Part shown: positions 1 through 64,000 of the stretch, piece after piece | Numbering within the stretch: the first letter of the stretch is position 1 | How the letters are laid out: every line of letters starts with the position of its first letter | Assembly: GCA_965114645.1 (NCBI GenBank) | Contig: CBCOZL010000018.1 | Coordinates: forward strand, 1,981-65,980 | DNA: 64,000 bases | Source of the DNA: an uncultured Lachnospiraceae bacterium | Lineage (GTDB): Bacteria > Bacillota > Clostridia > Lachnospirales > Lachnospiraceae | Direction of reading: 5' to 3' | The notes under the pieces: model-generated | Told to the model about the DNA's origin: nothing | The model's input: the letters and a program-made list of their open reading frames with translations, nothing else | Databases searched by the model: none | Program-made: the position numbers and the translations under genes

Positions 1-2
1 AG

Positions 3-3000
3 CAGGCGTTTTTTGACTGCAGCATGAAGCATCTGTATGTGGCGAACCAGACGCTGGATTTTAGTCAGGCGCCGCTGATTTTTGGCAGCAGCGCGCTGGA
101 GACCATCCATGCGCCCAAAGGCTCCAAAGCGGAAGCCTACGCCAAGGCGAACGGTTATGTCTATGAGGAGTGGGATGGCACGGATTATGGAAAGACGGGC
201 TATACCCTGACGCTGGATGCGGGGGAGGGCGCATTCCCGCAGACTGCGCAGTCGGTGCGCTATACGGTCAGCGCAGACAGGAAGACGGCTGTGCGGGAGG
301 TGAGTATAGGCGCAGATTCTGTTCCCGTGCCAGATATTGCACCTGCTCTGGAGGGAAAGTATTTTGGCGGCTGGTATCTGGGAAACGATCCTTTTGTATT
401 TGAGACGACAGCCCTCAGACAGGACACCAGACTGACGGCGAAGTGGCTGGAGGAACCGACAGCTCCTGTTTTACAGATAGAAAACAGATCGGAATGGTCG
501 GCCGTGCTCTCGTGGGAGATGCGGATGGACGAGGATTTAAGGGGATACTGCGTCTACCGGGCTGACACTGCGGACGCAGAGTTTGTAAAGATCACAGAAA
601 ATGATTTATCTGCTGGCAGTGTTTCTTATACGGATTATGTAGTGGAAAAGGACATTCTGAAAAAGCAGGCATACCGCTATTATATAGAAGCGGTTTATGA
701 GACGGGCGGCACAGAAAAAAGTGTCAGAAGTAATGAGGTATCCTGCAATAGTATGATCTACAACGCCAGTCTGATCGAACAGACAGACGGCGTTTATGTG
801 GGTGTAAGGCTGACGGACAAGGACGGAAAGGAGGTTTCGTCGCTTGTGCTCCACGAGGGGGAGACCAGCGGGGAACTGTTTTTTTCACTTGTTAAAAAGG
901 ATGGCACAACTGTTCCCTGGCAGGAGGCGATGCCTGCTTTTTCTGGGAGTGCTTCCATTCAGTGCGGTCTTGGTCTGCCCTATCCAGTGAGATTTCCGCT
1001 GGACAGTTACGGCGGTGGAGAGGAACCTTTCGCGTACGCCACTATTCCAGTGGGGTATCTCTATGATGCGTCCTGTACCAGGCTGAAAGGGTTAAAGATT
1101 ACGGCAGGACAGGAACTTAACCTCTATGTGGGAGGGCAGCCGGGATTTCTGACAGCGATACCCGTTATCGTGGAGGCGGCGGAACCGGGGGTAACTTATC
1201 CCTCCTACGATGATAAGGAAGGAATCGTGACGGACGATCTGCAGACGGGGCTGCAGATTTTGCGCGACGCTGTGCGAAACCGTGTCAATGATACGGAAGT
1301 TTATATCAAGAAATCAGCCTGTGATCCTTCCATTGCGGCATATAGGGCGCTGCGCGATCAGGATCCGTCCGATAATCCGTCGGGTGATCCCAGAGGCGGT
1401 CTGATTCCGGAGTGGGTGGAGGCGGAACTGTACGATATCAATAAGGGACGCGCAGGCATGAAACCCTGGGAGGGGGATTACGCCTACTATTCAATGCGGG
1501 CAGGCAGTCTGTCTGCGGATCTGGAATACCCGGATCAGATTTACGGGGAGGATTACTATAAACTGGTACTGGAAGTGAATCAGTTTACGACGACTCTGGA
1601 GCAGGAGGCGGCGGTGGACGCCAAGGTGAAAGAGCTTTTAAATGGCAGGCTGGCCGGGGTGAAGGGGAAGAGCGAGTATGAGCGGGCAAAGGCAGTCTAT
1701 GACTTTGTTTCCACCTCCATGCACTATGACAACAGCGATCCTGTGCATCACTATGCGTACGGCGGCCTGTGCAAAGGTAAGGCTACCTGCATGGGGTTTG
1801 CCCTGTCTTTCCAGCGGCTGTCTTCGGAGCTGGGGCTGGAGAGCAAGGTGATTATGGGACTGGATGCGGGTGCCCATACGTATAATCTGGTGAAGATTCG
1901 AGGGAAATACTATTATCTGGACTGCAGCGCGAAAAAGTTTTTGAAGGGCAAAAAGAATTTTAAGACGGCGCCTTTGCAGGACCGCTATCTTTCCACGGCT
2001 TTTCAGACTTATTTCATGGCACAGATTGCGTCGGATGATTACGCGGCCGGACAGGAGCCTGCGCTGGACGGCATTGCGGTCAGGGCATTGACGGACGGGG
2101 AGATCAGCCAGGCGTCCGGGGGAGCGTTCACGGGCATTGCTGACAGGACAAGTGCAAAGTATGAGCTGAGGGACACGGTCATTCAGGCCGCTCTTTATGA
2201 CAGGGAGCATCCGCTGAAGCCGGTTTATTATGCGGACGAGGATAAGCAGGAGTATGTATTGGCATTCCGGCTGACGGTTGACAGGGAGAAATTCGACGAG
2301 AACGGGACGGTTCAGATTTTCGCGGGAGAGGCGGACGGCCATGTCTTCACGAAAGCGGACTCTACATTGAAGGACGGTTATCTGGATCTGATTCTTCCGA
2401 TTAGAAAGGGAGACGTATCCATTACAATCGACTACGACACGGCGGATGAGGGCAAGTCCCAGTATGAGGCGGTGACCTATACGATGGACTTCTCCAGGCT
2501 GGTCAGAGAGTCGGTTCGTGCGAGCGGTTCGGTGCAGGAGAGCACTGACGCGATGGAGGAGACCGGGATTGAACTTTCCGGCCCGTCCATAAGTTATCGG
2601 GAAAACGACCGGGAAGTGACCGTTTTCTATGAGGCGGTGGCATGGTCGTCCCAGATCAGAGCAGAGGGCATTGCAGAGACGGCAGGTAACTATGCGGTTC
2701 TCCGAATGAGTGCGCCGGAAGCCATGCTGGGAACCAAGGTGCTGTCAGAGTCCACGGCATCGTCCGCTGACTGTACGCTTCGGTGGGAGAAGGATAAGAA
2801 ATACCTGGACTGCCTGTGTAAGATGGAGAAAGGGAAGGAAAATACCCTCACCATACAGTGGGCGGGTAAGGAGACACAGACGCAGACCGTTATCCTGCGG
2901 GCAGCGCAGGACTGCTATATGGAAACTGACGGAGCGGGTATGGATGCTCCAAAGAAGGTTGCCTTTAACGGGCTTCCCTCCACGCTCTATGTGGGGCAGA

Positions 3001-5135
3001 GCCAGATCGCCGATGTGAAGGTGACCAGGGCGTACGAGAGGGACCGGGTACAGTTAAGCTATACTTCAGACGACAGCAGCATATTCACGGTGAACCGCGT
3101 GACGGGTGAGCTGCGGGCACTGCGGCCGGGTAAGGCGACGCTGACGGTACGTGCGGCGGGACTTGACAGAAAGGGCAAAGTTGTCTCAGCCAGCAAAAAG
3201 ATCACGGTGAAGGAGCTGCCTGTACCTTCCGGGGTGAAGATCACGGAGGTGAAGGATGTGAGCGCGGCGGCTGTCTGGAAGAAAAATACAAGCGGCAGAT
3301 GGATGGAAGGCTATGCCGTGCCTTACACGGATTCTCTGGGCACAAATGCCAAGGCGTGGAAAGCAGCCGTTGAGGCGGCTTTGACGGAAGCCGGGCTGGA
3401 TAACGGTATGCCGGAAAACATGACCGACGAACAGCGGCAGAACCTCGAAAAGCGATTATCCGAGACGCTTTGCCCCGGCGTGGAAGAAAAAGTAGTGGCG
3501 GCGGGCGGACTGACGGCTGACGGCAGTCTGGCGTGGGAGAGTGGACTTCACACCAATACCTATTACGTCTTCTATCTGCGGAATATGACGGAAAACGCGG
3601 TGGGGGAAGTCAGCTGTGCCGGATGGATGAGCGGCAGGATACAGACGAAGATGCCGGTGTTTACAAAAATACAGCTCACGGCTTATGGGGCGGACAAAGC
3701 GCCTGTGGCGTTCAATGACCAGGATAACAGCGGTTACATCTACACAGACCCGACAGACGGGATAATTCCGAAAGAGGTAAGGTATGAGCTGTCTGCGGCC
3801 GGCGGGTGGCAGAATGAAAAGGACATCTTTAAGAGCCCTTCCTATAAGAGCACAAACCCAAAGGTGGTCAAAGTAAGCGGTAAAGGGATGCTTAGCCTCG
3901 GCGGCCAGGCGGGAACGGCGGAAATCTATGTGACAGGTAAAGATTCCGGTGGCGCGGTCAGGGAGTCCGACAGAATCAGGATCCGGGTCGTGAAATCGCC
4001 TCAGGGGATCAAGGATAAGACGACGACGCTGACGCTGGGGCAGTCTGTTTCCGTACAGGAGCTTGTGGGCAGTGACGTGAAAGGCGCGGCGGATGCATGT
4101 AAGCTGGACAGAGTGGATCTGTCGGCTATGGTGGATGAACTGGAGCAGAAAGGAAAGGACTGCTTTGCGGTGACGTATCCGGCCGGGGAGAAGGAGAAGG
4201 CGGTGATTACCCCGTTTGCCTACCCTGTGGATGAGAAGAGCGGGGAGCGAAAGAAGGGCGCTGGTCTGTCTGTATCCGTGAAGCTGTATGATAAGACAGG
4301 AGAAGGAAGGCAGCTCGTCGATACGAAGAATGCGGTCATCAAGGTGAACGACATGTCCGTACCGGCGGTCAGCAAAGTGGCTGCGCTTGACACTGCCGTG
4401 GAAATCACTTTCAAGCCAAACGCTGTGGTGCAGGAGATCAACGGAGCACGGTATTATTACACACTGACACTGACGAATAAGAATACAGGGGAGTCAAAGA
4501 CTTACCGCGCAGGCAGTGCGGGAACGGACGGCAGTGTGCCGGAAGGCATATTTACTTATGTGGAGGAGCCGGACAAAAAAGGGCAGAAGCTCTATCGCTG
4601 TCAAATAAGTGGACTGGCGTCAGCAACGGGGTATGAAGCGGTTGTTACGGCTCATTATCTGGCGGAATCTGCCGGGAATGGAACAAAGGCGGCTCTCGAG
4701 GCAAAGAAGGACTCCGGCGTGAAGAAATTTACGACCTTAAAGCCTGTGATTGCGGCACAGAACAGCATGAAGGTATCTCTTGTGAGCATGTCAGAACTGT
4801 GGGCGGATGCCAATGCTGTGGGCATGGAAATTACCCATGACGAGACGGTTGCGCTGGCGAACGGGCAAACCTATGTGTTGTTTGCACAGATCGACGACTA
4901 TGACAGAATCATGGGCACGGACAGTATCAAGTGGAGCGTGGTCTCCGATCCGAAGGGAGCGGCTGTGATCAAGGCGTCCTCCGACAGTTATACGGCGAAG
5001 CTTACGCTTGACAGATGCGGCACGGTTAAAGTGCAGGCGGTGTCTTCATTGTCGAAAAAGGTAGTGTGCAGTTTTACGGTAGAAGTGAAGCCTTATCAGT
5101 CCAATACCAGCAGTGCGCAGGCGGGAGGAAACTAG
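3..5135 (+). CDS. Large multidomain surface protein, 5'-truncated by the window edge (LRR tail, InlB B-repeat-like, FN3/Ig-like domains, transglutaminase-like domain)
   Basis: The frame is open from base 3 (QAFFDCS-MKHLYV, resembling the end of a BspA-type LRR region), so ATG 24 is probably internal. GKYFGGWY...DTRLTAKW resembles a Listeria-Bacteroides repeat. ATCMGFA...AHTYN...YYLDCS gives a Cys-His-Asp transglutaminase-like triad. Big_2-like YTSDDSSIFTVN and YKSTNPKVVKVS segments follow. Confidence 0.8.
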   Translation, partial: QAFFDCSMKHLYVANQTLDFSQAPLIFGSSALETIHAPKGSKAEAYAKANGYVYEEWDGTDYGKTGYTLTLDAGEGAFPQTAQSVRYTVSADRKTAVREVSIGADSVPVPDIAPALEGKYFGGWYLGNDPFVFETTALRQDTRLTAKWLEEPTAPVLQIENRSEWSAVLSWEMRMDEDLRGYCVYRADTADAEFVKITENDLSAGSVSYTDYVVEKDILKKQAYRYYIEAVYETGGTEKSVRSNEVSCNSMIYNASLIEQTDGVYVGVRLTDKDGKEVSSLVLHEGETSGELFFSLVKKDGTTVPWQEAMPAFSGSASIQCGLGLPYPVRFPLDSYGGGEEPFAYATIPVGYLYDASCTRLKGLKITAGQELNLYVGGQPGFLTAIPVIVEAAEPGVTYPSYDDKEGIVTDDLQTGLQILRDAVRNRVNDTEVYIKKSACDPSIAAYRALRDQDPSDNPSGDPRGGLIPEWVEAELYDINKGRAGMKPWEGDYAYYSMRAGSLSADLEYPDQIYGEDYYKLVLEVNQFTTTLEQEAAVDAKVKELLNGRLAGVKGKSEYERAKAVYDFVSTSMHYDNSDPVHHYAYGGLCKGKATCMGFALSFQRLSSELGLESKVIMGLDAGAHTYNLVKIRGKYYYLDCSAKKFLKGKKNFKTAPLQDRYLSTAFQTYFMAQIASDDYAAGQEPALDGIAVRALTDGEISQASGGAFTGIADRTSAKYELRDTVIQAALYDREHPLKPVYYADEDKQEYVLAFRLTVDREKFDENGTVQIFAGEADGHVFTKADSTLKDGYLDLILPIRKGDVSITIDYDTADEGKSQYEAVTYTMDFSRLVRESVRASGSVQESTDAMEETGIELSGPSISYRENDREVTVFYEAVAWSSQIRAEGIAETAGNYAVLRMSAPEAMLGTKVLSESTASSADCTLRWEKDKKYLDCLCKMEKGKENTLTIQWAGKETQTQTVILRAAQDCYMETDGAGMDAPKKVAFNGLPSTLYVGQSQIADVKVTRAYERDRVQLSYTSDDSSIFTVNRVTGELRALRPGKATLTVRAAGLDRKGKVVSASKKITVKELPVPSGVKITEVKDVSAAAVWKKNTSGRWMEGYAVPYTDSLGTNAKAWKAAVEAALTEAGLDNGMPENMTDEQRQNLEKRLSETLCPGVEEKVVAAGGLTADGSLAWESGLHTNTYYVFYLRNMTENAVGEVSCAGWMSGRIQTKMPVFTKIQLTAYGADKAPVAFNDQDNSGYIYTDPTDGIIPKEVRYELSAAGGWQNEKDIFKSPSYKSTNPKVVKVSGKGMLSLGGQAGTAEIYVTGKDSGGAVRESDRIRIRVVKSPQGIKDKTTTLTLGQSVSVQELVGSDVKGAADACKLDRVDLSAMVDELEQKGKDCFAVTYPAGEKEKAVITPFAYPVDEKSGERKKGAGLSVSVKLYDKTGEGRQLVDTKNAVIKVNDMSVPAVSKVAALDTAVEITFKPNAVVQEINGARYYYTLTLTNKNTGESKTYRAGSAGTDGSVPEGIFTYVEEPDKKGQKLYRCQISGLASATGYEAVVTAHYLAESAGNGTKAALEAKKDSGVKKFTTLKPVIAAQNSMKVSLVSMSELWADANAVGMEITHDETVALANGQTYVLFAQIDDYDRIMGTDSIKWSVVSDPKGAAVIKASSDSYTAKLTLDRCGTVKVQAVSSLSKKVVCSFTVEVKPYQSNTSSAQAGGN

Positions 5136-5136
5136 G

Positions 5137-6483
5137 ATGAAGACGAAGATGGAGATGATTTGGAAACGGTATCAAAAAGGGATTGTCTGTGTGCTTGCGG
5201 CGGTTTTGCTTGTACAGAGCTGTTATATGACAAAGGCACAGGAGTTTTCAGCCGCTTTGGAGAGCATTTCAGAAAACGCGGTGGAAGAGTCCGGCGTCGG
5301 GGAAGCATTGACACAGGACGCTTTGCGGGATTCCAGGATGCAGGAAACAGATGCGCTCTGGACAGGGGACGCAGAGGGGGAAGAGAAGTTTTCCCGGGAG
5401 ACGGTATCACACAACAGCGTGTCGGAAAACACGACCGATGAGAGCGTCTCAGAAAATACAACCGATGAGGTTGTGCCGGATGACGCCCTGGATGAGAGCG
5501 AGCCGGGGAACACGCCAGAAGAGAGTGTGTCAGAGAACACGCCGGAAGAGAGTGTTTCGGAGAACACGCCGGAAGAGAGCGTGTCGGAGAACACGGCGGA
5601 TGAGAGCGAGCCGGGGAATATGACGGAAGAGAGCGTGTCGGAGAATACGGCGGATGAGAGCGAGCCGGGGAATATGACGGAAGAGAGCGTGTCGGAGAAC
5701 ACGCTGGAGGAGAGTGTGTCGGAGAATACGACAGAGGACAGCGTATCCGTGAATACCATGCGTGTGGACAGTGCGGAGGCAGCAGGCAGGGCTTCCGTGC
5801 CGCCCACAGCGCCGACGGTCAAGAGTGTCGTGCCGAAAGATACCACGGCGCTGATCCACTTTACGCATTTACTGGAAGGGGGACTGAGTGAGGGGATTCT
5901 GTACGAAGCGCTGCTCACGGATGAGGTGAGCGGAACAGAGAGGATCCTTTCCGGGAATGAGACGGGCGTAGTCACAATCGGGGGATATGACGGAAGCAGG
6001 CTGAATACGTTCCGGCTCAGCGGCCTTTCCGCGAACAAGAAGTATTCCGTCGTTCTGCAGGCAAAGTATGGAGATGCCGGTACGCCTGTCTCTTCCGCAA
6101 AGAAAACATTTACTACAAAAAAGGATATGCTGGCAACGGACGGGACGATGAAAGTCCGATATGCCGATATGGAGGCGCTAAAGAACGACCGGACAAAGAA
6201 GCCGGAGGAGGTGCCGACGGCCGGGGTGGAGATGAGGACAGGAGAAAGCTGTGGGCTGTACGCACAGGTGAGCAGGCTGATGCGGGCTGTGGAGACAGAT
6301 AAGCTCAAATGGACGGTGACGCCGCTTCGGGAGGATTCAGCGAAGAACGGTCTGAAGGTCAAGGCCGGCAAGTCCACTTATGAGGCTGTGCTTACCGCGC
6401 AGATGCCGGGAAGCTACCAGGTGACAGCGACGAATACCATTTCCAAAGAAGAGGTGGCGCGTTTTCAGGTGACGGTAAAGTAG
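5137..6483 (+). CDS. Exported protein with SVSENT repeat linker, FN3 and C-terminal Ig-like module
   Basis: RBS GGAGG precedes ATG 5137; N-terminal hydrophobic signal (IVCVLAAVLLVQSC); the C-terminal part aligns by eye with the C-terminus of the upstream ORF. Confidence 0.8.
   Translation: MKTKMEMIWKRYQKGIVCVLAAVLLVQSCYMTKAQEFSAALESISENAVEESGVGEALTQDALRDSRMQETDALWTGDAEGEEKFSRETVSHNSVSENTTDESVSENTTDEVVPDDALDESEPGNTPEESVSENTPEESVSENTPEESVSENTADESEPGNMTEESVSENTADESEPGNMTEESVSENTLEESVSENTTEDSVSVNTMRVDSAEAAGRASVPPTAPTVKSVVPKDTTALIHFTHLLEGGLSEGILYEALLTDEVSGTERILSGNETGVVTIGGYDGSRLNTFRLSGLSANKKYSVVLQAKYGDAGTPVSSAKKTFTTKKDMLATDGTMKVRYADMEALKNDRTKKPEEVPTAGVEMRTGESCGLYAQVSRLMRAVETDKLKWTVTPLREDSAKNGLKVKAGKSTYEAVLTAQMPGSYQVTATNTISKEEVARFQVTVK
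5420..5755 (+). repeat. Intragenic 27-bp (9-aa) tandem repeat, ESVSENTxE / ESEPGNxxE units
   Basis: Repeated gagagcgtgtcggagaacacg and gagagcgagccggggaat units, with a higher-order 54-bp duplication. Confidence 0.9.
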
Positions 6484-6616
6484 AGCAGAAATATTAGATT
6501 TTAAAAAGTTTTAGAAGACATTTGGAAAGATTTGGCGTAAAATGGTAACATTATAAGAGAGCCGTTTGCGGAGCGGATATCGTTTCGCAATGACAGGCGG
6601 CAAGAAGGAGGCTGTT

Positions 6617-7156
6617 ATGGATTTAAAAGGATCAAAGACAGAGAAAAATCTGCTGGCGGCGTTTGCGGGGGAGTCCCAGGCTTACACGAAGTATACTTAC
6701 TATGCGTCCAAGGCAAAGAAGGACGGTTATGTGCAGATGGCCAATATTTTTGAGGAGACGGCGGCCAACGAGAAGGAGCATGCCAAGATCTGGTTTAAGT
6801 ATCTGCACGGCGGTGCAATCCCGGAGACCCGTGAGAATTTGAGGGATGCCGCTGAGGGAGAGAACTTTGAGTGGACGGATATGTATGCGGGTTTTGCGGA
6901 GGATGCAAGAAAGGAAGGCTTTGAGGAGCTTGCCCTGCTCTTTGAGGGTGTGGCCAAAATCGAGAAGGAGCACGAGGAGAGATACCGCAAGCTGATCCAG
7001 AATATGAAGGACGGCGTTGTGTTCTCCAAGGACGGTGACTGCGTATGGCAGTGTCTCAACTGCGGTCATATCGTGGTAGGCAAAAAGGCGCCGGAGCTCT
7101 GCCCGGTATGTAAACATCCCCAGTCCTACTTCCAGGTAAAGCCGGAAAATTATTAA
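6617..7156 (+). CDS. rbr: Rubrerythrin
   Basis: [20 protein letters not shown], two ExxH motifs, C-terminal CxxC...CxxC rubredoxin domain; RBS AAGGAGG. Confidence 0.95.
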
Positions 7157-7180
7157 TCGGAACGATTCCCATGAGTATAG

Positions 7181-7212
7181 AAAAAGACAGTCCGCCGGAC
7201 TGTCTTTTTTTT
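7181..7212 (+). terminator. Intrinsic terminator after rbr
   Basis: AAAAAGACAGTCC-GCC-GGACTGTCTTTTT followed by more T. Confidence 0.85.
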
Positions 7213-7321
7213 GATACATAACAGGTGATTTTTTTAAACATACTTGTCAAAGAAAAAGGGGTGTGGTACGATACAGCCGTATTGTATCTCGTATGAGAAT
7301 AATAACAGGAGGAACTGTACC

Positions 7322-8188
7322 ATGAAAAATGAAAAGACCTATGAACTTGTGCTTACGGCACTGTTCACCGCCATAATTGTGATTATGGCATTCACACCGC
7401 TGGGATATATCCCGCTTGTTGTCATCAACGCGACGATTATTCACATCCCGGTGATCCTGGGAGCGCTATTTCTTGGACCGAAGAAAGGTGCATTTTTGGG
7501 ATTCGTATTTGGACTCACCAGCTTTATCAACAACACAGTAAAAGCGGCTACGGCATCGGCGTTTGTGTTTTCGCCGGTATTGGCCTATCGGGTTGCGGGG
7601 GTGTCGGGCATCTTTAAGAGCCTGTACATCTGTTTTGTGCCGCGTATTTTAGTCGGCATCGCGCCCTACTTTGTCTGGCTTCTGATCCGCAGGATCGTGA
7701 GAGGTGAGAATAAGGCCGGGAAAATAATGGTAGATTTAATAGCGTCTGTTATATTATTTATCTCCGTCAGGGCGTTTGTGATGCGGCTGTTCCCGGAGAC
7801 ACTGAGCGCGGCTGTGTGCACGGTGATCGGTCTGGCGGCAGGTGCGGCCCTTATGACGGCGCTGACCGCAGGAGGCAGGAAGAAGGCATCCGCCAATATC
7901 GCGCTCTCTTATGCGGGGCTGGCAGGTGCGTTTACGAACACGCTCTTTGTTATGAGCGGCATTTATATTCTCTATAAGGACGCCTATGCCCAGGCGATGG
8001 GCGTGGCGGGGGAAGCAGTGCTGGACGTGATCATGGGCGTGGTGGCTTTCAACGGCGTGGTGGAAGCTGTGGTGGCAGCGATTATTGTCACCGGCGTCGG
8101 CCTTGCCCTGGCCAGGGTGAAGCCCCTGTATACGGGGAAGGGGCAGGAGGAGAAGGACGCGTCTCTTCTGGCGGCCAGAAAGGCATGA
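7322..8188 (+). CDS. ECF transporter S component, PanT-like (pantothenate)
   Basis: PLGYIP...ATIIHIPVILGA...PRILVG motifs; directly upstream of coaX-coaBC; RBS AGGAGG. Confidence 0.8.
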   Translation: MKNEKTYELVLTALFTAIIVIMAFTPLGYIPLVVINATIIHIPVILGALFLGPKKGAFLGFVFGLTSFINNTVKAATASAFVFSPVLAYRVAGVSGIFKSLYICFVPRILVGIAPYFVWLLIRRIVRGENKAGKIMVDLIASVILFISVRAFVMRLFPETLSAAVCTVIGLAAGAALMTALTAGGRKKASANIALSYAGLAGAFTNTLFVMSGIYILYKDAYAQAMGVAGEAVLDVIMGVVAFNGVVEAVVAAIIVTGVGLALARVKPLYTGKGQEEKDASLLAARKA

Positions 8189-8307
8189 CGGATTGTAACA
8201 GGAAAACAGGAAAATAAGAGAACAATACAAACTTATGATAGAAGTACAGGGCATGTAACCGCAAAAGGGGACATGCCCGCAAAAAAGGGAAAGACAGGGG
8301 AAAAGGC

Positions 8308-9084
8308 ATGATTTTAGCAGTTGACATCGGCAATACCAACATTGTCATCGGTTGTATGGACGGGGAGAAGGTATGCTTCGTGGAGCGGGTATCCACGAAT
8401 CTGGCAAGCACAGAGTTAGAGTATGTAGTGGAATTTCGGACGCTGTTCGAGCTGTATCACATCGGCATGGAGGATATCACGGGCAGCATCATCTCCTCTG
8501 TCGTGCCGCCCCTCAACAATATCGTGAAGTCCAGTCTGGAGAAGCTGTTTCATCAGACCCCGCTGGTGGTGGGGCCCGGGCTTAAGACAGGCTTAAACAT
8601 TCTGATGGACAACCCGGCACAGCTTGGGTCGGATCTGGTCGTCAATGCGGTGGCAGGCCTGCACTATTACGGTGCGCCGATTATTCTGATTGACATGGGC
8701 ACCGCCACCACCATCAGCGTGGTGGATGAAAAGAAAAACTATATCGGAGGCATGATTCTGCCCGGGGTGAAGGTTTCGCTGGATTCTCTCGTAAACCGCA
8801 CGTCCCAGCTCCCGAGAATCAGTTTGGAGGCGCCGAAGAAGGTCATTGGCAGAAACACCATCGACTGCATGAAAAGCGGCATTGTGATGGGACAGGCGGC
8901 CTGTCTGGACGGCATGATCGAACGGATTTACGATGAGCTTGGCTATCAGGCGCCTGTGGTGGCTACGGGCGGTCTGGCGGGGAGCATCGTACCTCACTGT
9001 AAGAAAGAAATTGTCTGTGACAATGAGCTTACCCTGAAAGGCCTTGGGCTGATTTACAGAAAGAACGAAGAGCAGTACAGATGA
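8308..9084 (+). CDS. coaX: Type III pantothenate kinase
   Basis: DIGNTNI, LGSDLVVN and IDMGTATT motifs. Confidence 0.95.
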   Translation: MILAVDIGNTNIVIGCMDGEKVCFVERVSTNLASTELEYVVEFRTLFELYHIGMEDITGSIISSVVPPLNNIVKSSLEKLFHQTPLVVGPGLKTGLNILMDNPAQLGSDLVVNAVAGLHYYGAPIILIDMGTATTISVVDEKKNYIGGMILPGVKVSLDSLVNRTSQLPRISLEAPKKVIGRNTIDCMKSGIVMGQAACLDGMIERIYDELGYQAPVVATGGLAGSIVPHCKKEIVCDNELTLKGLGLIYRKNEEQYR

Positions 9085-9151
9085 TGCATGGCATGTGAGA
9101 GACTGTGCATTTGCCGCAATAGCGGGTGAAGGGCAAAGGGGGGTATAACGG

Positions 9152-10339
9152 ATGTTATTAAAAGGGAAACACATTGTTCTCGGTGTGACAGGCAGCATTG
9201 CGGCCTACAAGATCGCATCTCTTGCCAGCATGCTTGTGAAGAAACAGGCGGATGTTACGGTGATTATGACGCCCAACGCCACCAATTTTATCAATCCCAT
9301 CACGTTTGAGTCTCTGACGGGCAACAAGTGTCTCGTAGACACCTTTGACAGGAATTTCCAGTTCCAGGTGGAACATGTGACGCTGGCGAAGCTGGCTGAC
9401 GTTTTCCTCGTGGCGCCGGCTTCCGCCAATGTGATTGCCAAGGCGGCCCACGGGATCGCGGACGATATGCTGACGACTACGCTTCTCGCCTGCCAGTGCC
9501 CGAAGATTTTTGCACCGGCCATGAATACGAGAATGTATGAGAATCCCATTGTGCAGGATAATATGGAGAAGCTTAAGGGGTACGGCATGGAAATGATCAC
9601 GCCCTCCAACGGGTATCTGGCATGCGGTGACACGGGAGCGGGCAAGATGCCGGAGCCGGAGACGCTTTTTGAGGCCATTGTGAAAGCGCTTACGCCAAAG
9701 GATCTGGCTGGGAAAAAGGTGCTGGTAACCGCCGGACCGACACAGGAGAGGATGGATCCTGTGCGCTATATCAGCAACCATTCCACGGGAAAAATGGGAT
9801 ATGCCGTCGCCAGGGCGGCAATGCTTCGCGGGGCAGATGTGACACTTGTGTCAGGCGTGACGGCGCTGCAGCCCCCCGAGGGCGTGAAGGTGGTGCCGGT
9901 GATCTCAGCGGCGGATATGGCGCAGGCGGTCAAGGCGGCAGCTTCGGAACAGGATATCATCGTCAAGGCGGCGGCTGTGGCGGACTACCGTCCGGCGGTG
10001 ACGGCGGATGAGAAGATCAAGAAAAAGGACGGGGAGGTGACCTTATCGCTGGAGCGCACGGAGGATATCCTTGCGTGGCTTGGGGCCAACCGTCTTGAAG
10101 GACAGATTTTGTGCGGCTTTTCTATGGAGACAGAGCATCTGTTAGAAAATTCCCGGGCGAAGCTTGAAAGGAAAAAGATAGATATGATTGTGGCCAATAG
10201 TCTGAAGCAGGCAGGTGCGGGATTTGGCACGGACACAAACGTAGTCACTCTGCTTACGAAACAGGGTACGGAGGAACTGCCGTTACTGTCCAAGGAGGAA
10301 GTGGCGGACAGGCTGCTTGACAGGCTTATGGAGCTGTAA
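9152..10339 (+). CDS. coaBC: Phosphopantothenoylcysteine decarboxylase / phosphopantothenate--cysteine ligase
   Basis: GVTGSIAAYK, PAMNTRM, TAGPTQE.DPVRYISNHSTGKMG and AAVADY motifs. Confidence 0.95.
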   Translation: MLLKGKHIVLGVTGSIAAYKIASLASMLVKKQADVTVIMTPNATNFINPITFESLTGNKCLVDTFDRNFQFQVEHVTLAKLADVFLVAPASANVIAKAAHGIADDMLTTTLLACQCPKIFAPAMNTRMYENPIVQDNMEKLKGYGMEMITPSNGYLACGDTGAGKMPEPETLFEAIVKALTPKDLAGKKVLVTAGPTQERMDPVRYISNHSTGKMGYAVARAAMLRGADVTLVSGVTALQPPEGVKVVPVISAADMAQAVKAAASEQDIIVKAAAVADYRPAVTADEKIKKKDGEVTLSLERTEDILAWLGANRLEGQILCGFSMETEHLLENSRAKLERKKIDMIVANSLKQAGAGFGTDTNVVTLLTKQGTEELPLLSKEEVADRLLDRLMEL

Positions 10340-10424
10340 TACAGATGACAGCAGGAGGCGGTTTGAGAGAGGTGTCTGAGGGAGTGTGATGCCGGGGCTG
10401 AACCGCCGCGAAGGGAGACATAGT

Positions 10425-11753
10425 ATGATTCAGGATCTGACGGAGGGAGAGTCGCAAAGGACTTTAATCAAATACACGCTGCCCATGTTTATCAGCGTGG
10501 TGTTTCAACAGCTTTATAATATGGCGGACAGTATGATAGCCGGAAAGTTTGCGGGGGAGGATGCGCTGGCGGCGGTGGGGGCATCCTACCCGATCACCAT
10601 GATCTTTATGGCGGTGGCGGTCGGGAGCAACATCGGCTGTTCGGTGGTGTTATCCCAGCTTTTCGGCGCTAAGGCGTATGAAAAGGTGCGCACAGCCGTG
10701 ACCACGATTCTGATTACGGGAACGGTCCTCTCGGCGGTTCTGACGGCGGCTGGACTTGTCACGACCCCGGCCATGATGCATATGATACGGACACCCGAAA
10801 ATATTTTTGGGGATGGAGCGCTTTATCTGAAGATTTATATAGGCGGCTTTGTCTTCCTTTTTTTGTATAATGTGACCACAGGCATGTTTAATTCGCTGGG
10901 GGACTCCACAACACCGCTCTATTTTCTGATCGGCTCCTCCCTCGGCAATATCGTGCTGGACTTCGTGTTTGTGGCCGTCTTTTCCTGGGGTGTGGCCGGT
11001 GTGGCATGGGCCACCTTTATCGCCCAGGGCATTGCCTGTGTGCTGGCCCTTGTCACTTTTGCAAAGAGAATGAAAGGGATGGCCTGCGAGGGAAAACCGC
11101 CGCTGTTTTCCCTGGTGCTGCTAAAGAAAATAAGTCTGATCGCGGTGCCGAGCATCCTGCAACAGAGCTTTGTGTCTGTGGGAAATATTTTTATCCAGGG
11201 ACTTGTCAATTCCTACGGCTCTGGCGTGATCGCCGGGTATTCGGCCGCCATCAGACTAAACACCTTTGTCATCACGGGCTTTACCACGCTTGGAAACGGC
11301 GTTTCCGGCTTCACGGCCCAGAATCTGGGAGCGGGCCGGAGGGAACGGATCAGGGAAGGTCTCGGGGCAGGGCTTAAGATGGCGGTGCTTGTGGCGGCGC
11401 CTTTTACTGCGGTCTATTTCTTTTTCGGGCGGGCCATGATGCAGCTCTTTCTGGAAGATACGGGCAGCGGCGCCTTGCAGACGGGTATGACATTCCTTCG
11501 GATTGTGTCTCCCTTTTACTTTTTGATTGCGGTTAAGCTGGTGGCGGACGGCATGCTCCGAGGAGCGGAGCGGATGAGGCAGTTTATGGCAGCCACTTTT
11601 ACAGATTTGATCCTGCGGGTGATCCTCGCCTTTGTATTTTCTGGATTTTTGCAGGAGACGGGCATCTGGCTTTCCTGGCCCGTGGGCTGGATCATTGCGA
11701 CGGTGATGTCCTGGCTTTTCTGCCGGAAGATGCTTGGAAAGAAAAAGGCATAA
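10425..11753 (+). CDS. MATE family efflux transporter
   Basis: FQQLYNMADSMIAGKF..EDALAAVG, LFNSLGDS.TPL; about 12 hydrophobic segments. Confidence 0.9.
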   Translation: MIQDLTEGESQRTLIKYTLPMFISVVFQQLYNMADSMIAGKFAGEDALAAVGASYPITMIFMAVAVGSNIGCSVVLSQLFGAKAYEKVRTAVTTILITGTVLSAVLTAAGLVTTPAMMHMIRTPENIFGDGALYLKIYIGGFVFLFLYNVTTGMFNSLGDSTTPLYFLIGSSLGNIVLDFVFVAVFSWGVAGVAWATFIAQGIACVLALVTFAKRMKGMACEGKPPLFSLVLLKKISLIAVPSILQQSFVSVGNIFIQGLVNSYGSGVIAGYSAAIRLNTFVITGFTTLGNGVSGFTAQNLGAGRRERIREGLGAGLKMAVLVAAPFTAVYFFFGRAMMQLFLEDTGSGALQTGMTFLRIVSPFYFLIAVKLVADGMLRGAERMRQFMAATFTDLILRVILAFVFSGFLQETGIWLSWPVGWIIATVMSWLFCRKMLGKKKA

Positions 11754-11797
11754 TCCGATAGGATTCTGCGCAATATGTTTGGAGAGAGGAAAAATCT

Positions 11798-12346
11798 ATG
11801 AGAATCGGAATGGGATATGATGTGCACAGGCTGACAGAAGACAGAAAATGTATCATCGGCGGGGTGGAAATCCCCTATGAAAAGGGGCTTCTTGGCCACT
11901 CTGACGCGGATGTGCTGCTTCACGCCGTGATGGATGCGCTTCTGGGAGCGGCGGCACTGGGGGATATCGGGAAGCATTTCCCGGACACCGATCCTGCTTA
12001 CAGGGGCATTTCTTCCATGAAACTTTTAGAGCATGTGGCGGCGCTCCTTAATGAAAACCTGTTTCTTGTGGAAAACATTGATGCAACGATTATCGCGCAG
12101 GCGCCTAAGATGCGGCCCCATATCGACCAGATGCGGGAGAACATTGCGAAAGCCCTCGGCATAGAGGCGTCACAGGTGAATGTGAAAGCCACCACCGAGG
12201 AGGGACTCGGATTTACGGGGAGCGGCGAGGGCATATCTGCCCAGGCCATATGCCTGCTCACAAGCCCAAGGGAGCTTTACAGCGAGGATGTGTCGAAGAA
12301 CTGCGGCACATGCGGGGGCTGCCCGCACAGCGGAGCGGGGAAATAG
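11798..12346 (+). CDS. ispF: 2-C-methyl-D-erythritol 2,4-cyclodiphosphate synthase
   Basis: [32 protein letters not shown]. Confidence 0.95.
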
Positions 12347-12388
12347 GGAGAGACCGCCCGGTTTCCCAGAACAAGGCAGAGCTGTCTG

Positions 12389-13003
12389 TCATTTCATCGC
12401 CCTTCGGAGTTTCGACTTGATCCTCTGGAGGGCGTTGTCTGTGGATTTGTCGTCCCGTCCCAGCACTTTTGCGATCTGCTGGTATCCCATGCCTGTCAGA
12501 TACAGGTCAAGCACCTGCTTTTCAAAATTGCTCAGTTCCCGTTCGATTAGCATTTCCAGCCGGTCTACATTTTCTTTGTCGATGACCATCTCCTCAGGGT
12601 TTAAGCCGGAATCGGAAGCCAGCACATTGACAAGCGCTTCCTCCTCGCCGTCGTGTCCCTCGGAGACATTTCCATAGAGGGAGATGTAATTGTTCAAGGG
12701 AATGTGTTTCTGCCTTCTGGAGGCCTGCACTGCCGTATACATTTGTCTGGAGACACACAGGTCCGCAAAGGTGAAAAAACTGGCATCGCGGCCGCTGTCG
12801 TAGTCGCGGATCGCCTTAAACAGCCCGATCATGCCTTCCTGGATCAGATCCTCGCTGTCTGCGCCGAGGATGTACATGGACTTGGCCTTGCTTCTCACCA
12901 GATTTTTATACTTATTCATAATGTGGTCTGTGATTCCCGGCTCGCCGTCCCGCAGGCGGATCAGCAGCTCCTCATCGCTGTAGTTCGTATAGTCTTCCCG
13001 CAT
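12389..13003 (-). CDS. sigH: RNA polymerase sigma factor SigH
   Basis: YKNLVRSKAKSMYILGAD.EDLIQEGMIGLFKAIRDY...QKHIPLNNYISL...DNALQRIK. Confidence 0.9.
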   Translation of the reverse strand: MREDYTNYSDEELLIRLRDGEPGITDHIMNKYKNLVRSKAKSMYILGADSEDLIQEGMIGLFKAIRDYDSGRDASFFTFADLCVSRQMYTAVQASRRQKHIPLNNYISLYGNVSEGHDGEEEALVNVLASDSGLNPEEMVIDKENVDRLEMLIERELSNFEKQVLDLYLTGMGYQQIAKVLGRDDKSTDNALQRIKSKLRRAMK

Positions 13004-13093
13004 CGCTTTTCCCCTGGATTTAGAAAAATGATTTGTTTTCGTGTAAAATTATGATAACATAAAAACAGAAAATAAAACAGAGGGGGTTACATT

Positions 13094-14311
13094 ATGCAGC
13101 AAAAGAAAAAGCTTTCACTTGCCACGCAGATTTTTATTGCGCTGGTGCTGGCGATTGTTGTGGGTCTTCTGATGGGAGACTATTACGATTTTGCCAACGC
13201 GTACATCAAGCCGTTCGGAACGATCTTTTTAAATCTGATCAAGTTTATCGTGGTGCCGATTGTGCTGTTTTCCATCATGTGCGGCATCATTTCCATGAAA
13301 GATGTGAGAAAGGTAGGATCCATCGGCCTTAAGACGGTGGCCTACTATATGTGCACCACGGCGGTGGCCATTGTGATCGGCCTGGTTGGCGGCAATCTGT
13401 TCAAGGGAATGTTTCCGGCCATTGCAACCACAGACCTGGCCTATGAGGCGGCCGAATCCACGTCTCTGATGGAGACGGTGGTCAATATCTTTCCCTCCAA
13501 TTTCATTTCGCCTATGGTCAACGCCAACATGCTCCAGATTATTGTGATGGCGCTTTTGATCGGTTTTGCCATTGTCTCGGTGGGGGAGAAGAACGTGACG
13601 GTGGTCAACGCCTTCAACGATCTGAATGAAATCTTTATGAAGTGCATGGAGATGATCTTAAAACTTTCGCCTGTCGGCGTATTCTGTCTGTTGTGTCCCG
13701 TGATTGCGGAGAACGGGCCAGCCATCATCGGCTCTCTGGCGATGGTGCTTTTGACGGCGTATATCTGTTATTTTGTGCATGCGCTGGTGGTATACTCCCT
13801 CACGGTGGGAACGCTGGGCGGCTTAAGCCCGGTGAAATTTTTTAAGGGCATGATGCCGGCGATCCTGTTTGCCTTTTCCAGCGCCTCCTCCGTGGGAACG
13901 CTGCCGCTGAATATGGAATGCACGCAGAAGCTGGGCGCTTCCAGGGAAGTTTCCTCCTTTGTGCTGCCGCTTGGCGCAACCATCAACATGGACGGAACGG
14001 CGATTTATCAGGGGGTGTGCGCGATCTTTATCGCGGCCTGCTACGGCATCGAACTGACCCTGCCCCAGATGCTTACCATCGTGCTGACGGCTACGCTCGC
14101 TTCCATCGGCACGGCCGGCGTACCGGGAGCGGGCATGGTGATGCTCGCGATGGTGCTGACCTCGGTAGGGCTTCCCGTGGACGGCATCGCGCTGGTGGCA
14201 GGCGTGGACAGGATCTTCGATATGGGACGCACCACGGTCAACATCACGGGCGACGCGTGCTGCAGCATTATTGTATCTAATATGGAAAAAAAGCGTGAGG
14301 CCGGCAGATAG
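13094..14311 (+). CDS. Dicarboxylate/amino acid:cation (DAACS) symporter
   Basis: FSSASSVGTLP, LGATINMDGTA, SIGTAGVPG and DRIFDMGRT motifs. Confidence 0.92.
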   Translation: MQQKKKLSLATQIFIALVLAIVVGLLMGDYYDFANAYIKPFGTIFLNLIKFIVVPIVLFSIMCGIISMKDVRKVGSIGLKTVAYYMCTTAVAIVIGLVGGNLFKGMFPAIATTDLAYEAAESTSLMETVVNIFPSNFISPMVNANMLQIIVMALLIGFAIVSVGEKNVTVVNAFNDLNEIFMKCMEMILKLSPVGVFCLLCPVIAENGPAIIGSLAMVLLTAYICYFVHALVVYSLTVGTLGGLSPVKFFKGMMPAILFAFSSASSVGTLPLNMECTQKLGASREVSSFVLPLGATINMDGTAIYQGVCAIFIAACYGIELTLPQMLTIVLTATLASIGTAGVPGAGMVMLAMVLTSVGLPVDGIALVAGVDRIFDMGRTTVNITGDACCSIIVSNMEKKREAGR

Positions 14312-14405
14312 CCAAAGTCCTCTGTATGTGTGATGAATATGACACAAGAGTCAGAAAAAGCAGAATATCGCAAGTTCTTATATCAAATAATCTCCGGCGG
14401 CTGTT

Positions 14406-15158
14406 TCAGCTCCCGGAGATTATTTTGATAAAAAGAAGAAGCAGTACCAGAATAATGACAGGGCGGACAACCTTGCTGCCGTTTTTCATCACAAGCCCGG
14501 AGCCGATATAGTGGCCCAGAAGGCAGAAGACGGCTCCTGCCAGTCCGTAGGCGATGTGGATGTAACCGCTGAAGAGAAAGGTGGCCAGGGCGGCCGCGTT
14601 GGAAGACAGATTAATCAGTTTCACATTGCCGGAGGCGGTGCGGATGTCCATGCGCGCCGCTTTGGTTAGGGCCAGCAGGAGAAAAGTGCCTGTGCCAGGC
14701 CCGTAGAAACCGTCATAGACGCCGATGATCAGGGCGCTGATACATACAATCAGCATACGGCGGGAAGCCGGAAAGGATTCGTCATATGCCGGCTTCTTTT
14801 TGTCTAAAAGAACAACGGCGGCAACCACGGGCAGGACAATGAGCATCATCCGTTTCAGAATCACATCGCTTGTGAGCAGGACGAGCCGTGCCCCCAGAAA
14901 GGAACCGATGAGCGCACACAGGATACCGGGAAGAGCCAGCCGCTTTTCATAACAGCCGTTTTTGCAATAGCGGGCGGTGGAAACCGAGGTGCCGGTAGTG
15001 GATGCCAGCTTGTTGGTGGCTACCGCCGCGTGGGGAGAAAGTCCGGCCAGCATAAAAGCAGGCAGGGAAATGAGCCCGCCTCCGCCGCCGATGGAATCCA
15101 CCAGTCCGGCGAGGAAATTTAAGGGGCAGATAATCAGAAAAGAAAGCAGACTGTTCAT
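14406..15158 (-). CDS. Sulfite exporter TauE/SafE (TSUP) family membrane protein
   Basis: AGLVDSIGGGGGLISLP and GVYDGFYGPGTGTF motifs. Confidence 0.88.
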   Translation of the reverse strand: MNSLLSFLIICPLNFLAGLVDSIGGGGGLISLPAFMLAGLSPHAAVATNKLASTTGTSVSTARYCKNGCYEKRLALPGILCALIGSFLGARLVLLTSDVILKRMMLIVLPVVAAVVLLDKKKPAYDESFPASRRMLIVCISALIIGVYDGFYGPGTGTFLLLALTKAARMDIRTASGNVKLINLSSNAAALATFLFSGYIHIAYGLAGAVFCLLGHYIGSGLVMKNGSKVVRPVIILVLLLLFIKIISGS

Positions 15159-15194
15159 GGGGATGTCCTTCCTTTATTGATAAAAATTCAAAAG

Positions 15195-15224
15195 AAAAAA
15201 CCCCGCCGTAAACTGACGGGGTTT
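15195..15224 (-). terminator. Terminator after tRNA-Thr
   Basis: Minus strand AAACCCCG...CGGGGTTTTTT. Confidence 0.75.
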
Positions 15225-15228
15225 AGGA

Positions 15229-15301
15229 AGCTGCTGACGGGAATCGGACCCGTGACCTCCGCACTACCAATGCGACGCTCTACCGACTGAGCCACAGCAG
15301 C
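15229..15301 (-). tRNA. tRNA-Thr(GGT)
   Basis: GCTGCTG/CAGCAGC acceptor stem, anticodon loop TTGGTAG, GGTCCGATTCC T-arm; no encoded CCA. Confidence 0.95.
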
Positions 15302-15573
15302 CTGATGAAAAGGATGTTCCTTTTGTCACCGTGTTATAGTCTATCAAAAAGGAATAGACTTGTCAATACTTAAAATGCACGGATTTTTTGGCGGGTTTTG
15401 TCAATTATTACAAATGAATGAGATGTTTTTTTGGATTCATTTAGCAATAATTGTTTAACCGAGAGCAAGAAGTGTAAAGAATAAACAAATATAACTGAAT
15501 AAAATAAAGGTACGCTATCAAAATACACAAGATAGTGGCACAAAAAACGTGTAAAAGAAAAGGAGGATGAAAG

Positions 15574-17019
15574 ATGAAAAAGTTTTTGGCATGTATGCTG
15601 TGCGGCTGTATGGCAGCATCTCTTCTGACAGGCTGCGGCGGCGGTGACAGCAGCAACGCACCGGCGGCAGATTCGGGTGACAGCGGGGCGGCGGAAGCGC
15701 CGGCAGCAGACGCGGGTGATTCCGAAAGCGAGGCGCCGGCAGCGGACGCAGGTACGTCCGGCGGCGGTTCCGATACGATCAATGTTTGGGCGTTCACAGA
15801 CGAGGTTCCCGGCATGATTGAGAAGTATATCGAGGCGCATCCAGAATTTGGTTACAAGATTAACACCACAATTATTGCAACCACAGACGGCGCTTACCAG
15901 CCCGCTCTTGACCAGGCGCTGGCAGCAGGCGGTGCGGAAGCTCCCGACCTCTACTGCGCTGAGGCGGCATTCGTTTTGAAGTATACGCAGGGCGATGCAA
16001 GCCAGTATGCGATGCCTTACGCGGATATGGGCATTGATGTGGATGCGAAGTTAAAGGAAGCGGATATCGCGCAGTACACGGTTGATATCGGAACCAACCC
16101 CGACGGACAGCTGGTAGGTCTCGGCTATCAGGCAACGGGCGGCGCATTTATTTACCGTCGTTCCATCGCTAAGGACGTATGGGGTACAGATGATCCGGCT
16201 GAGATCGAGAAGAAGATCGGCCCCGGCTGGGATCAGTTCTTTACGGCAGCGGAAGATCTGAAGGCAAAGGGTTACGGCATTGTATCCGGCGACGGCGATA
16301 TGTGGCATGCAGTTGAGAACAGTTCCGATCAGGGATGGATCGTTGACGGCAAGCTCACCATCGATCCGAAGCGTGAAGAGTTCCTTGACCTCTCCAAGAA
16401 GTTAAAGGATAATGGTTACCACAATGATACACAGGACTGGCAGGATGCATGGTTTGCTGATATGAAGGGTGAAGGCGAGAAGGGTATCTTCGGTTTCTTC
16501 GGCCCCGCATGGCTGATCAACTACACCATGGCTCCTAACTGCGGCGGCGCAGCCGTAGGCGAAGGTACATACGGCGACTGGGCAGTCTGCACGCCTCCCA
16601 TCGGTTTCTTCTGGGGCGGCACATGGATTCTTGCAAACAAGGACAGTCAGAAAGCGGAAGCTGTCGGCAAGATCATCGAGTGGATTACGCTGGACAGCTC
16701 GGAGGAAGGTCTGCAGTACAAGTGGGCGAACGGCACACTGAACGGTGAGGGCGGCACGAAGGACGCGGTTGCAAGCGGCACGGTTATGTCCAAGTCCGAC
16801 GGTTCCATTGATTTCCTTGGCGGACAGAACATGTTTGATGCATTCGTTCCTGCGAACCAGTATGCGAAGGGTACCAACCTGACACAGTACGACGAGACCA
16901 TCAACCAGTACTGGAGAGACCAGACTCGTGAGTATACATCAGGCAACAAGTCCCGTGAGCAGGCAATCGCTGACTTCAAGCAGCAGGTAGCGGACAATCT
17001 GGATGTTATCGTAGAGTAA
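15574..17019 (+). CDS. Carbohydrate ABC transporter substrate-binding lipoprotein
   Basis: Lipobox LLTGC, Ala/Asp-rich linker, sugar-binding-protein-like body; followed by two permeases. Confidence 0.9.
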   Translation: MKKFLACMLCGCMAASLLTGCGGGDSSNAPAADSGDSGAAEAPAADAGDSESEAPAADAGTSGGGSDTINVWAFTDEVPGMIEKYIEAHPEFGYKINTTIIATTDGAYQPALDQALAAGGAEAPDLYCAEAAFVLKYTQGDASQYAMPYADMGIDVDAKLKEADIAQYTVDIGTNPDGQLVGLGYQATGGAFIYRRSIAKDVWGTDDPAEIEKKIGPGWDQFFTAAEDLKAKGYGIVSGDGDMWHAVENSSDQGWIVDGKLTIDPKREEFLDLSKKLKDNGYHNDTQDWQDAWFADMKGEGEKGIFGFFGPAWLINYTMAPNCGGAAVGEGTYGDWAVCTPPIGFFWGGTWILANKDSQKAEAVGKIIEWITLDSSEEGLQYKWANGTLNGEGGTKDAVASGTVMSKSDGSIDFLGGQNMFDAFVPANQYAKGTNLTQYDETINQYWRDQTREYTSGNKSREQAIADFKQQVADNLDVIVE

Positions 17020-17057
17020 GTTACAGACACACAGAGTAATCATAATAACTGTTATGG

Positions 17058-17085
17058 CAGGGCGGACACATTAGCGTCCGCCCTG
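17058..17085 (+). promoter_or_regulatory. Intra-operon stem-loop after the binding-protein gene (likely mRNA stabiliser or partial terminator)
   Basis: CAGGGCGGAC-N8-GTCCGCCCTG, without a U-tract. Confidence 0.6.
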
Positions 17086-17106
17086 TTGAAATGAAGGGTA
17101 ATAAAA

Positions 17107-18126
17107 ATGATTGCGGGAAGGTGGGGAAGGATGAAAAGTAAGAAACCGGGTTATGACAGATATGCGAAATACGGCTATCTATTTAGTATTCCGTTTGTGA
17201 TCGCATTTTTATTGTTTTCGTTATATCCGACCGTGTATACGGCGGTGATCGGATTTACCGATCTGAAGGGTCTGGGGAAGACGGATATTCATTTCCTGAC
17301 AGACGACCTTTTCAGAAACTTTAAAACGGTATTGTCGAGTCCGTCATTTCAGCTGGCGTTCCGAAATACGGTAGTCATATGGCTGGCGAATTTTATTCCG
17401 CAGATGTTACTCGCTCTTCTGTTAGCGGCGTGGTTTACAGATAAGAGGAGCAAGGTAAAGGGACAGGGTGCGTTTAAGGTACTGCTCTATATGCCAAATA
17501 TCATTACGGCGGCGACAATCGCTATCCTGTTCAGCGGATTTTTCGGGTATCCGATGGGGCCGATCAACGATCTGCTCGTGCGGTTCGGATTCATCGATGC
17601 GCCTATAGAATTATTGAGGAGTAAAACTGTGGCGAGAGGCGTTGTGATCTTTATCCAGACTTGGATGTGGTACGGTTCCACCATGATTACGCTGATCTCA
17701 GGCATTCTGGGAATCAGCCCGGAAATATTTGAGTCGGCGGAGGTGGACGGCGCGAACCGTGTACAGACCTTCTTCTATATTACAATGCCCAACATTAAGA
17801 CCATTCTCCTATTTACGCTTGTTACGAGTCTGATCGGCGGTCTGAATATGTTCGATATCCCGAGACTGTTCCAGGACGGCAAGCCGGACGATGCGACACT
17901 GACAACCAGCCTGTTCATCTACAAACAGGCATTCAGCGGAAGTTATATGTACAACAGGGCGGCAGCGGCGAGCATGGTTATGTTCCTGATCATCGCGGTT
18001 CTCGCTGCAATGATGTTCTTTGTTATGCGGGATAAGGATGAAGCGCAGCTGAATAAGCAGATCAGGCAGCAGCAGAAGGCTTACGCGAGAAAAATGAAAG
18101 CCGGAAAGGAGAATGCATCATGTTAA
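17107..18126 (+). CDS. Carbohydrate ABC transporter permease
   Basis: EAA-like loop FESAEVDGAN.VQTFFYITMP; the true start may be ATG 17131. Confidence 0.9.
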   Translation: MIAGRWGRMKSKKPGYDRYAKYGYLFSIPFVIAFLLFSLYPTVYTAVIGFTDLKGLGKTDIHFLTDDLFRNFKTVLSSPSFQLAFRNTVVIWLANFIPQMLLALLLAAWFTDKRSKVKGQGAFKVLLYMPNIITAATIAILFSGFFGYPMGPINDLLVRFGFIDAPIELLRSKTVARGVVIFIQTWMWYGSTMITLISGILGISPEIFESAEVDGANRVQTFFYITMPNIKTILLFTLVTSLIGGLNMFDIPRLFQDGKPDDATLTTSLFIYKQAFSGSYMYNRAAAASMVMFLIIAVLAAMMFFVMRDKDEAQLNKQIRQQQKAYARKMKAGKENASC

Positions 18127-18962
18127 AGAATAAAGAAAATCGTGTAATGAAGATTGTGATATATGTGGTATGCATCTTTCTGGCAGTTTTAAGTGTTCTG
18201 CCTTTCTGGATTATGATTGTGAATGCGACCAGATCCACGACGGAGATACAGCAGCATGCAATCTCGCTGATTCCGTCCTCCTATATGATGAACAACATTA
18301 GGATCCTGCTCGGCAAGAGCTTTAACCCGGCAGTCGGTTTTGCCAATTCGCTGATCATTTCCATAGGAGCGACCGCGCTGGCGATCTACTTTTCCTCGCT
18401 GACGGCATATGCGCAGGTGGCTTACAACTGGAAACTGAGGAACGCGTTTTTCAGTTTTATCATGGTAGTTATGATGATTCCGGCACAGGTGACGATGATT
18501 GGTTTCTATCAGATGGTTTATAAGATACATATGACGAACAGACTGTCCATGCTGATTTTACCGGCGATCGCATCGCCAACGATGGTGTTCTTTATGAGAC
18601 AGTATTTACAGCCCACACTGTCTATGGAGATTGTACAGTCTGCCAGAATTGATGGTGCGAAAGAGTTTATGATCTTTAACAGGATTGTGCTGCCCATTAT
18701 GAAACCGGCCATTGCTACGCAGGCGATCTTCAGTTTCGTTGCGAGCTGGAACAACCTGTTTACGCCGCTCGTACTGCTGACGGATCAGAAGAAATATACC
18801 ATGCCTATCATGGTCAGCCTGCTGAAGGGCGATATCTATAAAACCGAGTACGGCTCTGTCTATATGGGACTGACATTGACAGTGTTACCTCTTATTGTGG
18901 TATATCTGCTCCTGTCCAAGTATATCATAGCAGGTGTGGCGCTCGGCGGCGTCAAAGGATAA
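18120..18962 (+). CDS. Carbohydrate ABC transporter permease
   Basis: IVQSARIDGAKEF.IF.RIVLPI and FVASWNNLF motifs. Confidence 0.9.
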   Translation: MLKNKENRVMKIVIYVVCIFLAVLSVLPFWIMIVNATRSTTEIQQHAISLIPSSYMMNNIRILLGKSFNPAVGFANSLIISIGATALAIYFSSLTAYAQVAYNWKLRNAFFSFIMVVMMIPAQVTMIGFYQMVYKIHMTNRLSMLILPAIASPTMVFFMRQYLQPTLSMEIVQSARIDGAKEFMIFNRIVLPIMKPAIATQAIFSFVASWNNLFTPLVLLTDQKKYTMPIMVSLLKGDIYKTEYGSVYMGLTLTVLPLIVVYLLLSKYIIAGVALGGVKG

Positions 18963-18963
18963 G

Positions 18964-19893
18964 TTACACTTCTTCGTGGCGCAGTTTATTGCGGTATTCC
19001 GTGGGAGAACAGTTTGTGTATTTGCTGAAACAGCGGTTGAAGGTCGTCAGATTGTTGAAACCGCTGCAAAAAGCGATATCCGTAATGGGACGGTTTCTGT
19101 CTGCGGTGAGCAATGACTGCGCCGCCTGGATCCTCTTGTAGCACAGATAGTTGTGAAACGTGGTATTGGTGTGCTGTTTAAAGAGGCGGGTAAAATGGTA
19201 TTTGGAAAAGCCGATATACTCCGCCGCCTGCTCCAGTGTCAGGTCGTCCGCGTAGTGGGTGTCGATAAAGTTGAGCAGGTTGGCGAAAAGAGCGTAGTTT
19301 TCCGACTGTTTGTCGGAGGTGTCTTCCACGCTCTTGTCCGAGTTCTTGAGGTAGTGGTCTGCGCCTATGGTGGCAAAAAGTTCCAGCAGCACGGAGTATA
19401 TGGAGATTTCCCAGAAAACCTGATGGGAGAAATAGAGATCGGCCATCCGCATCAGGGAGTCATAAACCTGCCGGTAAATATCAGGGCGCAGAGCGGCTGT
19501 GCACAGATACGGTTCGATGAAAGCCGGGTTCAGCGCCTTGTAGTCCTGAAAGCAGTGCAGCATGTCAACATCTATGAGATAAATAAAACGAGAGCCGGAC
19601 GGCTCGCTGTGCAGCTCGTGCAGCATATAGGGGGGAATAATCAAAATGTCTCCCGGCTTCAGCGTGTAAGTGCTGTTCTTGGTGGTAATGATATATTGAT
19701 TTTCCGCGCAGACAATGATTTCCATTGCATTGTGGTAATGATTCGCATAGCCTTCGGGCTGGGTATTGTACCAGATGCGCAGGTGGGATTCGGCGATATA
19801 GTCAACATACTCCCGCGAACCGCTTACCGACCGTTCTTTTGAGGTCTGGTTCAGACTGCTCGAAATTGAGGGGGGGGGGGTAAAGTTTTTCAT
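18964..19893 (-). CDS. AraC family regulator with N-terminal cupin domain
   Basis: HYHNAMEI cupin motif; C-terminal TDIAFCSGFNNLTTFNRCFSKY..CSPTEYR. Confidence 0.92.
   Translation of the reverse strand: MKNFTPPPSISSSLNQTSKERSVSGSREYVDYIAESHLRIWYNTQPEGYANHYHNAMEIIVCAENQYIITTKNSTYTLKPGDILIIPPYMLHELHSEPSGSRFIYLIDVDMLHCFQDYKALNPAFIEPYLCTAALRPDIYRQVYDSLMRMADLYFSHQVFWEISIYSVLLELFATIGADHYLKNSDKSVEDTSDKQSENYALFANLLNFIDTHYADDLTLEQAAEYIGFSKYHFTRLFKQHTNTTFHNYLCYKRIQAAQSLLTADRNRPITDIAFCSGFNNLTTFNRCFSKYTNCSPTEYRNKLRHEEV
19870..19880 (-). repeat. C11 homopolymer in codons 5-8 of the AraC gene
   Basis: Eleven G on the + strand, encoding TPPP just after the start. Confidence 0.85.
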
Positions 19894-19993
19894 ATTTCAC
19901 GTTTTTCACTCCTGTCATTTGTAGGATGGATATGGTATGATAAACTAATATTTCAAATGTTGTAGTTTCTTTCAATATCAGAGAAAGTATGCG

Positions 19994-20119
19994 GTAATTC
20001 TTGGGACGCAGACTGCTGAGTCTGCGTCAATGAAAACACATCACAGAAGCAGTAAACGATGGCAAAGCCAACAAGAATTACGGAGTAATTCTTGGGACGC
20101 AGACTGCCGAGTCTGCGTC
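19994..20119. repeat. Two 35-bp palindromic direct repeats (19994-20028 and 20085-20119)
   Basis: GTAATTCTTGGGACGCAGACTGC[T/C]GAGTCTGCGTC twice, 91-bp period; each copy has the 10-bp inverted repeat GACGCAGACT/AGTCTGCGTC. Confidence 0.9.
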
Positions 20120-20209
20120 TATTATACTCTATGGAGAAAAAAGTCGCAACCAGGCGATTTTTTCCGAGTCAAAGTCTGGCAAAACCGGGCAGAAAGGATA
20201 AAGAAATAT

Positions 20210-22312
20210 ATGACGAGAGAAGAGGCGAGACGCAGGGCAAAGGAATTAGTGGGTCAGATGACGGTGGAGGAGAGGGCTTCCCAGCTCCGTTATGATGCGC
20301 CGGCGATTGAGCGGCTTGGCGTGCCGGCCTACAACTGGTGGGGAGAGGCGTTGCACGGCGTGGCGAGAGCCGGTGTAGCGACCAGCTTTCCGCAGGCCAT
20401 CGCTATGGCCGCCACTTTCGACACAGAATTATTGCGAAAGGCCGGGGATGTGGCGGCAACGGAGGGAAGGGCGAAGTACAATGCTTATTCATCGGAAGAT
20501 GACAGGGATATCTACAAAGGACTGACCTTCTGGTCACCAAATGTGAATATATTCAGGGATCCCAGATGGGGCAGGGGACAGGAGACATACGGGGAAGATC
20601 CTTATCTGACTTCCAGACTGGGTGTGGCTTATGTGGAAGGACTGCAGGGTGATGATGAGGTACTGAAGTCTGCGGCCTGTGCCAAGCATTTTGCAGTGCA
20701 TTCCGGTCCGGAGGCGGTGCGCCATGAGTTCAATGCATCAGCTACAAAGAAGGATATGGCGGAGACCTATCTGCCCGCCTTTAAGGCCTGCGTACAGGAG
20801 GCCGGGGTGGAAGCCGTGATGGGGGCCTACAACAGGACAAACGGGGAACCGTGCTGCGGAAGTAAAACACTGATGCAGGATATTCTCCGGGGCGAATGGA
20901 AATTTGAGGGGCATTACGTGTCAGACTGCTGGGCTATCAAAGACTTTCACGAAAAGCATCTGGTGACGCACACGATGGAGGAGTCAGCCGCGCTTGCTTT
21001 AAAGACCGGCTGTGACATCAACTGCGGCGTGACCTATCTTTATCTTCTGAAAGCTTTGGAACAGGGGCTGGTGACGGAGGAGGAGATTACAGAGGCGGCC
21101 GTGCGCGCGTTTACCGCGAGATACCTTCTTGGGCTGTTTGACGGGAGCAAGTACGATGAAATCCCCTACGATAAGGTGGAATGTGAGGAGCATCTGGAGG
21201 TGGCACAGCAGCTTACCAGGGAGTCGGTGGTGCTTCTGAAAAATGACGGTGTCCTTCCGCTGAAAGATGTGGCGGGAAAGACCATCGGTGTGATCGGGCC
21301 GAATGCGAACAGCAGAGAGGCACTGGTAGGGAATTATCACGGTACTTCCTCCAGATACATTACAGTTTTAGAAGGAATACAGGACAAAGTCGGACATAAT
21401 GGAAGAGTTTTATACTCCGAGGGCTCGCATTTGTTTAAAGACCGGGTGGAAAATCTGGCTTGGGAAAATGACCGGGTTGCGGAAGCGGTGACAGTCGCAA
21501 AGCACAGTGATGTGGTGGTGCTCTGCGTGGGACTGAACGAGACGCTGGAAGGAGAAGAGGGGGATACCGGCAACAGCTATGCGTCTGGGGATAAGGCGGA
21601 TCTGCTTCTGCCGGAACCTCAGAGAAAGCTGATGGAGGCTGTATTCGCTGTGGGCAAGCCTGTGGTGGTATGTCTGATGGCGGGAAGCGCGATTGACCTT
21701 TCCGAGGCGCAGGAGAAGGCAGCGGCGGTTCTCCAGCTCTGGTATCCTGGCGCGAGGGGAGGAAAGGCGGTGGCGGACATTCTGTTCGGGGAATGCTCCC
21801 CGTCTGGAAAGCTGCCGGTAACCTTTTACCGTTCCCTGGATGAGCTGCCGGCTTTCGAGGATTACAGCATGAGAGGCAGGACTTACCGTTATATGGAACA
21901 GGAGGCGCTCTATCCATTTGGATACGGACTGACTTACGGTGATGTGCAGGTGGAACATGCGAAAGTGCTCTCTAAGGATGGGAAGTCCGGGGATGTGACT
22001 GTGCATGTGGCGGTGAAAAACGCGGGAGATACTGCAACCGGGGATGTGATCCAGATTTATGTGAAAGACCAGAAGTCGCCTCACGCGGTGCCCAATCACA
22101 GTCTTTGTGCCTTTGAGCGGGTTTATCTGGAAGCAGGCGAGAGCAGAGAGTTAGATCTTGTTGTCAGTGGTAACGCTTTCCTTGTAGTGGATGAGGAGGG
22201 GACGTTTGTTTCGGGCAGCGGCAGTTGTGTGCTCTATGTGGGCACAGGGCAGCCGGATCAGCGGACGGCGGCGCTTACGGGTAAGAAATGTGTGGAGATT
22301 GCTGTGGGTTAG
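20210..22312 (+). CDS. GH3 glycoside hydrolase (beta-xylosidase/beta-glucosidase-like), cytoplasmic
   Basis: WWGEALHG, WSPNVNIFRDPRWGRGQETYGED, KHF, nucleophile motif VSDCWA, C-terminal Fn3-like domain; RBS AAAGGA; no signal peptide. Confidence 0.93.
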   Translation: MTREEARRRAKELVGQMTVEERASQLRYDAPAIERLGVPAYNWWGEALHGVARAGVATSFPQAIAMAATFDTELLRKAGDVAATEGRAKYNAYSSEDDRDIYKGLTFWSPNVNIFRDPRWGRGQETYGEDPYLTSRLGVAYVEGLQGDDEVLKSAACAKHFAVHSGPEAVRHEFNASATKKDMAETYLPAFKACVQEAGVEAVMGAYNRTNGEPCCGSKTLMQDILRGEWKFEGHYVSDCWAIKDFHEKHLVTHTMEESAALALKTGCDINCGVTYLYLLKALEQGLVTEEEITEAAVRAFTARYLLGLFDGSKYDEIPYDKVECEEHLEVAQQLTRESVVLLKNDGVLPLKDVAGKTIGVIGPNANSREALVGNYHGTSSRYITVLEGIQDKVGHNGRVLYSEGSHLFKDRVENLAWENDRVAEAVTVAKHSDVVVLCVGLNETLEGEEGDTGNSYASGDKADLLLPEPQRKLMEAVFAVGKPVVVCLMAGSAIDLSEAQEKAAAVLQLWYPGARGGKAVADILFGECSPSGKLPVTFYRSLDELPAFEDYSMRGRTYRYMEQEALYPFGYGLTYGDVQVEHAKVLSKDGKSGDVTVHVAVKNAGDTATGDVIQIYVKDQKSPHAVPNHSLCAFERVYLEAGESRELDLVVSGNAFLVVDEEGTFVSGSGSCVLYVGTGQPDQRTAALTGKKCVEIAVG

Positions 22313-22573
22313 CGTGAAAAGTGCACAATACCATATCTTGTATATAGCGGTCGAGATTTTTATCTCTTCCGCTATATCTTGTTTTTAGAGGTGGGATTAA
22401 CGTTATTTCGTTTATAATTTTTCTACAGGACAATTCTGCCCTGCCGGTTGCATTTCTGGATCGACTGTGTTATATCTGGGTTATACAATTAATCCAGGCT
22501 GTGGATCCCAGCCTGTAACCGTTTCTATGGAGCCTTGCTCCGTCACCGTTGTCTAAGAAAGGAAAGCAAATCT

Positions 22574-23467
22574 ATGAAGCAAAAAGAAAGTAACGTTCAG
22601 ACAAATTTTTCACCGACAGCCGCATCTTCTTTTGGCAGATCTTTTCAGGATGCCAATGGAGACATCCCCTACAATATGACGAATGATTATATGTTCCGCG
22701 CCGTTTTGCAGACAAATAACAAGGTGCTGCGGGGGTTGATCTGTTCTCTCCTTCACCTTGCAGAAGCGGAGGTAAGTGCGGTGGAGATCACAAATCCCAT
22801 AATCCTGGGAGAAGCTGTCAAGGACAAAGAATTTCGTCTGGATATCAATGTGGTAATGAACAATTCTGTTTTAATTAATCTGGAAATGCAGATTACGAAT
22901 AAATTAAATTGGGAAAACCGTTCGGTTATGTATTTATGCCGATCGTACGACCAGCTCAACCGTGGGCAGGATTACAGGGAGGCAAGACCGGCCATACATA
23001 TCAGTTTTCTGGACTATACGCTGTTTGACGAATATCCTGAGTTTTATGCGTCCTACAAACTGATTAATGTGAAGAATCATCAGAAATACAGTGATAATCT
23101 CACCTTGTATGTGGTGGACTTATCCCGCATTGATCTTGCTACGGAAGAAGATAAACAGTATCATATTCACGATTGGGCATGTCTTTTTAAGGCAGTCACA
23201 TGGGAGGAACTGAAAATGGTTGCATCGAAGGACGAATATTTAAAGGAGGCGGCACAGACTATATTTCGGATGAGTGCTGATGAGGAAATCCGTAAACGGT
23301 GCCGGGACCGGGAGGAATATTATCAAGACCTGCGTAATTATGAGCGAAAGATAGAGCAGGACAGGAAAGAATACGAGTGCGGCCGAAAAGCGCAGGCTGA
23401 TGAAATAGCGCGGCTTCGCGCAGAAATTGAGAGATTAAAGGGAAATAGCGGGAACATGGATAAGTGA
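22574..23467 (+). CDS. Rpn family recombination-promoting nuclease / PD-(D/E)XK protein
   Basis: NDYMFRAV, RLDI...NLEMQ, RSVMYLC and charged helical C-terminus typical of the PDDEXK_2 family. Confidence 0.88.
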   Translation: MKQKESNVQTNFSPTAASSFGRSFQDANGDIPYNMTNDYMFRAVLQTNNKVLRGLICSLLHLAEAEVSAVEITNPIILGEAVKDKEFRLDINVVMNNSVLINLEMQITNKLNWENRSVMYLCRSYDQLNRGQDYREARPAIHISFLDYTLFDEYPEFYASYKLINVKNHQKYSDNLTLYVVDLSRIDLATEEDKQYHIHDWACLFKAVTWEELKMVASKDEYLKEAAQTIFRMSADEEIRKRCRDREEYYQDLRNYERKIEQDRKEYECGRKAQADEIARLRAEIERLKGNSGNMDK

Positions 23468-23485
23468 GGTGAAGCGCGGGTTTCC

Positions 23486-23514
23486 TTGACAAAATGTCCT
23501 AAGTTGCATATTCT
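23486..23514 (+). promoter_or_regulatory. Sigma-A promoter of the cysE operon
   Basis: TTGACA-N17-TATTCT. Confidence 0.7.
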
Positions 23515-23563
23515 AAATATGGTAGAAAATTCTTGACGGCATTTTTGCAGAAGGAGCAGCTCG

Positions 23564-24265
23564 ATGGGTTTTATTGGCAATATAAAGGAGGAAATCCGCA
23601 TCATACGGGAGAGAGACCCGGCCATTCACTCGAACATGGAAGTTTTTCTTTATCCCAGCTTCAAGGTGATGTGCTATTACCGGCTGGCGCACAGGCTGTA
23701 TCTGCGCCGCCATTATTTCTGGGCCAGATGGGTTTCCCAGAAGGGCGCGCGCAGGACGGGCATCGAAATTCATCCGGGAGCGCAGATCGGCAAGGGTTTT
23801 TTTATTGACCACGGTCATGGTGTCATAATCGGGGAGACTACGGTGATCGGCGATAATGTGACGCTCTACCAGGGTGTGACACTTGGGGGCACGGGTAAGG
23901 AGCAGGGGAAAAGGCATCCTACCATCGGCAATAACGTGATGATCAGCACAGGTGCGAAAGTGCTTGGTTCTTTCAAAATTGGAGACAACAGCAAGATCGG
24001 AGCGGGCAGCGTGGTGCTCAATGAAGTGCCGCCGGGATCCACAGTGGTGGGCGTACCCGGGCGCGTAGTCAAGCGGGACAATATGGCGCTGCCGCAGGAG
24101 GAGCTGGATCAGACCCATCTGCCGGATCCGGTCCGGGAAGACATCATGGGTCTGCAGCGGGCCAACGCCGAACTGACGAACAGGCTGCTTGATCTGGAAC
24201 AGGAGTTGAAAAGTCTGCGCAGAGAAAAGAACGGGTTAAATGACAAAATGGCAGAAATAGGTTGA
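23564..24265 (+). CDS. cysE: Serine O-acetyltransferase
   Basis: [15 protein letters not shown]...FIDHG.GV.IGET, KRHPTIG hexapeptide repeats. Confidence 0.95.
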
Positions 24266-24321
24266 CATAACTAAAATGATGGGCAGAAGCGGAATGCAGG
24301 CTGCTTTGGCAGGAGGAGATT

Positions 24322-25731
24322 ATGAAAGTATACAATACATTATCTGGGAAAAAAGAGGAGTTTGTGCCGATTGAGGAGGGAAAGGTCAGCATGTATGTGT
24401 GCGGACCTACGGTTTATAACCTGATTCATATCGGAAATGCAAGACCCATGATTGTGTTTGACACCGTGCGCCGCTATATGGAGCACAGGGGGTATGAAGT
24501 CAATTATGTGTCCAATTTTACAGATGTGGATGACAAGATCATCAAGAAGGCCAACGAGGAGGGGAACGATCCTTCCGTGATTTCGGAACGCTACATCGCG
24601 GAGTGTAAAAAGGACATGGAGGCGCTGCATGTGAAGCCTGCCACAACCCACCCAAAGGCGACCTGCGAGATCGGCGGCATGATCGAGATGATACAGACGC
24701 TGATTGATAAGGGACACGCCTACGCGGCGCAGGACGGCACCGTCTATTTTAAGACGAGAAGTTTTCCGGGATACGGAAAACTCTCTCATAAAAATCTGGA
24801 CGATCTGAGGAGCGGAGGCCGCTCCCTGTTAGTGTCTGGTGAAGAACAGAAGCAGGATCCCTTAGATTTTGTACTCTGGAAACCGAAGAAGGAGGGCGAG
24901 CCTTTTTGGGAGTCACCCTGGTGTGAAGGACGGCCTGGCTGGCATATCGAGTGTTCGGTGATGAGCAAGAAGTATCTGGGAGAGGAGATTGACATTCACG
25001 CGGGCGGTGAGGATCTGATTTTTCCCCATCACGAGAATGAGATTGCCCAGTCGGAGGCAGCCAATGGCAGACCCTTTGCAAAGTATTGGATGCACAACGG
25101 CTTCTTAAATATTGACAATAAGAAAATGTCCAAATCACTCGGTAATTTCTTCACGGTGCGCGATATCAGCGAAAAGTATGATCTGCAGGTGCTGCGGTTC
25201 TTTATGCTTTCCGCTCATTACAGAAGTCCTTTAAATTTCAGTGCGGAGCTGATGGAGGCTGCGAAAAACGGTCTGGAGCGTATCGTGACCTGTGTTTCCA
25301 ATTTAAACTTCCTGCTGGAGAAGGCGCAGAAGCAGGAACTGAGCGGCGAGGAGGAGAAATCGCTCCTGCAGGCGAAGGATTTTGTGAAAAAGTTTGACGA
25401 GGCGATGGATGATGACTTTAATACGGCAGATGCCATATCCGCAATTTTTGAACTGGTAAAGTTTGCCAATACCTCTGTCGGCGAGGGGGCCAGCGCAGCT
25501 TATATCCGTGCGCTTAAGGATGAGATCGTAGAGCTGATGGATATCTGCGGGCTTTCAGCGGAGCGTGGGCAGGAGATACTGGATTCGGAAATTGAGTCGC
25601 TGATCCAGGAGCGGCAGGAAGCAAGAAAGGAGAAAAATTTTGCCAGGGCGGACGAGATCCGTGACCAGCTTTTGGAAAAGGGGATTATTCTGGAAGATAC
25701 GCGCGAGGGTGTGAAATGGAAGAGAGCATAA
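24322..25731 (+). CDS. cysS: Cysteine--tRNA ligase
   Basis: CGPTVY, HIGNAR, GRPGWHIECS and KMSKS motifs. Confidence 0.97.
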   Translation: MKVYNTLSGKKEEFVPIEEGKVSMYVCGPTVYNLIHIGNARPMIVFDTVRRYMEHRGYEVNYVSNFTDVDDKIIKKANEEGNDPSVISERYIAECKKDMEALHVKPATTHPKATCEIGGMIEMIQTLIDKGHAYAAQDGTVYFKTRSFPGYGKLSHKNLDDLRSGGRSLLVSGEEQKQDPLDFVLWKPKKEGEPFWESPWCEGRPGWHIECSVMSKKYLGEEIDIHAGGEDLIFPHHENEIAQSEAANGRPFAKYWMHNGFLNIDNKKMSKSLGNFFTVRDISEKYDLQVLRFFMLSAHYRSPLNFSAELMEAAKNGLERIVTCVSNLNFLLEKAQKQELSGEEEKSLLQAKDFVKKFDEAMDDDFNTADAISAIFELVKFANTSVGEGASAAYIRALKDEIVELMDICGLSAERGQEILDSEIESLIQERQEARKEKNFARADEIRDQLLEKGIILEDTREGVKWKRA

Positions 25732-26156
25732 CGATCCTCGAGGCAATCAAGCGGGATTTTGCCTGCAGGGAGATTGACATACGCACCTACTCGCCGTTAG
25801 CATTGGCATACATCGGAGATGCGGTTTACGATCTGGTGATCCGTACCGTGGTGGTAGAGCGGGGCAATACCTCCGCCAACAAACTGCATCATAAGACAGT
25901 AACCTATGTAAACGCGCGCATTCAGGCGCGGATGATCGAGGCGCTTATGGATGAACTGACCGAGGAAGAGCAGACGGTCTACAAGCGTGGAAGAAATGCA
26001 AAATCTTATACAACGGCAAAGAACGCCACCGTCATCGAGTATCGGAAAGCGACGGGTTTCGAGGCGCTGTGCGGGTATCTGTATCTGACGGGAAAGCAGG
26101 AACGGATGCTCACGCTGATCAAAAAGGCAATTGCGCTCGTGGAGATGGAGATATGA
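25716..26156 (+). CDS. mrnC: Mini-ribonuclease III
   Basis: LAYIGDAVY, KRGRN, TGFEALCGYLYL; position after cysS. Confidence 0.92.
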   Translation: MEESITILEAIKRDFACREIDIRTYSPLALAYIGDAVYDLVIRTVVVERGNTSANKLHHKTVTYVNARIQARMIEALMDELTEEEQTVYKRGRNAKSYTTAKNATVIEYRKATGFEALCGYLYLTGKQERMLTLIKKAIALVEMEI

Positions 26157-26175
26157 CAGCCGCGTAAGTAAAACA

Positions 26176-26255
26176 AGCGGCTGCAAGTCTGAACGAGACT
26201 GTGAAAGAAAGACAGAGCGGCTGCAAGTCTGAATGAGGACGTGGAAGAAAGGAAG
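26176..26255 (+). repeat. Imperfect 40-bp tandem duplication between mrnC and rlmB
   Basis: AGCGGCTGCAAGTCTGAA at 26176 and 26216, with similar downstream tails. Confidence 0.75.
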
Positions 26256-26270
26256 AGAGGTTTACATAAT

Positions 26271-27011
26271 TTGGAAGAAAATACAGGAATCATAGAGGGC
26301 AGAAACGCCGTGATTGAAGCTTTCCGGGCGGGCCGTACCATAGACAGGCTCTATGTGCTTGACGGCTGTAAGGATGGGCCGGTTATGACCATTAAGCGGG
26401 AGGCGTCCAAGCAGGGAACGCCTGTCAAATATGTGACGAAGGAGCGGCTGGACCAGATGTCCGAGACAGGCAGACATCAGGGCGTGATCGCGTCTGCGGC
26501 GGCTTACGGTTACGCGGAAGTTTCTGATATTCTGCAGAAGGCAAAGGACAAGGGGGAAGAACCCTTTATTTTGCTTTTGGACGGGATTGAAGATCCCCAC
26601 AATCTGGGAGCCATCATCCGAACGGCGAATCAGGCGGGAGCGCACGGCGTCATTATTCCGAAAAACCGGGCGGTGGGTCTGACGGCCACGGTGGCAAAGG
26701 CCTCAGCAGGCGCGCTGAATTATACGCCGGTAGCGAAAGTGACCAATCTGGGTCAGACCATCGAGGAACTGAAAAAGGAAGGGCTCTGGTTTGTGTGCGC
26801 GAATATGGACGGTACGCCCATGTATGGATTAAATTTAAAAGGTCCAATCGGCCTTGTGGTCGGTGCGGAGGGGAACGGCGTAAGCCGCCTTGTCAGGGAA
26901 AAATGTGATATGACTGCGCAGATTCCCATGCGGGGAGATATTGATTCCCTGAACGCCTCTGTGGCGGCAGGGATTTTAGCTTATGAGATTGTCAGACAGA
27001 GATTAGAATGA
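26271..27011 (+). CDS. rlmB: 23S rRNA (Gm2251) 2'-O-methyltransferase
   Basis: EGRNAVIE, HQGV, DPHNLGAIIRTA, VGAEG and SLNASVA SpoU motifs; probable TTG start after GAGAGG. Confidence 0.92.
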   Translation: MEENTGIIEGRNAVIEAFRAGRTIDRLYVLDGCKDGPVMTIKREASKQGTPVKYVTKERLDQMSETGRHQGVIASAAAYGYAEVSDILQKAKDKGEEPFILLLDGIEDPHNLGAIIRTANQAGAHGVIIPKNRAVGLTATVAKASAGALNYTPVAKVTNLGQTIEELKKEGLWFVCANMDGTPMYGLNLKGPIGLVVGAEGNGVSRLVREKCDMTAQIPMRGDIDSLNASVAAGILAYEIVRQRLE

Positions 27012-28390
27012 GACGAATAAATGAAATATTGGCGGTCGTGATCCTGTCACTGATGGCTGTGCTTGTGGCGGCGGTAGGGATGCGGCTTTATGATACCTAT
27101 GTTATAAATAAAAAGATGGAGTCTGAAATAAGGCAACAGGAGGAAGTGCGTTCAAGGAACCGGGAAGCCCATGACCGGGTGCAGGAGATGCGTCAGGAGA
27201 TCGAGGAGTTATCAGGGGACAGAGGCAAACTGGGACAGTTTTTGGAAGAAATTCGGATGGACTTCGAAGAGGCGATTCCTGTTACTTCGATGATGGGGGT
27301 TGATACGGGCGGAATGTCCGGGAACCGGGAGAGATCAGAGGAACCAGGGATATCCGCTTTTGAAGAGGCGACAAGTATATCAGGTAATATGATTAGCATG
27401 TCAGATAATACGACGGATGTGTCAGATAATAAGATGAGTGTGTCGGACAATGCAGGTTCTGTGTCGGATAATCAAGTGATATCGGATAGTACACGCAGTG
27501 AAACCGTGTCCGGCAACGGAACCATATCGGGGAATGCGGCCATTATATCCGGCAACAGTGCCGTATCTGAAAATCAGCTTGTGTCCGGGAATATGCTGGA
27601 TCTGCTGCCTAAAATAGAGATGGTGTCCCCAAAAGTGACGCTTGCGCAGCGCAGGCAGGTACGAAGCTCTCTGGAGGAGACTCTTTTGGTGAACTGGGAG
27701 GATCAGGCGTGCCTGGAAGAGCGGGGTGTTGATTTTTCCGGGAAGAAAATTGCCTGTCTGGGAGACAGCATTACGGCGGCGGCCAATCTGGAAGGGGAAG
27801 CAGGGTATCTCTCTTACTCTTATCCGTCTGTGCTGAAGGAGCTGCTTGGAGCGGAAGAAGTATACAATCTGGGGATCGGCGGCTCCTCCATCGGGCGGTA
27901 CTGGTCGGATGCCTTTGTGGAGCGCTATACACAGATCCCGGAAGATGTGGACATTATCATTGTTATGGGCGGCACCAATGACGGGTTCTGTCTGGCTGAG
28001 AAAGAATTTGGCAGTCTTACAGAGCGCAGGCCCTGGACCTTCTGTGGGGATCTGGATGAGCTGATGCGTGGGCTTAAGGAGAATTATCCTGATGCGGATA
28101 TCTTTTTCGCCACGCCGCTGCCGAATATTTTGCAGGATTATCTGATGCGGGAGCGGATCTATCTGCTGCCGCAGAAGAATGTGGCAGATATGATTTTGAC
28201 GTTGTCTGCGGCTTATGATTTTCATGTGATTGACTTATATAATTCAAATATACTGGATTCCCATGACGCGGATATTGTGGCGGATTATATGCCGGACGGC
28301 GTACATGCGAACAAGGCGGGTTATCGGATTTTGGCGGAACATATCGCGGCTGAGCTTGTGCGGTATTATGAGCAGGCTGCCTACTCATAA
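27008..28390 (+). CDS. Membrane-anchored SGNH/GDSL hydrolase with Ser/Asn-rich linker
   Basis: N-terminal transmembrane segment and coiled coil; GDSIT, GIGG, GGTND and DGVH blocks; overlaps the rlmB stop (ATGA). Confidence 0.88.
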   Translation: MRRINEILAVVILSLMAVLVAAVGMRLYDTYVINKKMESEIRQQEEVRSRNREAHDRVQEMRQEIEELSGDRGKLGQFLEEIRMDFEEAIPVTSMMGVDTGGMSGNRERSEEPGISAFEEATSISGNMISMSDNTTDVSDNKMSVSDNAGSVSDNQVISDSTRSETVSGNGTISGNAAIISGNSAVSENQLVSGNMLDLLPKIEMVSPKVTLAQRRQVRSSLEETLLVNWEDQACLEERGVDFSGKKIACLGDSITAAANLEGEAGYLSYSYPSVLKELLGAEEVYNLGIGGSSIGRYWSDAFVERYTQIPEDVDIIIVMGGTNDGFCLAEKEFGSLTERRPWTFCGDLDELMRGLKENYPDADIFFATPLPNILQDYLMRERIYLLPQKNVADMILTLSAAYDFHVIDLYNSNILDSHDADIVADYMPDGVHANKAGYRILAEHIAAELVRYYEQAAYS

Positions 28391-28500
28391 AAAGACTGAC
28401 AAAAGAATGACGGGTGGTTCCCTTTTTTGTCTATGGATATTATAATGGGGATTAGAAAGGCGGCCAGCTGCCTGCAAAGCGGGTTAAGAAGGGAGAGTAT

Positions 28501-28779
28501 ATGGATTTTTTTGAAAAAATTGGAGACACCATCACTTCAAAGGGAAAAGAAGTGACGGGAAAAGCGAAGGATCTGGCTGAGATTGCGAATCTGAGAGGAC
28601 AGATCAGCACCTGCGAGGACGTAATCAGGAAGAACTACATTGAGATTGGCAGATTGTATTATGAAAAAGAAGGATTGGAACCCGGGCCGGAGTACGAGGC
28701 GATGTGCCGGGCCGTCAGCAATGCAAAGACAGGCATTGAGGATCTGGAGGAGAAAATCAGAAGAGTAAAGGGTATATGA
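28501..28779 (+). CDS. Small coiled-coil hypothetical protein
   Basis: RBS AAGGGAG, typical codon use, followed by a terminator. Confidence 0.75.
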   Translation: MDFFEKIGDTITSKGKEVTGKAKDLAEIANLRGQISTCEDVIRKNYIEIGRLYYEKEGLEPGPEYEAMCRAVSNAKTGIEDLEEKIRRVKGI

Positions 28780-28811
28780 AACAACGAGCGCACACGCGCT
28801 CGTTGTTTTTT
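28779..28811. terminator. Bidirectional terminator between convergent genes
   Basis: AACAACGAGCG-loop-CGCTCGTTGTT followed by T. Confidence 0.8.
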
Positions 28812-28812
28812 C

Positions 28813-28870
28813 GAGTCCGCGAAGCGGATCTCGCAATTGAGTGAAGCTCGCAATTGAGCGAAGCTCAATT
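28813..28870. repeat. REP-like cluster of G(C/T)GAAGC-capped hairpins with a 17-bp tandem repeat
   Basis: GAGTCC-GCGAAGC-GGATCTC, CTCGCAATTGAG[T/C]GAAG twice, AATTGAGC-GAA-GCTCAATT. Confidence 0.7.
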
Positions 28871-28872
28871 TG

Positions 28873-31596
28873 TTATTGTGCAGGTGGCTGCTCTGGCTGG
28901 GGCTGTTCCGGCGGCGGCGCCTGTCCGGCAGCTTCTGCCGCAGCCTGTGCAGCAGCCGCGGCTGCCGCGGCATTTCTCTGGTCGATTTCGGCCCGCTGCG
29001 CCTCGATTGTTCCCTCAAAGCCGGGTGTTGCGAAAAAGACTTCATCGTGAGGACACATATTGGACTGGGGTGCAGGTACGGGTACTTCACTGACAGAACC
29101 GTCCTCATTCACCACCTGGGTAGTGCCTGTGGAAGAACCGCTTTGCAGGGAGACATCCTCCACGGGTGTCAGTTCAACGACGCCTTCTACCTTGAAGGGA
29201 CAGAACTCGCGGGCCGGAAGCGTGCTGTACTGGCAGATCTGCCCTGCGTAGTGCACATCGCAGGTTTCGGAAGGAATGGTGTTCTCCGCGAAATATTCCG
29301 TGCGCAGCGTCCCGTCGCAGAGCCCTGCAATGGGCAGTTTTCCGGACCGAGAGCAGACGGTGGCCGTCACGATGCCGGAGGGAACGTTGAAGGACTTACT
29401 GGGCAGTTCCGCATGGATCTCCGACATCACGGCGCGCCACAGTTTTTTCGCCAGATTTTTCTCATCGCCGGACAGTTTCACGTTGTTGTCAAAGCCCGCC
29501 CAGGTAGTGGCTGTGTAGTAAGGCGTGTAGCCCGAAAACCATACGTCGTTGTAATCGGAGGTGGTGCCTGTCTTTCCGGCGATGGCCATATTGCCGAAGT
29601 TAACCGATCCGCCGGTGCCGCTTGTGACCACGTCAACCATGGCGTCTGTCAGAAGAAAGGCGGTGGTTTCCTTGATCACCTGCTTGGAGTTTGGCATGGT
29701 ATTGTCCAAAATGATGTTGCCGTCGTGATCCAGAACCTTCGTGTAAAGCTTCGGCTTGATATAGGTGCCGCCGTTTGCAATGCAGGCGTAGGCGGCGTTG
29801 AGTTCCTCATTCGTAACACCATAAGTGAGACCGCCGAGAGCGGTAGTCTGCTGGATATCCGAGAAGATCTCGCCGTTGATCTCCTCGCGCTCCACTACGG
29901 TGGTGAAGCCGAAGTTTCTCAGATAATCAAAACCGAGCTGGGGTGTGATCTGCGTCAGTGTCTTCACGGCCACGATATTCATGGAGTCGCGGATGCCGTC
30001 CCTGAGGGAGGAAAGCCCGCGGTATTTCTCACCGTACCAGTTGGCTACCGGCCGCCCGGTGGCGTAGTTGAAAGGCGCGTCATTCATAACTGTGGCGAGC
30101 GTGAGCCCTGCGCTGTCTAAAGCCGGCGCGTAGGTGGACACCACCTTGAAGGTGGAACCCGGCTGTCTGGTTGTATCGGTGGCACGGTTTAAGGTACGGC
30201 TGGCGGTTTTGGCGCCCCGGCCACCGACCATAGCCACGATACACCCTGTGCTCTGATCCTCCACGACGAGGGAAACCTGAGGCTGCGGGGTCAGATTGAT
30301 GTTTTCGCCGAAGACTTCATCGCCTGGCCGCATCACATCGGCTTTGTACGCTTCAATATCTTGATAAGCCTCCTCCTGCGAGGTGTAGATCAGATTATAG
30401 CTGGGCGAACGGTTTTCCTTCCAGTAGCTGCGGAACATTTCCGTGCTGACATTTTCCCGCTCCCCGTTTGCACGGTCGATGGTCAGCTCATAATGCAGGT
30501 ACCATTTGGTGTTTGCGGGGAAATTGCTTTCGTCCGCAAAAGCGCTGTCACAGATTGCCTGGATTTTAGGATCCTGGGTGGAATATATTTTCAGACCGCC
30601 GCTGTAGAGCAGGGTGTAGGCCTGCGTTTCGTTGTAACCGGCAGCAATCAGATCTTCCATGACGTCGTCCGTCAGCGCATCCACGAAATATGTACTGACA
30701 GCGTTGTCTTCATTTTTGGCGTCTGCCACCTGGATGCGGGAATAGACATCATCGGCCAGTGCGTCTTCGTGTTCTTCCGCGCTGATATAACCCTGCTCCA
30801 GCATATCGTCAAGCACTTTTTTCCGGCGTTTCATGTTCTCTTCCGGGTGTGTGATGGGGTTATAGCGGGACGGGTTTTGTGTGATGCCTGCGATCACTGC
30901 ACACTCGGACAGAGTGAGCTCGTTTACATGCTTGCCGAAATACCGCCTGGATGCGGCTTCCACGCCAAGCGTATTAGACCCCAGGTTGATGGTGTTCATG
31001 TAATTGATCAGGATGGAGTCTTTATCCATGACTTTTTCCAGTTCCAGAGCCAGGTACTGTTCCTGAAACTTTCTCTTGAATTTATCTGCCCAGGAATCCT
31101 CGGAAGTCCAGTCCGTAAAGACGTTATTTTTGAGGAGCTGCTGGGTGATGGTGCTGGCGCCCTCGGAGAAATGCCGCTTCTGGATGCCGATCACACCTGC
31201 GCGGATAATGCCCTTGATATCGATGCCATTGTGGTCATAAAAACGGGCGTCCTCGATGGCTACAAAAGCGTCCTTCAGATCCTGCGGAACCATGTCGATG
31301 GAAACCGGGATGCGGTTGGCATCGGTAGAGACCAGTTTCTTGATCTGGGTTCCCTCTATGTTGTATACAAAGGTGGAAAACCCGGAGGGCGTTACGTCAA
31401 TGTTGCTGATGTCAGGCGCAGTTGCCAGAATACCTTTAAATGCGCCGATGCCTGCGCTTGCGCCGACAATGCAGACGCCGATCATGGCGATCAGAAATAC
31501 CTGCACAAAGGCAAATGCTACCTTCCTGCTCCATTTTTTGCCTGTAGAATGAAGCGCCTGCTGTTTTTTGCGGACGCCTTTTTTGCCGTAGTTCAT
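28873..31596 (-). CDS. Class A penicillin-binding protein (PBP1A family)
   Basis: Transglycosylase EDARFYDH and GASTITQQL; transpeptidase GSTFK, SMN and KTG; Ala/Gln/Pro-rich tail. Confidence 0.95.
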   Translation of the reverse strand: MNYGKKGVRKKQQALHSTGKKWSRKVAFAFVQVFLIAMIGVCIVGASAGIGAFKGILATAPDISNIDVTPSGFSTFVYNIEGTQIKKLVSTDANRIPVSIDMVPQDLKDAFVAIEDARFYDHNGIDIKGIIRAGVIGIQKRHFSEGASTITQQLLKNNVFTDWTSEDSWADKFKRKFQEQYLALELEKVMDKDSILINYMNTINLGSNTLGVEAASRRYFGKHVNELTLSECAVIAGITQNPSRYNPITHPEENMKRRKKVLDDMLEQGYISAEEHEDALADDVYSRIQVADAKNEDNAVSTYFVDALTDDVMEDLIAAGYNETQAYTLLYSGGLKIYSTQDPKIQAICDSAFADESNFPANTKWYLHYELTIDRANGERENVSTEMFRSYWKENRSPSYNLIYTSQEEAYQDIEAYKADVMRPGDEVFGENINLTPQPQVSLVVEDQSTGCIVAMVGGRGAKTASRTLNRATDTTRQPGSTFKVVSTYAPALDSAGLTLATVMNDAPFNYATGRPVANWYGEKYRGLSSLRDGIRDSMNIVAVKTLTQITPQLGFDYLRNFGFTTVVEREEINGEIFSDIQQTTALGGLTYGVTNEELNAAYACIANGGTYIKPKLYTKVLDHDGNIILDNTMPNSKQVIKETTAFLLTDAMVDVVTSGTGGSVNFGNMAIAGKTGTTSDYNDVWFSGYTPYYTATTWAGFDNNVKLSGDEKNLAKKLWRAVMSEIHAELPSKSFNVPSGIVTATVCSRSGKLPIAGLCDGTLRTEYFAENTIPSETCDVHYAGQICQYSTLPAREFCPFKVEGVVELTPVEDVSLQSGSSTGTTQVVNEDGSVSEVPVPAPQSNMCPHDEVFFATPGFEGTIEAQRAEIDQRNAAAAAAAAQAAAEAAGQAPPPEQPQPEQPPAQ

Positions 31597-31802
31597 AGGG
31601 TACTGCCTCCTCGACCTGCTGTCATAGTCGTAAATGCCGATATCGTCAAACTTTTCACAATCGGCCAGAATCTGTCTGGCCTGTGACGATTATAGCAAAA
31701 TTCCTCTGGTAAATAAAGGTTTTTATGCTTTATTAAGAATTGTTTACGATTCTGTGCATATTTATACTTGCGCTGGCGGGAGAAATGTGCAACGATGGTT
31801 AC

Positions 31803-32471
31803 ATGGATAAGTATGCACCGTATAAAATTATTGAATATGGGGGCGAAGGGGAGATTGTAGAGAAGAAATCCCGCTTTATCGCCCATGTGCAGGCCACTCA
31901 CACAGAGGAGGAGGCGGCTGCCTTTATCGAGGCTGAGAAGAAGCGCTATTGGGATGCCAGACACCACTGCTACGCCTATATCATAGGGGAGCAGGGGGAG
32001 ACCGTGCGGTATTCGGACGACGGGGAACCCTCCGGCACGGCGGGCAGACCCATTTTGGAGGTGCTTACAGCCTCCGGCATCCGTGGACTGACGCTTGTGG
32101 TGACCAGATATTTCGGCGGTACGCTTCTTGGTACCGGCGGGCTTGTGCGCGCTTATACGCAGGCGGCGCAGGCGGGAATTGCGGACAGCCGTGTGGCTGT
32201 GATGAGATACGGGTACACTCTTAAGGTGGAAACAGACTATAACGGGATCGGCAGGATCCAGTACCTTTTGGGACAGCGGGGGATTCCGATAGAAGAATCG
32301 GTCTATACGCAGCAGGTATCCCTTGGATTCCATGTGCCCTTTGAGGAGAAGGATAAGCTGATAAAGGACATTACGGAGGCTACTGCCGGCGCAGCGCAGA
32401 TAAGCGCCTCAGATCCTTTCTATTATAAATATAAAAGCGCGGAATCGGCTTCCGAAAGCAGGCCTGGCTGA
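31803..32471 (+). CDS. yigZ: YigZ/IMPACT family protein
   Basis: EKKSRFIA, ARHHCYAY, SDDGEPSGTAG.P, VTRYFGG.LLGTGGLVRAY; start codon uncertain. Confidence 0.9.
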   Translation: MDKYAPYKIIEYGGEGEIVEKKSRFIAHVQATHTEEEAAAFIEAEKKRYWDARHHCYAYIIGEQGETVRYSDDGEPSGTAGRPILEVLTASGIRGLTLVVTRYFGGTLLGTGGLVRAYTQAAQAGIADSRVAVMRYGYTLKVETDYNGIGRIQYLLGQRGIPIEESVYTQQVSLGFHVPFEEKDKLIKDITEATAGAAQISASDPFYYKYKSAESASESRPG

Positions 32472-32521
32472 CACAAGCCTGGCCGTCTGGATGCGGTTTT
32501 CCGGCGGAAAGGCGGCATGCT

Positions 32522-33934
32522 ATGGGTGAAAATACGAATCGGGAAATGACAGCCGAACAGACCAGGGCTGACAGAATTATAAATGACTATGCCAATTTTG
32601 GCGTGGAAGAGATCAGGGAGCTTCTCAGAAAAGGGCAGTACACCAGTCTCAGAAAGATCATTGAGGAGCTGAATGACGCGGATATCGCCGATTATATGGA
32701 GGAGATGGAGGAGGAAGAGGTCATTAAAATCTTCCGCATTCTGCCAAAAGATACGGCGGCGGATGTTTTTTCCTATCTGGAGATTGACAGACAGCAGTCC
32801 ATCATTACCTCCCTTTCAGATAAGGATGCGGCGCGTATCATTGATAACATGATGTCCGATGACGCGAAGGAACTGATGGAGGAGATGCCGGCCAATGTGG
32901 TGAAGCGTCTGATTGCCAACACCAGCCCGGATACCAGGCAGGCCATCAACCATCTGATGCGCTACCCGGAGGATTCTGCGGGCAGCATTATGACGGTGGA
33001 ATATGTGGATTTGAAAGAACACTACACAGTGGCCCAGGCCATCGACCGAATCCGCAAAGTGGGGCTTGACAGCGAGACCATCAACATCTGTTATGTGCTG
33101 GATTATAAGCGGACGCTTGTGGGAACGGTGGCGCTTCGCTATCTGCTCCTCAGTGACTCGAACGCCGTGATCGGCGAGATGATGCACAGAAATGTGGTAT
33201 CCCTTCATACCCTGATGGATCAGGAGGAGGTTGCCAGACAGTTCAAAAAGTACGAGTTTACCGCCATGCCTGTGGTGGATAACGAAGACAGGCTGGTGGG
33301 GATCATCACGATGGATGACGTGGTGGACATTCTGGAGGAGGAGACCACGGAGGATATCGAGAAGATGGCGGCTGTGATGCCGTCCGATAAGCCTTATCTG
33401 AGAATGACGGTGTTTGACGCCTACAAAAAAAGGATTCCGTGGCTGCTGCTTCTGATGATCTCGGCTACTTTCACGGGAAGCATTATCACCTCTTTTGAGA
33501 ATGAGCTGAGCCGCTATGTGGTGCTGACGGCTTTTATTCCCATGCTTATGGATACCGGCGGCAACGCGGGCGGACAGGCATCCGCCATTATCATCCGCGG
33601 TATTTCCCTGGAAGAGATCGAGTTTAGTGACTGGCTGATGGTGATCTGGAAAGAAATCCGCACGGCGGTTTTGTGCGGTCTGACCCTGTCTGTCTGTAAC
33701 TTTGTCAGACTGATGCTCTTTGACCAGGTGGGTGTGCAGGTGGCGTTTGTGGTATGCCTTACCCTGCTGATGGCAGTGATTGTGGCAAAGATGGTCGGCT
33801 CCACACTTCCCATGCTGGCAAAAAAAATCGGGCTTGACCCGGCGGTGATGGCAAGCCCGTTTATCACGACGATTGTGGATGCAATTTCCCTGCTGATCTA
33901 TTTCCGCGTGGCGGAGATTGTGCTGGGGATCTGA
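32522..33934 (+). CDS. mgtE: Magnesium transporter MgtE
   Basis: SAGSIMTVEY CBS pair, PMLMDTGGNAG.Q, DPAVMASPFITTIVD. Confidence 0.95.
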   Translation: MGENTNREMTAEQTRADRIINDYANFGVEEIRELLRKGQYTSLRKIIEELNDADIADYMEEMEEEEVIKIFRILPKDTAADVFSYLEIDRQQSIITSLSDKDAARIIDNMMSDDAKELMEEMPANVVKRLIANTSPDTRQAINHLMRYPEDSAGSIMTVEYVDLKEHYTVAQAIDRIRKVGLDSETINICYVLDYKRTLVGTVALRYLLLSDSNAVIGEMMHRNVVSLHTLMDQEEVARQFKKYEFTAMPVVDNEDRLVGIITMDDVVDILEEETTEDIEKMAAVMPSDKPYLRMTVFDAYKKRIPWLLLLMISATFTGSIITSFENELSRYVVLTAFIPMLMDTGGNAGGQASAIIIRGISLEEIEFSDWLMVIWKEIRTAVLCGLTLSVCNFVRLMLFDQVGVQVAFVVCLTLLMAVIVAKMVGSTLPMLAKKIGLDPAVMASPFITTIVDAISLLIYFRVAEIVLGI

Positions 33935-33941
33935 CGTGTAC

Positions 33942-33970
33942 TTTACACTTTTGGCGCAGTCTGTTATGAT
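33942..33970 (+). promoter_or_regulatory. Sigma-A promoter for the small ORF at 34013
   Basis: TTTACA-N17-TATGAT with TGn extension. Confidence 0.65.
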
Positions 33971-34012
33971 AAAATGGTAGCGGTTGTGTCGATTATGAAA
34001 GTGGGTGATGAA

Positions 34013-34189
34013 ATGCCGGGTGAAAAGGAATTGAATGTAAATCTTTTAGACAAGCTTGATTTATTGGAGAGATTGGAGATGGCAGGTCAGGACGGTGGAT
34101 ATGAGAAAATGAAACAGCAGATTGCTTTTGAAAAGAAATGTATTGAGCGCAAACTATATCAGAATCCGCCGATGATGGAAGCAAAGTGA
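34013..34189 (+). CDS. Small hypothetical protein (58 aa)
   Basis: Own promoter, purine-rich RBS and downstream terminator; helical, charged sequence. Confidence 0.65.
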   Translation: MPGEKELNVNLLDKLDLLERLEMAGQDGGYEKMKQQIAFEKKCIERKLYQNPPMMEAK

Positions 34190-34192
34190 AAT

Positions 34193-34217
34193 ACCCCGCA
34201 GTCTGCTGCGGGGTTTT
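34193..34217. terminator. Bidirectional terminator between the small ORF and typA
   Basis: ACCCCGCAG-TCTG-CTGCGGGGT-TTT. Confidence 0.8.
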
Positions 34218-34236
34218 CTGTACACAATTTAAAATA

Positions 34237-36078
34237 TTACTTTTTCGCTGCCGCAGAAATCGCAGCCCGCTTTCTCAGTGTCGGATCCAGAATCTTCTTG
34301 CGGATTCTGAGGCTCTCGGGCGTCACCTCCAGCAGCTCATCGGTGTCGATAAACTCAAGCGCCTGCTCCAGACTTAAAACTTTGGGCGGTGTGAGCCGCA
34401 GGGCCTCGTCCGCAGAAGAAGAGCGGGTGTTGGTGAGCTGCTTTTTCTTGCAGACATTCAGCTCGATGTCCTCCCCACGGCCGTTCTGCCCGACAATCAT
34501 GCCGGAATACACTTTTTCGCCGGGGCCAATGAAGAGGGTGCCGCGCTCCTGGGCATTGTAGAGTCCGTAGGTGATCGCCTCGCCCGCCTCAAAGGCGATG
34601 AGGGAGCCCTGCTTGCGGTACTGGATATCGCCTTTGTAAGGGCCGTAGCCGTCAAAAATGGTGTTCATAATACCGTTGCCCTTGGTGTCTGTCAAAAATT
34701 CGCCCCGGTAGCCGATCAGCCCCCTCGAGGGAATGGAAAACTCCAGACGGGTGTAGCCGCCGGATGCCATGCCCATATTTTTTAACTCGCCTTTCCTCTG
34801 GCTCAGCTTTTCAATGACTGTCCCGGAAAATTCTTCCGGCACATCCACATAACACAGTTCCATAGGCTCCGTCTTCTTGCCGTTTTCATCGGTTTTGTAC
34901 AGCACTTCCGCCTTGCTCACGGCAAACTCGAATCCTTCCCTGCGCATATTTTCAATCAGCACGGAAAGGTGCAGCTCGCCGCGGCCGGACACCTTGAAGG
35001 CCTCCGTGGTTTCGGTCTCCTCCACGCGCAGGGACACGTCCGTGTTAAGCTCTCTGAAAAGCCTGTCGCGCAGATGACGGCTGGTGACATATTTGCCTTC
35101 CTTGCCTGCAAGGGGGGAGTCGTTGACGCAAAAGTGCATGGCAATCGTGGGCTCCGAAATTTTCTGGAAAGGAATCGGCTTTGGAGCGTCAGTGGAGCAG
35201 AGAGTGTCGCCGATATGGATGTCCGCAATGCCGGAGATTGCCACAATGGCGCCGATCGCCGCCTCCTTCACTTCCACCTTGTCCAGGCCGTCATACTCGT
35301 AAAGCTTGCTGATTTTTACTTTCTTCAGCTTGTCGGGATCGTGGTGGTTTACAATGACCACTTCCTGGTTGACCTTGACGGAGCCGTTGTCCACTTTGCC
35401 GACGCCGATGCGGCCCACATATTCGTTATAGTCGATGGTGCTCACCAGGATCTGTGTGCCCGCGTCGGGATCGCCCTGGGGCGCGGGAATGTGCTCGATG
35501 ATGGTGTCAAAGAGGGGGGTCATATCCTTTCCCTTGACGGTAAGCTGTGTGGTGGCGGTGCCGGTCTTGGCGGAGGCGTAGACGAAGGGGCAGTCAAGCT
35601 GCTCGTCATTTGCGTCCAGATCCATGAAAAGCTCCAGCACCTCATCCACAACCTGAATCGGTCTTGCTTCCGGGCGGTCGCATTTGTTGATGCACACGAT
35701 CACGGACAGATCCAGCTCCAGCGCTTTTTTCAGCACAAATTTAGTCTGGGGCATCGGTCCCTCAAAGGCATCCACCACAAGGATCACGCCGTCCACCATT
35801 TTCAGCACGCGCTCCACCTCACCGCCGAAGTCAGCATGGCCGGGGGTGTCAATGATGTTGATTTTGGTGCCCTTGTAGGTGACGGCGGTATTTTTGGAAA
35901 GAATGGTGATACCGCGCTCTTTCTCAATGTCGTTGGAGTCCATGACGCGCTCCGCCACTTCCTGGTTCTCCCGGAAAACACCGCTCTGTTTCAAAAGCTC
36001 GTCCACCAGGGTGGTCTTGCCGTGGTCCACATGGGCGATAATTGCTATATTTCTCACATCTTCTCTTGCCTGTCTCAT
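34237..36078 (-). CDS. typA: Translational GTPase TypA/BipA
   Basis: [40 protein letters not shown]. Confidence 0.97.
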
Positions 36079-36300
36079 ATAATACTGCGCCTTTCCTGTT
36101 TTCTATCCTGCTTGTTGTAAGGTAATCGGGGAATCATCTCAATAACCCCGAAGATTATAACACCTGCAACCTCTTCTGGCAAGTCACGCGACCCCTAACA
36201 GTTCTATTTTCCCGCCGTATCTTATATATTGATAATACAATAACAGTTCAGGGCCAGACTCTGTACGGCGTTGAAATACTTGAGCAGAATGGAGGAAAAC

Positions 36301-36933
36301 ATGACGGATAAGGTAATTGAAAACAACCAGGTGGCAGTTATGGGGGAGATTGTGAGCGATTTTTCTTTCAGCCACGAGATTTTTGGAGAGGGATTTTATA
36401 TGGTGGATATCAGCGTTGATCGACTCAGTGAGTCAACCGATATCATACCTGTGATGGTGTCTGAAAGGCTCATTGACGTGACTGAGGACTACAAGGGATT
36501 GAAGATATGCATCACAGGACAGTTCCGCTCTTATAACAGACATGAGGAGAGAAAGAACAGGCTGGTTTTGTCGGTTTTTGCGCGTGAAATTGAATTTGTG
36601 GACGATATCGGGGAAGGGGCGAAGACAAACCAGATTTTTTTGGACGGTTATATCTGTAAAGCGCCGGTTTATCGAAAGACGCCGCTGGGGAGGGAGATTG
36701 CCGATCTGCTTCTGGCGGTAAACAGGCCTTACGGCAAATCGGATTACATACCCTGCATCTGCTGGGGACGAAACGCCAGGTTTGCCAGCAGTTTTGAGGT
36801 GGGGAGCCGCTGTGCCATCTGGGGCAGGATCCAGAGCCGTGAATATATGAAAAAACTGTCGGAGGAACAGTTGGAGAGGCGGATCGCCTATGAGGTCTCT
36901 GTCAGCAAGCTGGAGCTGGTGGAGGAGGAGTGA
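36301..36933 (+). CDS. ssb: Single-stranded DNA-binding protein with two OB folds (clostridial type)
   Basis: Second OB fold: YRKTPLGREIADLLLAVNR...SDYIPCICWGRNA...GRIQSREY; RBS GGAGG. Confidence 0.88.
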   Translation: MTDKVIENNQVAVMGEIVSDFSFSHEIFGEGFYMVDISVDRLSESTDIIPVMVSERLIDVTEDYKGLKICITGQFRSYNRHEERKNRLVLSVFAREIEFVDDIGEGAKTNQIFLDGYICKAPVYRKTPLGREIADLLLAVNRPYGKSDYIPCICWGRNARFASSFEVGSRCAIWGRIQSREYMKKLSEEQLERRIAYEVSVSKLELVEEE

Positions 36934-37005
36934 GACTTGCATCCCCAGAAGGATTGTGCTATTCTGAATTTAAGTATTTAAATAAGGAAATACGGGGTGC
37001 TGGCT

Positions 37006-37506
37006 ATGGAAAAAGGCAGGATTCAGATATATAGCGGGGAGGGGCACGGAAAATCCCCGGCGGCGTTGGGCCGCGCGATTCAGGCAGCCTGCGAAGGGGA
37101 ATATGTCGTCATCATACAGTTCCTGAAGGGAAGGGGCCTGACGGAGTCGGAGTTTGTGAAGCGTCTGGAGCCGGAGATCAAGATCTTCCGCTTTGAGAAG
37201 TCCGAGGAGGATTTTTCACATCTTTCCGATGAGCGCAAGGAGGAGGAGGGCCGTAACATCAAAAATGGCCTGAACTTCGCCAAAAAAATCCTAAATACGG
37301 GGGAATGCACCCTGCTGATTCTGGATGAGGTTCTTGGGCTGATAGACAACGGTATTATCACGGTGGAGGAGCTTAAGAATCTGCTTTCGGGGAAGCCGGA
37401 GGAGATGGATATCATTATGACGGGCATCACTTTGAACGACAGGGTCTGCGCGCTTGCGGATCAGGTGACGAAAGTCGAGACCATGCATTTTAAGATATGG
37501 GATTGA
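37006..37506 (+). CDS. Cob(I)yrinic acid a,c-diamide adenosyltransferase-like protein (CobO/BtuR family)
   Basis: IQIYSGEGHGKS, IIQFLKG, LILDEV, IIMTG. Confidence 0.8.
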   Translation: MEKGRIQIYSGEGHGKSPAALGRAIQAACEGEYVVIIQFLKGRGLTESEFVKRLEPEIKIFRFEKSEEDFSHLSDERKEEEGRNIKNGLNFAKKILNTGECTLLILDEVLGLIDNGIITVEELKNLLSGKPEEMDIIMTGITLNDRVCALADQVTKVETMHFKIWD

Positions 37507-37613
37507 CACAGATGTGCCCGGGTGCTATGATGAACCATAGTAAGCAGCATAACCATTTCTGCAAGGCAGAAAGCAAAATTGCTCATGTTGTTCACATAAA
37601 CATTATAAAGTTT

Positions 37614-37775
37614 GATAGAGGTTGCGTTATCTATCAGTACGGGCATGGATGTGACAGGCACAGGGGAAATGCCCCGAAAGGAGAGGACGCCGAAAGGGGA
37701 GACGGCCTGTGCGTTTTTACCTTGGGCATGCAGTTAAGAGCTGTATGACTGTCATCGATAAGATGGGGCGCTATC
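37614..37775 (+). ncRNA. Lysine riboswitch
   Basis: P1 GATAG/CTATC, AGAGGTTGCG, GAAAGG...CGCCGAAAG, ACTGTC...GATGGGGCGCT; directly upstream of dapA and followed by a terminator hairpin. Confidence 0.9.
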
Positions 37776-37798
37776 CAGACCGGAAACGGCAGATTTAT

Positions 37799-37826
37799 GA
37801 GCTGGCCCTGTGTGGCCGGCTCTTTC
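37799..37826 (+). terminator. Riboswitch expression-platform terminator
   Basis: GAGCTGGCC-CTGTGT-GGCCGGCTC-TTT. Confidence 0.7.
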
Positions 37827-37884
37827 CGCGTATGTGCGGTGTATAGAATCTGCTTATGTCAGAGACAACAGAAAGGAGATTTTC

Positions 37885-38769
37885 ATGGCGATATTTAAGG
37901 GAGCGGGCGTGGCGATTGTCACCCCATTTCACGAGGATGGGAGTATCAACTACGAAAAATTTGCGGAGCTTGTGGAGTTCCAGATCGAGGGGGGGACGGA
38001 CGCGATCATCGTCTGCGGCACGACAGGGGAATCCTCCACGCTGACCCATGAGGAGCATCTGGATCTGATCCGTTTCTGTGTGGAGACGGTGAAAGGCAGG
38101 GTTCCCGTGGTGGCGGGAACCGGGTCAAACTGTACGGAGACGGCGGTTTACCTTTCCACGGAGGCGGAAAAGTACGGTGCGGACGGCCTGCTTCTGGTGA
38201 CGCCTTACTATAACAAAGCGACCCAGAACGGTCTCTATGCCCACTATAAAAAGATTGCAGACTCCGTGAAGCTGCCTATCATCCTCTACAACGTGCCGAG
38301 CCGCACAGGCTGTAATATCCAGCCCCAGACGGCGGCGAGACTGTGCACGGAGGTGGAGAATATTGTGGGCATCAAGGAAGCCAGCGGCAATATTTCCCAG
38401 ATTGCCAAGCTCATGTCCTTAGCGGGAGACAAGGTGGATCTGTATTCCGGCAATGACGACCAGATTGTGCCGATCATGTCCCTTGGCGGTATCGGCGTGA
38501 TCTCTGTCCTGTCCAACGTAGCGCCCAGACAGACCCATGAAATCTGTCAGAAGTTTTTTGACGGAGATGTGGAGGGCAGCAGGAAAGAGCAGCTTCGCGC
38601 CATTGACCTTTGCGATGCGCTGTTTTGTGAGGTGAACCCGATTCCTGTGAAGGCGGGCCTTAATCTGATGGGCAGGGAAGTGGGCGGCTTACATATGCCT
38701 CTGTCCGATATGGAGCCGGCAAACGTGGAGCGGCTGAAAAAAGCCATGCAGGATTACGGAATTCTTTGA
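37885..38769 (+). CDS. dapA: 4-hydroxy-tetrahydrodipicolinate synthase
   Basis: GTTGES, PYYNK, YNVPSRTG, GIKEASG, NPIPVK; RBS AAAGGAG. Confidence 0.96.
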   Translation: MAIFKGAGVAIVTPFHEDGSINYEKFAELVEFQIEGGTDAIIVCGTTGESSTLTHEEHLDLIRFCVETVKGRVPVVAGTGSNCTETAVYLSTEAEKYGADGLLLVTPYYNKATQNGLYAHYKKIADSVKLPIILYNVPSRTGCNIQPQTAARLCTEVENIVGIKEASGNISQIAKLMSLAGDKVDLYSGNDDQIVPIMSLGGIGVISVLSNVAPRQTHEICQKFFDGDVEGSRKEQLRAIDLCDALFCEVNPIPVKAGLNLMGREVGGLHMPLSDMEPANVERLKKAMQDYGIL

Positions 38770-38945
38770 TCGAAGGAAGCAAAATGCACGTTTGCATGAC
38801 GGTATGGTTTGCGGTATCATAAAGTATGTCGAGACGTCTGCCGGGAAATGTCCCCGGCAGATGTTTTCATCATACAGGAAATTTAGGTATCTTAATTTTG
38901 GCTATGTAATGTCAGTGAATTGAGAATGAGGAAGGAGACGGCGGT

Positions 38946-39701
38946 ATGGTAAAAGTGATTATGCATGGCTGCAACGGTAAGATGGGACAGACGATCTCAT
39001 CTCTGATTGCGGCGGATGAGGAGATTGTGATTGTGGCAGGCGTTGACGCTGCAGACAGCGGGAAAAATGACTATCCTGTATTTCAGAGCATAGGGGAATG
39101 CACGGTGGATGCGGACGCGGTGATTGATTTTTCCGTGGCTGCGGCGGTGGACGGTCTGTTAGACTACTGCGCGGAGAAAAAGCTGCCCTGTGTTCTGTGC
39201 ACGACCGGGCTTTCCGAAGCGCAGATTGAAAAGGTGAAGCGGACGGCGGAACAGACGGCGGTTTTAAAATCTGCCAATATGTCTCTTGGCATCAATATGC
39301 TGCTCAAACTTTTAAAAGAGGCGGCCCAGGTTCTTTCCCCGGCGGGTTTTGACATCGAGATCGTGGAAAAACACCATAACCAGAAGCTGGATGCGCCCAG
39401 CGGCACGGCCCTGGCGCTGGCGGATTCCATCAACGCGGAGATGGGGGACAGTTTCGAATATGTTTACGACAGAAGCCAGGTCAGACAGAAGAGAAACGCG
39501 AAGGAGATCGGTATCAGCGCGGTCAGAGGCGGCACCATTGTGGGAGACCATGACGTGATCTTTGCGGGAGCGGATGAGGTGGTCACCTTCTCCCACAGGG
39601 CTTACTCGAAAGCGGTATTTGGAAAAGGAGCCATTCAGGCGGCTAAATTTCTGGCAGGGAAACCGGCGGGATTATACGATATGGCTGATGTGATAGGATA
39701 A
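38946..39701 (+). CDS. dapB: 4-hydroxy-tetrahydrodipicolinate reductase
   Basis: GCNGKMG, CTTG, SANMSLG, EKHHNQKLDAPSGTA. Confidence 0.96.
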   Translation: MVKVIMHGCNGKMGQTISSLIAADEEIVIVAGVDAADSGKNDYPVFQSIGECTVDADAVIDFSVAAAVDGLLDYCAEKKLPCVLCTTGLSEAQIEKVKRTAEQTAVLKSANMSLGINMLLKLLKEAAQVLSPAGFDIEIVEKHHNQKLDAPSGTALALADSINAEMGDSFEYVYDRSQVRQKRNAKEIGISAVRGGTIVGDHDVIFAGADEVVTFSHRAYSKAVFGKGAIQAAKFLAGKPAGLYDMADVIG

Positions 39702-39725
39702 ACCCTAACGTTATAGGAGAGTTTT

Positions 39726-41684
39726 ATGGACGATTTGGAATTAAAATATTTGAAGAGCTTTGCAAGACATTACCCGACCATTGCGGCGGCTTCCACGGAG
39801 ATTATCAATTTGCAGGCGATCCTAAATCTGCCTAAGGGCACGGAACATTTTATGACGGATATCCACGGGGAGTATGAGCAGTTTAACCATATCCTGAAAA
39901 ACGGATCCGGCTCTGTGCGCAGGAAGATTGACGAGGAGTTTGGCAACACGTTGAGCATCAAAGATAAAAAGAGCCTGGCGACGCTGATCTATTACCCCCA
40001 GGAGAAACTGGATATCGTCACACAGCAGGAGGATGAGGATTCCATTGAGGACTGGTACAAGATCACCCTGCACAGGCTGGTGCAGATCACGAAACGGGTT
40101 TCTTCGAAATATACCCGTTCCAAGGTGAGAAAGGCGCTGCCGGCGGACTTTTCCTATATCATTGAGGAGTTGATTACGGAGAAGGCGGAGGTGCAGGACA
40201 AGGAAGCCTATTATAACGAGATCATCCACACCATCATCCGCATTGGCCGGGCGCAGGAGTTTATCGTTGCGCTGAGCAATCTGATCCAGCGTCTGGTGAT
40301 CGACCATCTGCATATTGTGGGGGATATCTTTGACAGAGGACCGGGACCGCACATCATTCTGGACACGCTCTGCCAGTATCACTCGGTGGACGTGCAGTGG
40401 GGCAATCACGACATTGTGTGGATGGGAGCGGCCAGCGGCCATCTTGCCTGTATCGCGAACGTGATCCGCATGGCGGCCAGATACGGAAATCTGGATACGC
40501 TGGAGGAGGGCTACGGCATCAACCTGATTCCGCTGGCAACTTTTGCGCTGGATGCCTATAAGGATGCGGACTGCAGGGCTTTTGCCATCAAGTACAACAC
40601 GGATTACGACACCAAGGATCTGAGCCTGGACATGAAGATGCACAAGGCGATAGCCATCCTGCAGTTTAAGCTGGAGGGGCAGTTGATTATGAGACGCCCG
40701 GAATTTGCCATGCAGGACAGGCTGCTGCTGGAGCATATTGACTATGAGAACAAGGCCCTTGTGCTTGACGGGGTTTCCTATCCCCTAAAGGACGTGGATT
40801 TCCCGACGATCAACAGAAACAGGCCTTATGAGCTTACGGCGGAGGAAGAACAGGTGATGGAGCGGCTGCGGCAGGCTTTCGTCAAATGTGAAAAGCTCCA
40901 GAAACATGTGCGCTTTCTGTTTTCCAAAGGCGGCCTTTATAAGGTGTATAACTCCAATCTGCTTTACCACGGCTGCGTGCCTATGGATGAGGAGGGGAAT
41001 TTCAATAAGGTAAATGTTTATGGGGAGGAATACAGCGGCAAGGAGCTCTATGACGTGCTGGAGCATTATGCCAGAAAAGGCTATTATTCCCATGATCTGA
41101 AGGAGAAGCTTAAGGGTCAGGATATCATCTGGTATATCTGGGCCGGCCCCAATTCCCCGGTTTTCGGCAAGGATAAGATGGCCACCTTTGAGCGGTATCT
41201 GGTGGAGGATAAGGAACTTCACCAGGAGCATAAGAACGCCTATTACAGACTCCTTGACAGTGAGATGGTGGTGAATCGGATTCTGCAGGAATTTGGTCTG
41301 GATGAGGTCCATTCCCATATCGTGAACGGCCATGTGCCTGTGGAGCGCAAAAAGGGAGAGACACCCATCAGGTGCGGCGGAAAGCTGCTTGTCATCGACG
41401 GCGGGTTTTCCAAGGCGTATCAGGACAAAACGGGAATTGCCGGGTATACGCTGGTGGTGAACTCCCACGGGATGCGGCTGGTGGCCCATGAGCCTTTTGA
41501 ATCCACGGAATCAGCCATCATCCATGAGTCGGATATTTTTTCGGATTCCTTTATTCTGGAGACAACGGCCATGCGGCAGAAAATTGCGGATACGGAGACC
41601 GGCGCGGAGTTAAGGGAGAGCATTCATCAGCTGGAGGAGCTTTTGCAGGCATACAGGGACGGCATATTGATTGAGAAAGGTTAG
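39726..41684 (+). CDS. fbp: Fructose-1,6-bisphosphatase class 3
   Basis: LNLPKGTEHF.TDIHGE, GDIFDRGP, QWGNHD, NGHVPV...IDGGFSKAY. Confidence 0.95.
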   Translation: MDDLELKYLKSFARHYPTIAAASTEIINLQAILNLPKGTEHFMTDIHGEYEQFNHILKNGSGSVRRKIDEEFGNTLSIKDKKSLATLIYYPQEKLDIVTQQEDEDSIEDWYKITLHRLVQITKRVSSKYTRSKVRKALPADFSYIIEELITEKAEVQDKEAYYNEIIHTIIRIGRAQEFIVALSNLIQRLVIDHLHIVGDIFDRGPGPHIILDTLCQYHSVDVQWGNHDIVWMGAASGHLACIANVIRMAARYGNLDTLEEGYGINLIPLATFALDAYKDADCRAFAIKYNTDYDTKDLSLDMKMHKAIAILQFKLEGQLIMRRPEFAMQDRLLLEHIDYENKALVLDGVSYPLKDVDFPTINRNRPYELTAEEEQVMERLRQAFVKCEKLQKHVRFLFSKGGLYKVYNSNLLYHGCVPMDEEGNFNKVNVYGEEYSGKELYDVLEHYARKGYYSHDLKEKLKGQDIIWYIWAGPNSPVFGKDKMATFERYLVEDKELHQEHKNAYYRLLDSEMVVNRILQEFGLDEVHSHIVNGHVPVERKKGETPIRCGGKLLVIDGGFSKAYQDKTGIAGYTLVVNSHGMRLVAHEPFESTESAIIHESDIFSDSFILETTAMRQKIADTETGAELRESIHQLEELLQAYRDGILIEKG

Positions 41685-41756
41685 CGTGAAAATTACTTCT
41701 AACACTCGCAGCAGAGGCTGCTTCGCGAAGTGAAAAGTGTTTCTGACAGGAATAAA

Positions 41757-41797
41757 AAGAAAGAGTTCTCGGGGACGCTGCCTCGGGAACTCTTTTT
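41757..41797. terminator. Bidirectional terminator
   Basis: AAAGAGTTCTCGGGG...CCTCGGGAACTCTTT between convergent genes. Confidence 0.75.
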
Positions 41798-41856
41798 CGC
41801 TGTATAGGAAACTGCGATTGGTTTTCTCAACCGCCGCCGTCCGGCGGTGATTTCTG

Positions 41857-42363
41857 TTAGCGCACTTTGGAGGATGTGCCCGCGTTGTCGTTGCCGGTCA
41901 TATCGTCTACCATGTTTTCCACGCCTGTAGCGGCATCGTCAATGATATCGGAAGCAGCGTTTCCTGCATCACCTACCGCATCGCCGATGGCGCCGCCCAC
42001 AGAGCTGCCATTTGTGCCGTTTGTGCCTGCCGTGGCATCGTTCACATTGTCATTATCATCCAGGGTGCCATCCATATCCGTGCCGTTCATTCCTGTGCCG
42101 TTGGTATCCGTGTCTGTACCGATGGTATCTGTGTCATCCATTCCTGTGCCGGTGGTGTCTGTGGTACCTGTACCGTTGTCGTTTGTGCCGGCGGCGCCTG
42201 TGCCGTTGTCCGTGCCTGTATCCGTGCCGGCAGTCCCGGTTCCGTTCTGTGTGCCTGTGCCGTTATCCGTGTTTGTGTCGGCGTTTCTGCTGCCGCAGGC
42301 GGTCAGTGCAGCCATGCTCAGAACCATGAGAGAGACAAAAAGTAAAGTTTTAAATCTTTTCAT
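41857..42363 (-). CDS. Low-complexity (Thr/Gly/Asn/Asp) lipoprotein
   Basis: Lipobox LTAC, TDTDNG/TGT repeats, RBS AAAGGAG. Confidence 0.8.
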   Translation of the reverse strand: MKRFKTLLFVSLMVLSMAALTACGSRNADTNTDNGTGTQNGTGTAGTDTGTDNGTGAAGTNDNGTGTTDTTGTGMDDTDTIGTDTDTNGTGMNGTDMDGTLDDNDNVNDATAGTNGTNGSSVGGAIGDAVGDAGNAASDIIDDAATGVENMVDDMTGNDNAGTSSKVR

Positions 42364-42528
42364 AATTTCACTCCTTTGCTCGATTGCTGAATCCTTTGCA
42401 TGAGGTTCTCCGCATGCAATTTTTTAAACAGAATGTTTGGTAAACTTCCTGTTCTTATGTTATTATGTCAGATAGAAATGAAAATATGCATCTGGCGCAG
42501 AACCAGGCAAAAAAGAAAAGGAAAAATT

Positions 42529-43308
42529 ATGAAATTTCGACCTTGTATTGATATTCATAACGGCAGTGTCAAACAGATTGTAGGAGGAAGCCTCAAGGAC
42601 GCGGGGGACAGAGCGGCAGAAAACTTTGTGTCCGGCCAGGACGCTGCCTTCTATGCCGGACTTTACCGGGAACGGGAGATCAAAGGAGGGCATATCATTC
42701 TGCTGAACGCGGCATCCTCCCCGTATTATGAGGAGACGAAAAAGCAGGCTCTTTCGGCGCTCTCGGCATACCCGCGGGGACTGCAGGCGGGCGGCGGCAT
42801 TACGCCGGAGAATGCGGCAGTTTTTTTGGAGGCAGGCGCAAGCCATGTGATCGTCACCTCCTATGTTTTTTCGGGAGGACAGATACAGTACGACAGACTG
42901 CGGGCGCTTGTAAAGGAAACCGGGAAGGAAAATCTGGTTCTGGATCTGAGTGTGAGAAGCAGAGAAGGCCAATACTATATTGTGACCGACAGGTGGCAGA
43001 AATATACTTCGGTGGAACTTTCGGAGAAGGTTCTTGATGAGCTTTCCGCATATTGTGATGAATTTCTCGTTCATGCGGTGGATGTAGAGGGGAAAAGCGC
43101 CGGTATCGAGGCGCCGGTGGCAAAGCTTTTGGGAGACTGGGGAAAAATTCCAGTTACTTACGCGGGCGGTGTGCACAGTTTTGCGGATCTGGATCAGCTG
43201 AGGGATCTTGGCAAAGGGAGAGTGGATGTGACGATCGGGAGCGCGCTTGATCTTTTTGGCGGAGAGATGGCTTTTGAGGATGTGCTGGCTTACATGGAGA
43301 GCAAATAA
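42529..43308 (+). CDS. hisA: HisA isomerase, His6-like (eukaryotic-type) subfamily
   Basis: KFRPCIDIH.G.VKQIVGG, LQAGGGI, VTDRWQ, LVHAVDVEG, VTYAGG. Confidence 0.88.
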   Translation: MKFRPCIDIHNGSVKQIVGGSLKDAGDRAAENFVSGQDAAFYAGLYREREIKGGHIILLNAASSPYYEETKKQALSALSAYPRGLQAGGGITPENAAVFLEAGASHVIVTSYVFSGGQIQYDRLRALVKETGKENLVLDLSVRSREGQYYIVTDRWQKYTSVELSEKVLDELSAYCDEFLVHAVDVEGKSAGIEAPVAKLLGDWGKIPVTYAGGVHSFADLDQLRDLGKGRVDVTIGSALDLFGGEMAFEDVLAYMESK

Positions 43309-43319
43309 AGAGAACAGAA

Positions 43320-43347
43320 AAAAACCTGCCGTATGACAGGTTTTTCT
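43320..43347 (+). terminator. Terminator after hisA
   Basis: AAAAACCTG-N8-CAGGTTTTT. Confidence 0.7.
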
Positions 43348-43478
43348 TCTTCTCTAATCCGTTACAACAATAGCTGATTCTAAATAACAAAGTCTTACTA
43401 AGCTGACTCTAAGAACATTATATTTAAGAACAGGCACATCGTGATACTGATTATCGATGTCATAAGAAGCGCAAGCTC

Positions 43479-43679
43479 TTATAACTTTGTTACGTTTACG
43501 GCCTGAGGTCCCTTCTCGCCGTTTACTACTTCATACTCAACCTCTGCGCCCTCTTCGAGAGACTTGAAGCCTTCCATGTTGAGTCCGGAGTAGTGAACGA
43601 ATACATCGTTACCCTGCTCGTCAGAGATGAAGCCGTAGCCCTTCTGGTTGTTAAACCACTTTACTGTACCTTTGTTCAT
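43479..43679 (-). CDS. Cold-shock protein (CspA family)
   Basis: [28 protein letters not shown]; RBS GGAGG. Confidence 0.95.
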
Positions 43680-43792
43680 TGTAGATACCTCCAAAAATAT
43701 TAAAAAATTACGTTGATTGACAACACCCATAGGATAGCATAAATCTTATAAAATGTAAAGCATTGTTTTTGGCTTTTTCCGTTTATTTTCGG

Positions 43793-46700
43793 TTACAGCA
43801 CATTGTCCAGCGTTTTGAACAGAACCTGTACATCGATGGGTTTGGCAATGTGTCCGTTCATACCGCATTTGATGGCTTCTTCCCGGTCTTCCGTGAAGGC
43901 GTTAGCGGTCATTGCGATAATCGGAATGGAGGCAAGCGCATGATTTTCCAGATTTCTGATCCGTCTGGTTGCCTCGTAGCCGTCCATTACAGGCATTTGC
44001 ACGTCCATCAGCACTGCCTGGTAATAACCGGGTTCTGATTTTGCCATCATATCGAAGGCAATTTGTCCGTTGTCGGCAACGTCCACGCTGAAGCCGGCGC
44101 TTTCCAGGAGCACCACGGCAAGTTCCTGATTCATTTCCACGTCTTCCGCCAGCAGAATCCGCCCTGTGTGACGAGGCGGGAGGTCTTTTTCAGCGTTCTC
44201 CTCCTCCGGGGACTTCGGGCGCAGCACAGACTGGAGACAGGAACTCAATTCCGATAAAAACAGCGGTTTGTTACAGAACGCCGTTACGCCTGCTTCTTTT
44301 GCCTCCACCTCAATATCCGACCAGTCATAGGCGGTCAGGACAATAATGGGCACGTTGTCGCCGGTCTCCTTTCTGATTCTTCTTGCCACTTCCACACCGT
44401 TCATATCGGGGAGGAGCCAGTCAACGATATACACAGAATAGCTTGTGTTGCGCATAATGGCCTGGTGGCTGCGCAGCACCGCCTCCTTGCCGGAAAGCGT
44501 CCATTCGGCATGCAGGCCAAGCTGGCCAAGCATATACGAAACACTGTCGCACGTATTGAAATCATCGTCCACCACAAGCGCCTTGCAGTCCTTCAACTCC
44601 GGCAGAACCAGAGACTCTTTCTTTTCGGTGTGCAGACGGAAAGAGAAGGAGACTGTAAATTCGGTTCCAACGCCCGGTTCACTTGTTACGGAAATGGAAC
44701 CGTTCATCATATCCACAATATTTTTCGTGATGGCCATGCCGAGGCCGGTTCCCTGGATTTTGCTGATGGTGCTGTTGCGTTCCCGCTCGAAGGGCTCAAA
44801 AATATGCGCCACGAACTCCGGGCTCATGCCGATGCCGCTGTCTTTGATGGAAAATTCATAGTAGCCGTAACCGTCAGGAGCGCCCGATTTTTCTGTGATC
44901 CGCATGCTGACATGACCGCCGGCTCCCGTATATTTTACGGCATTGCTGAGCAGATTCAAAAGAACCTGGTTGAGACGGAGCTTATCGCAGTAAATAACTT
45001 CGTCCACAACGTCCACCGTATCGATCTGCAGCTCCAGCTGTTTGGCATGGATATCCGCCTGCAGAATATTGCGCAGGCCATGCAGGATCTCGGGAAGGCT
45101 GCAAAGCTTTTCATCCAGATGGATTTTCCCGCTTTCGATATGGCTCATATCCAGTATGTCATTGATCAGACTCAGCAGATGGTTTCCAGATGTCTGAATC
45201 TTTTTCAGATATTCCGAAACCTGTTCCTTCTGGTCAATATGTGTGATAGCAAGATTTGTAAATCCGACGATAGCGTTCATCGGGGTGCGGATGTCATGGG
45301 ACATATTTGACAAAAATACGCTCTTTGCCTTGCTTGCCCTGTTGGCCTGGGAGAGGGCTGCTTCCAGCAGTGTGTTCTGTTCCATCTCCCGGCGGATATC
45401 CGCATCTACGCTGCGAAATCCGAGAACGATTCCGCGGCTGCCGTCTTCCGCTCCTGCACTTACGGCCTTCATCTGGAAATAGATAATCTGGCCGTCCTGC
45501 TGTTTGCGGTAATTGACCGAGTATACCTGTTTTTTACTCAGCTCTTTTGTCAGGGTATCCAGAGAAATAGCGTACCGCAGCGTTTCGCGGTCTTCCTCGT
45601 ATACCCATTCCTCTATGTACTGCTCCATACTTTCTTTCAAGGAAATTTTATTTTCAAAGATATTGTTCACTTCACGCTCACCGGTACGGACTGGAACAAG
45701 CATGCCTGTATCGGGCTCTACGAAGCACACAAGGGTGAAATCGCGGCTTAAAGCCTGCACAAGCTCCATCTGCCGTCTCGTGTTTTTCCGCTCCTGCTGC
45801 TTCTGTTCGGTGACATCCAAGAGAAAACGCTGGTAGAACAGCTCTCCGTCTTCCTCATAGAGTTTGATGTTGCCCATGACGTGGAGAATCTCGCCGTCTT
45901 TGTGCTGCACGCGGTATTCCACATTGACGGTATCACCCGCTTTTTTCAAGGTACGGATGTTTTTGCACAGATGCTCCTTATCCTCATCCGCCACGGTCGG
46001 TGCGATCAGGTCAAAGCCGTCTGCTGTCAGCTCTTCCGGGGTTTCGTAGCCGAGAATCTTGAGCGCGGCCCTGTTGATATTGATAATGCGCGAATCCTTC
46101 AGACTGTGATTCATCACGCCGCAGTCGATGGTGGCAAGGATCGTTTCCAGCGTCTGGTTTTTGCGGATGATTTCCTGCTCATAGGCACGTTCCTGCGTCA
46201 CGTCAATGCCTATGCCGACAGTTCCCATGACGGTGCCGTCCCAGTTATACAGGGGGGATTTGTAGCACATAAGTGTCCGCATCTCTTCCCCGGCTTTGAT
46301 GGTCTCCTCGGATATCAGTGTCTTTCTTGTGCTCATAACCTGGTGTTCCGATTCGATGCAGGTGGGATCGTCCTCCTCCACATCCCAGATATAGGCGTGC
46401 CGGCGGCCCTGTACCTGCTCCTTGGTCTTGTTGACCGCTTCACAGAAGCTATTGTTTACTTTTTCATGGACACCGTCCTTATCCTTGTACCACACCAGAT
46501 TGGGAATGTTATCGATCGTTGCTTCCAGAAAGTGGCTGGTTTCCCAGAAATCCCTGCTCATCTGTATGGCTTGCTGCCACCTTAGGAAACGAAAGCGGAT
46601 CTCCTCGTCAGACATGGGCATAATCCAGATGTCTGAAATATCTTTTAACGCCGGGTCTGAGCAGAGAAGCTGCATCTGCTTTTTGTCTGCAAGCAGAATA

Positions 46701-46930
46701 ATCTGCGCTCCGATATGGTGGTTCGCCAGAATGGTCTGCAGAGCAGGCTGCATCTCCATATGAGCCAGATCGGCTATGATTGCATCCGCTTTCTGGGACA
46801 AAGAAGCCTCCACCTCATCACTTTCGGAAAAAATATGGGTAAAATTTGTTAGAGAAGGCATCTTTTTTATCACGTCCAAAGCGCGGCTGGGATGCCCTGC
46901 AAAATAAATATGGAGTTGACAAGTATACAT
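43793..46930 (-). CDS. Cytoplasmic hybrid histidine kinase (degenerate N-terminal REC-like domain, PAS domains, HisKA, HATPase, two REC)
   Basis: FLSNMSHDIRTPMN H-box; NLLSNA, DSGIG, GTGLG; REC motifs IVDWLLP and LMDVQMP; no transmembrane segment; start at ATG 46930 inferred from RBS. Confidence 0.92.
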   Translation of the reverse strand: MYTCQLHIYFAGHPSRALDVIKKMPSLTNFTHIFSESDEVEASLSQKADAIIADLAHMEMQPALQTILANHHIGAQIILLADKKQMQLLCSDPALKDISDIWIMPMSDEEIRFRFLRWQQAIQMSRDFWETSHFLEATIDNIPNLVWYKDKDGVHEKVNNSFCEAVNKTKEQVQGRRHAYIWDVEEDDPTCIESEHQVMSTRKTLISEETIKAGEEMRTLMCYKSPLYNWDGTVMGTVGIGIDVTQERAYEQEIIRKNQTLETILATIDCGVMNHSLKDSRIININRAALKILGYETPEELTADGFDLIAPTVADEDKEHLCKNIRTLKKAGDTVNVEYRVQHKDGEILHVMGNIKLYEEDGELFYQRFLLDVTEQKQQERKNTRRQMELVQALSRDFTLVCFVEPDTGMLVPVRTGEREVNNIFENKISLKESMEQYIEEWVYEEDRETLRYAISLDTLTKELSKKQVYSVNYRKQQDGQIIYFQMKAVSAGAEDGSRGIVLGFRSVDADIRREMEQNTLLEAALSQANRASKAKSVFLSNMSHDIRTPMNAIVGFTNLAITHIDQKEQVSEYLKKIQTSGNHLLSLINDILDMSHIESGKIHLDEKLCSLPEILHGLRNILQADIHAKQLELQIDTVDVVDEVIYCDKLRLNQVLLNLLSNAVKYTGAGGHVSMRITEKSGAPDGYGYYEFSIKDSGIGMSPEFVAHIFEPFERERNSTISKIQGTGLGMAITKNIVDMMNGSISVTSEPGVGTEFTVSFSFRLHTEKKESLVLPELKDCKALVVDDDFNTCDSVSYMLGQLGLHAEWTLSGKEAVLRSHQAIMRNTSYSVYIVDWLLPDMNGVEVARRIRKETGDNVPIIVLTAYDWSDIEVEAKEAGVTAFCNKPLFLSELSSCLQSVLRPKSPEEENAEKDLPPRHTGRILLAEDVEMNQELAVVLLESAGFSVDVADNGQIAFDMMAKSEPGYYQAVLMDVQMPVMDGYEATRRIRNLENHALASIPIIAMTANAFTEDREEAIKCGMNGHIAKPIDVQVLFKTLDNVL

Positions 46931-47053
46931 ATCTGATTCCCTCTGCACATGTTAAATTTGACTGCTACTTGTTATTCTAACAAGCCTGCAAATTTGTGTC
47001 AATATGGGAAAGGTTTTGCAGAAAATTTCGTGTATAAAAATTTTTCTGCTTTT

Positions 47054-47341
47054 TTAAGAGTTGAGGCGGCCAAAGATCAGATCATAGCCGTCATTTCCGT
47101 AATTCAGGGAACGGTTGACGCGGCTGATGGTGGCAGTTGACGCGCCGGTTTTTTCGGCAATTTCAAGATATGTCCTGTGCTGTTTCAGCATGGATGCCAC
47201 CTCGAAGCGCTGGGAGAGGGACAGAAGCTCGTTAACGGTACACAGATCCTCGAAGAAATCATAGCATTCCTCCTGCGTCTGCAGGCAGAGGATGGCCTGA
47301 AAAAGATGATCAACAGCGTCGGTTTTGAGTTTTTTATTCAT
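47054..47341 (-). CDS. YerC/YecD TrpR-like repressor
   Basis: CYDFFEDLCT..EL.SLSQRFEVA.ML...TY..IA..TGASTATISRV; RBS GGAGG. Confidence 0.92.
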   Translation of the reverse strand: MNKKLKTDAVDHLFQAILCLQTQEECYDFFEDLCTVNELLSLSQRFEVASMLKQHRTYLEIAEKTGASTATISRVNRSLNYGNDGYDLIFGRLNS

Positions 47342-47566
47342 ACTTCCTCCAATCCGTATAGAAAAGAATAACACTTTCATACGTTAAAACTTTACTATTT
47401 TTGTGTATGAATATACCACAGTTCCCCCTTTTTGTAAACCATCCGGCAGATCACGGACAGGATCAAATGGTACCGTCCGTCCGGCTCAACTGTTATGATA
47501 AAATACTTGTCAGTCAGATATGAAAACTATATAATAAGAATCAAAGAGTGACGGAAGGTGTAGAAC

Positions 47567-48205
47567 ATGACGATCAATATAGAGGATCTGCTAAACAGCA
47601 TACAGGAAAGTCTGGACAGGATTGAGTATATTAAGGCAGCGGATATACCTGACATTGATCTCTATATGGATCAGGTGACGACATTCATGGAGTCCCATTT
47701 GAGAAACACGACCAGAGATCCTGCTTCGGATAAGATTCTGACGAAGACCATGATCAACAATTATGCCAAGAATGATCTGATTCCGCCGCCTTTTAAGAAA
47801 AAATATACAAAGGATCATGTACTTCTTCTGATCTTTATTTACTATTATAAAGGGATATTGTCAATCAGCGATATACAGGAGCTTTTAGAGCCGATCACAG
47901 ACCGCTTTTTCAAGAACGGAAAGGCGTATGATCTTTCCCGCGTTTATGAGGAAGTTTTTGGACTGGAGCGGGAACAGAAAGATGTGTTAAAGGCAGATGT
48001 GGAAGAAAAGTTTCGGAAAGCCCAGAACACTTTTGAGGACGCGCCTGCGGAAGAACGGGAGTTTTTGAAAATTTTCTCCTTCATCTGTATGTTAAGCTTC
48101 GACGTTTATGTCAAGAGGCTGTTGGTTGAGAAGATGATCGACGGCATAACGGACAGACGCGGCGGAGATAAAAGAATTAAGGGGAAAGGTCAGGAGGAAA
48201 AGTAA
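47567..48205 (+). CDS. DUF1836-like protein
   Basis: IPDIDLYMDQV...LTKTMINNYAK..LIPPP.KKKY motif. Confidence 0.82.
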   Translation: MTINIEDLLNSIQESLDRIEYIKAADIPDIDLYMDQVTTFMESHLRNTTRDPASDKILTKTMINNYAKNDLIPPPFKKKYTKDHVLLLIFIYYYKGILSISDIQELLEPITDRFFKNGKAYDLSRVYEEVFGLEREQKDVLKADVEEKFRKAQNTFEDAPAEEREFLKIFSFICMLSFDVYVKRLLVEKMIDGITDRRGGDKRIKGKGQEEK

Positions 48206-48207
48206 AA

Positions 48208-48579
48208 ATGGGAATGATTCGGTCGTTTGAGGATCTGACAGTCAAAGGTTTTGATGTGAAGGAAGGCATCAGACTGTGCGGAGGAGATGAGGAGATCTAC
48301 ATGGAAGTGCTCTGGGCAGCAATGGTGGAGGGAAAGGACAAAATCCCGCTGATTCGGAGTGTTTACGAACAGAAAGATCTTGAGCGCTACCGCATTGAGG
48401 TGCACGGGCTGAAAAACGCCATGCGCTCCATAGGAGCCACTTACCTGTCACAGCTTGCCGCAGAACAGGAGACGGCGGTGAACGAGGAAAACTATTCGGT
48501 GATGGAAGTGGGTGTGGAGGAGATGCTGACACAGTACCAGTTTGTGGTGGATGCACTGAAAGAACTTTTGGGGGAATAA
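48208..48579 (+). CDS. Stand-alone Hpt (histidine phosphotransfer) protein
   Basis: YRIEVHGLKNAMRSIGA..LS..A motif. Confidence 0.85.
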   Translation: MGMIRSFEDLTVKGFDVKEGIRLCGGDEEIYMEVLWAAMVEGKDKIPLIRSVYEQKDLERYRIEVHGLKNAMRSIGATYLSQLAAEQETAVNEENYSVMEVGVEEMLTQYQFVVDALKELLGE

Positions 48580-48607
48580 CCGGTTTCATCCGATTAGAAA
48601 GGAAGAG

Positions 48608-48636
48608 ACGCCCGGCGGAGAAGCCGGGCGTTTTTG
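48608..48636 (+). terminator. Terminator
   Basis: ACGCCCGGC-GGAGAA-GCCGGGCGT-TTTT. Confidence 0.75.
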
Positions 48637-48663
48637 CGCGTCTGCACAGAGGCGCAAAGGGCA

Positions 48664-49677
48664 TTACTGTAATACTTTTTTGGCGAAAGAGGTGTCCACC
48701 AGATCGTCGTAAGGCACTCTGCCGTCCAGTTCTCCGGCCTCTTCCAGAATGTTTTCCAGGAGGGTGAAGCTGTCTTCCGAGAACACAAGATCCGACTTCC
48801 ATGTGTCTTGTGCGGCATATCTGCCGACGATGGTCTCTATGGTGGCCAGATCCGTCTCCGCAAACTGTGGAGCGATCACTTTTGCGATTTCCGCAGGTGT
48901 GTGGGTCTGCACATAGTCCATGCCCTTTTGGAGGGCGCGGGTGAAGGATTCGATTACGGCGGGATTTTTCTCGATGTAGCTCTTTCTGGCGGAGAAGGCA
49001 GTGTAGGGTACATAGCCGGAGTCTTCGCCGAGGGAGGCTACCACATAGCCGTCACCTTTGGCTTCCAGGGAGGTAGCGTGGGGTTCGAATTCAACCGAAA
49101 AATCCCCCTGCCCGCCCGAAAAAGCAGCCGCCGTGGAACCAAAGTCGATGCTCTGGTCTATGGACAGGTCGTTTGCGGGATCGATGTTGTTTTTCTTCAG
49201 AATATATTCAAATACCATTTCAGGCATACCGCCGGCCCTGCCGCCGAGCACATCCTTGCCGATGAGCATATCCCAGGTGAAATCTTCGATGGGCTCTCTG
49301 GATACGAGAAAATTGCCGGCCCGCTGGGTGAGCTGCGCGAAGTTCACTGCATAGTCGGAGGCGCCTTCCTTGTAAGTGTAAATGGTGCTCTCGCTTCCCA
49401 TAAAGCCGATGTCGGCCTCACCCGTCAGGAGCGCGGTCATTGTTTTGTCGGCGCCGAAACCTGTGATCAGGGTTAAGTCAATCCCCTCGTCCGCAAAATA
49501 GCCTTCCTCAATCGCCACATACATGGGGGCGTAGAAGATGGAGTGCGCCACTTCATTTAATACTACGGGAGTCTTGCCGGAAGCGGCGGGAGTGCTTTCG
49601 GCGGGCTTGTTTCCACAGCCCCAGAGGACGCCCATAAGCAGGAGCGCCGCCAGTAATATACTGCCTGTTTTTTTCAT
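48664..49677 (-). CDS. ABC substrate-binding lipoprotein, NMT1/THI5-SsuA-like
   Basis: Lipobox LWGC, HSIFYAPMYVAIEEGYF..EG.D, PYTAF; no permease adjacent. Confidence 0.85.
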   Translation of the reverse strand: MKKTGSILLAALLLMGVLWGCGNKPAESTPAASGKTPVVLNEVAHSIFYAPMYVAIEEGYFADEGIDLTLITGFGADKTMTALLTGEADIGFMGSESTIYTYKEGASDYAVNFAQLTQRAGNFLVSREPIEDFTWDMLIGKDVLGGRAGGMPEMVFEYILKKNNIDPANDLSIDQSIDFGSTAAAFSGGQGDFSVEFEPHATSLEAKGDGYVVASLGEDSGYVPYTAFSARKSYIEKNPAVIESFTRALQKGMDYVQTHTPAEIAKVIAPQFAETDLATIETIVGRYAAQDTWKSDLVFSEDSFTLLENILEEAGELDGRVPYDDLVDTSFAKKVLQ

Positions 49678-49804
49678 GTTCCTCCTCGGATTGCCGGAGT
49701 CTGTGGGCAATCCATAAAAGACATTTTACTATAGTTTATGCGGAAGAGAAAAAAGTGCTTTTCTTTTTTACAATAAGATGGTATACTATATGAGTCGTAA
49801 GTTT

Positions 49805-49875
49805 GCAGGCGTAGTTCATCGGTAGAATACAAGCTTCCCAAGCTTGGGAGGGGGGTTCGATTCCCCTCGCCTGCT
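49805..49875 (+). tRNA. tRNA-Gly(CCC)
   Basis: GCAGGCG/CGCCTGC acceptor stem, CAAGC-TTCCCAA-GCTTG anticodon arm, GGTTCGATTCC T-arm. Confidence 0.95.
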
Positions 49876-49986
49876 CTCTTGATCAGAGAAGGAAAACCAG
49901 CACATCCGTGGTTTTCCTTATTTTATGCGTTAAAATGGGTATCAACGCTGTTCCGCTCATTCATGCTGGCAGGAGGTACAAAAGAA

Positions 49987-50847
49987 ATGTGGATCTGGCT
50001 GGTCTTGCTATATGGCGTTTTAAAGGGCGTGCGGGAGATCGTCAAGAAGAAGGCTTTGGAGAAAAACTCTACCATAGAGGTATTGTTTATGTATACTTTC
50101 CTGTCTTTTGTGATGGTTTTGCCATCCGCCGGGGTTTCGATGGGGGTGGAGCCGCGTTTTTACTTTTACATTGCCATGAAGTCCTTTGTCATTTTTGTCG
50201 CGTGGATGTGCAGTTTCCGCGCCATCAAAAAAATGCCGATCAGTCTCTACGGTGTGCTGGATCTGTCCCGCGTGATGTTTGCCACCATGCTCGGCGTGGC
50301 GGTATTGCAGGAGACACTGGGCACTTTTCAAGTAATTGGTCTGCTTCTTGTGTCGGCAGGGCTTCTTATGTTAAAATATAACCCGAAGAGCGTGCGTGAG
50401 GCGGCAAAGAGCGCAGGGGAGTCCGTGGAGATCAGGTATGTGGTGATGGCCTTTGCCTCCTGTCTGCTGAACGCGGTTTCGGGTCTGCTTGACAAAATTT
50501 TGATGAAGGACATCACAAGCTCCCAGCTGCAGTTCTGGTATTTGCTGTTTTTGACGGTATTCTATCTGCTCTTCATTCTCATTTCCCGCACGCCGGTTGA
50601 CTGGAAAGGAGCAGTCTGCAACAAGTGGGTCTGGCTCTTAAGTCTGCTGATCGTCATTGCGGACAGGGCGCTCTTTGTGGCAAACGGGATGGAGGGAAGC
50701 CGGGTTACCATGATGACGCTCTTAAAACAGGCGGGCTGTGTGGTGACAATTCTGGCGGGACGGTATCTTTTTAAGGAAAAGAACACGACGCACAAGTTTG
50801 TCTGCGCTGCTGTGATCATAGCAGGGATTGTGATCGGGGTAGGGTAG
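49987..50847 (+). CDS. EamA/DMT family transporter
   Basis: About 10 hydrophobic segments in two repeats; AIKKMPISLY, FKEK motifs; RBS AGGAGG. Confidence 0.82.
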   Translation: MWIWLVLLYGVLKGVREIVKKKALEKNSTIEVLFMYTFLSFVMVLPSAGVSMGVEPRFYFYIAMKSFVIFVAWMCSFRAIKKMPISLYGVLDLSRVMFATMLGVAVLQETLGTFQVIGLLLVSAGLLMLKYNPKSVREAAKSAGESVEIRYVVMAFASCLLNAVSGLLDKILMKDITSSQLQFWYLLFLTVFYLLFILISRTPVDWKGAVCNKWVWLLSLLIVIADRALFVANGMEGSRVTMMTLLKQAGCVVTILAGRYLFKEKNTTHKFVCAAVIIAGIVIGVG

Positions 50848-51014
50848 GAAGCCGGAGTGGCAATCCAAAACTGCAATGTATACCTTAAAAATGACAGAGT
50901 GTGACAGAACCCGAAAGGATGACATCCAGGGTATTGTCGGCGTACAAAACCATATGATATACTAGCCATGACTTTGCTTTCATTATAATATGGATGAAAT
51001 AAGGGGGACTGGAT

Positions 51015-52493
51015 ATGGATAACAAGAGTACGTTTGATGGTGCGAGGGCGATGAATAAGATGGCGGTTGCCTGCCATACTGTGATTGTGACTGTGCTGGA
51101 GGCTGCTTATCTGATCGAGGTGCTCAAAGGCAGCAGAACCATAGGCTACTATGTGGTATTTTCGCTGATTGCGATTCTGCCGATTGCGCTTGAATTTTTC
51201 CTGTACAGACGGGAACCGGCGGATACGCGGCTGAAATATGTGATAAGCGTGACATACAGTCTTTTTTATCTTTTTGTCGTATTTACCACAGTCAATATGA
51301 TTGCCTTTACTTATATTATACCGCTCTGTCTGGTGATCATCCTCTATTCGGATGTGAAGCTCTGCGCATGGGTAGGCGGAGCAGGCTTTGTCATCAATCT
51401 GGTATTTCTGGTCTGGCAGGGCGTGTCCGGGGGGATCAGGGCCGAGGACATGGCAACCTATGAGATCCGCATGGCGCTTCTTTTGCTGGTGGCGATTTTC
51501 CTCTATCTTTCCACGCGGACGCTGAAAAAGATCAATGTGTCCAAGCTGCAGGAGCTGGATCGGGAGAAGGAGAATGTTTCCGCGCTGCTGGAGCGTGTGA
51601 TGCGGATATCGGGACAAATGTCCGAGGGGATTCTGGATGTGGCCGGACAGATGCGTGAGCTGGGGGATGCGGTGGCGGAAACAAGAAACGCCATGCAGGA
51701 GGTGTCCACAGGAACCAACGAGGCGGCGCAGTCCGTTCAGAACCAGCTTGGGCAGACGGAAGAAATTCAGAATCATATCGGCCAGATGGTGGATGTGATG
51801 GGAACGATCACGCAGCGTATGGCGGAGACGAAAGACAGTGTACAGCTTGGCAGGGAGAACCTGCATACGCTGACCAGACAGATGGAACATTCCGAGAAGG
51901 CGGGAACCCAGGCCGTGGAGGAGATGAAGGAGCTGGAGGAGTATACTGCCAATATGCAGACCATCATAGATATGATTACGAGTGTGGCAAGTCAGACCAG
52001 CTTGCTTGCCCTGAATGCCAGTATTGAAGCAGCGCGTGCCGGGGAGGCCGGCAGAGGTTTTGCGGTGGTGGCGACGGAGATTTCCAACCTTGCCAATCAG
52101 ACACAGGGTGCGACCGTGAAGATCACGGATGTCATCCGAAGCGTTTCGGATAAACTGAAAACCGCTGCCAGCACGGTGGAGGAGCTGATGGAGAGCAACC
52201 GGCAGCAGAGCGGATCTGCAGTGCAGGCGGCCGACAGTTTTGAGAAGATTGCATCTGACACGGAGCAGGTGGATGAGCAGAGCAGGCGTCTGGATCGTTC
52301 CGTGAAACAGCTTGCGGAGGCCAACCGGGTGATTGTGGAGAGCATTCAGACAATTTCAGCGGTGATGCAGGAGGTGTCCGCCCACTCGCAGGAGACGTTC
52401 CAGGTGAGTGAGAACAATGCAAAGACGGTGACGGAGGTAGAACGGCTGGTAGAAGGACTGAGCGGTCAGGCAAAACAGCTTAACCAGAGCTAA
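51015..52493 (+). CDS. Methyl-accepting chemotaxis protein
   Basis: N-terminal transmembrane bundle; [29 protein letters not shown] signature. Confidence 0.95.
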
Positions 52494-52541
52494 AAAATAC
52501 ATAATGGAATTGCTGTTACCAGATAGAAAATGGAGGGAAAC

Positions 52542-53519
52542 ATGGGGTTTTTAAAGAATCAGTTTTCAAGTGTCATTGAATGGAACGAGAATGGGTCGGG
52601 CGTTCTGTTTTACAAGTTTCAGAATCAGGAGATCAAAAAAGGTTCCCGGCTGATCATCCGTCCGGGACAGGACGCGATTTTTCTGTATAATGGCAGAGTG
52701 GAAGGCGTTTTTGTGGAGGAAGGCAATTATGATATCGAGTCCGACATCATTCCTTTTCTTACCACGTTAAAGAGTTTTAAATTCGGGTTCAGCACGCCGC
52801 TTCGGGCGGAGGTGCTCTTTATCAATACCAAGGAGCTTATGGTGAAATGGGGCACGAAAAATGCCATCAATCTGCCGGCTCCCGGTCTTCCCGGCGGTAT
52901 GCCGATCCGGGCTTTCGGCGCGTTCAACTGCAGGGTGGCGGCTCACGATGTGCTGATTGAAAAGCTGGCCGGCATCAGACAGACCTACACGGTGGGAGAT
53001 GTGAAGGAGCGCATCATCGCAAGCCTTGACCAGCTTCTGATGAGCTGGATCAGCAAAGAGGGCAGGGATATGTTTAACCTGCAGGCGGATGCGAGAAATA
53101 TCGCCAAGGGAATTGAGGGCGAACTGGACGCGGATATGAGATCGTTCGGCATCGCCATTTCAAGCTTTACGATCGAGAGCTTTTCCTACCCGGAAGAGAT
53201 ACGGAAGATGCAGGAGAAGGCGGCGGCGCAGTCTATGGTGGGCGACATGAACAAGTACACCCAGATGGCGGCGGCGGATTCCCTCGGAAAGGGCGGAAAC
53301 GGCACAGGCATGGCTTCCGATATGGTCGGCCTGCAGATGGGCATGGCTCTCGGACAGCAGATGGTGAACCAGATGAATATAGGCGGCGCAAATACGGCGC
53401 CCGGGGCGCAGGGGCAGCCTGCGGGCCAGGGAGGACAGGGCCCCAAATTCTGTCCGAACTGCGGTACACCCACTACGGGTATGAAATTCTGCGGTAACTG
53501 CGGTAACCAGCTATACTAG
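52542..53519 (+). CDS. SPFH/band-7-like protein with C-terminal zinc ribbon
   Basis: GSRLIIRPGQDAIF...G.VE, F.AEV.FIN, KFCPNCG...KFCGNCG. Confidence 0.85.
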   Translation: MGFLKNQFSSVIEWNENGSGVLFYKFQNQEIKKGSRLIIRPGQDAIFLYNGRVEGVFVEEGNYDIESDIIPFLTTLKSFKFGFSTPLRAEVLFINTKELMVKWGTKNAINLPAPGLPGGMPIRAFGAFNCRVAAHDVLIEKLAGIRQTYTVGDVKERIIASLDQLLMSWISKEGRDMFNLQADARNIAKGIEGELDADMRSFGIAISSFTIESFSYPEEIRKMQEKAAAQSMVGDMNKYTQMAAADSLGKGGNGTGMASDMVGLQMGMALGQQMVNQMNIGGANTAPGAQGQPAGQGGQGPKFCPNCGTPTTGMKFCGNCGNQLY

Positions 53520-53560
53520 TGTGAGAAGAACTTTACGCACAGTTTTGAGGATGAGTTAAG

Positions 53561-55930
53561 ATGAGCATATACGATACTTTGAACGAGAGGCAGAGGCAGG
53601 CCGTCATGCAGACAGACGGCCCTGTCCTGATTCTGGCGGGCGCAGGTTCCGGCAAAACAAGGGTTTTAACACATAGGGTGGCATACCTGATAGACAGGGC
53701 GGGTGTGGCGCCCTATCATATTCTGGCCATCACTTTCACAAACAAGGCGGCGGGGGAGATGCGTGAGCGCGTGGATAAGATCGTGGGCTTCGGTGCGGAG
53801 CAGATCTGGGTATCCACATTCCATTCCACCTGTGTGCGGATTTTGCGCCGTTACATAGACCGGCTGGGATATGACAATCATTTCACAATATACGATACCG
53901 ATGATCAGAAGGGGATTATGAAGGAGGTCTGCAAGAAACTGCAGATCGACACAAAAATGCTGAAGGAGCGCACGATCTTAAGCGCAATTTCCTCCGCCAA
54001 GGATGAGCTGATTGATCCGCAGGAGTACGAGATGCAGAACGGTTCTGACTATAACGGCAGCAGGATTGCCAAGGCTTACCGGGAGTATCAGGCGACATTA
54101 AAGAAAAATAACGCGCTGGACTTTGACGATCTCATTATGAAGACGGTGGAGCTTTTCAAGGCGGATGCACAGGTGCTTGCCTCCTATCAGGACAGGTTCC
54201 GCTACATTATGGTGGATGAGTATCAGGATACCAACTCTGCCCAGTTTGAGCTGATCCGGCTTCTGGCGGCCAAGAACAGGAACCTGTGCGTGGTGGGCGA
54301 TGACGACCAGTCGATTTATAAGTTCAGGGGGGCGAATATCCGCAATATTCTGGACTTTGAGAAGGTTTACCCGGACGCCTGCGTGATCAAGCTGGAGCAG
54401 AATTATCGCTCTACCCAGATGGTTCTGGATGCGGCCAACGCAGTGATCAAAAACAATGTGGGGCGCAAGGACAAGGCGCTCTGGACGGACAAGCAGGAAG
54501 GGGCGCGCATCGGTTTCCGGCAGTTTGACACAGCTTATGAGGAGGCGGAATATATTGCCGGGGATGTTGCCAGAAAGAAAAAGAGAGGGCTGGTTTCCTA
54601 CGGGGAGTGCGCCGTGCTCTACCGCACCAACGCCCAGGCCCGCCTTCTGGAAGAACGGTTTATCATGGAAGGCATTCCCTATGACGTGGTCGGCGGCACC
54701 AACTTTTATTCCAGACGGGAGATCAAGGACGTGCTTGCCTATCTGAAAACCATCGACAACGGCAAGGATGACGTGGCGGTAAAGCGGATCATCAATGTGC
54801 CAAGGCGCGGCATCGGTGCGGCAACCATTGTGCGGGTACAGGAATATGCCGATGAGAGAAATATCAGCTTTTTTGACGCCCTCACGGAGGCGGATCAGAT
54901 TGTGACAATCGGGAGGAGCGCCGGGAAGCTGAAACCTTTTGTCACCATGATACAGAGTTTCCGCAGCAAGCAGGAGTTTTACAGTCTGGAGGAGCTTGTG
55001 AAGGATGTGCTGGATCTCACCGGGTATTTGAAAGAGCTGGAGGAGTCCGATGAGGAGGACGCGGCTGACCGCATTGAGAATATAGAGGAGCTGGTCAGCA
55101 AGGTGGTGGCTTATGAGGAAGAGAAGGATGAGCCTTCCCTGAGCGAATTTCTGGAAGAGGTGGCCCTTGTGGCGGATATCGACCGGGTGGACGGCGATGG
55201 CGAGCGGGTGCTGCTTATGACCCTGCACAGCGCGAAGGGGCTGGAATTTGAGCATGTCTATCTGGCGGGCATGGAGGATGGCGTATTTCCAAGCTATATG
55301 ACGATCACCTCAGATGATCCGATGGAGATTGAGGAGGAGAGGCGTCTTGCCTATGTGGGCATTACCAGGGCGAAGGAGGAGCTGACTCTCACCTATGCGA
55401 AACAGCGTATGATCAGAGGGGAGACGCAGTACAATCCCGTCAGCCGCTTTGTGCGGGAGATTCCGCCCATGCTGCTGGATGGCACGCCAGCGCCTGTAAA
55501 GAGGAGAATGGAGGAAGTCTACGAGGAGGATTCCCAGGAGCGAAGCCTTCTGCGGACGAAACCGTACGGGGCGGCGCCCAAATCCTATACAGACCCGGTG
55601 AAGCCTTATGCGGCGGCGCCGGGCGCGTACACGGAGAGAAAGAAGGCTTATGCGGCGCCGAAGAAGCGCGGCGCGGGGAAAGCGCCGGTTACGGTGGGCG
55701 GCAATCCCTTTGGCGCGGGGAGCGTTTCCGGCGGCAGCGCGGCGGCAGCGCCTGCGGCGTCCGGCAGGATCGGCTATGGGGAAGGAGACCGGGTACGCCA
55801 TGCCCGCTACGGGGAGGGCACGGTCTTAAAGATTGAACCCGGCCCAAGGGACAGCCAGGTGACGGTGGTTTTCGATGAAGCCGGACAGAAGATCATGTAT
55901 GCGGGCTTTGCGAAGCTGCAGAAGGTCTGA
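53561..55930 (+). CDS. pcrA: ATP-dependent DNA helicase PcrA
   Basis: LAGAGSGKT, VDEYQDTN, GDDDQSIY, LMTLHSAKGLEF, EEERRL.YV.ITRA; C-terminal Tudor-like domain. Confidence 0.97.
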   Translation: MSIYDTLNERQRQAVMQTDGPVLILAGAGSGKTRVLTHRVAYLIDRAGVAPYHILAITFTNKAAGEMRERVDKIVGFGAEQIWVSTFHSTCVRILRRYIDRLGYDNHFTIYDTDDQKGIMKEVCKKLQIDTKMLKERTILSAISSAKDELIDPQEYEMQNGSDYNGSRIAKAYREYQATLKKNNALDFDDLIMKTVELFKADAQVLASYQDRFRYIMVDEYQDTNSAQFELIRLLAAKNRNLCVVGDDDQSIYKFRGANIRNILDFEKVYPDACVIKLEQNYRSTQMVLDAANAVIKNNVGRKDKALWTDKQEGARIGFRQFDTAYEEAEYIAGDVARKKKRGLVSYGECAVLYRTNAQARLLEERFIMEGIPYDVVGGTNFYSRREIKDVLAYLKTIDNGKDDVAVKRIINVPRRGIGAATIVRVQEYADERNISFFDALTEADQIVTIGRSAGKLKPFVTMIQSFRSKQEFYSLEELVKDVLDLTGYLKELEESDEEDAADRIENIEELVSKVVAYEEEKDEPSLSEFLEEVALVADIDRVDGDGERVLLMTLHSAKGLEFEHVYLAGMEDGVFPSYMTITSDDPMEIEEERRLAYVGITRAKEELTLTYAKQRMIRGETQYNPVSRFVREIPPMLLDGTPAPVKRRMEEVYEEDSQERSLLRTKPYGAAPKSYTDPVKPYAAAPGAYTERKKAYAAPKKRGAGKAPVTVGGNPFGAGSVSGGSAAAAPAASGRIGYGEGDRVRHARYGEGTVLKIEPGPRDSQVTVVFDEAGQKIMYAGFAKLQKV

Positions 55931-56155
55931 AGGTGGAATGTCCGGGCGGACGGCGGAAGAGTTTTGGAATTGTCGCTGGTGGGCGAATATTTTTCCATAA
56001 TTTTCATAAAATAAAATATTCAGATATAGTAAAATCTGAAAAGACGTGGTATACTATACGCGATGGGAGTGAGCAGTGCGCAGACCGCCCGCGAAGCAAG
56101 TTTGCACTGCAGATCCGGGCGCGGTCATAATGTAAGGGAAAGAGAGGGCTACAGG

Positions 56156-56431
56156 ATGAGCAGGAAAGAGATTTTGAATAAATTGGATGAGATCATGGAC
56201 AATGCTGGTGTGAACGAGTTCCTTGGCAGAAGACATGAGGAGGAAAAGAAAAACAGTATTTTATGGGTATTCGCTGTGATTGGCGCTGTTGCGGCAGTGG
56301 CTGCTATTGCGTATGCCGTGTACCGTTACCTGACGCCCGATTATCTGGAAGATTTTGAGGACGACTTCGACGATGATTTTGATGATGACTTTTTCGAGGA
56401 TGAGGATGACGACGAGGACACAGGTGTCTAA
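56156..56431 (+). CDS. Small single-TM membrane protein with poly-acidic C-terminal tail
   Basis: RBS GAGAGG, hydrophobic ILWVFAVIGAVAAVAAIAYAVY, then EDDFDDDFDDDFFEDEDDD. Confidence 0.8.
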   Translation: MSRKEILNKLDEIMDNAGVNEFLGRRHEEEKKNSILWVFAVIGAVAAVAAIAYAVYRYLTPDYLEDFEDDFDDDFDDDFFEDEDDDEDTGV

Positions 56432-56496
56432 GGTTTTTCTGTAGAAAATTGTGAGGCCGGCGGGAGATGAAAGTCTTCCGGCGGCCTTCTTGCGCG

Positions 56497-56585
56497 CATA
56501 AGCAGAGTCAGAAGACGAGCAACGCGAACGAGAAATGCAAAGCATTTCGAGTCTGCTTATGAATAAAAGGCAGAGTCAGAAGACG
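56497..56585. repeat. REP-like palindromic element
   Basis: CATAAGCAGA...TCTGCTTATG outer stem, GAAATGC-AAA-GCATTTC inner hairpin, 16-bp direct repeat GCAGAGTCAGAAGACG at 56502 and 56570. Confidence 0.7.
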
Positions 56586-56651
56586 CGCGGGACATGAGCC
56601 ATGCCGGCATGGCGTACCATATCAGAGGATAGAAGAAAAACGGAGAGTAAA

Positions 56652-58388
56652 ATGAAAAAGGGACAGATCATAGAGGGAACGGTAGAGCGGATGGATTTCC
56701 CCAATAAGGGGATTGTTGTATGCGGGGAGGGCGTCTGCACAGTGAAAAACGCCCTGCCGGGACAAAAAGTGCGGGCGGCCGTCAACAAGGCGAGAAACGG
56801 GAGATATGAGGGACGGCTTTTAGAAGTGCTGGAGCCTTCTCCTTTAGAGACAGGAAGTCCCTGTCCCCATTTCGGGAGCTGCGGCGGCTGTACTTACCTG
56901 TCGTTTCCTTATGAGGAAAGTTTAAAAATCAAGGAGGGACAGGTGAGGCGGCTGCTTGCTCCCGTGCTGGAAAAGCAGGACGAAGCATGTCTGTTTGAGG
57001 CAGCCAAGGCGTCCCCGGCAGTCTTCGGCTACCGAAATAAGATGGAGTTTACGTTCGGGGATGAAGTGAAGGATGGGCCGCTTTCCCTCGGCATGCATAA
57101 GCGGGGAAGCTTTTATGATATCGTTTCCGTGACGGATTGTCAGATCGTGGATGAGGATTATCGGAAAATTCTGCGCTGTGTCAGGGACTATTTTGAGGAA
57201 CTGCAGGGGCAGGGGGCGGATGTGTCATTCTATCACAGACTGCGGCATACGGGCTGGCTGCGGCATCTCGTGGTGCGCAGGGCGGCGAAGACAGGGGAGA
57301 TTCTTGCGGCGTTGGTGACCACAGGGCAGACGCCCGGACAGACTGCGGCAGAGCGGGAGATTCTTGCCGGATTTACCGGGAGATTGCTTGCGCTGCCCCT
57401 TGAAGGTACCATTGTGGGCATTCTGCATGTGAGAAACGACTCTGCGGCGGATGTGGTGCAAAGCGACGAGACTACAATTCTGTACGGGCGGGATTATTTT
57501 TATGAGGAACTTCTGGGGCTGCGCTTTAAAATTTCCCTGTTTTCCTTTTTTCAGACCAACAGCCTCGGAGCGGAACTGCTCTACAGCACAGCGAGGGAAT
57601 ATATTTCCGGCTGCATATCGGCTTCAGATAAGGCGGAAGATGAGGCCGGACAGAAGACAGTGGGCAAAATCGTGTATGATCTGTACAGCGGCACAGGTAC
57701 GATTGCACAGTTGATGGCGCCTGTGGCTAAGAAAGTGATCGGTGTGGAGATCGTGGAGGAAGCCGTAGAGGCGGCGAAGAGGAATGCGGAACTAAATGGT
57801 TTACATAACTGTAATTTCATCGCCGGGGATGTGCTGAAGGTGCTGGACGGGATCGAGGAGAAGCCGGATGTCATTATTCTTGATCCGCCCAGGGACGGCG
57901 TACATCCGAAAGCGCTCTCAAAGATCATAGATTACGGTGTAGAGCATATTTTGTATATTTCCTGCAAGGCGAGCAGCCTGGCAAGGGATCTGGAAGTCTT
58001 TCTTGCGAGAGGCTATGCGGCAGTGAAGTGTGTGGCGATCGACCAGTTCCCGTGGACGGCGGGGGTGGAGACGTGCGTACTTTTGTCGCGTAAAAAATCA
58101 GGAGGCAAATCCACCAAGATTGAGATAGAAATTGACCTAAGCGAAGCAGATAGGCGAGAATGCATCGGCACAGCAACCTATCAGGAAATTAAAGATTATG
58201 TGTGGGAGCATTATCAAACAAAAGTGTCACATCTGTACATAGCGCAAATCAAGAAAAAGTGTGGCTTAGATGTAGGCGAGAACTTTAATAAACCCAAGAC
58301 AGAGGGAAACAAAGTTCCCAACTGTCCAGAGGAGAAAGAGAGGATGATTAGAGAAGCACTGGAATATTTTGGTATGATAAAGAGATAA
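56652..58388 (+). CDS. rlmD: 23S rRNA m5U1939 methyltransferase with element-derived C-terminal extension
   Basis: TRAM domain, C-x5-C-GG-C cluster motif, FFQTN, DLYSGTG, LDPPR, YISC, DQFP..VET; AT-rich extension after VLLSRK. Confidence 0.95.
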   Translation: MKKGQIIEGTVERMDFPNKGIVVCGEGVCTVKNALPGQKVRAAVNKARNGRYEGRLLEVLEPSPLETGSPCPHFGSCGGCTYLSFPYEESLKIKEGQVRRLLAPVLEKQDEACLFEAAKASPAVFGYRNKMEFTFGDEVKDGPLSLGMHKRGSFYDIVSVTDCQIVDEDYRKILRCVRDYFEELQGQGADVSFYHRLRHTGWLRHLVVRRAAKTGEILAALVTTGQTPGQTAAEREILAGFTGRLLALPLEGTIVGILHVRNDSAADVVQSDETTILYGRDYFYEELLGLRFKISLFSFFQTNSLGAELLYSTAREYISGCISASDKAEDEAGQKTVGKIVYDLYSGTGTIAQLMAPVAKKVIGVEIVEEAVEAAKRNAELNGLHNCNFIAGDVLKVLDGIEEKPDVIILDPPRDGVHPKALSKIIDYGVEHILYISCKASSLARDLEVFLARGYAAVKCVAIDQFPWTAGVETCVLLSRKKSGGKSTKIEIEIDLSEADRRECIGTATYQEIKDYVWEHYQTKVSHLYIAQIKKKCGLDVGENFNKPKTEGNKVPNCPEEKERMIREALEYFGMIKR

Positions 58389-58395
58389 AATAACA

Positions 58396-58427
58396 GAACT
58401 CCTTAGAAATTCTAGGGAGTTCATTTT
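58396..58427. terminator. Bidirectional terminator between rlmD and the first island gene
   Basis: GAACTCCTTAGAA-A-TTCTAGGGAGTTC-ATTTTT. Confidence 0.75.
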
Positions 58428-59072
58428 TTATAAAAGTTCCATTATTTTTAATGCAGGGAAAGTTTGATCTGTGTTCATGAGACCTTTAATAATATAATTG
58501 TGTTGTTCGTTGTATTTATCTAAACAAGTCATTTCCATATACAGTTCAAACCCATTATTGATAACAGGATTGAATATGTCTATGCCCTTTGTTGAATCTG
58601 CAAAAAGATAGTCAATGCTATATGTTTTTTGTGCTATCCATTGAGGTTCTTTTTCTGGATTCAGAATTTTAATGTTAAAGAATTTGAGTTCCTGTGCATT
58701 ATTTTCAGAGACATTTGATATTTTGAGGCATAAATTTTGTGCATTGCCGCCATGACTGCCATTAGCGACAATAGTGAATCTTGGCATATTGCTTTCATGT
58801 TCTCTTTGCTCCAATAGTTCAGCTCTTTTGTCTGATTCCTGCTTGATGATTTGATTTTGATATAAGGATAAGGCACCCAAAATGACTGTTCCTAAAAATG
58901 CAAGAATTGAACCATAGTAACTCAATAATTCTCCTGCAGACCATTCAGCAACAAAAAAGTCAATGTTTGAATGAAGTTTAAACAGAATATGTATGATTAA
59001 GGGTACTCCAAAGATAATCATAAAAATAATAAATGCAATCAGCTTTTTATGTTTTTTCATCCAATCAAACAC
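58428..59072 (-). CDS. Hypothetical membrane-anchored protein (two N-terminal TM segments, soluble C-terminal domain)
   Basis: 214-aa ORF in AT-rich DNA; hydrophobic LIAFIIFMIIFGVPLII and YYGSILAFLGTVILGALSLYQN. Confidence 0.75.
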   Translation of the reverse strand: MFDWMKKHKKLIAFIIFMIIFGVPLIIHILFKLHSNIDFFVAEWSAGELLSYYGSILAFLGTVILGALSLYQNQIIKQESDKRAELLEQREHESNMPRFTIVANGSHGGNAQNLCLKISNVSENNAQELKFFNIKILNPEKEPQWIAQKTYSIDYLFADSTKGIDIFNPVINNGFELYMEMTCLDKYNEQHNYIIKGLMNTDQTFPALKIMELL

Positions 59073-59086
59073 AATAAATCTCCCCT

Positions 59087-60124
59087 TTATATAAATTCAT
59101 AGCCAAGCATCACATTGATTAAGTTGTAATCAATACCTGCATCTATGTATCGGCACACATCATAATCATAAATATCTGAATTTGGAAACAGTTTAAATGG
59201 GCTTTTTATGGTATATCCATTAAAATTCAGGAACTTCTCTATTTCGTTGGAGGTTGGCAAGCCTAAAAAGAATGCCATCTGTAAATAAAAATGTCTTTCC
59301 TTTACAAATTTCTTCTTAGTTGCTTTCTTATAATCAAACCATGAGTTACCTGTTAGCCCTTTTGCTGTCAGATATGAGGTAAATGTAACTCTTCTGTTAT
59401 CTTTGATGATGAAGAAATCCCTAAAATCTACAGTGCTGTCATTTTGAAGTGTGGTAAATATATTGTCGGTAATTCCTCTCAGCATATCAAAACGTTCTTT
59501 ATTGGTTTTCTTTTGTTTTAAGGTTTTATTTAGAGCTTCTGTGTCGTAACCCACAAGATCATAATTGATATAGTAATAAAACTTTTCCCTTGCTTTGACA
59601 AGTGCCACAACTGTATTTGTGAAGTTGTTTTGTAATGCATCTACTTTATGGGTAGAACTGTGTATCTGTGTTACATTAGCAGTATCATACAAGGCTGTGA
59701 GTTTCTTATATTTTTCAGTGTAATCTTCAATAAGTTCAATTCTCTTTTTGATTGTGTTTATGTATATTTTTCTCTTATTGTTTGAAGCATTCAGGGCATC
59801 ATACTCATTATCGAAGCCATAAGCAGAAAGAAATTCATCAAGGCTCATATTGTAGATAACAAGGTCATTGATAAGAGGCTCGTATTTGCCCCAGATTTCA
59901 TCTTTTAAGTCTTCACATAGAAAATTATACCCTGCAACAGAAAACGGCATATTTGCCAATCTAAAGGCTCTCAGGACATCATAAAAGCACTCTTCTTTGT
60001 CGAGTCCTATCTTAAATACAGAATTGACAAGCGAATTCAGTGCAGCATAGTTTTCGGTGTATATGTAGTTGGCAGCATCTATATTAATATCTTGAAGTTC
60101 CCGTAAAATCTCCTGTTTTGTCAT
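59087..60124 (-). CDS. Hypothetical protein with possible degenerate XRE-like C-terminal domain
   Basis: 345-aa ORF; C-terminal YLQMAFFLGL...EIEKFL..NGY...D...RYID.G..Y..IN.ML resembles clostridial XRE-like modules. Confidence 0.65.
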   Translation of the reverse strand: MTKQEILRELQDINIDAANYIYTENYAALNSLVNSVFKIGLDKEECFYDVLRAFRLANMPFSVAGYNFLCEDLKDEIWGKYEPLINDLVIYNMSLDEFLSAYGFDNEYDALNASNNKRKIYINTIKKRIELIEDYTEKYKKLTALYDTANVTQIHSSTHKVDALQNNFTNTVVALVKAREKFYYYINYDLVGYDTEALNKTLKQKKTNKERFDMLRGITDNIFTTLQNDSTVDFRDFFIIKDNRRVTFTSYLTAKGLTGNSWFDYKKATKKKFVKERHFYLQMAFFLGLPTSNEIEKFLNFNGYTIKSPFKLFPNSDIYDYDVCRYIDAGIDYNLINVMLGYEFI

Positions 60125-60305
60125 ACAAACCTCTTTATTGTAAGGGAATTTCCCTATAAATTATCTCCTCAAAGAAGAAAACTACAGTAATAATATATCA
60201 TAAGTCAGGAATGTTGGCATTAAAAATATTTTCAAACTGAATACCCGTAATGATTAGAAGAGAGTATTTTTGACTTAAAATTGCAGAAACGAAAGGGGTG
60301 ATTTC

Positions 60306-60902
60306 ATGCACATTAAGAAATTTTATCCGAAAGATGAAAGATTCTTCAAGGTACTTGCAACTGCAGGAAATATCAGAAGCATAGATGCGCATAAAATTGA
60401 TATTTCTGATACACGGCTTAAAAATATGATGAAAGACAATCTGATAAAGGAAGTTAGCTATGTGAATCCAAAACACAAAGAAGTGGAAAGCTGTAAAAGT
60501 TACTGTTTTACCGATAAGGGTAAAAAGTTCATAAATCAGAAATATGGAATAGACAGGACTCAATCGCCTGCTGCAATCAAGCATAACTGCAAGGTAGCTG
60601 AAACAATCTGTTCTCTGCAAAAGAGGGAAATTGATTCCATCAAGCCTGAATGGGAAGTAAGGGATCAAATGAAAGAGTCAATTGAAAACTTCAGAGATCA
60701 GGGAGAAATAGACAGATATGATGAATATATGGAGATGTTGAGAGAGCAGCAGTTATCCGCAATAGATTTTACATACATAAATATGCAAGGAATAGAATGC
60801 GGAATTGAAGTTACGACAAACAGTTATTCAGACGGTGACATAGCAGGAAAAGAACTCTGTTCAGAAATAATTAATGTGCCTGTGAGCTATGTCAGTGCAT
60901 AA
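60306..60902 (+). CDS. Replication-relaxation-like protein (winged helix + PD-(D/E)XK-type nuclease)
   Basis: YCFTDKGKKFI wing, AIKHNCKVAE His motif, AIDFTY...GIEVT...K nuclease-like motif; RBS AAAGGGGTG. Confidence 0.6.
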   Translation: MHIKKFYPKDERFFKVLATAGNIRSIDAHKIDISDTRLKNMMKDNLIKEVSYVNPKHKEVESCKSYCFTDKGKKFINQKYGIDRTQSPAAIKHNCKVAETICSLQKREIDSIKPEWEVRDQMKESIENFRDQGEIDRYDEYMEMLREQQLSAIDFTYINMQGIECGIEVTTNSYSDGDIAGKELCSEIINVPVSYVSA

Positions 60903-60929
60903 AAAATACTCCCATCATATGATGGGAGT
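60903..60929 (-). terminator. Terminator (perfect 22-bp palindrome plus U-tract)
   Basis: ACTCCCATCATATGATGGGAGT followed by ATTTTTT on the minus strand. Confidence 0.85.
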
Positions 60930-61010
60930 TTCCAATGAGTCGCCAAACTCATTATAACTGATAAATAAATCCGAATGACCGCCAAGCCATTCATAACTGT
61001 ACCTTTGTTT
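60903..61010 (-). ncRNA. Candidate small RNA with two covarying hairpin repeats, downstream of the PemK/MazF gene
   Basis: Own promoter (61017-61046), two 30-nt CAGUUAU-stem-UUGGCG-stem-GGA repeats (39-nt period), terminator at 60903-60929; no ORF. Confidence 0.7.
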
Positions 61011-61016
61011 ACAACA

Positions 61017-61046
61017 AGTGTACCACTTTAATATATGCAATGTCAA
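61017..61046 (-). promoter_or_regulatory. Sigma-A promoter for the candidate sRNA
   Basis: TTGACA-N18-TACACT with TGn extension, starting a few nt after the toxin stop codon. Confidence 0.7.
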
Positions 61047-61051
61047 ATGTT

Positions 61052-61600
61052 TTATGCTTTGTCCTTCAGTTGTTTTTTCAAGTAGTCAATTTTGCCACTT
61101 AAAGAACTGATAATGTTGTCTTTTTTCTTTACAATATAGGACAAACCTAAAATATTCAGCAATTTTGTATCCAGTTCTGGTATTTCGGCAGATAGTTTAC
61201 ATATTTTTGCAGAAATAATCCGTTCTTTTCCGATGGTTTTAATCTGTCCTAAATCTATTGTTCCTGAAAGGGTTGCAGGCTTTCCGTTAGGATCAGTGTA
61301 AGAATAGATGCCAGTAATAGGAATTTGGATGTCAGGTATTGTTGCAGGACTTGTGGATATAATGGCACAAGTGAATACTGGAGAGGAAATATTATATGAA
61401 TTGGACTGTATGACAACGACAGGGCGTATTTTGTTTTCTTCGCTCCCAACATTCTCTCCCAAATCAACAAAAAATACTTCGCCTCTTTTGACAGTCCAAC
61501 TTCGCTGATGCCGTTTTCCGACATAATAATATAGTTTTTTAGAATCCCATGAATTGATCCGCTGTGCTTTGCCTAATAATTGTTTTTCTTCGTTTGTCAA
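61052..61600 (-). CDS. PemK/MazF-family endoribonuclease with N- and C-terminal extensions, no protein antitoxin
   Basis: KRGEVFFVDLGENVGSEENKIRPVVVIQ and LGQIKTIGKERI motifs; TTG start after GGAGG. Confidence 0.9.
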   Translation of the reverse strand: MTNEEKQLLGKAQRINSWDSKKLYYYVGKRHQRSWTVKRGEVFFVDLGENVGSEENKIRPVVVIQSNSYNISSPVFTCAIISTSPATIPDIQIPITGIYSYTDPNGKPATLSGTIDLGQIKTIGKERIISAKICKLSAEIPELDTKLLNILGLSYIVKKKDNIISSLSGKIDYLKKQLKDKA

Positions 61601-61621
61601 ATTACACCTCCGTTTTTACGC

Positions 61622-61650
61622 ATTATAGCATATGGGGAACAATTTGTCAC
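61622..61650 (-). promoter_or_regulatory. Sigma-A promoter of the PemK/MazF gene
   Basis: GTGACA-N17-TATAAT with TGn extension, directly upstream of the RBS. Confidence 0.78.
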
Positions 61651-61715
61651 TTATTGAATTTTTTGTGGATGAAAGTCGGCATATTCGATTAAACACGAAA
61701 AACCCTTAATTTTCT

Positions 61716-61727
61716 GGGGGGGGGGGG
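61716..61727 (+). repeat. G12 homopolymer upstream of the adhesin gene
   Basis: Twelve consecutive G in otherwise AT-rich intergenic DNA. Confidence 0.9.
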
Positions 61728-61808
61728 TACCGCTAATTTGATATTGGCAAATATGTATTGCAGAAAATTTTTACTCGTTTTTTGGCAGTATATAGGAAAA
61801 TAGAAAAA

Positions 61809-64000
61809 ATGAATAAGAAAATTTTATCTGTTTTACTTTGTGGTTCTTTACTGTTTGGAACAGTTTTTGCGAATGCTGTTTCTATAAATTTTGAAGAATT
61901 GGAAACAGATAATGTTTCTATCACATATGAAGAACTTCAAGCAGAAGAAGTTATAACAGAAGAATCTGTTAGACAAGATATTGTTTCCCCTTTGGCAACT
62001 GAAATAGAAGAAATGGCGATTGAACCAGATTCATATATACAAACTTATGTGTCTACTCCCTTTGACATTGAATTAGCTGCTAATTCGGAAGGGTATGGTT
62101 CAGTATCACTTGATTGGAGCGATTATGATTATAAAGATAAAAATTTTAAAGTATACAAATCTGATGATGGTGGAATTACTTATGAAACAATTGGAATAGA
62201 TTATACTTTGGTTGATGAAGTAAAATGTTTACAAATTTATCCTATATCCAATGCATCAAATCAGCTTAAAACTTGGATGGAATCAAATGGATATGGAAAA
62301 GGAATTATAAAAATTGATTCAGTTTATATAGATACTTTTAATGCAAATCCTGATGCATATTTAAAGGATTCAAATGGTAACTATAAGTATGATGTAATTT
62401 TCTTTGGAACTTGGGATGCTAATAATCAAAAAGATTTAACTGTTTTATCTGTTCAAGCAACTGCAAATTACATAAAATCAGGAAGAGGATGTATATTTGG
62501 ACACGATACAATATTATATACTAATGGATATAACGGAAAAGATTTACCAAATTTTAGATCTCTTGCTCCATATGTAAATATAACTTTCAATGATTGTTGG
62601 TGGCAACAAAAAATAGTAAATACAACTACTAAAGTAAAAATTGTTAAAATGGGTCTGTTTACGAATTATCCGTGGAATATTGGAGGAATGGGAACTATTT
62701 TAACTATACCTGCTGCACATAATGTAGGACAAACTGCAAATGGTAAAGTTTGGTTAACTTTTGTAAATACAACACTAAATCCAGGTGGAGATATAAATAA
62801 TTTTTATATGACAACTTATAATAACGGCGCTCAAATTATGACAGGACATTCTTCAGGCCAAGCAACAACTGATGAACAAAAAATTCTTGCTAATCTAATT
62901 TTTTACTGCAATCAGTTAATTTTTGATACCTACCATTCAAAAGACAGTTCTGCTCAAGACTTTGCTAATCCAAATGCTCCTGAATTAAATGTATTAGGTT
63001 CTAATTTTACTTGGTCTGCAACTGACAACGGTTCTGTTTATCATTATTATGTAGAAAGTTTTGATAAAAATGATACAACTGAAACAGGGTTACTTGATAG
63101 ATCGGTAACGAAGAGCTTAACTGTTACAACAGGAATAAGAAAATATCGTTATATCTTAGACAATAGTGCAAGTACAACTGTCACTCTCTCTAATGGAACA
63201 GAAACAACTGCTACAAGTATTCCTGAAAACAGAAGTTATAATTATCTCCATGTGGCAGCGATTGATGGTGCAGGCAATTTAGGACCTACAGCAACAGTGG
63301 AAATCCCTAAAATCGCAAATGTAACGGTAAATCACTACAAAATGAATTTAGATGGAAGTACTTATACATTAGCGGAAACTGCTACTGAAACAGGAACAAT
63401 CGGAAGCAATGCAACACCTTCAGTAAAGACTTATACAGGTTTTACATCTCCCGAAGTACAGACAAAAACTATTGTTTCAGGTGGAATTACTATTGATTAT
63501 TATTATACAAGAAATAAGTATGCAGTTACTTATATAGATAAAACTCCAGATGGCAAGGAAATAGGAAGGACTACTAAACAGGTATTTTATGATGTTGATG
63601 TAAGAGGATCGGATATTGGAAAATCTGCATCCGACAATGCTTATTATCCGCAATACAGATATGTGAGTGATACAACTGCAAAGGTGACAACAAGCGGTGC
63701 AACTGTATTCAGAGAATTTGAATTCTGTGAAACAGAAAAAGATTCACATCTTACTTGGAATGATAACAATAATGCAGATAAGCTAAGACCTGAAAAGTAT
63801 ACACTAAAGCTAAAACAGAATGGGGTTGTTATAGACGAAGTAGAATTACCATCCGATCAAACAGATTACACTTTTGATCATTTACCAAAATATGATGAAA
63901 ACGGAAATCCTTATCAATATGAAATTGAAACGATTGTTTCTGATAGATATAAAGCAGAATATGGAGAAGATGGGAGTTTAATCTTCCAAGACTATAAACC
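61809..64000 (+). CDS. Large secreted surface protein/adhesin (DUF5057-like domain, MucBP-like and Cna-B-like modules), 3'-truncated by the window edge
   Basis: Not in the ORF track because it has no stop in the window. Hand translation is open from ATG 61809 to the end: signal peptide MNKKILSVLLCGSLLFGTVFANA; LKTWME..GYGKG...YKYDVIFFGTWD...GRG.IFGHDT; VTVNHYKMNLDG...YTGF...YYYTRN; WNDNNNADKLRPE...LPKYDENG..YQY. Confidence 0.88.
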   Translation, partial: MNKKILSVLLCGSLLFGTVFANAVSINFEELETDNVSITYEELQAEEVITEESVRQDIVSPLATEIEEMAIEPDSYIQTYVSTPFDIELAANSEGYGSVSLDWSDYDYKDKNFKVYKSDDGGITYETIGIDYTLVDEVKCLQIYPISNASNQLKTWMESNGYGKGIIKIDSVYIDTFNANPDAYLKDSNGNYKYDVIFFGTWDANNQKDLTVLSVQATANYIKSGRGCIFGHDTILYTNGYNGKDLPNFRSLAPYVNITFNDCWWQQKIVNTTTKVKIVKMGLFTNYPWNIGGMGTILTIPAAHNVGQTANGKVWLTFVNTTLNPGGDINNFYMTTYNNGAQIMTGHSSGQATTDEQKILANLIFYCNQLIFDTYHSKDSSAQDFANPNAPELNVLGSNFTWSATDNGSVYHYYVESFDKNDTTETGLLDRSVTKSLTVTTGIRKYRYILDNSASTTVTLSNGTETTATSIPENRSYNYLHVAAIDGAGNLGPTATVEIPKIANVTVNHYKMNLDGSTYTLAETATETGTIGSNATPSVKTYTGFTSPEVQTKTIVSGGITIDYYYTRNKYAVTYIDKTPDGKEIGRTTKQVFYDVDVRGSDIGKSASDNAYYPQYRYVSDTTAKVTTSGATVFREFEFCETEKDSHLTWNDNNNADKLRPEKYTLKLKQNGVVIDEVELPSDQTDYTFDHLPKYDENGNPYQYEIETIVSDRYKAEYGEDGSLIFQDYK

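Follow-up and report, generated by a model that had tools for sequence, protein, structure and literature searches.

A long-form PemK/MazF-type toxin gene and a two-hairpin RNA encoded immediately downstream of it probably constitute a self-contained two-part module, in which a toxin of the MazF/PemK fold would be bound directly by a dedicated RNA antitoxin of about 110 nt. Such an arrangement would be type III-like, with the gene order inverted. The module lies on the minus strand of a 64-kb stretch of DNA from an uncultured Lachnospiraceae bacterium, and this whole stretch is referred to as the window. The RNA is real and is tied to the toxin gene, and its structure is under selection. We infer that the RNA neutralises the toxin.

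Organization of the toxin–RNA module in the window

The sequence-only reading had assigned an ORF, two promoters, a ribosome-binding site (RBS), two hairpins and a terminator to the minus strand, and all of them are present where it had placed them. From upstream to downstream, the features are as follows.

61622..61650 (-): promoter-like P1 of the toxin gene, GTGACA-17-TATAAT, 11/12 matches, with a TG-extended -10 box
61607..61611 (-): RBS GGAGG, 6 nt 5' of the TTG start, read from the sequence
61052..61600 (-): PemK/MazF-type endoribonuclease gene, long form, 182 aa, TTG start
61017..61046 (-): promoter-like internal P2 for the RNA, TTGACA-18-TACACT, 10/12 matches, TG-extended, beginning 5 nt after the toxin stop
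60900..61010 (-): predicted non-coding RNA of ~110 nt, with the start site placed from the -10 spacing and the end at the U-run of the terminator
60971..61000 (-): repeat unit 1, ACAGUUAU, with an 8-bp stem (60992-60985/60980-60973), a UGGC loop (60984-60981) and GG
60932..60961 (-): repeat unit 2, UCAGUUAU, with an 8-bp stem (60953-60946/60941-60934), a UGGC loop (60945-60942) and GG
60901..60929 (-): intrinsic terminator, with a 9-bp G+C-rich stem (60929..60908), a 4-nt loop and a U-run

The toxin ORF matches PF02452 (PemK_toxin) and no other Pfam family (E=3.3e-17 over residues 38-139; 63.1 bits, with a curated cutoff of 23.1), and an NCBIfam search returned weak MazF matches below threshold and nothing else. 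The protein is composed of an N-terminal helix of ~35 aa, a MazF core (residues 38-139) and C-terminal helices (residues 140-181), and both extensions, the N-terminal one of ~35 aa and the helical tail of ~40 aa, are kept across the family. These extensions could themselves regulate the nuclease. A PDB profile search with the toxin retrieved Staphylococcus aureus MazF and Bacillus subtilis EndoA at E~1e-14, and each of the best 50 Foldseek matches of its AF2 model (pLDDT 76) is a MazF, EndoA or MoxT protein (target TM-scores 0.63-0.81). Neither these 50 nor the PDB sequence matches include a ToxN or CptN chain. As modelled, the toxin is a true MazF/EndoA fold and not ToxN or CptN. In an alignment of 21 family members, S82 is invariant and R59 nearly invariant. 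A profile alignment with S. aureus MazF places R59 and S82 at the positions of Arg25 and Thr48 of B. subtilis MazF, which we take to be the catalytic Arg and Thr/Ser positions; the catalytic residues of MazF were reportedly identified by Simanshu and colleagues in 2013. With a MazF fold and the conserved Arg and Ser, the toxin looks competent.

P1 and P2 are the best two of 13 promoter-like sites in a 1.9-kb scan, in which 7.7 such sites were expected. The pattern (G/A)TGACA-N17-TGCTATAAT is present upstream of the closest homologues (L001, L002, L010, L012 and L013) even when the flanking DNA is different. The layout had been described as inverted relative to that of ToxIN and as containing a second promoter. 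Consistently, an internal promoter of the pattern TTGAC[AT]-17/18-TAnnnT is found in 33 of the 36 distinct homologous loci, and its -10 box ends 5-8 nt before ACAG in most distinct loci. Essentially every homologous locus has a terminator after unit 2, and the sequence of its stem differs by lineage. This is the sole terminator of the module, and because there is none between the toxin ORF and the RNA, the RNA also makes up the 3'-terminal part of any toxin mRNA that reads through. On the upstream side, the gap from the -10 box of P1 (61622) to the toxin start codon (61600) is 21 nt, so that no antitoxin ORF fits there, in agreement with the sequence-only reading; the next gene, which encodes a Cna_B surface protein, is divergent, with its ATG at 61809.

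The predicted hairpin RNA begins ~40 nt beyond the toxin ORF. Both hairpins fold as first described, although the stem is not of 7 bp with a 6-nt loop but of 8-9 bp, closed by a UGGC tetraloop. The Y-R pair adjoining the loop is U-G, C-G or U-A only. The RNA of the window has a minimum free energy of -38.4 kcal/mol (z = -3.75), which none of 200 shuffles equals. The covariance model of the RNA, R1, matches 61005..60928 at 89 bits, and this is its sole match in the window. In gut metatranscriptomes, the assembled contigs over the window locus show flat depth and break at strain variants. A small peptide read from the conserved AUG in CAGUUAUG was considered and rejected, because the ORF is of 8-50 aa, mostly 8 aa, in a frame that is not conserved, and a Shine-Dalgarno sequence is missing upstream in most lineages.

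Conservation of the RNA and its linkage to the toxin gene

The family set consisted of 41 loci (L001-L041) from species-representative genomes and three independent metagenomic contexts. Exactly one R1 match (79-98 bits) is located 3' of the toxin stop on the same strand in each of the 41 loci, and no further copy occurs elsewhere in the 243 kb that these loci comprise. The held-out metagenomic contexts (L187-L193) also carry an R1 match, of 80-84 bits. Whether the repeats are kept beside homologues had been set beforehand as a test of the idea, and they are kept in all 41 loci and in the three independent contexts. With its covarying stems, the arrangement recurs in the 41 loci well beyond what chance would give. 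Every locus encodes two units of ~39 nt per RNA.

Covariation in the aligned 3' flanks had been put forward as a check of the structure, and it is borne out. In an alignment of 36 distinct sequences with 16 stem pairs (576 cells), 99.5% of the stem cells are paired, compared with 12-52% in slid controls. Compensatory (double) changes occur in 13 of the 16 pairs, seven of eight in unit 1 and six of eight in unit 2, and none of 500 shuffles reaches this result. RNAalifold independently returns the same two hairpins. The argument for minus-strand orientation from G-U pairing extends to the whole alignment, in which 112 G-U cells (~19% of the stem cells) pair on the gene strand only, thereby fixing the strand of the RNA.

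A damaged toxin gene accompanies an intact RNA at L007, L036, L038 and L041, and an intact toxin without the RNA was found at none of the family loci examined. This asymmetry of decay, in which the toxin is lost and the RNA is kept, is toxin-antitoxin-like, although misassembly could account for some of the toxin lesions seen in metagenome-assembled genomes. The neighbouring genes differ between lineages, and the boundary of the module runs from P1 to the terminator. For example, in L024 the module sits between a gpmI-like and an eno-like gene, and in L187 it adjoins a transposase. No conserved protein antitoxin or conserved upstream ORF is present across the family loci. The description of the toxin as solitary is thus upheld for the family at large but must be qualified for a minority of lineages, in which an XRE-like ORF is located upstream.

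Proposed mechanism and alternative explanations

What follows on binding, stoichiometry, inhibition, RNA processing (if any) and the biological trigger is given as we infer it. The toxin mRNA would start at P1 and read on through the RNA. Because no terminator follows the ORF, each toxin message would carry one antitoxin copy in cis, and a strong internal P2 would supply extra free RNA in excess. Each of the two units may contact one protomer of a MazF-type dimer, with the conserved single-stranded leader of the unit, (U)ACAG/UCAG-UURU, sitting in the RNA-binding groove as a pseudo-substrate and the family-specific extensions of the toxin holding the hairpin. When the RNA supply drops through transcription shut-off, element loss or infection, free toxin would cut cellular RNA and growth would stop.

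A defence or addiction role for the Lachnospiraceae class is at most a tentative proposal. Neither PADLOC nor phage genomes gave a match for this RNA/toxin class, and a plasmid search returned only three matches, weak and distant. A scan for the tandem-unit pattern gave six matches in viral contigs and 98 (80 kept) in JGI metagenomes; none of them was confirmed by the covariance model, and hence they are regarded as chance matches.

The protein and the RNA could instead form a dedicated complex that is not a toxin-antitoxin pair, in which the PemK-like protein processes the RNA or carries it as a substrate, guide or cofactor and does another job, such as sensing or regulating RNAs. The linkage and the covariation fit this explanation equally well, the conserved N- and C-terminal extensions are not found in classical MazF toxins, and the gene is widespread in Clostridium chromosomes, which could suit a housekeeping function. 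However, the catalytic Arg and Ser of MazF are conserved, the module shifts among unrelated contexts and onto small plasmids in the manner of toxin-antitoxin systems, and decay spares the RNA while the toxin is lost, making such a complex unlikely.

It is quite improbable that the RNA controls the expression of the toxin and not its activity, whether by stabilising the toxin mRNA as a 3'-UTR element or, as in type I systems, by base-pairing with that mRNA as a small RNA. With no terminator in between, the toxin mRNA does end in the hairpins, and RNA-seq contigs of the Clostridium class (class 2, below) pass from the ORF into the RNA without a break. However, a 3'-UTR element would not need a conserved near-consensus promoter of its own, and the two units, which are identical and have single-stranded flanks and loops that do not vary, resemble protein-binding sites. 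Furthermore, the duplex energies between the RNA and the translation-initiation region are no better than those of shuffles in 14 lineages (RNAduplex, z from -0.8 to +1.7). Antisense pairing with this region after the type I fashion was rejected, since it gives no signal in the 14 lineages and the toxin is not a small hydrophobic peptide.

There is likewise little probability that a protein neutralises the toxin and that the RNA is incidental. The neutraliser could be the XRE-like ORF, an unlinked antitoxin or the N- or C-terminal extension of the toxin itself. The XRE-like ORF, of 65-75 aa, lies directly upstream of the toxin in L017-L032, which form one syntenic subgroup, overlaps the toxin start by 14 nt in L192 and has operator-like palindromes in its promoter; in L187, an HTH_3 protein is encoded 150 nt upstream of the toxin. 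However, the window and most lineages lack the XRE-like ORF (tblastn, E<=1), so that it is rejected as the antitoxin of the whole family, and the short gap between P1 and the start codon in the window and the presence of the RNA in every locus also stand against a protein neutraliser. In L021 and L044 the XRE-like ORF is followed by an unrelated gene of the ORF6N type, and so it is no partner specific to the toxin. In the lineages that carry it, it may nevertheless act as a protein partner.

That the hairpins act as DNA, or are generic terminators or repeat elements unrelated to the toxin, is effectively refuted: hairpin 1 is flagged as terminator-like and, in the subgroup of the window, a U-rich run comes after it, but this U-rich linker is not conserved and is replaced by GGUAAAAUUGAUU in other lineages, the G-U stem cells would neither pair on the other strand nor persist as DNA palindromes, and there is one copy per locus, always 3' of the toxin gene.

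Parallel classes and comparison with known systems

More distantly related long PemK genes of Clostridium, Bacillus plasmids and Brevibacillus are each followed by a hairpin RNA of another kind. The classes differ in the sequence of their units, as listed here.

Class 1, Lachnospiraceae: (N)CAGWURU, an 8-9-bp stem and a UGGC loop
Class 2, Clostridium/Hathewaya: ACAUAC and a 6-bp stem, then GAGAYUAUAU..CAUA
Class 3, Bacillus velezensis plasmids: CAACAGAGCC-hairpin units
Class 4, Brevibacillus, beside a JetD-like gene: AUUGAUCCC-hairpin units

The RNA contains two units in classes 1-3 and about four at the Brevibacillus loci. In the Clostridium class, 98.9% of the stem cells of the two units are paired and seven of 12 pairs show compensatory changes. 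RNA-seq contigs from pure cultures of Clostridium span the PemK ORF and the units and end at the terminator. The 8-kb plasmids of B. velezensis carry PemK without an annotated antitoxin, together with a promoter and two repeated units. Tentatively, these classes may belong to a large superfamily, so far undescribed, of MazF toxins neutralised by RNA, defined by a long PemK with an N-terminal helical extension, in which each lineage has its own promoter-driven downstream RNA class; at least four classes are visible.

MazF/PemK is the paradigm of a type II toxin and is normally checked by a protein. To our knowledge, type III RNA antitoxins are known for three toxin families only, all of them in the order repeats, terminator and toxin. 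If the proposal is true, a type II toxin fold has repeatedly been put under type III-style RNA control, with a gene order opposite to that of known type III systems. The module would then represent a fourth, structurally simple type III-like family and a second transcriptional way to hold the antitoxin in excess. It would also account for many PemK/MazF genes that are annotated as 'orphans' on small Bacillus plasmids, in gut Lachnospiraceae and in Clostridium, the botulinum/sporogenes group among them. The shortness and modular build of the RNA, whose loops and flanks are invariant, make its specificity rules and the cross-talk between classes directly testable. The toxin-RNA pair could be put to use as a compact growth switch under RNA control.

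The earlier suggestion to check Rfam, including its pemK motif, turned up no matching family. By cmscan, no relevant family, RF02913 included, was found in the window region at E<=10, in 20 family loci at the gathering score, in the Clostridium locus L052 (E<=10) or in the Bacillus and Brevibacillus loci (E<=1). Weak matches to nse_sRNA and MicX reflect the terminator only. The pemK motif RF02913 is likewise a structured RNA, which takes its name from the pemK genes that it accompanies in Firmicutes (Weinberg et al. 2017), but the RNA described here is unmatched by its covariance model. A full-text search of the literature found no account of a PemK/MazF toxin followed by an RNA of hairpin repeats.

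ToxIN of Pectobacterium, CptIN of Eubacterium rectale and TenpIN of Photorhabdus also combine an endoribonuclease of a Kid/MazF-related fold with an adjacent tandem-repeat RNA. The type III properties compared here are reportedly those given by Blower and colleagues in 2012 and by Rao and colleagues in 2015. The adjacent RNA of tandem direct repeats that marks type III systems is present in the module; like it, these systems have a transcriptional device that puts the RNA in excess over the toxin and have no protein antitoxin. CptI also has about two repeats and a Lachnospiraceae-type host. In contrast, the toxin here belongs to the PF02452 MazF/EndoA family, outside the ToxN/AbiQ, CptN and TenpN families, and its RNA lies downstream of the toxin, whereas type III repeats lie upstream with a terminator in between. 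The excess of RNA in ToxIN results from the terminator between the repeats and the toxin, whereas here it would come from the second promoter. The units here are plain 8-9-bp hairpins with UGGC loops and not pseudoknots.

The type II systems MazEF, PemIK and Kis-Kid share the toxin fold and family with the module, with conserved catalytic Arg and Ser/Thr positions, and the nearest solved relatives, S. aureus MazF and B. subtilis EndoA/YdcE, are 31-35% identical. However, no co-transcribed protein antitoxin is encoded immediately upstream, where type II systems have MazE or PemI; a dedicated downstream RNA is present instead, and the toxin has an extra N-terminal helix and C-terminal helical tail. 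The pairing of an antitoxin RNA with the toxin mRNA that marks type I systems was not found in the duplex analysis. RCd22, an RNA with two motif copies from a Clostridioides difficile prophage, is described in a preprint (bioRxiv 10.1101/2025.04.15.648962) as neutralising AbiF by direct binding, in cis and in trans. AbiF-RCd22 differs from the module in its Abi_2/AbiD/F toxin, its Rfam abiF motif, its prophage location and its arrangement of RNA and gene, but it resembles the module in that a two-motif RNA lies beside the gene of a toxic protein.

Anatomy of the toxin module and predicted fold of its protein

The sequence-only reading described a minus-strand layout of promoter, ribosome-binding site, PemK/MazF ORF, second promoter, hairpins and terminator, and ORF reading, promoter scanning and folding place every one of these elements as follows.

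61650..61622, minus strand: P1, promoter-like site of the toxin, GTGACA-17-TATAAT with a TG extension (promoter scan)
61611..61607, minus strand: ribosome-binding site GGAGG (read from the sequence)
61600..61052, minus strand: toxin ORF, 182 aa, TTG start (ORF reading)
61046..61017, minus strand: P2, promoter-like site of the downstream RNA, TTGACA-18-TACACT with a TG extension (promoter scan)
between P2 and the terminator, minus strand: two look-alike hairpins (fold)
60929..60908 (stem), minus strand: intrinsic terminator, stem and U-run (sequence and fold)

P2 begins 5 nt 3' of the toxin stop codon, and P1 and P2 are the top two among 13 promoter-like sites in the 1.9 kb scanned. The two hairpins and the terminator are the fold of a 131-nt stretch (-38.4 kcal/mol, z = -3.75). 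Because the upstream neighbour, which encodes a secreted Cna_B-domain protein (ATG at 61809), is divergent and the downstream neighbour (60306..60902) is convergent, the toxin gene is indeed solitary, and only 21 nt separate the P1 -10 box from its start codon.

The toxin matches Pfam PemK_toxin over residues 38-139 (E=3.3e-17), and a profile of 21 family members matches S. aureus MazF, B. subtilis EndoA/YdcE and B. anthracis MoxT at E ~1e-14. The top 50 PDB structural matches of its AlphaFold2 model (pLDDT 76) are all MazF proteins, with no ToxN or CptN chain among them. In the alignment, the nearly invariant R59 and the invariant S82 fall at the positions of the catalytic Arg and Thr of B. 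subtilis MazF, so that profile, model and alignment concur with the PemK/MazF identity first read from the ORF. Classical MazF proteins have about 115 aa, whereas the toxins of this family carry in addition a conserved N-terminal helix of ~35 aa and a C-terminal helical tail (140-181). By its predicted fold, the toxin is a true MazF-type nuclease to which the family has added elements of its own, and sequence and model place it outside the known type III toxin families.

The region that separates the toxin promoter from the divergent Cna_B surface-protein gene contains a G12 homopolymer on the plus strand (window 61716-61727). Because the counterpart of this tract in L002, another family locus, is 13 C and contigs from two gut runs carry a 3-nt deletion at 61715, the tract length varies among strains, which suggests that it may be a phase-variable spacer of the adhesin promoter. 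Window 58428-60902, flanked by an RlmD-like methyltransferase gene and the toxin module, holds three ORFs (214, 345 and 198 aa) that match no Pfam family at the curated threshold. The 198-aa and 345-aa ORFs adjoin the module again in L002 and may form a small island with it.

Conservation, structure and transcription of the RNA

A scan of GTDB with one genome per species yielded 41 loci that encode family members (63-96% identity). The hosts are mostly Lachnospiraceae of mouse, ruminant and human guts; others are Acetivibrio ethanolgignens, Agathobacter and Asaccharospora. In 41/41 loci the stop codon is followed, on the strand of the gene, by two units of the form CAGWURU-stem-YUGGCR-stem-YGG. 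Aligning 36 distinct sequences gives 576 stem cells, of which 99.5% are standard pairs, and compensatory double changes occur at 13/16 pairs, bearing out the covariation looked for. None of 500 shuffles equals these pairing and compensation values, and partner-slid controls pair at 12-52% only. RNAalifold recovers the same two hairpins without structure input, each of 9 bp. The two hairpins stand as first read, with a small correction to the proposed 7-bp stem and 6-nt loop: the loop-adjacent pair is limited to U-G, C-G or U-A, and therefore the stem has 8-9 bp and is closed by a UGGC tetraloop. Because 112 cells are G-U pairs that would be A-C mismatches on the opposite strand, the transcript has the orientation of the gene, as a G-U pair in the window had indicated.

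A covariance model built from the same 36 sequences finds exactly one copy of the RNA per locus in all 41 (79-98 bits), none elsewhere in their 243 kb, and a single match in the 64-kb window, at 61005..60928. The RNA (80-84 bits) also accompanies three further protein homologues that came from an independent look-up in metagenome assemblies; the repeats are therefore conserved beside homologues, as expected by the sequence-only reading. In Rfam scans, which should include the pemK motif RF02913, the RNA matches no known family in the window, 20 family loci or the related classes, and PADLOC, phage genomes and viral contigs returned nothing.

The second promoter recurs as a sequence pattern, TTGAC[AT]-17/18-TAnnnT, between the stop codon and unit 1 in 33/36 distinct loci. 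Its -10 box ends 5-8 nt 5' of ACAG in most lineages, and from this spacing the primary transcript probably starts at or beside the A of ACAG in them; in the subgroup of the window the box is some 10 nt farther 5'. Because the interval between ORF and RNA has no terminator, read-through toxin mRNA bears the RNA at its 3' end.

Other readings of the RNA fare poorly. Pairing of the RNA with the translation-initiation region of the toxin is no better than that of shuffled sequences, and a type I-like mechanism is therefore disfavoured. A peptide from the conserved AUG is unconserved (8-50 aa, mostly 8). Hairpin 1 resembles a terminator in the window because of a U-rich linker, and the family does not conserve that linker.

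Flanking genes, decay and related classes

The conserved stretch runs from P1 to the terminator, a pattern that would be expected of a self-contained mobile module. The flanking genes vary by lineage: a response-regulator and adhesin region in the window, a kinase-like gene in L010, phosphoglycerate-mutase-like and enolase-like genes on either side in L024, and a transposase in the metagenomic context L187. No protein partner is conserved across the family, in keeping with the noted lack of an antitoxin ORF.

A family of small XRE-like ORFs (65-75 aa, RESTGMNRxEFCEYFxIPYxTxTxWE, no Pfam match) occurs at L030 2730-2957, L192 1305-1514, L021 213-410 and L044 1615-1842. One syntenic subgroup (L017-L032) has such an ORF directly 5' of the toxin; in L192 the two overlap by 14 nt at the toxin start. 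The promoter of the L192 ORF holds palindromes of the form TTACACAnTGTGTAA. The window and most lineages lack such an ORF, and in L021 and L044 the gene after it is an unrelated one of the ORF6N type. This rules it out as a family-wide antitoxin, but it could serve as regulator or partner where it occurs upstream of the toxin.

The RNA is intact in four loci with damaged toxins: L007 (nonsense codon), L036 (residues 115-182 and the P2 -35 box lost), L038 (truncated at about residue 161) and L041 (frameshifted at about residue 159). L042 has a toxin remnant without the RNA, and no intact toxin without the RNA was found among the loci examined. A toxin-antitoxin relationship predicts this asymmetry, which rests on small numbers that may include errors of metagenome-assembled genomes.

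Distant matches of the GTDB scan are Clostridium/Hathewaya PemK proteins (L045-L076; 196-212 aa, 34-41% identical) with an N-terminal extension of ~90 aa. The loci read have a promoter-like site after the toxin stop, two units and a terminator, and the units are of another kind, each consisting of ACAUAC, a 6-bp stem and GAGAYUAUAU..CAUA (e.g. L052 3448-3575; L075 3452-3577). The stems of this class 2 RNA covary (98.9% paired, compensatory in 7/12 pairs), and it has no Rfam match. In pure-culture RNA-seq assemblies from several studies, contigs span the ORF through the units, and the region is therefore transcribed, at least partly together with the ORF. These contigs end at 3492-3551 of L075, just 5' of the stem of the terminator (3551-3577), and directly after that the depth is zero.

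Mobilisable 8-kb plasmids of Bacillus velezensis (e.g. plasmid pA, NZ_CP130609.1; L186 2082-2350) encode a 202-aa PemK that bears a type II toxin annotation and has no annotated antitoxin. Right after its stop codon come TTGACA-17-TATACT and then two repeated units of the pattern CAACAGAGCC-hairpin-GACAUUA..hairpin. A separate Bacillus-plasmid RNA of Rfam (RF01691) lies at L186 2616-2671 on the opposite strand. In Brevibacillus (L077-L080, e.g. L077 2917-3700), a 167-aa PemK-like gene directly 3' of a JetD-like (DUF3323/DUF2399) gene precedes several AUUGAUCCC-hairpin-GUA units with a terminator in between. A library-wide phmmer search aligns many more proteins of 170-270 aa over both extensions at 28-41% identity. 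Each toxin lineage has a separate RNA class, as would be expected of cognate interacting partners. A Fusobacterium nucleatum plasmid (CP053469.1, L185 1489-2150) carries a 195-aa long PemK directly 3' of a zeta-toxin family gene, with one hairpin and a terminator downstream, not two units.

Proposed mechanism and comparison with known systems

The model with the best support is a module of toxin and antitoxin that resembles type III systems but has its gene order inverted. RNA and protein are almost certainly functionally coupled, and direct neutralisation of the toxin by the RNA is somewhat favoured. In the mechanism inferred here, each of the two RNA units would bind one protomer of a MazF-type dimer and so silence the toxin, with the invariant single-stranded leader as a pseudo-substrate and the extra toxin helices holding the hairpin. 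Unit 1 has the leader UACAG and unit 2 the leader UCAG, and the first class 2 unit opens with UACAU in many loci; UACAU is the sequence that MazF of B. subtilis and S. aureus recognises. An excess of RNA would be provided by P2, whereas ToxIN obtains it from an internal terminator.

No description of such a module was found in the full-text literature searched. There may be some conceptual overlap with the Rfam pemK motif; the Rfam scans, expected to cover RF02913, gave no match. The module differs from type II systems (MazEF, PemIK) in lacking an upstream protein antitoxin, and from type III systems in the position of the repeats, the intervening terminator and the toxin family. However, by the mechanism proposed it would work like the type III systems ToxIN, CptIN and TenpIN, and like AbiF-RCd22.
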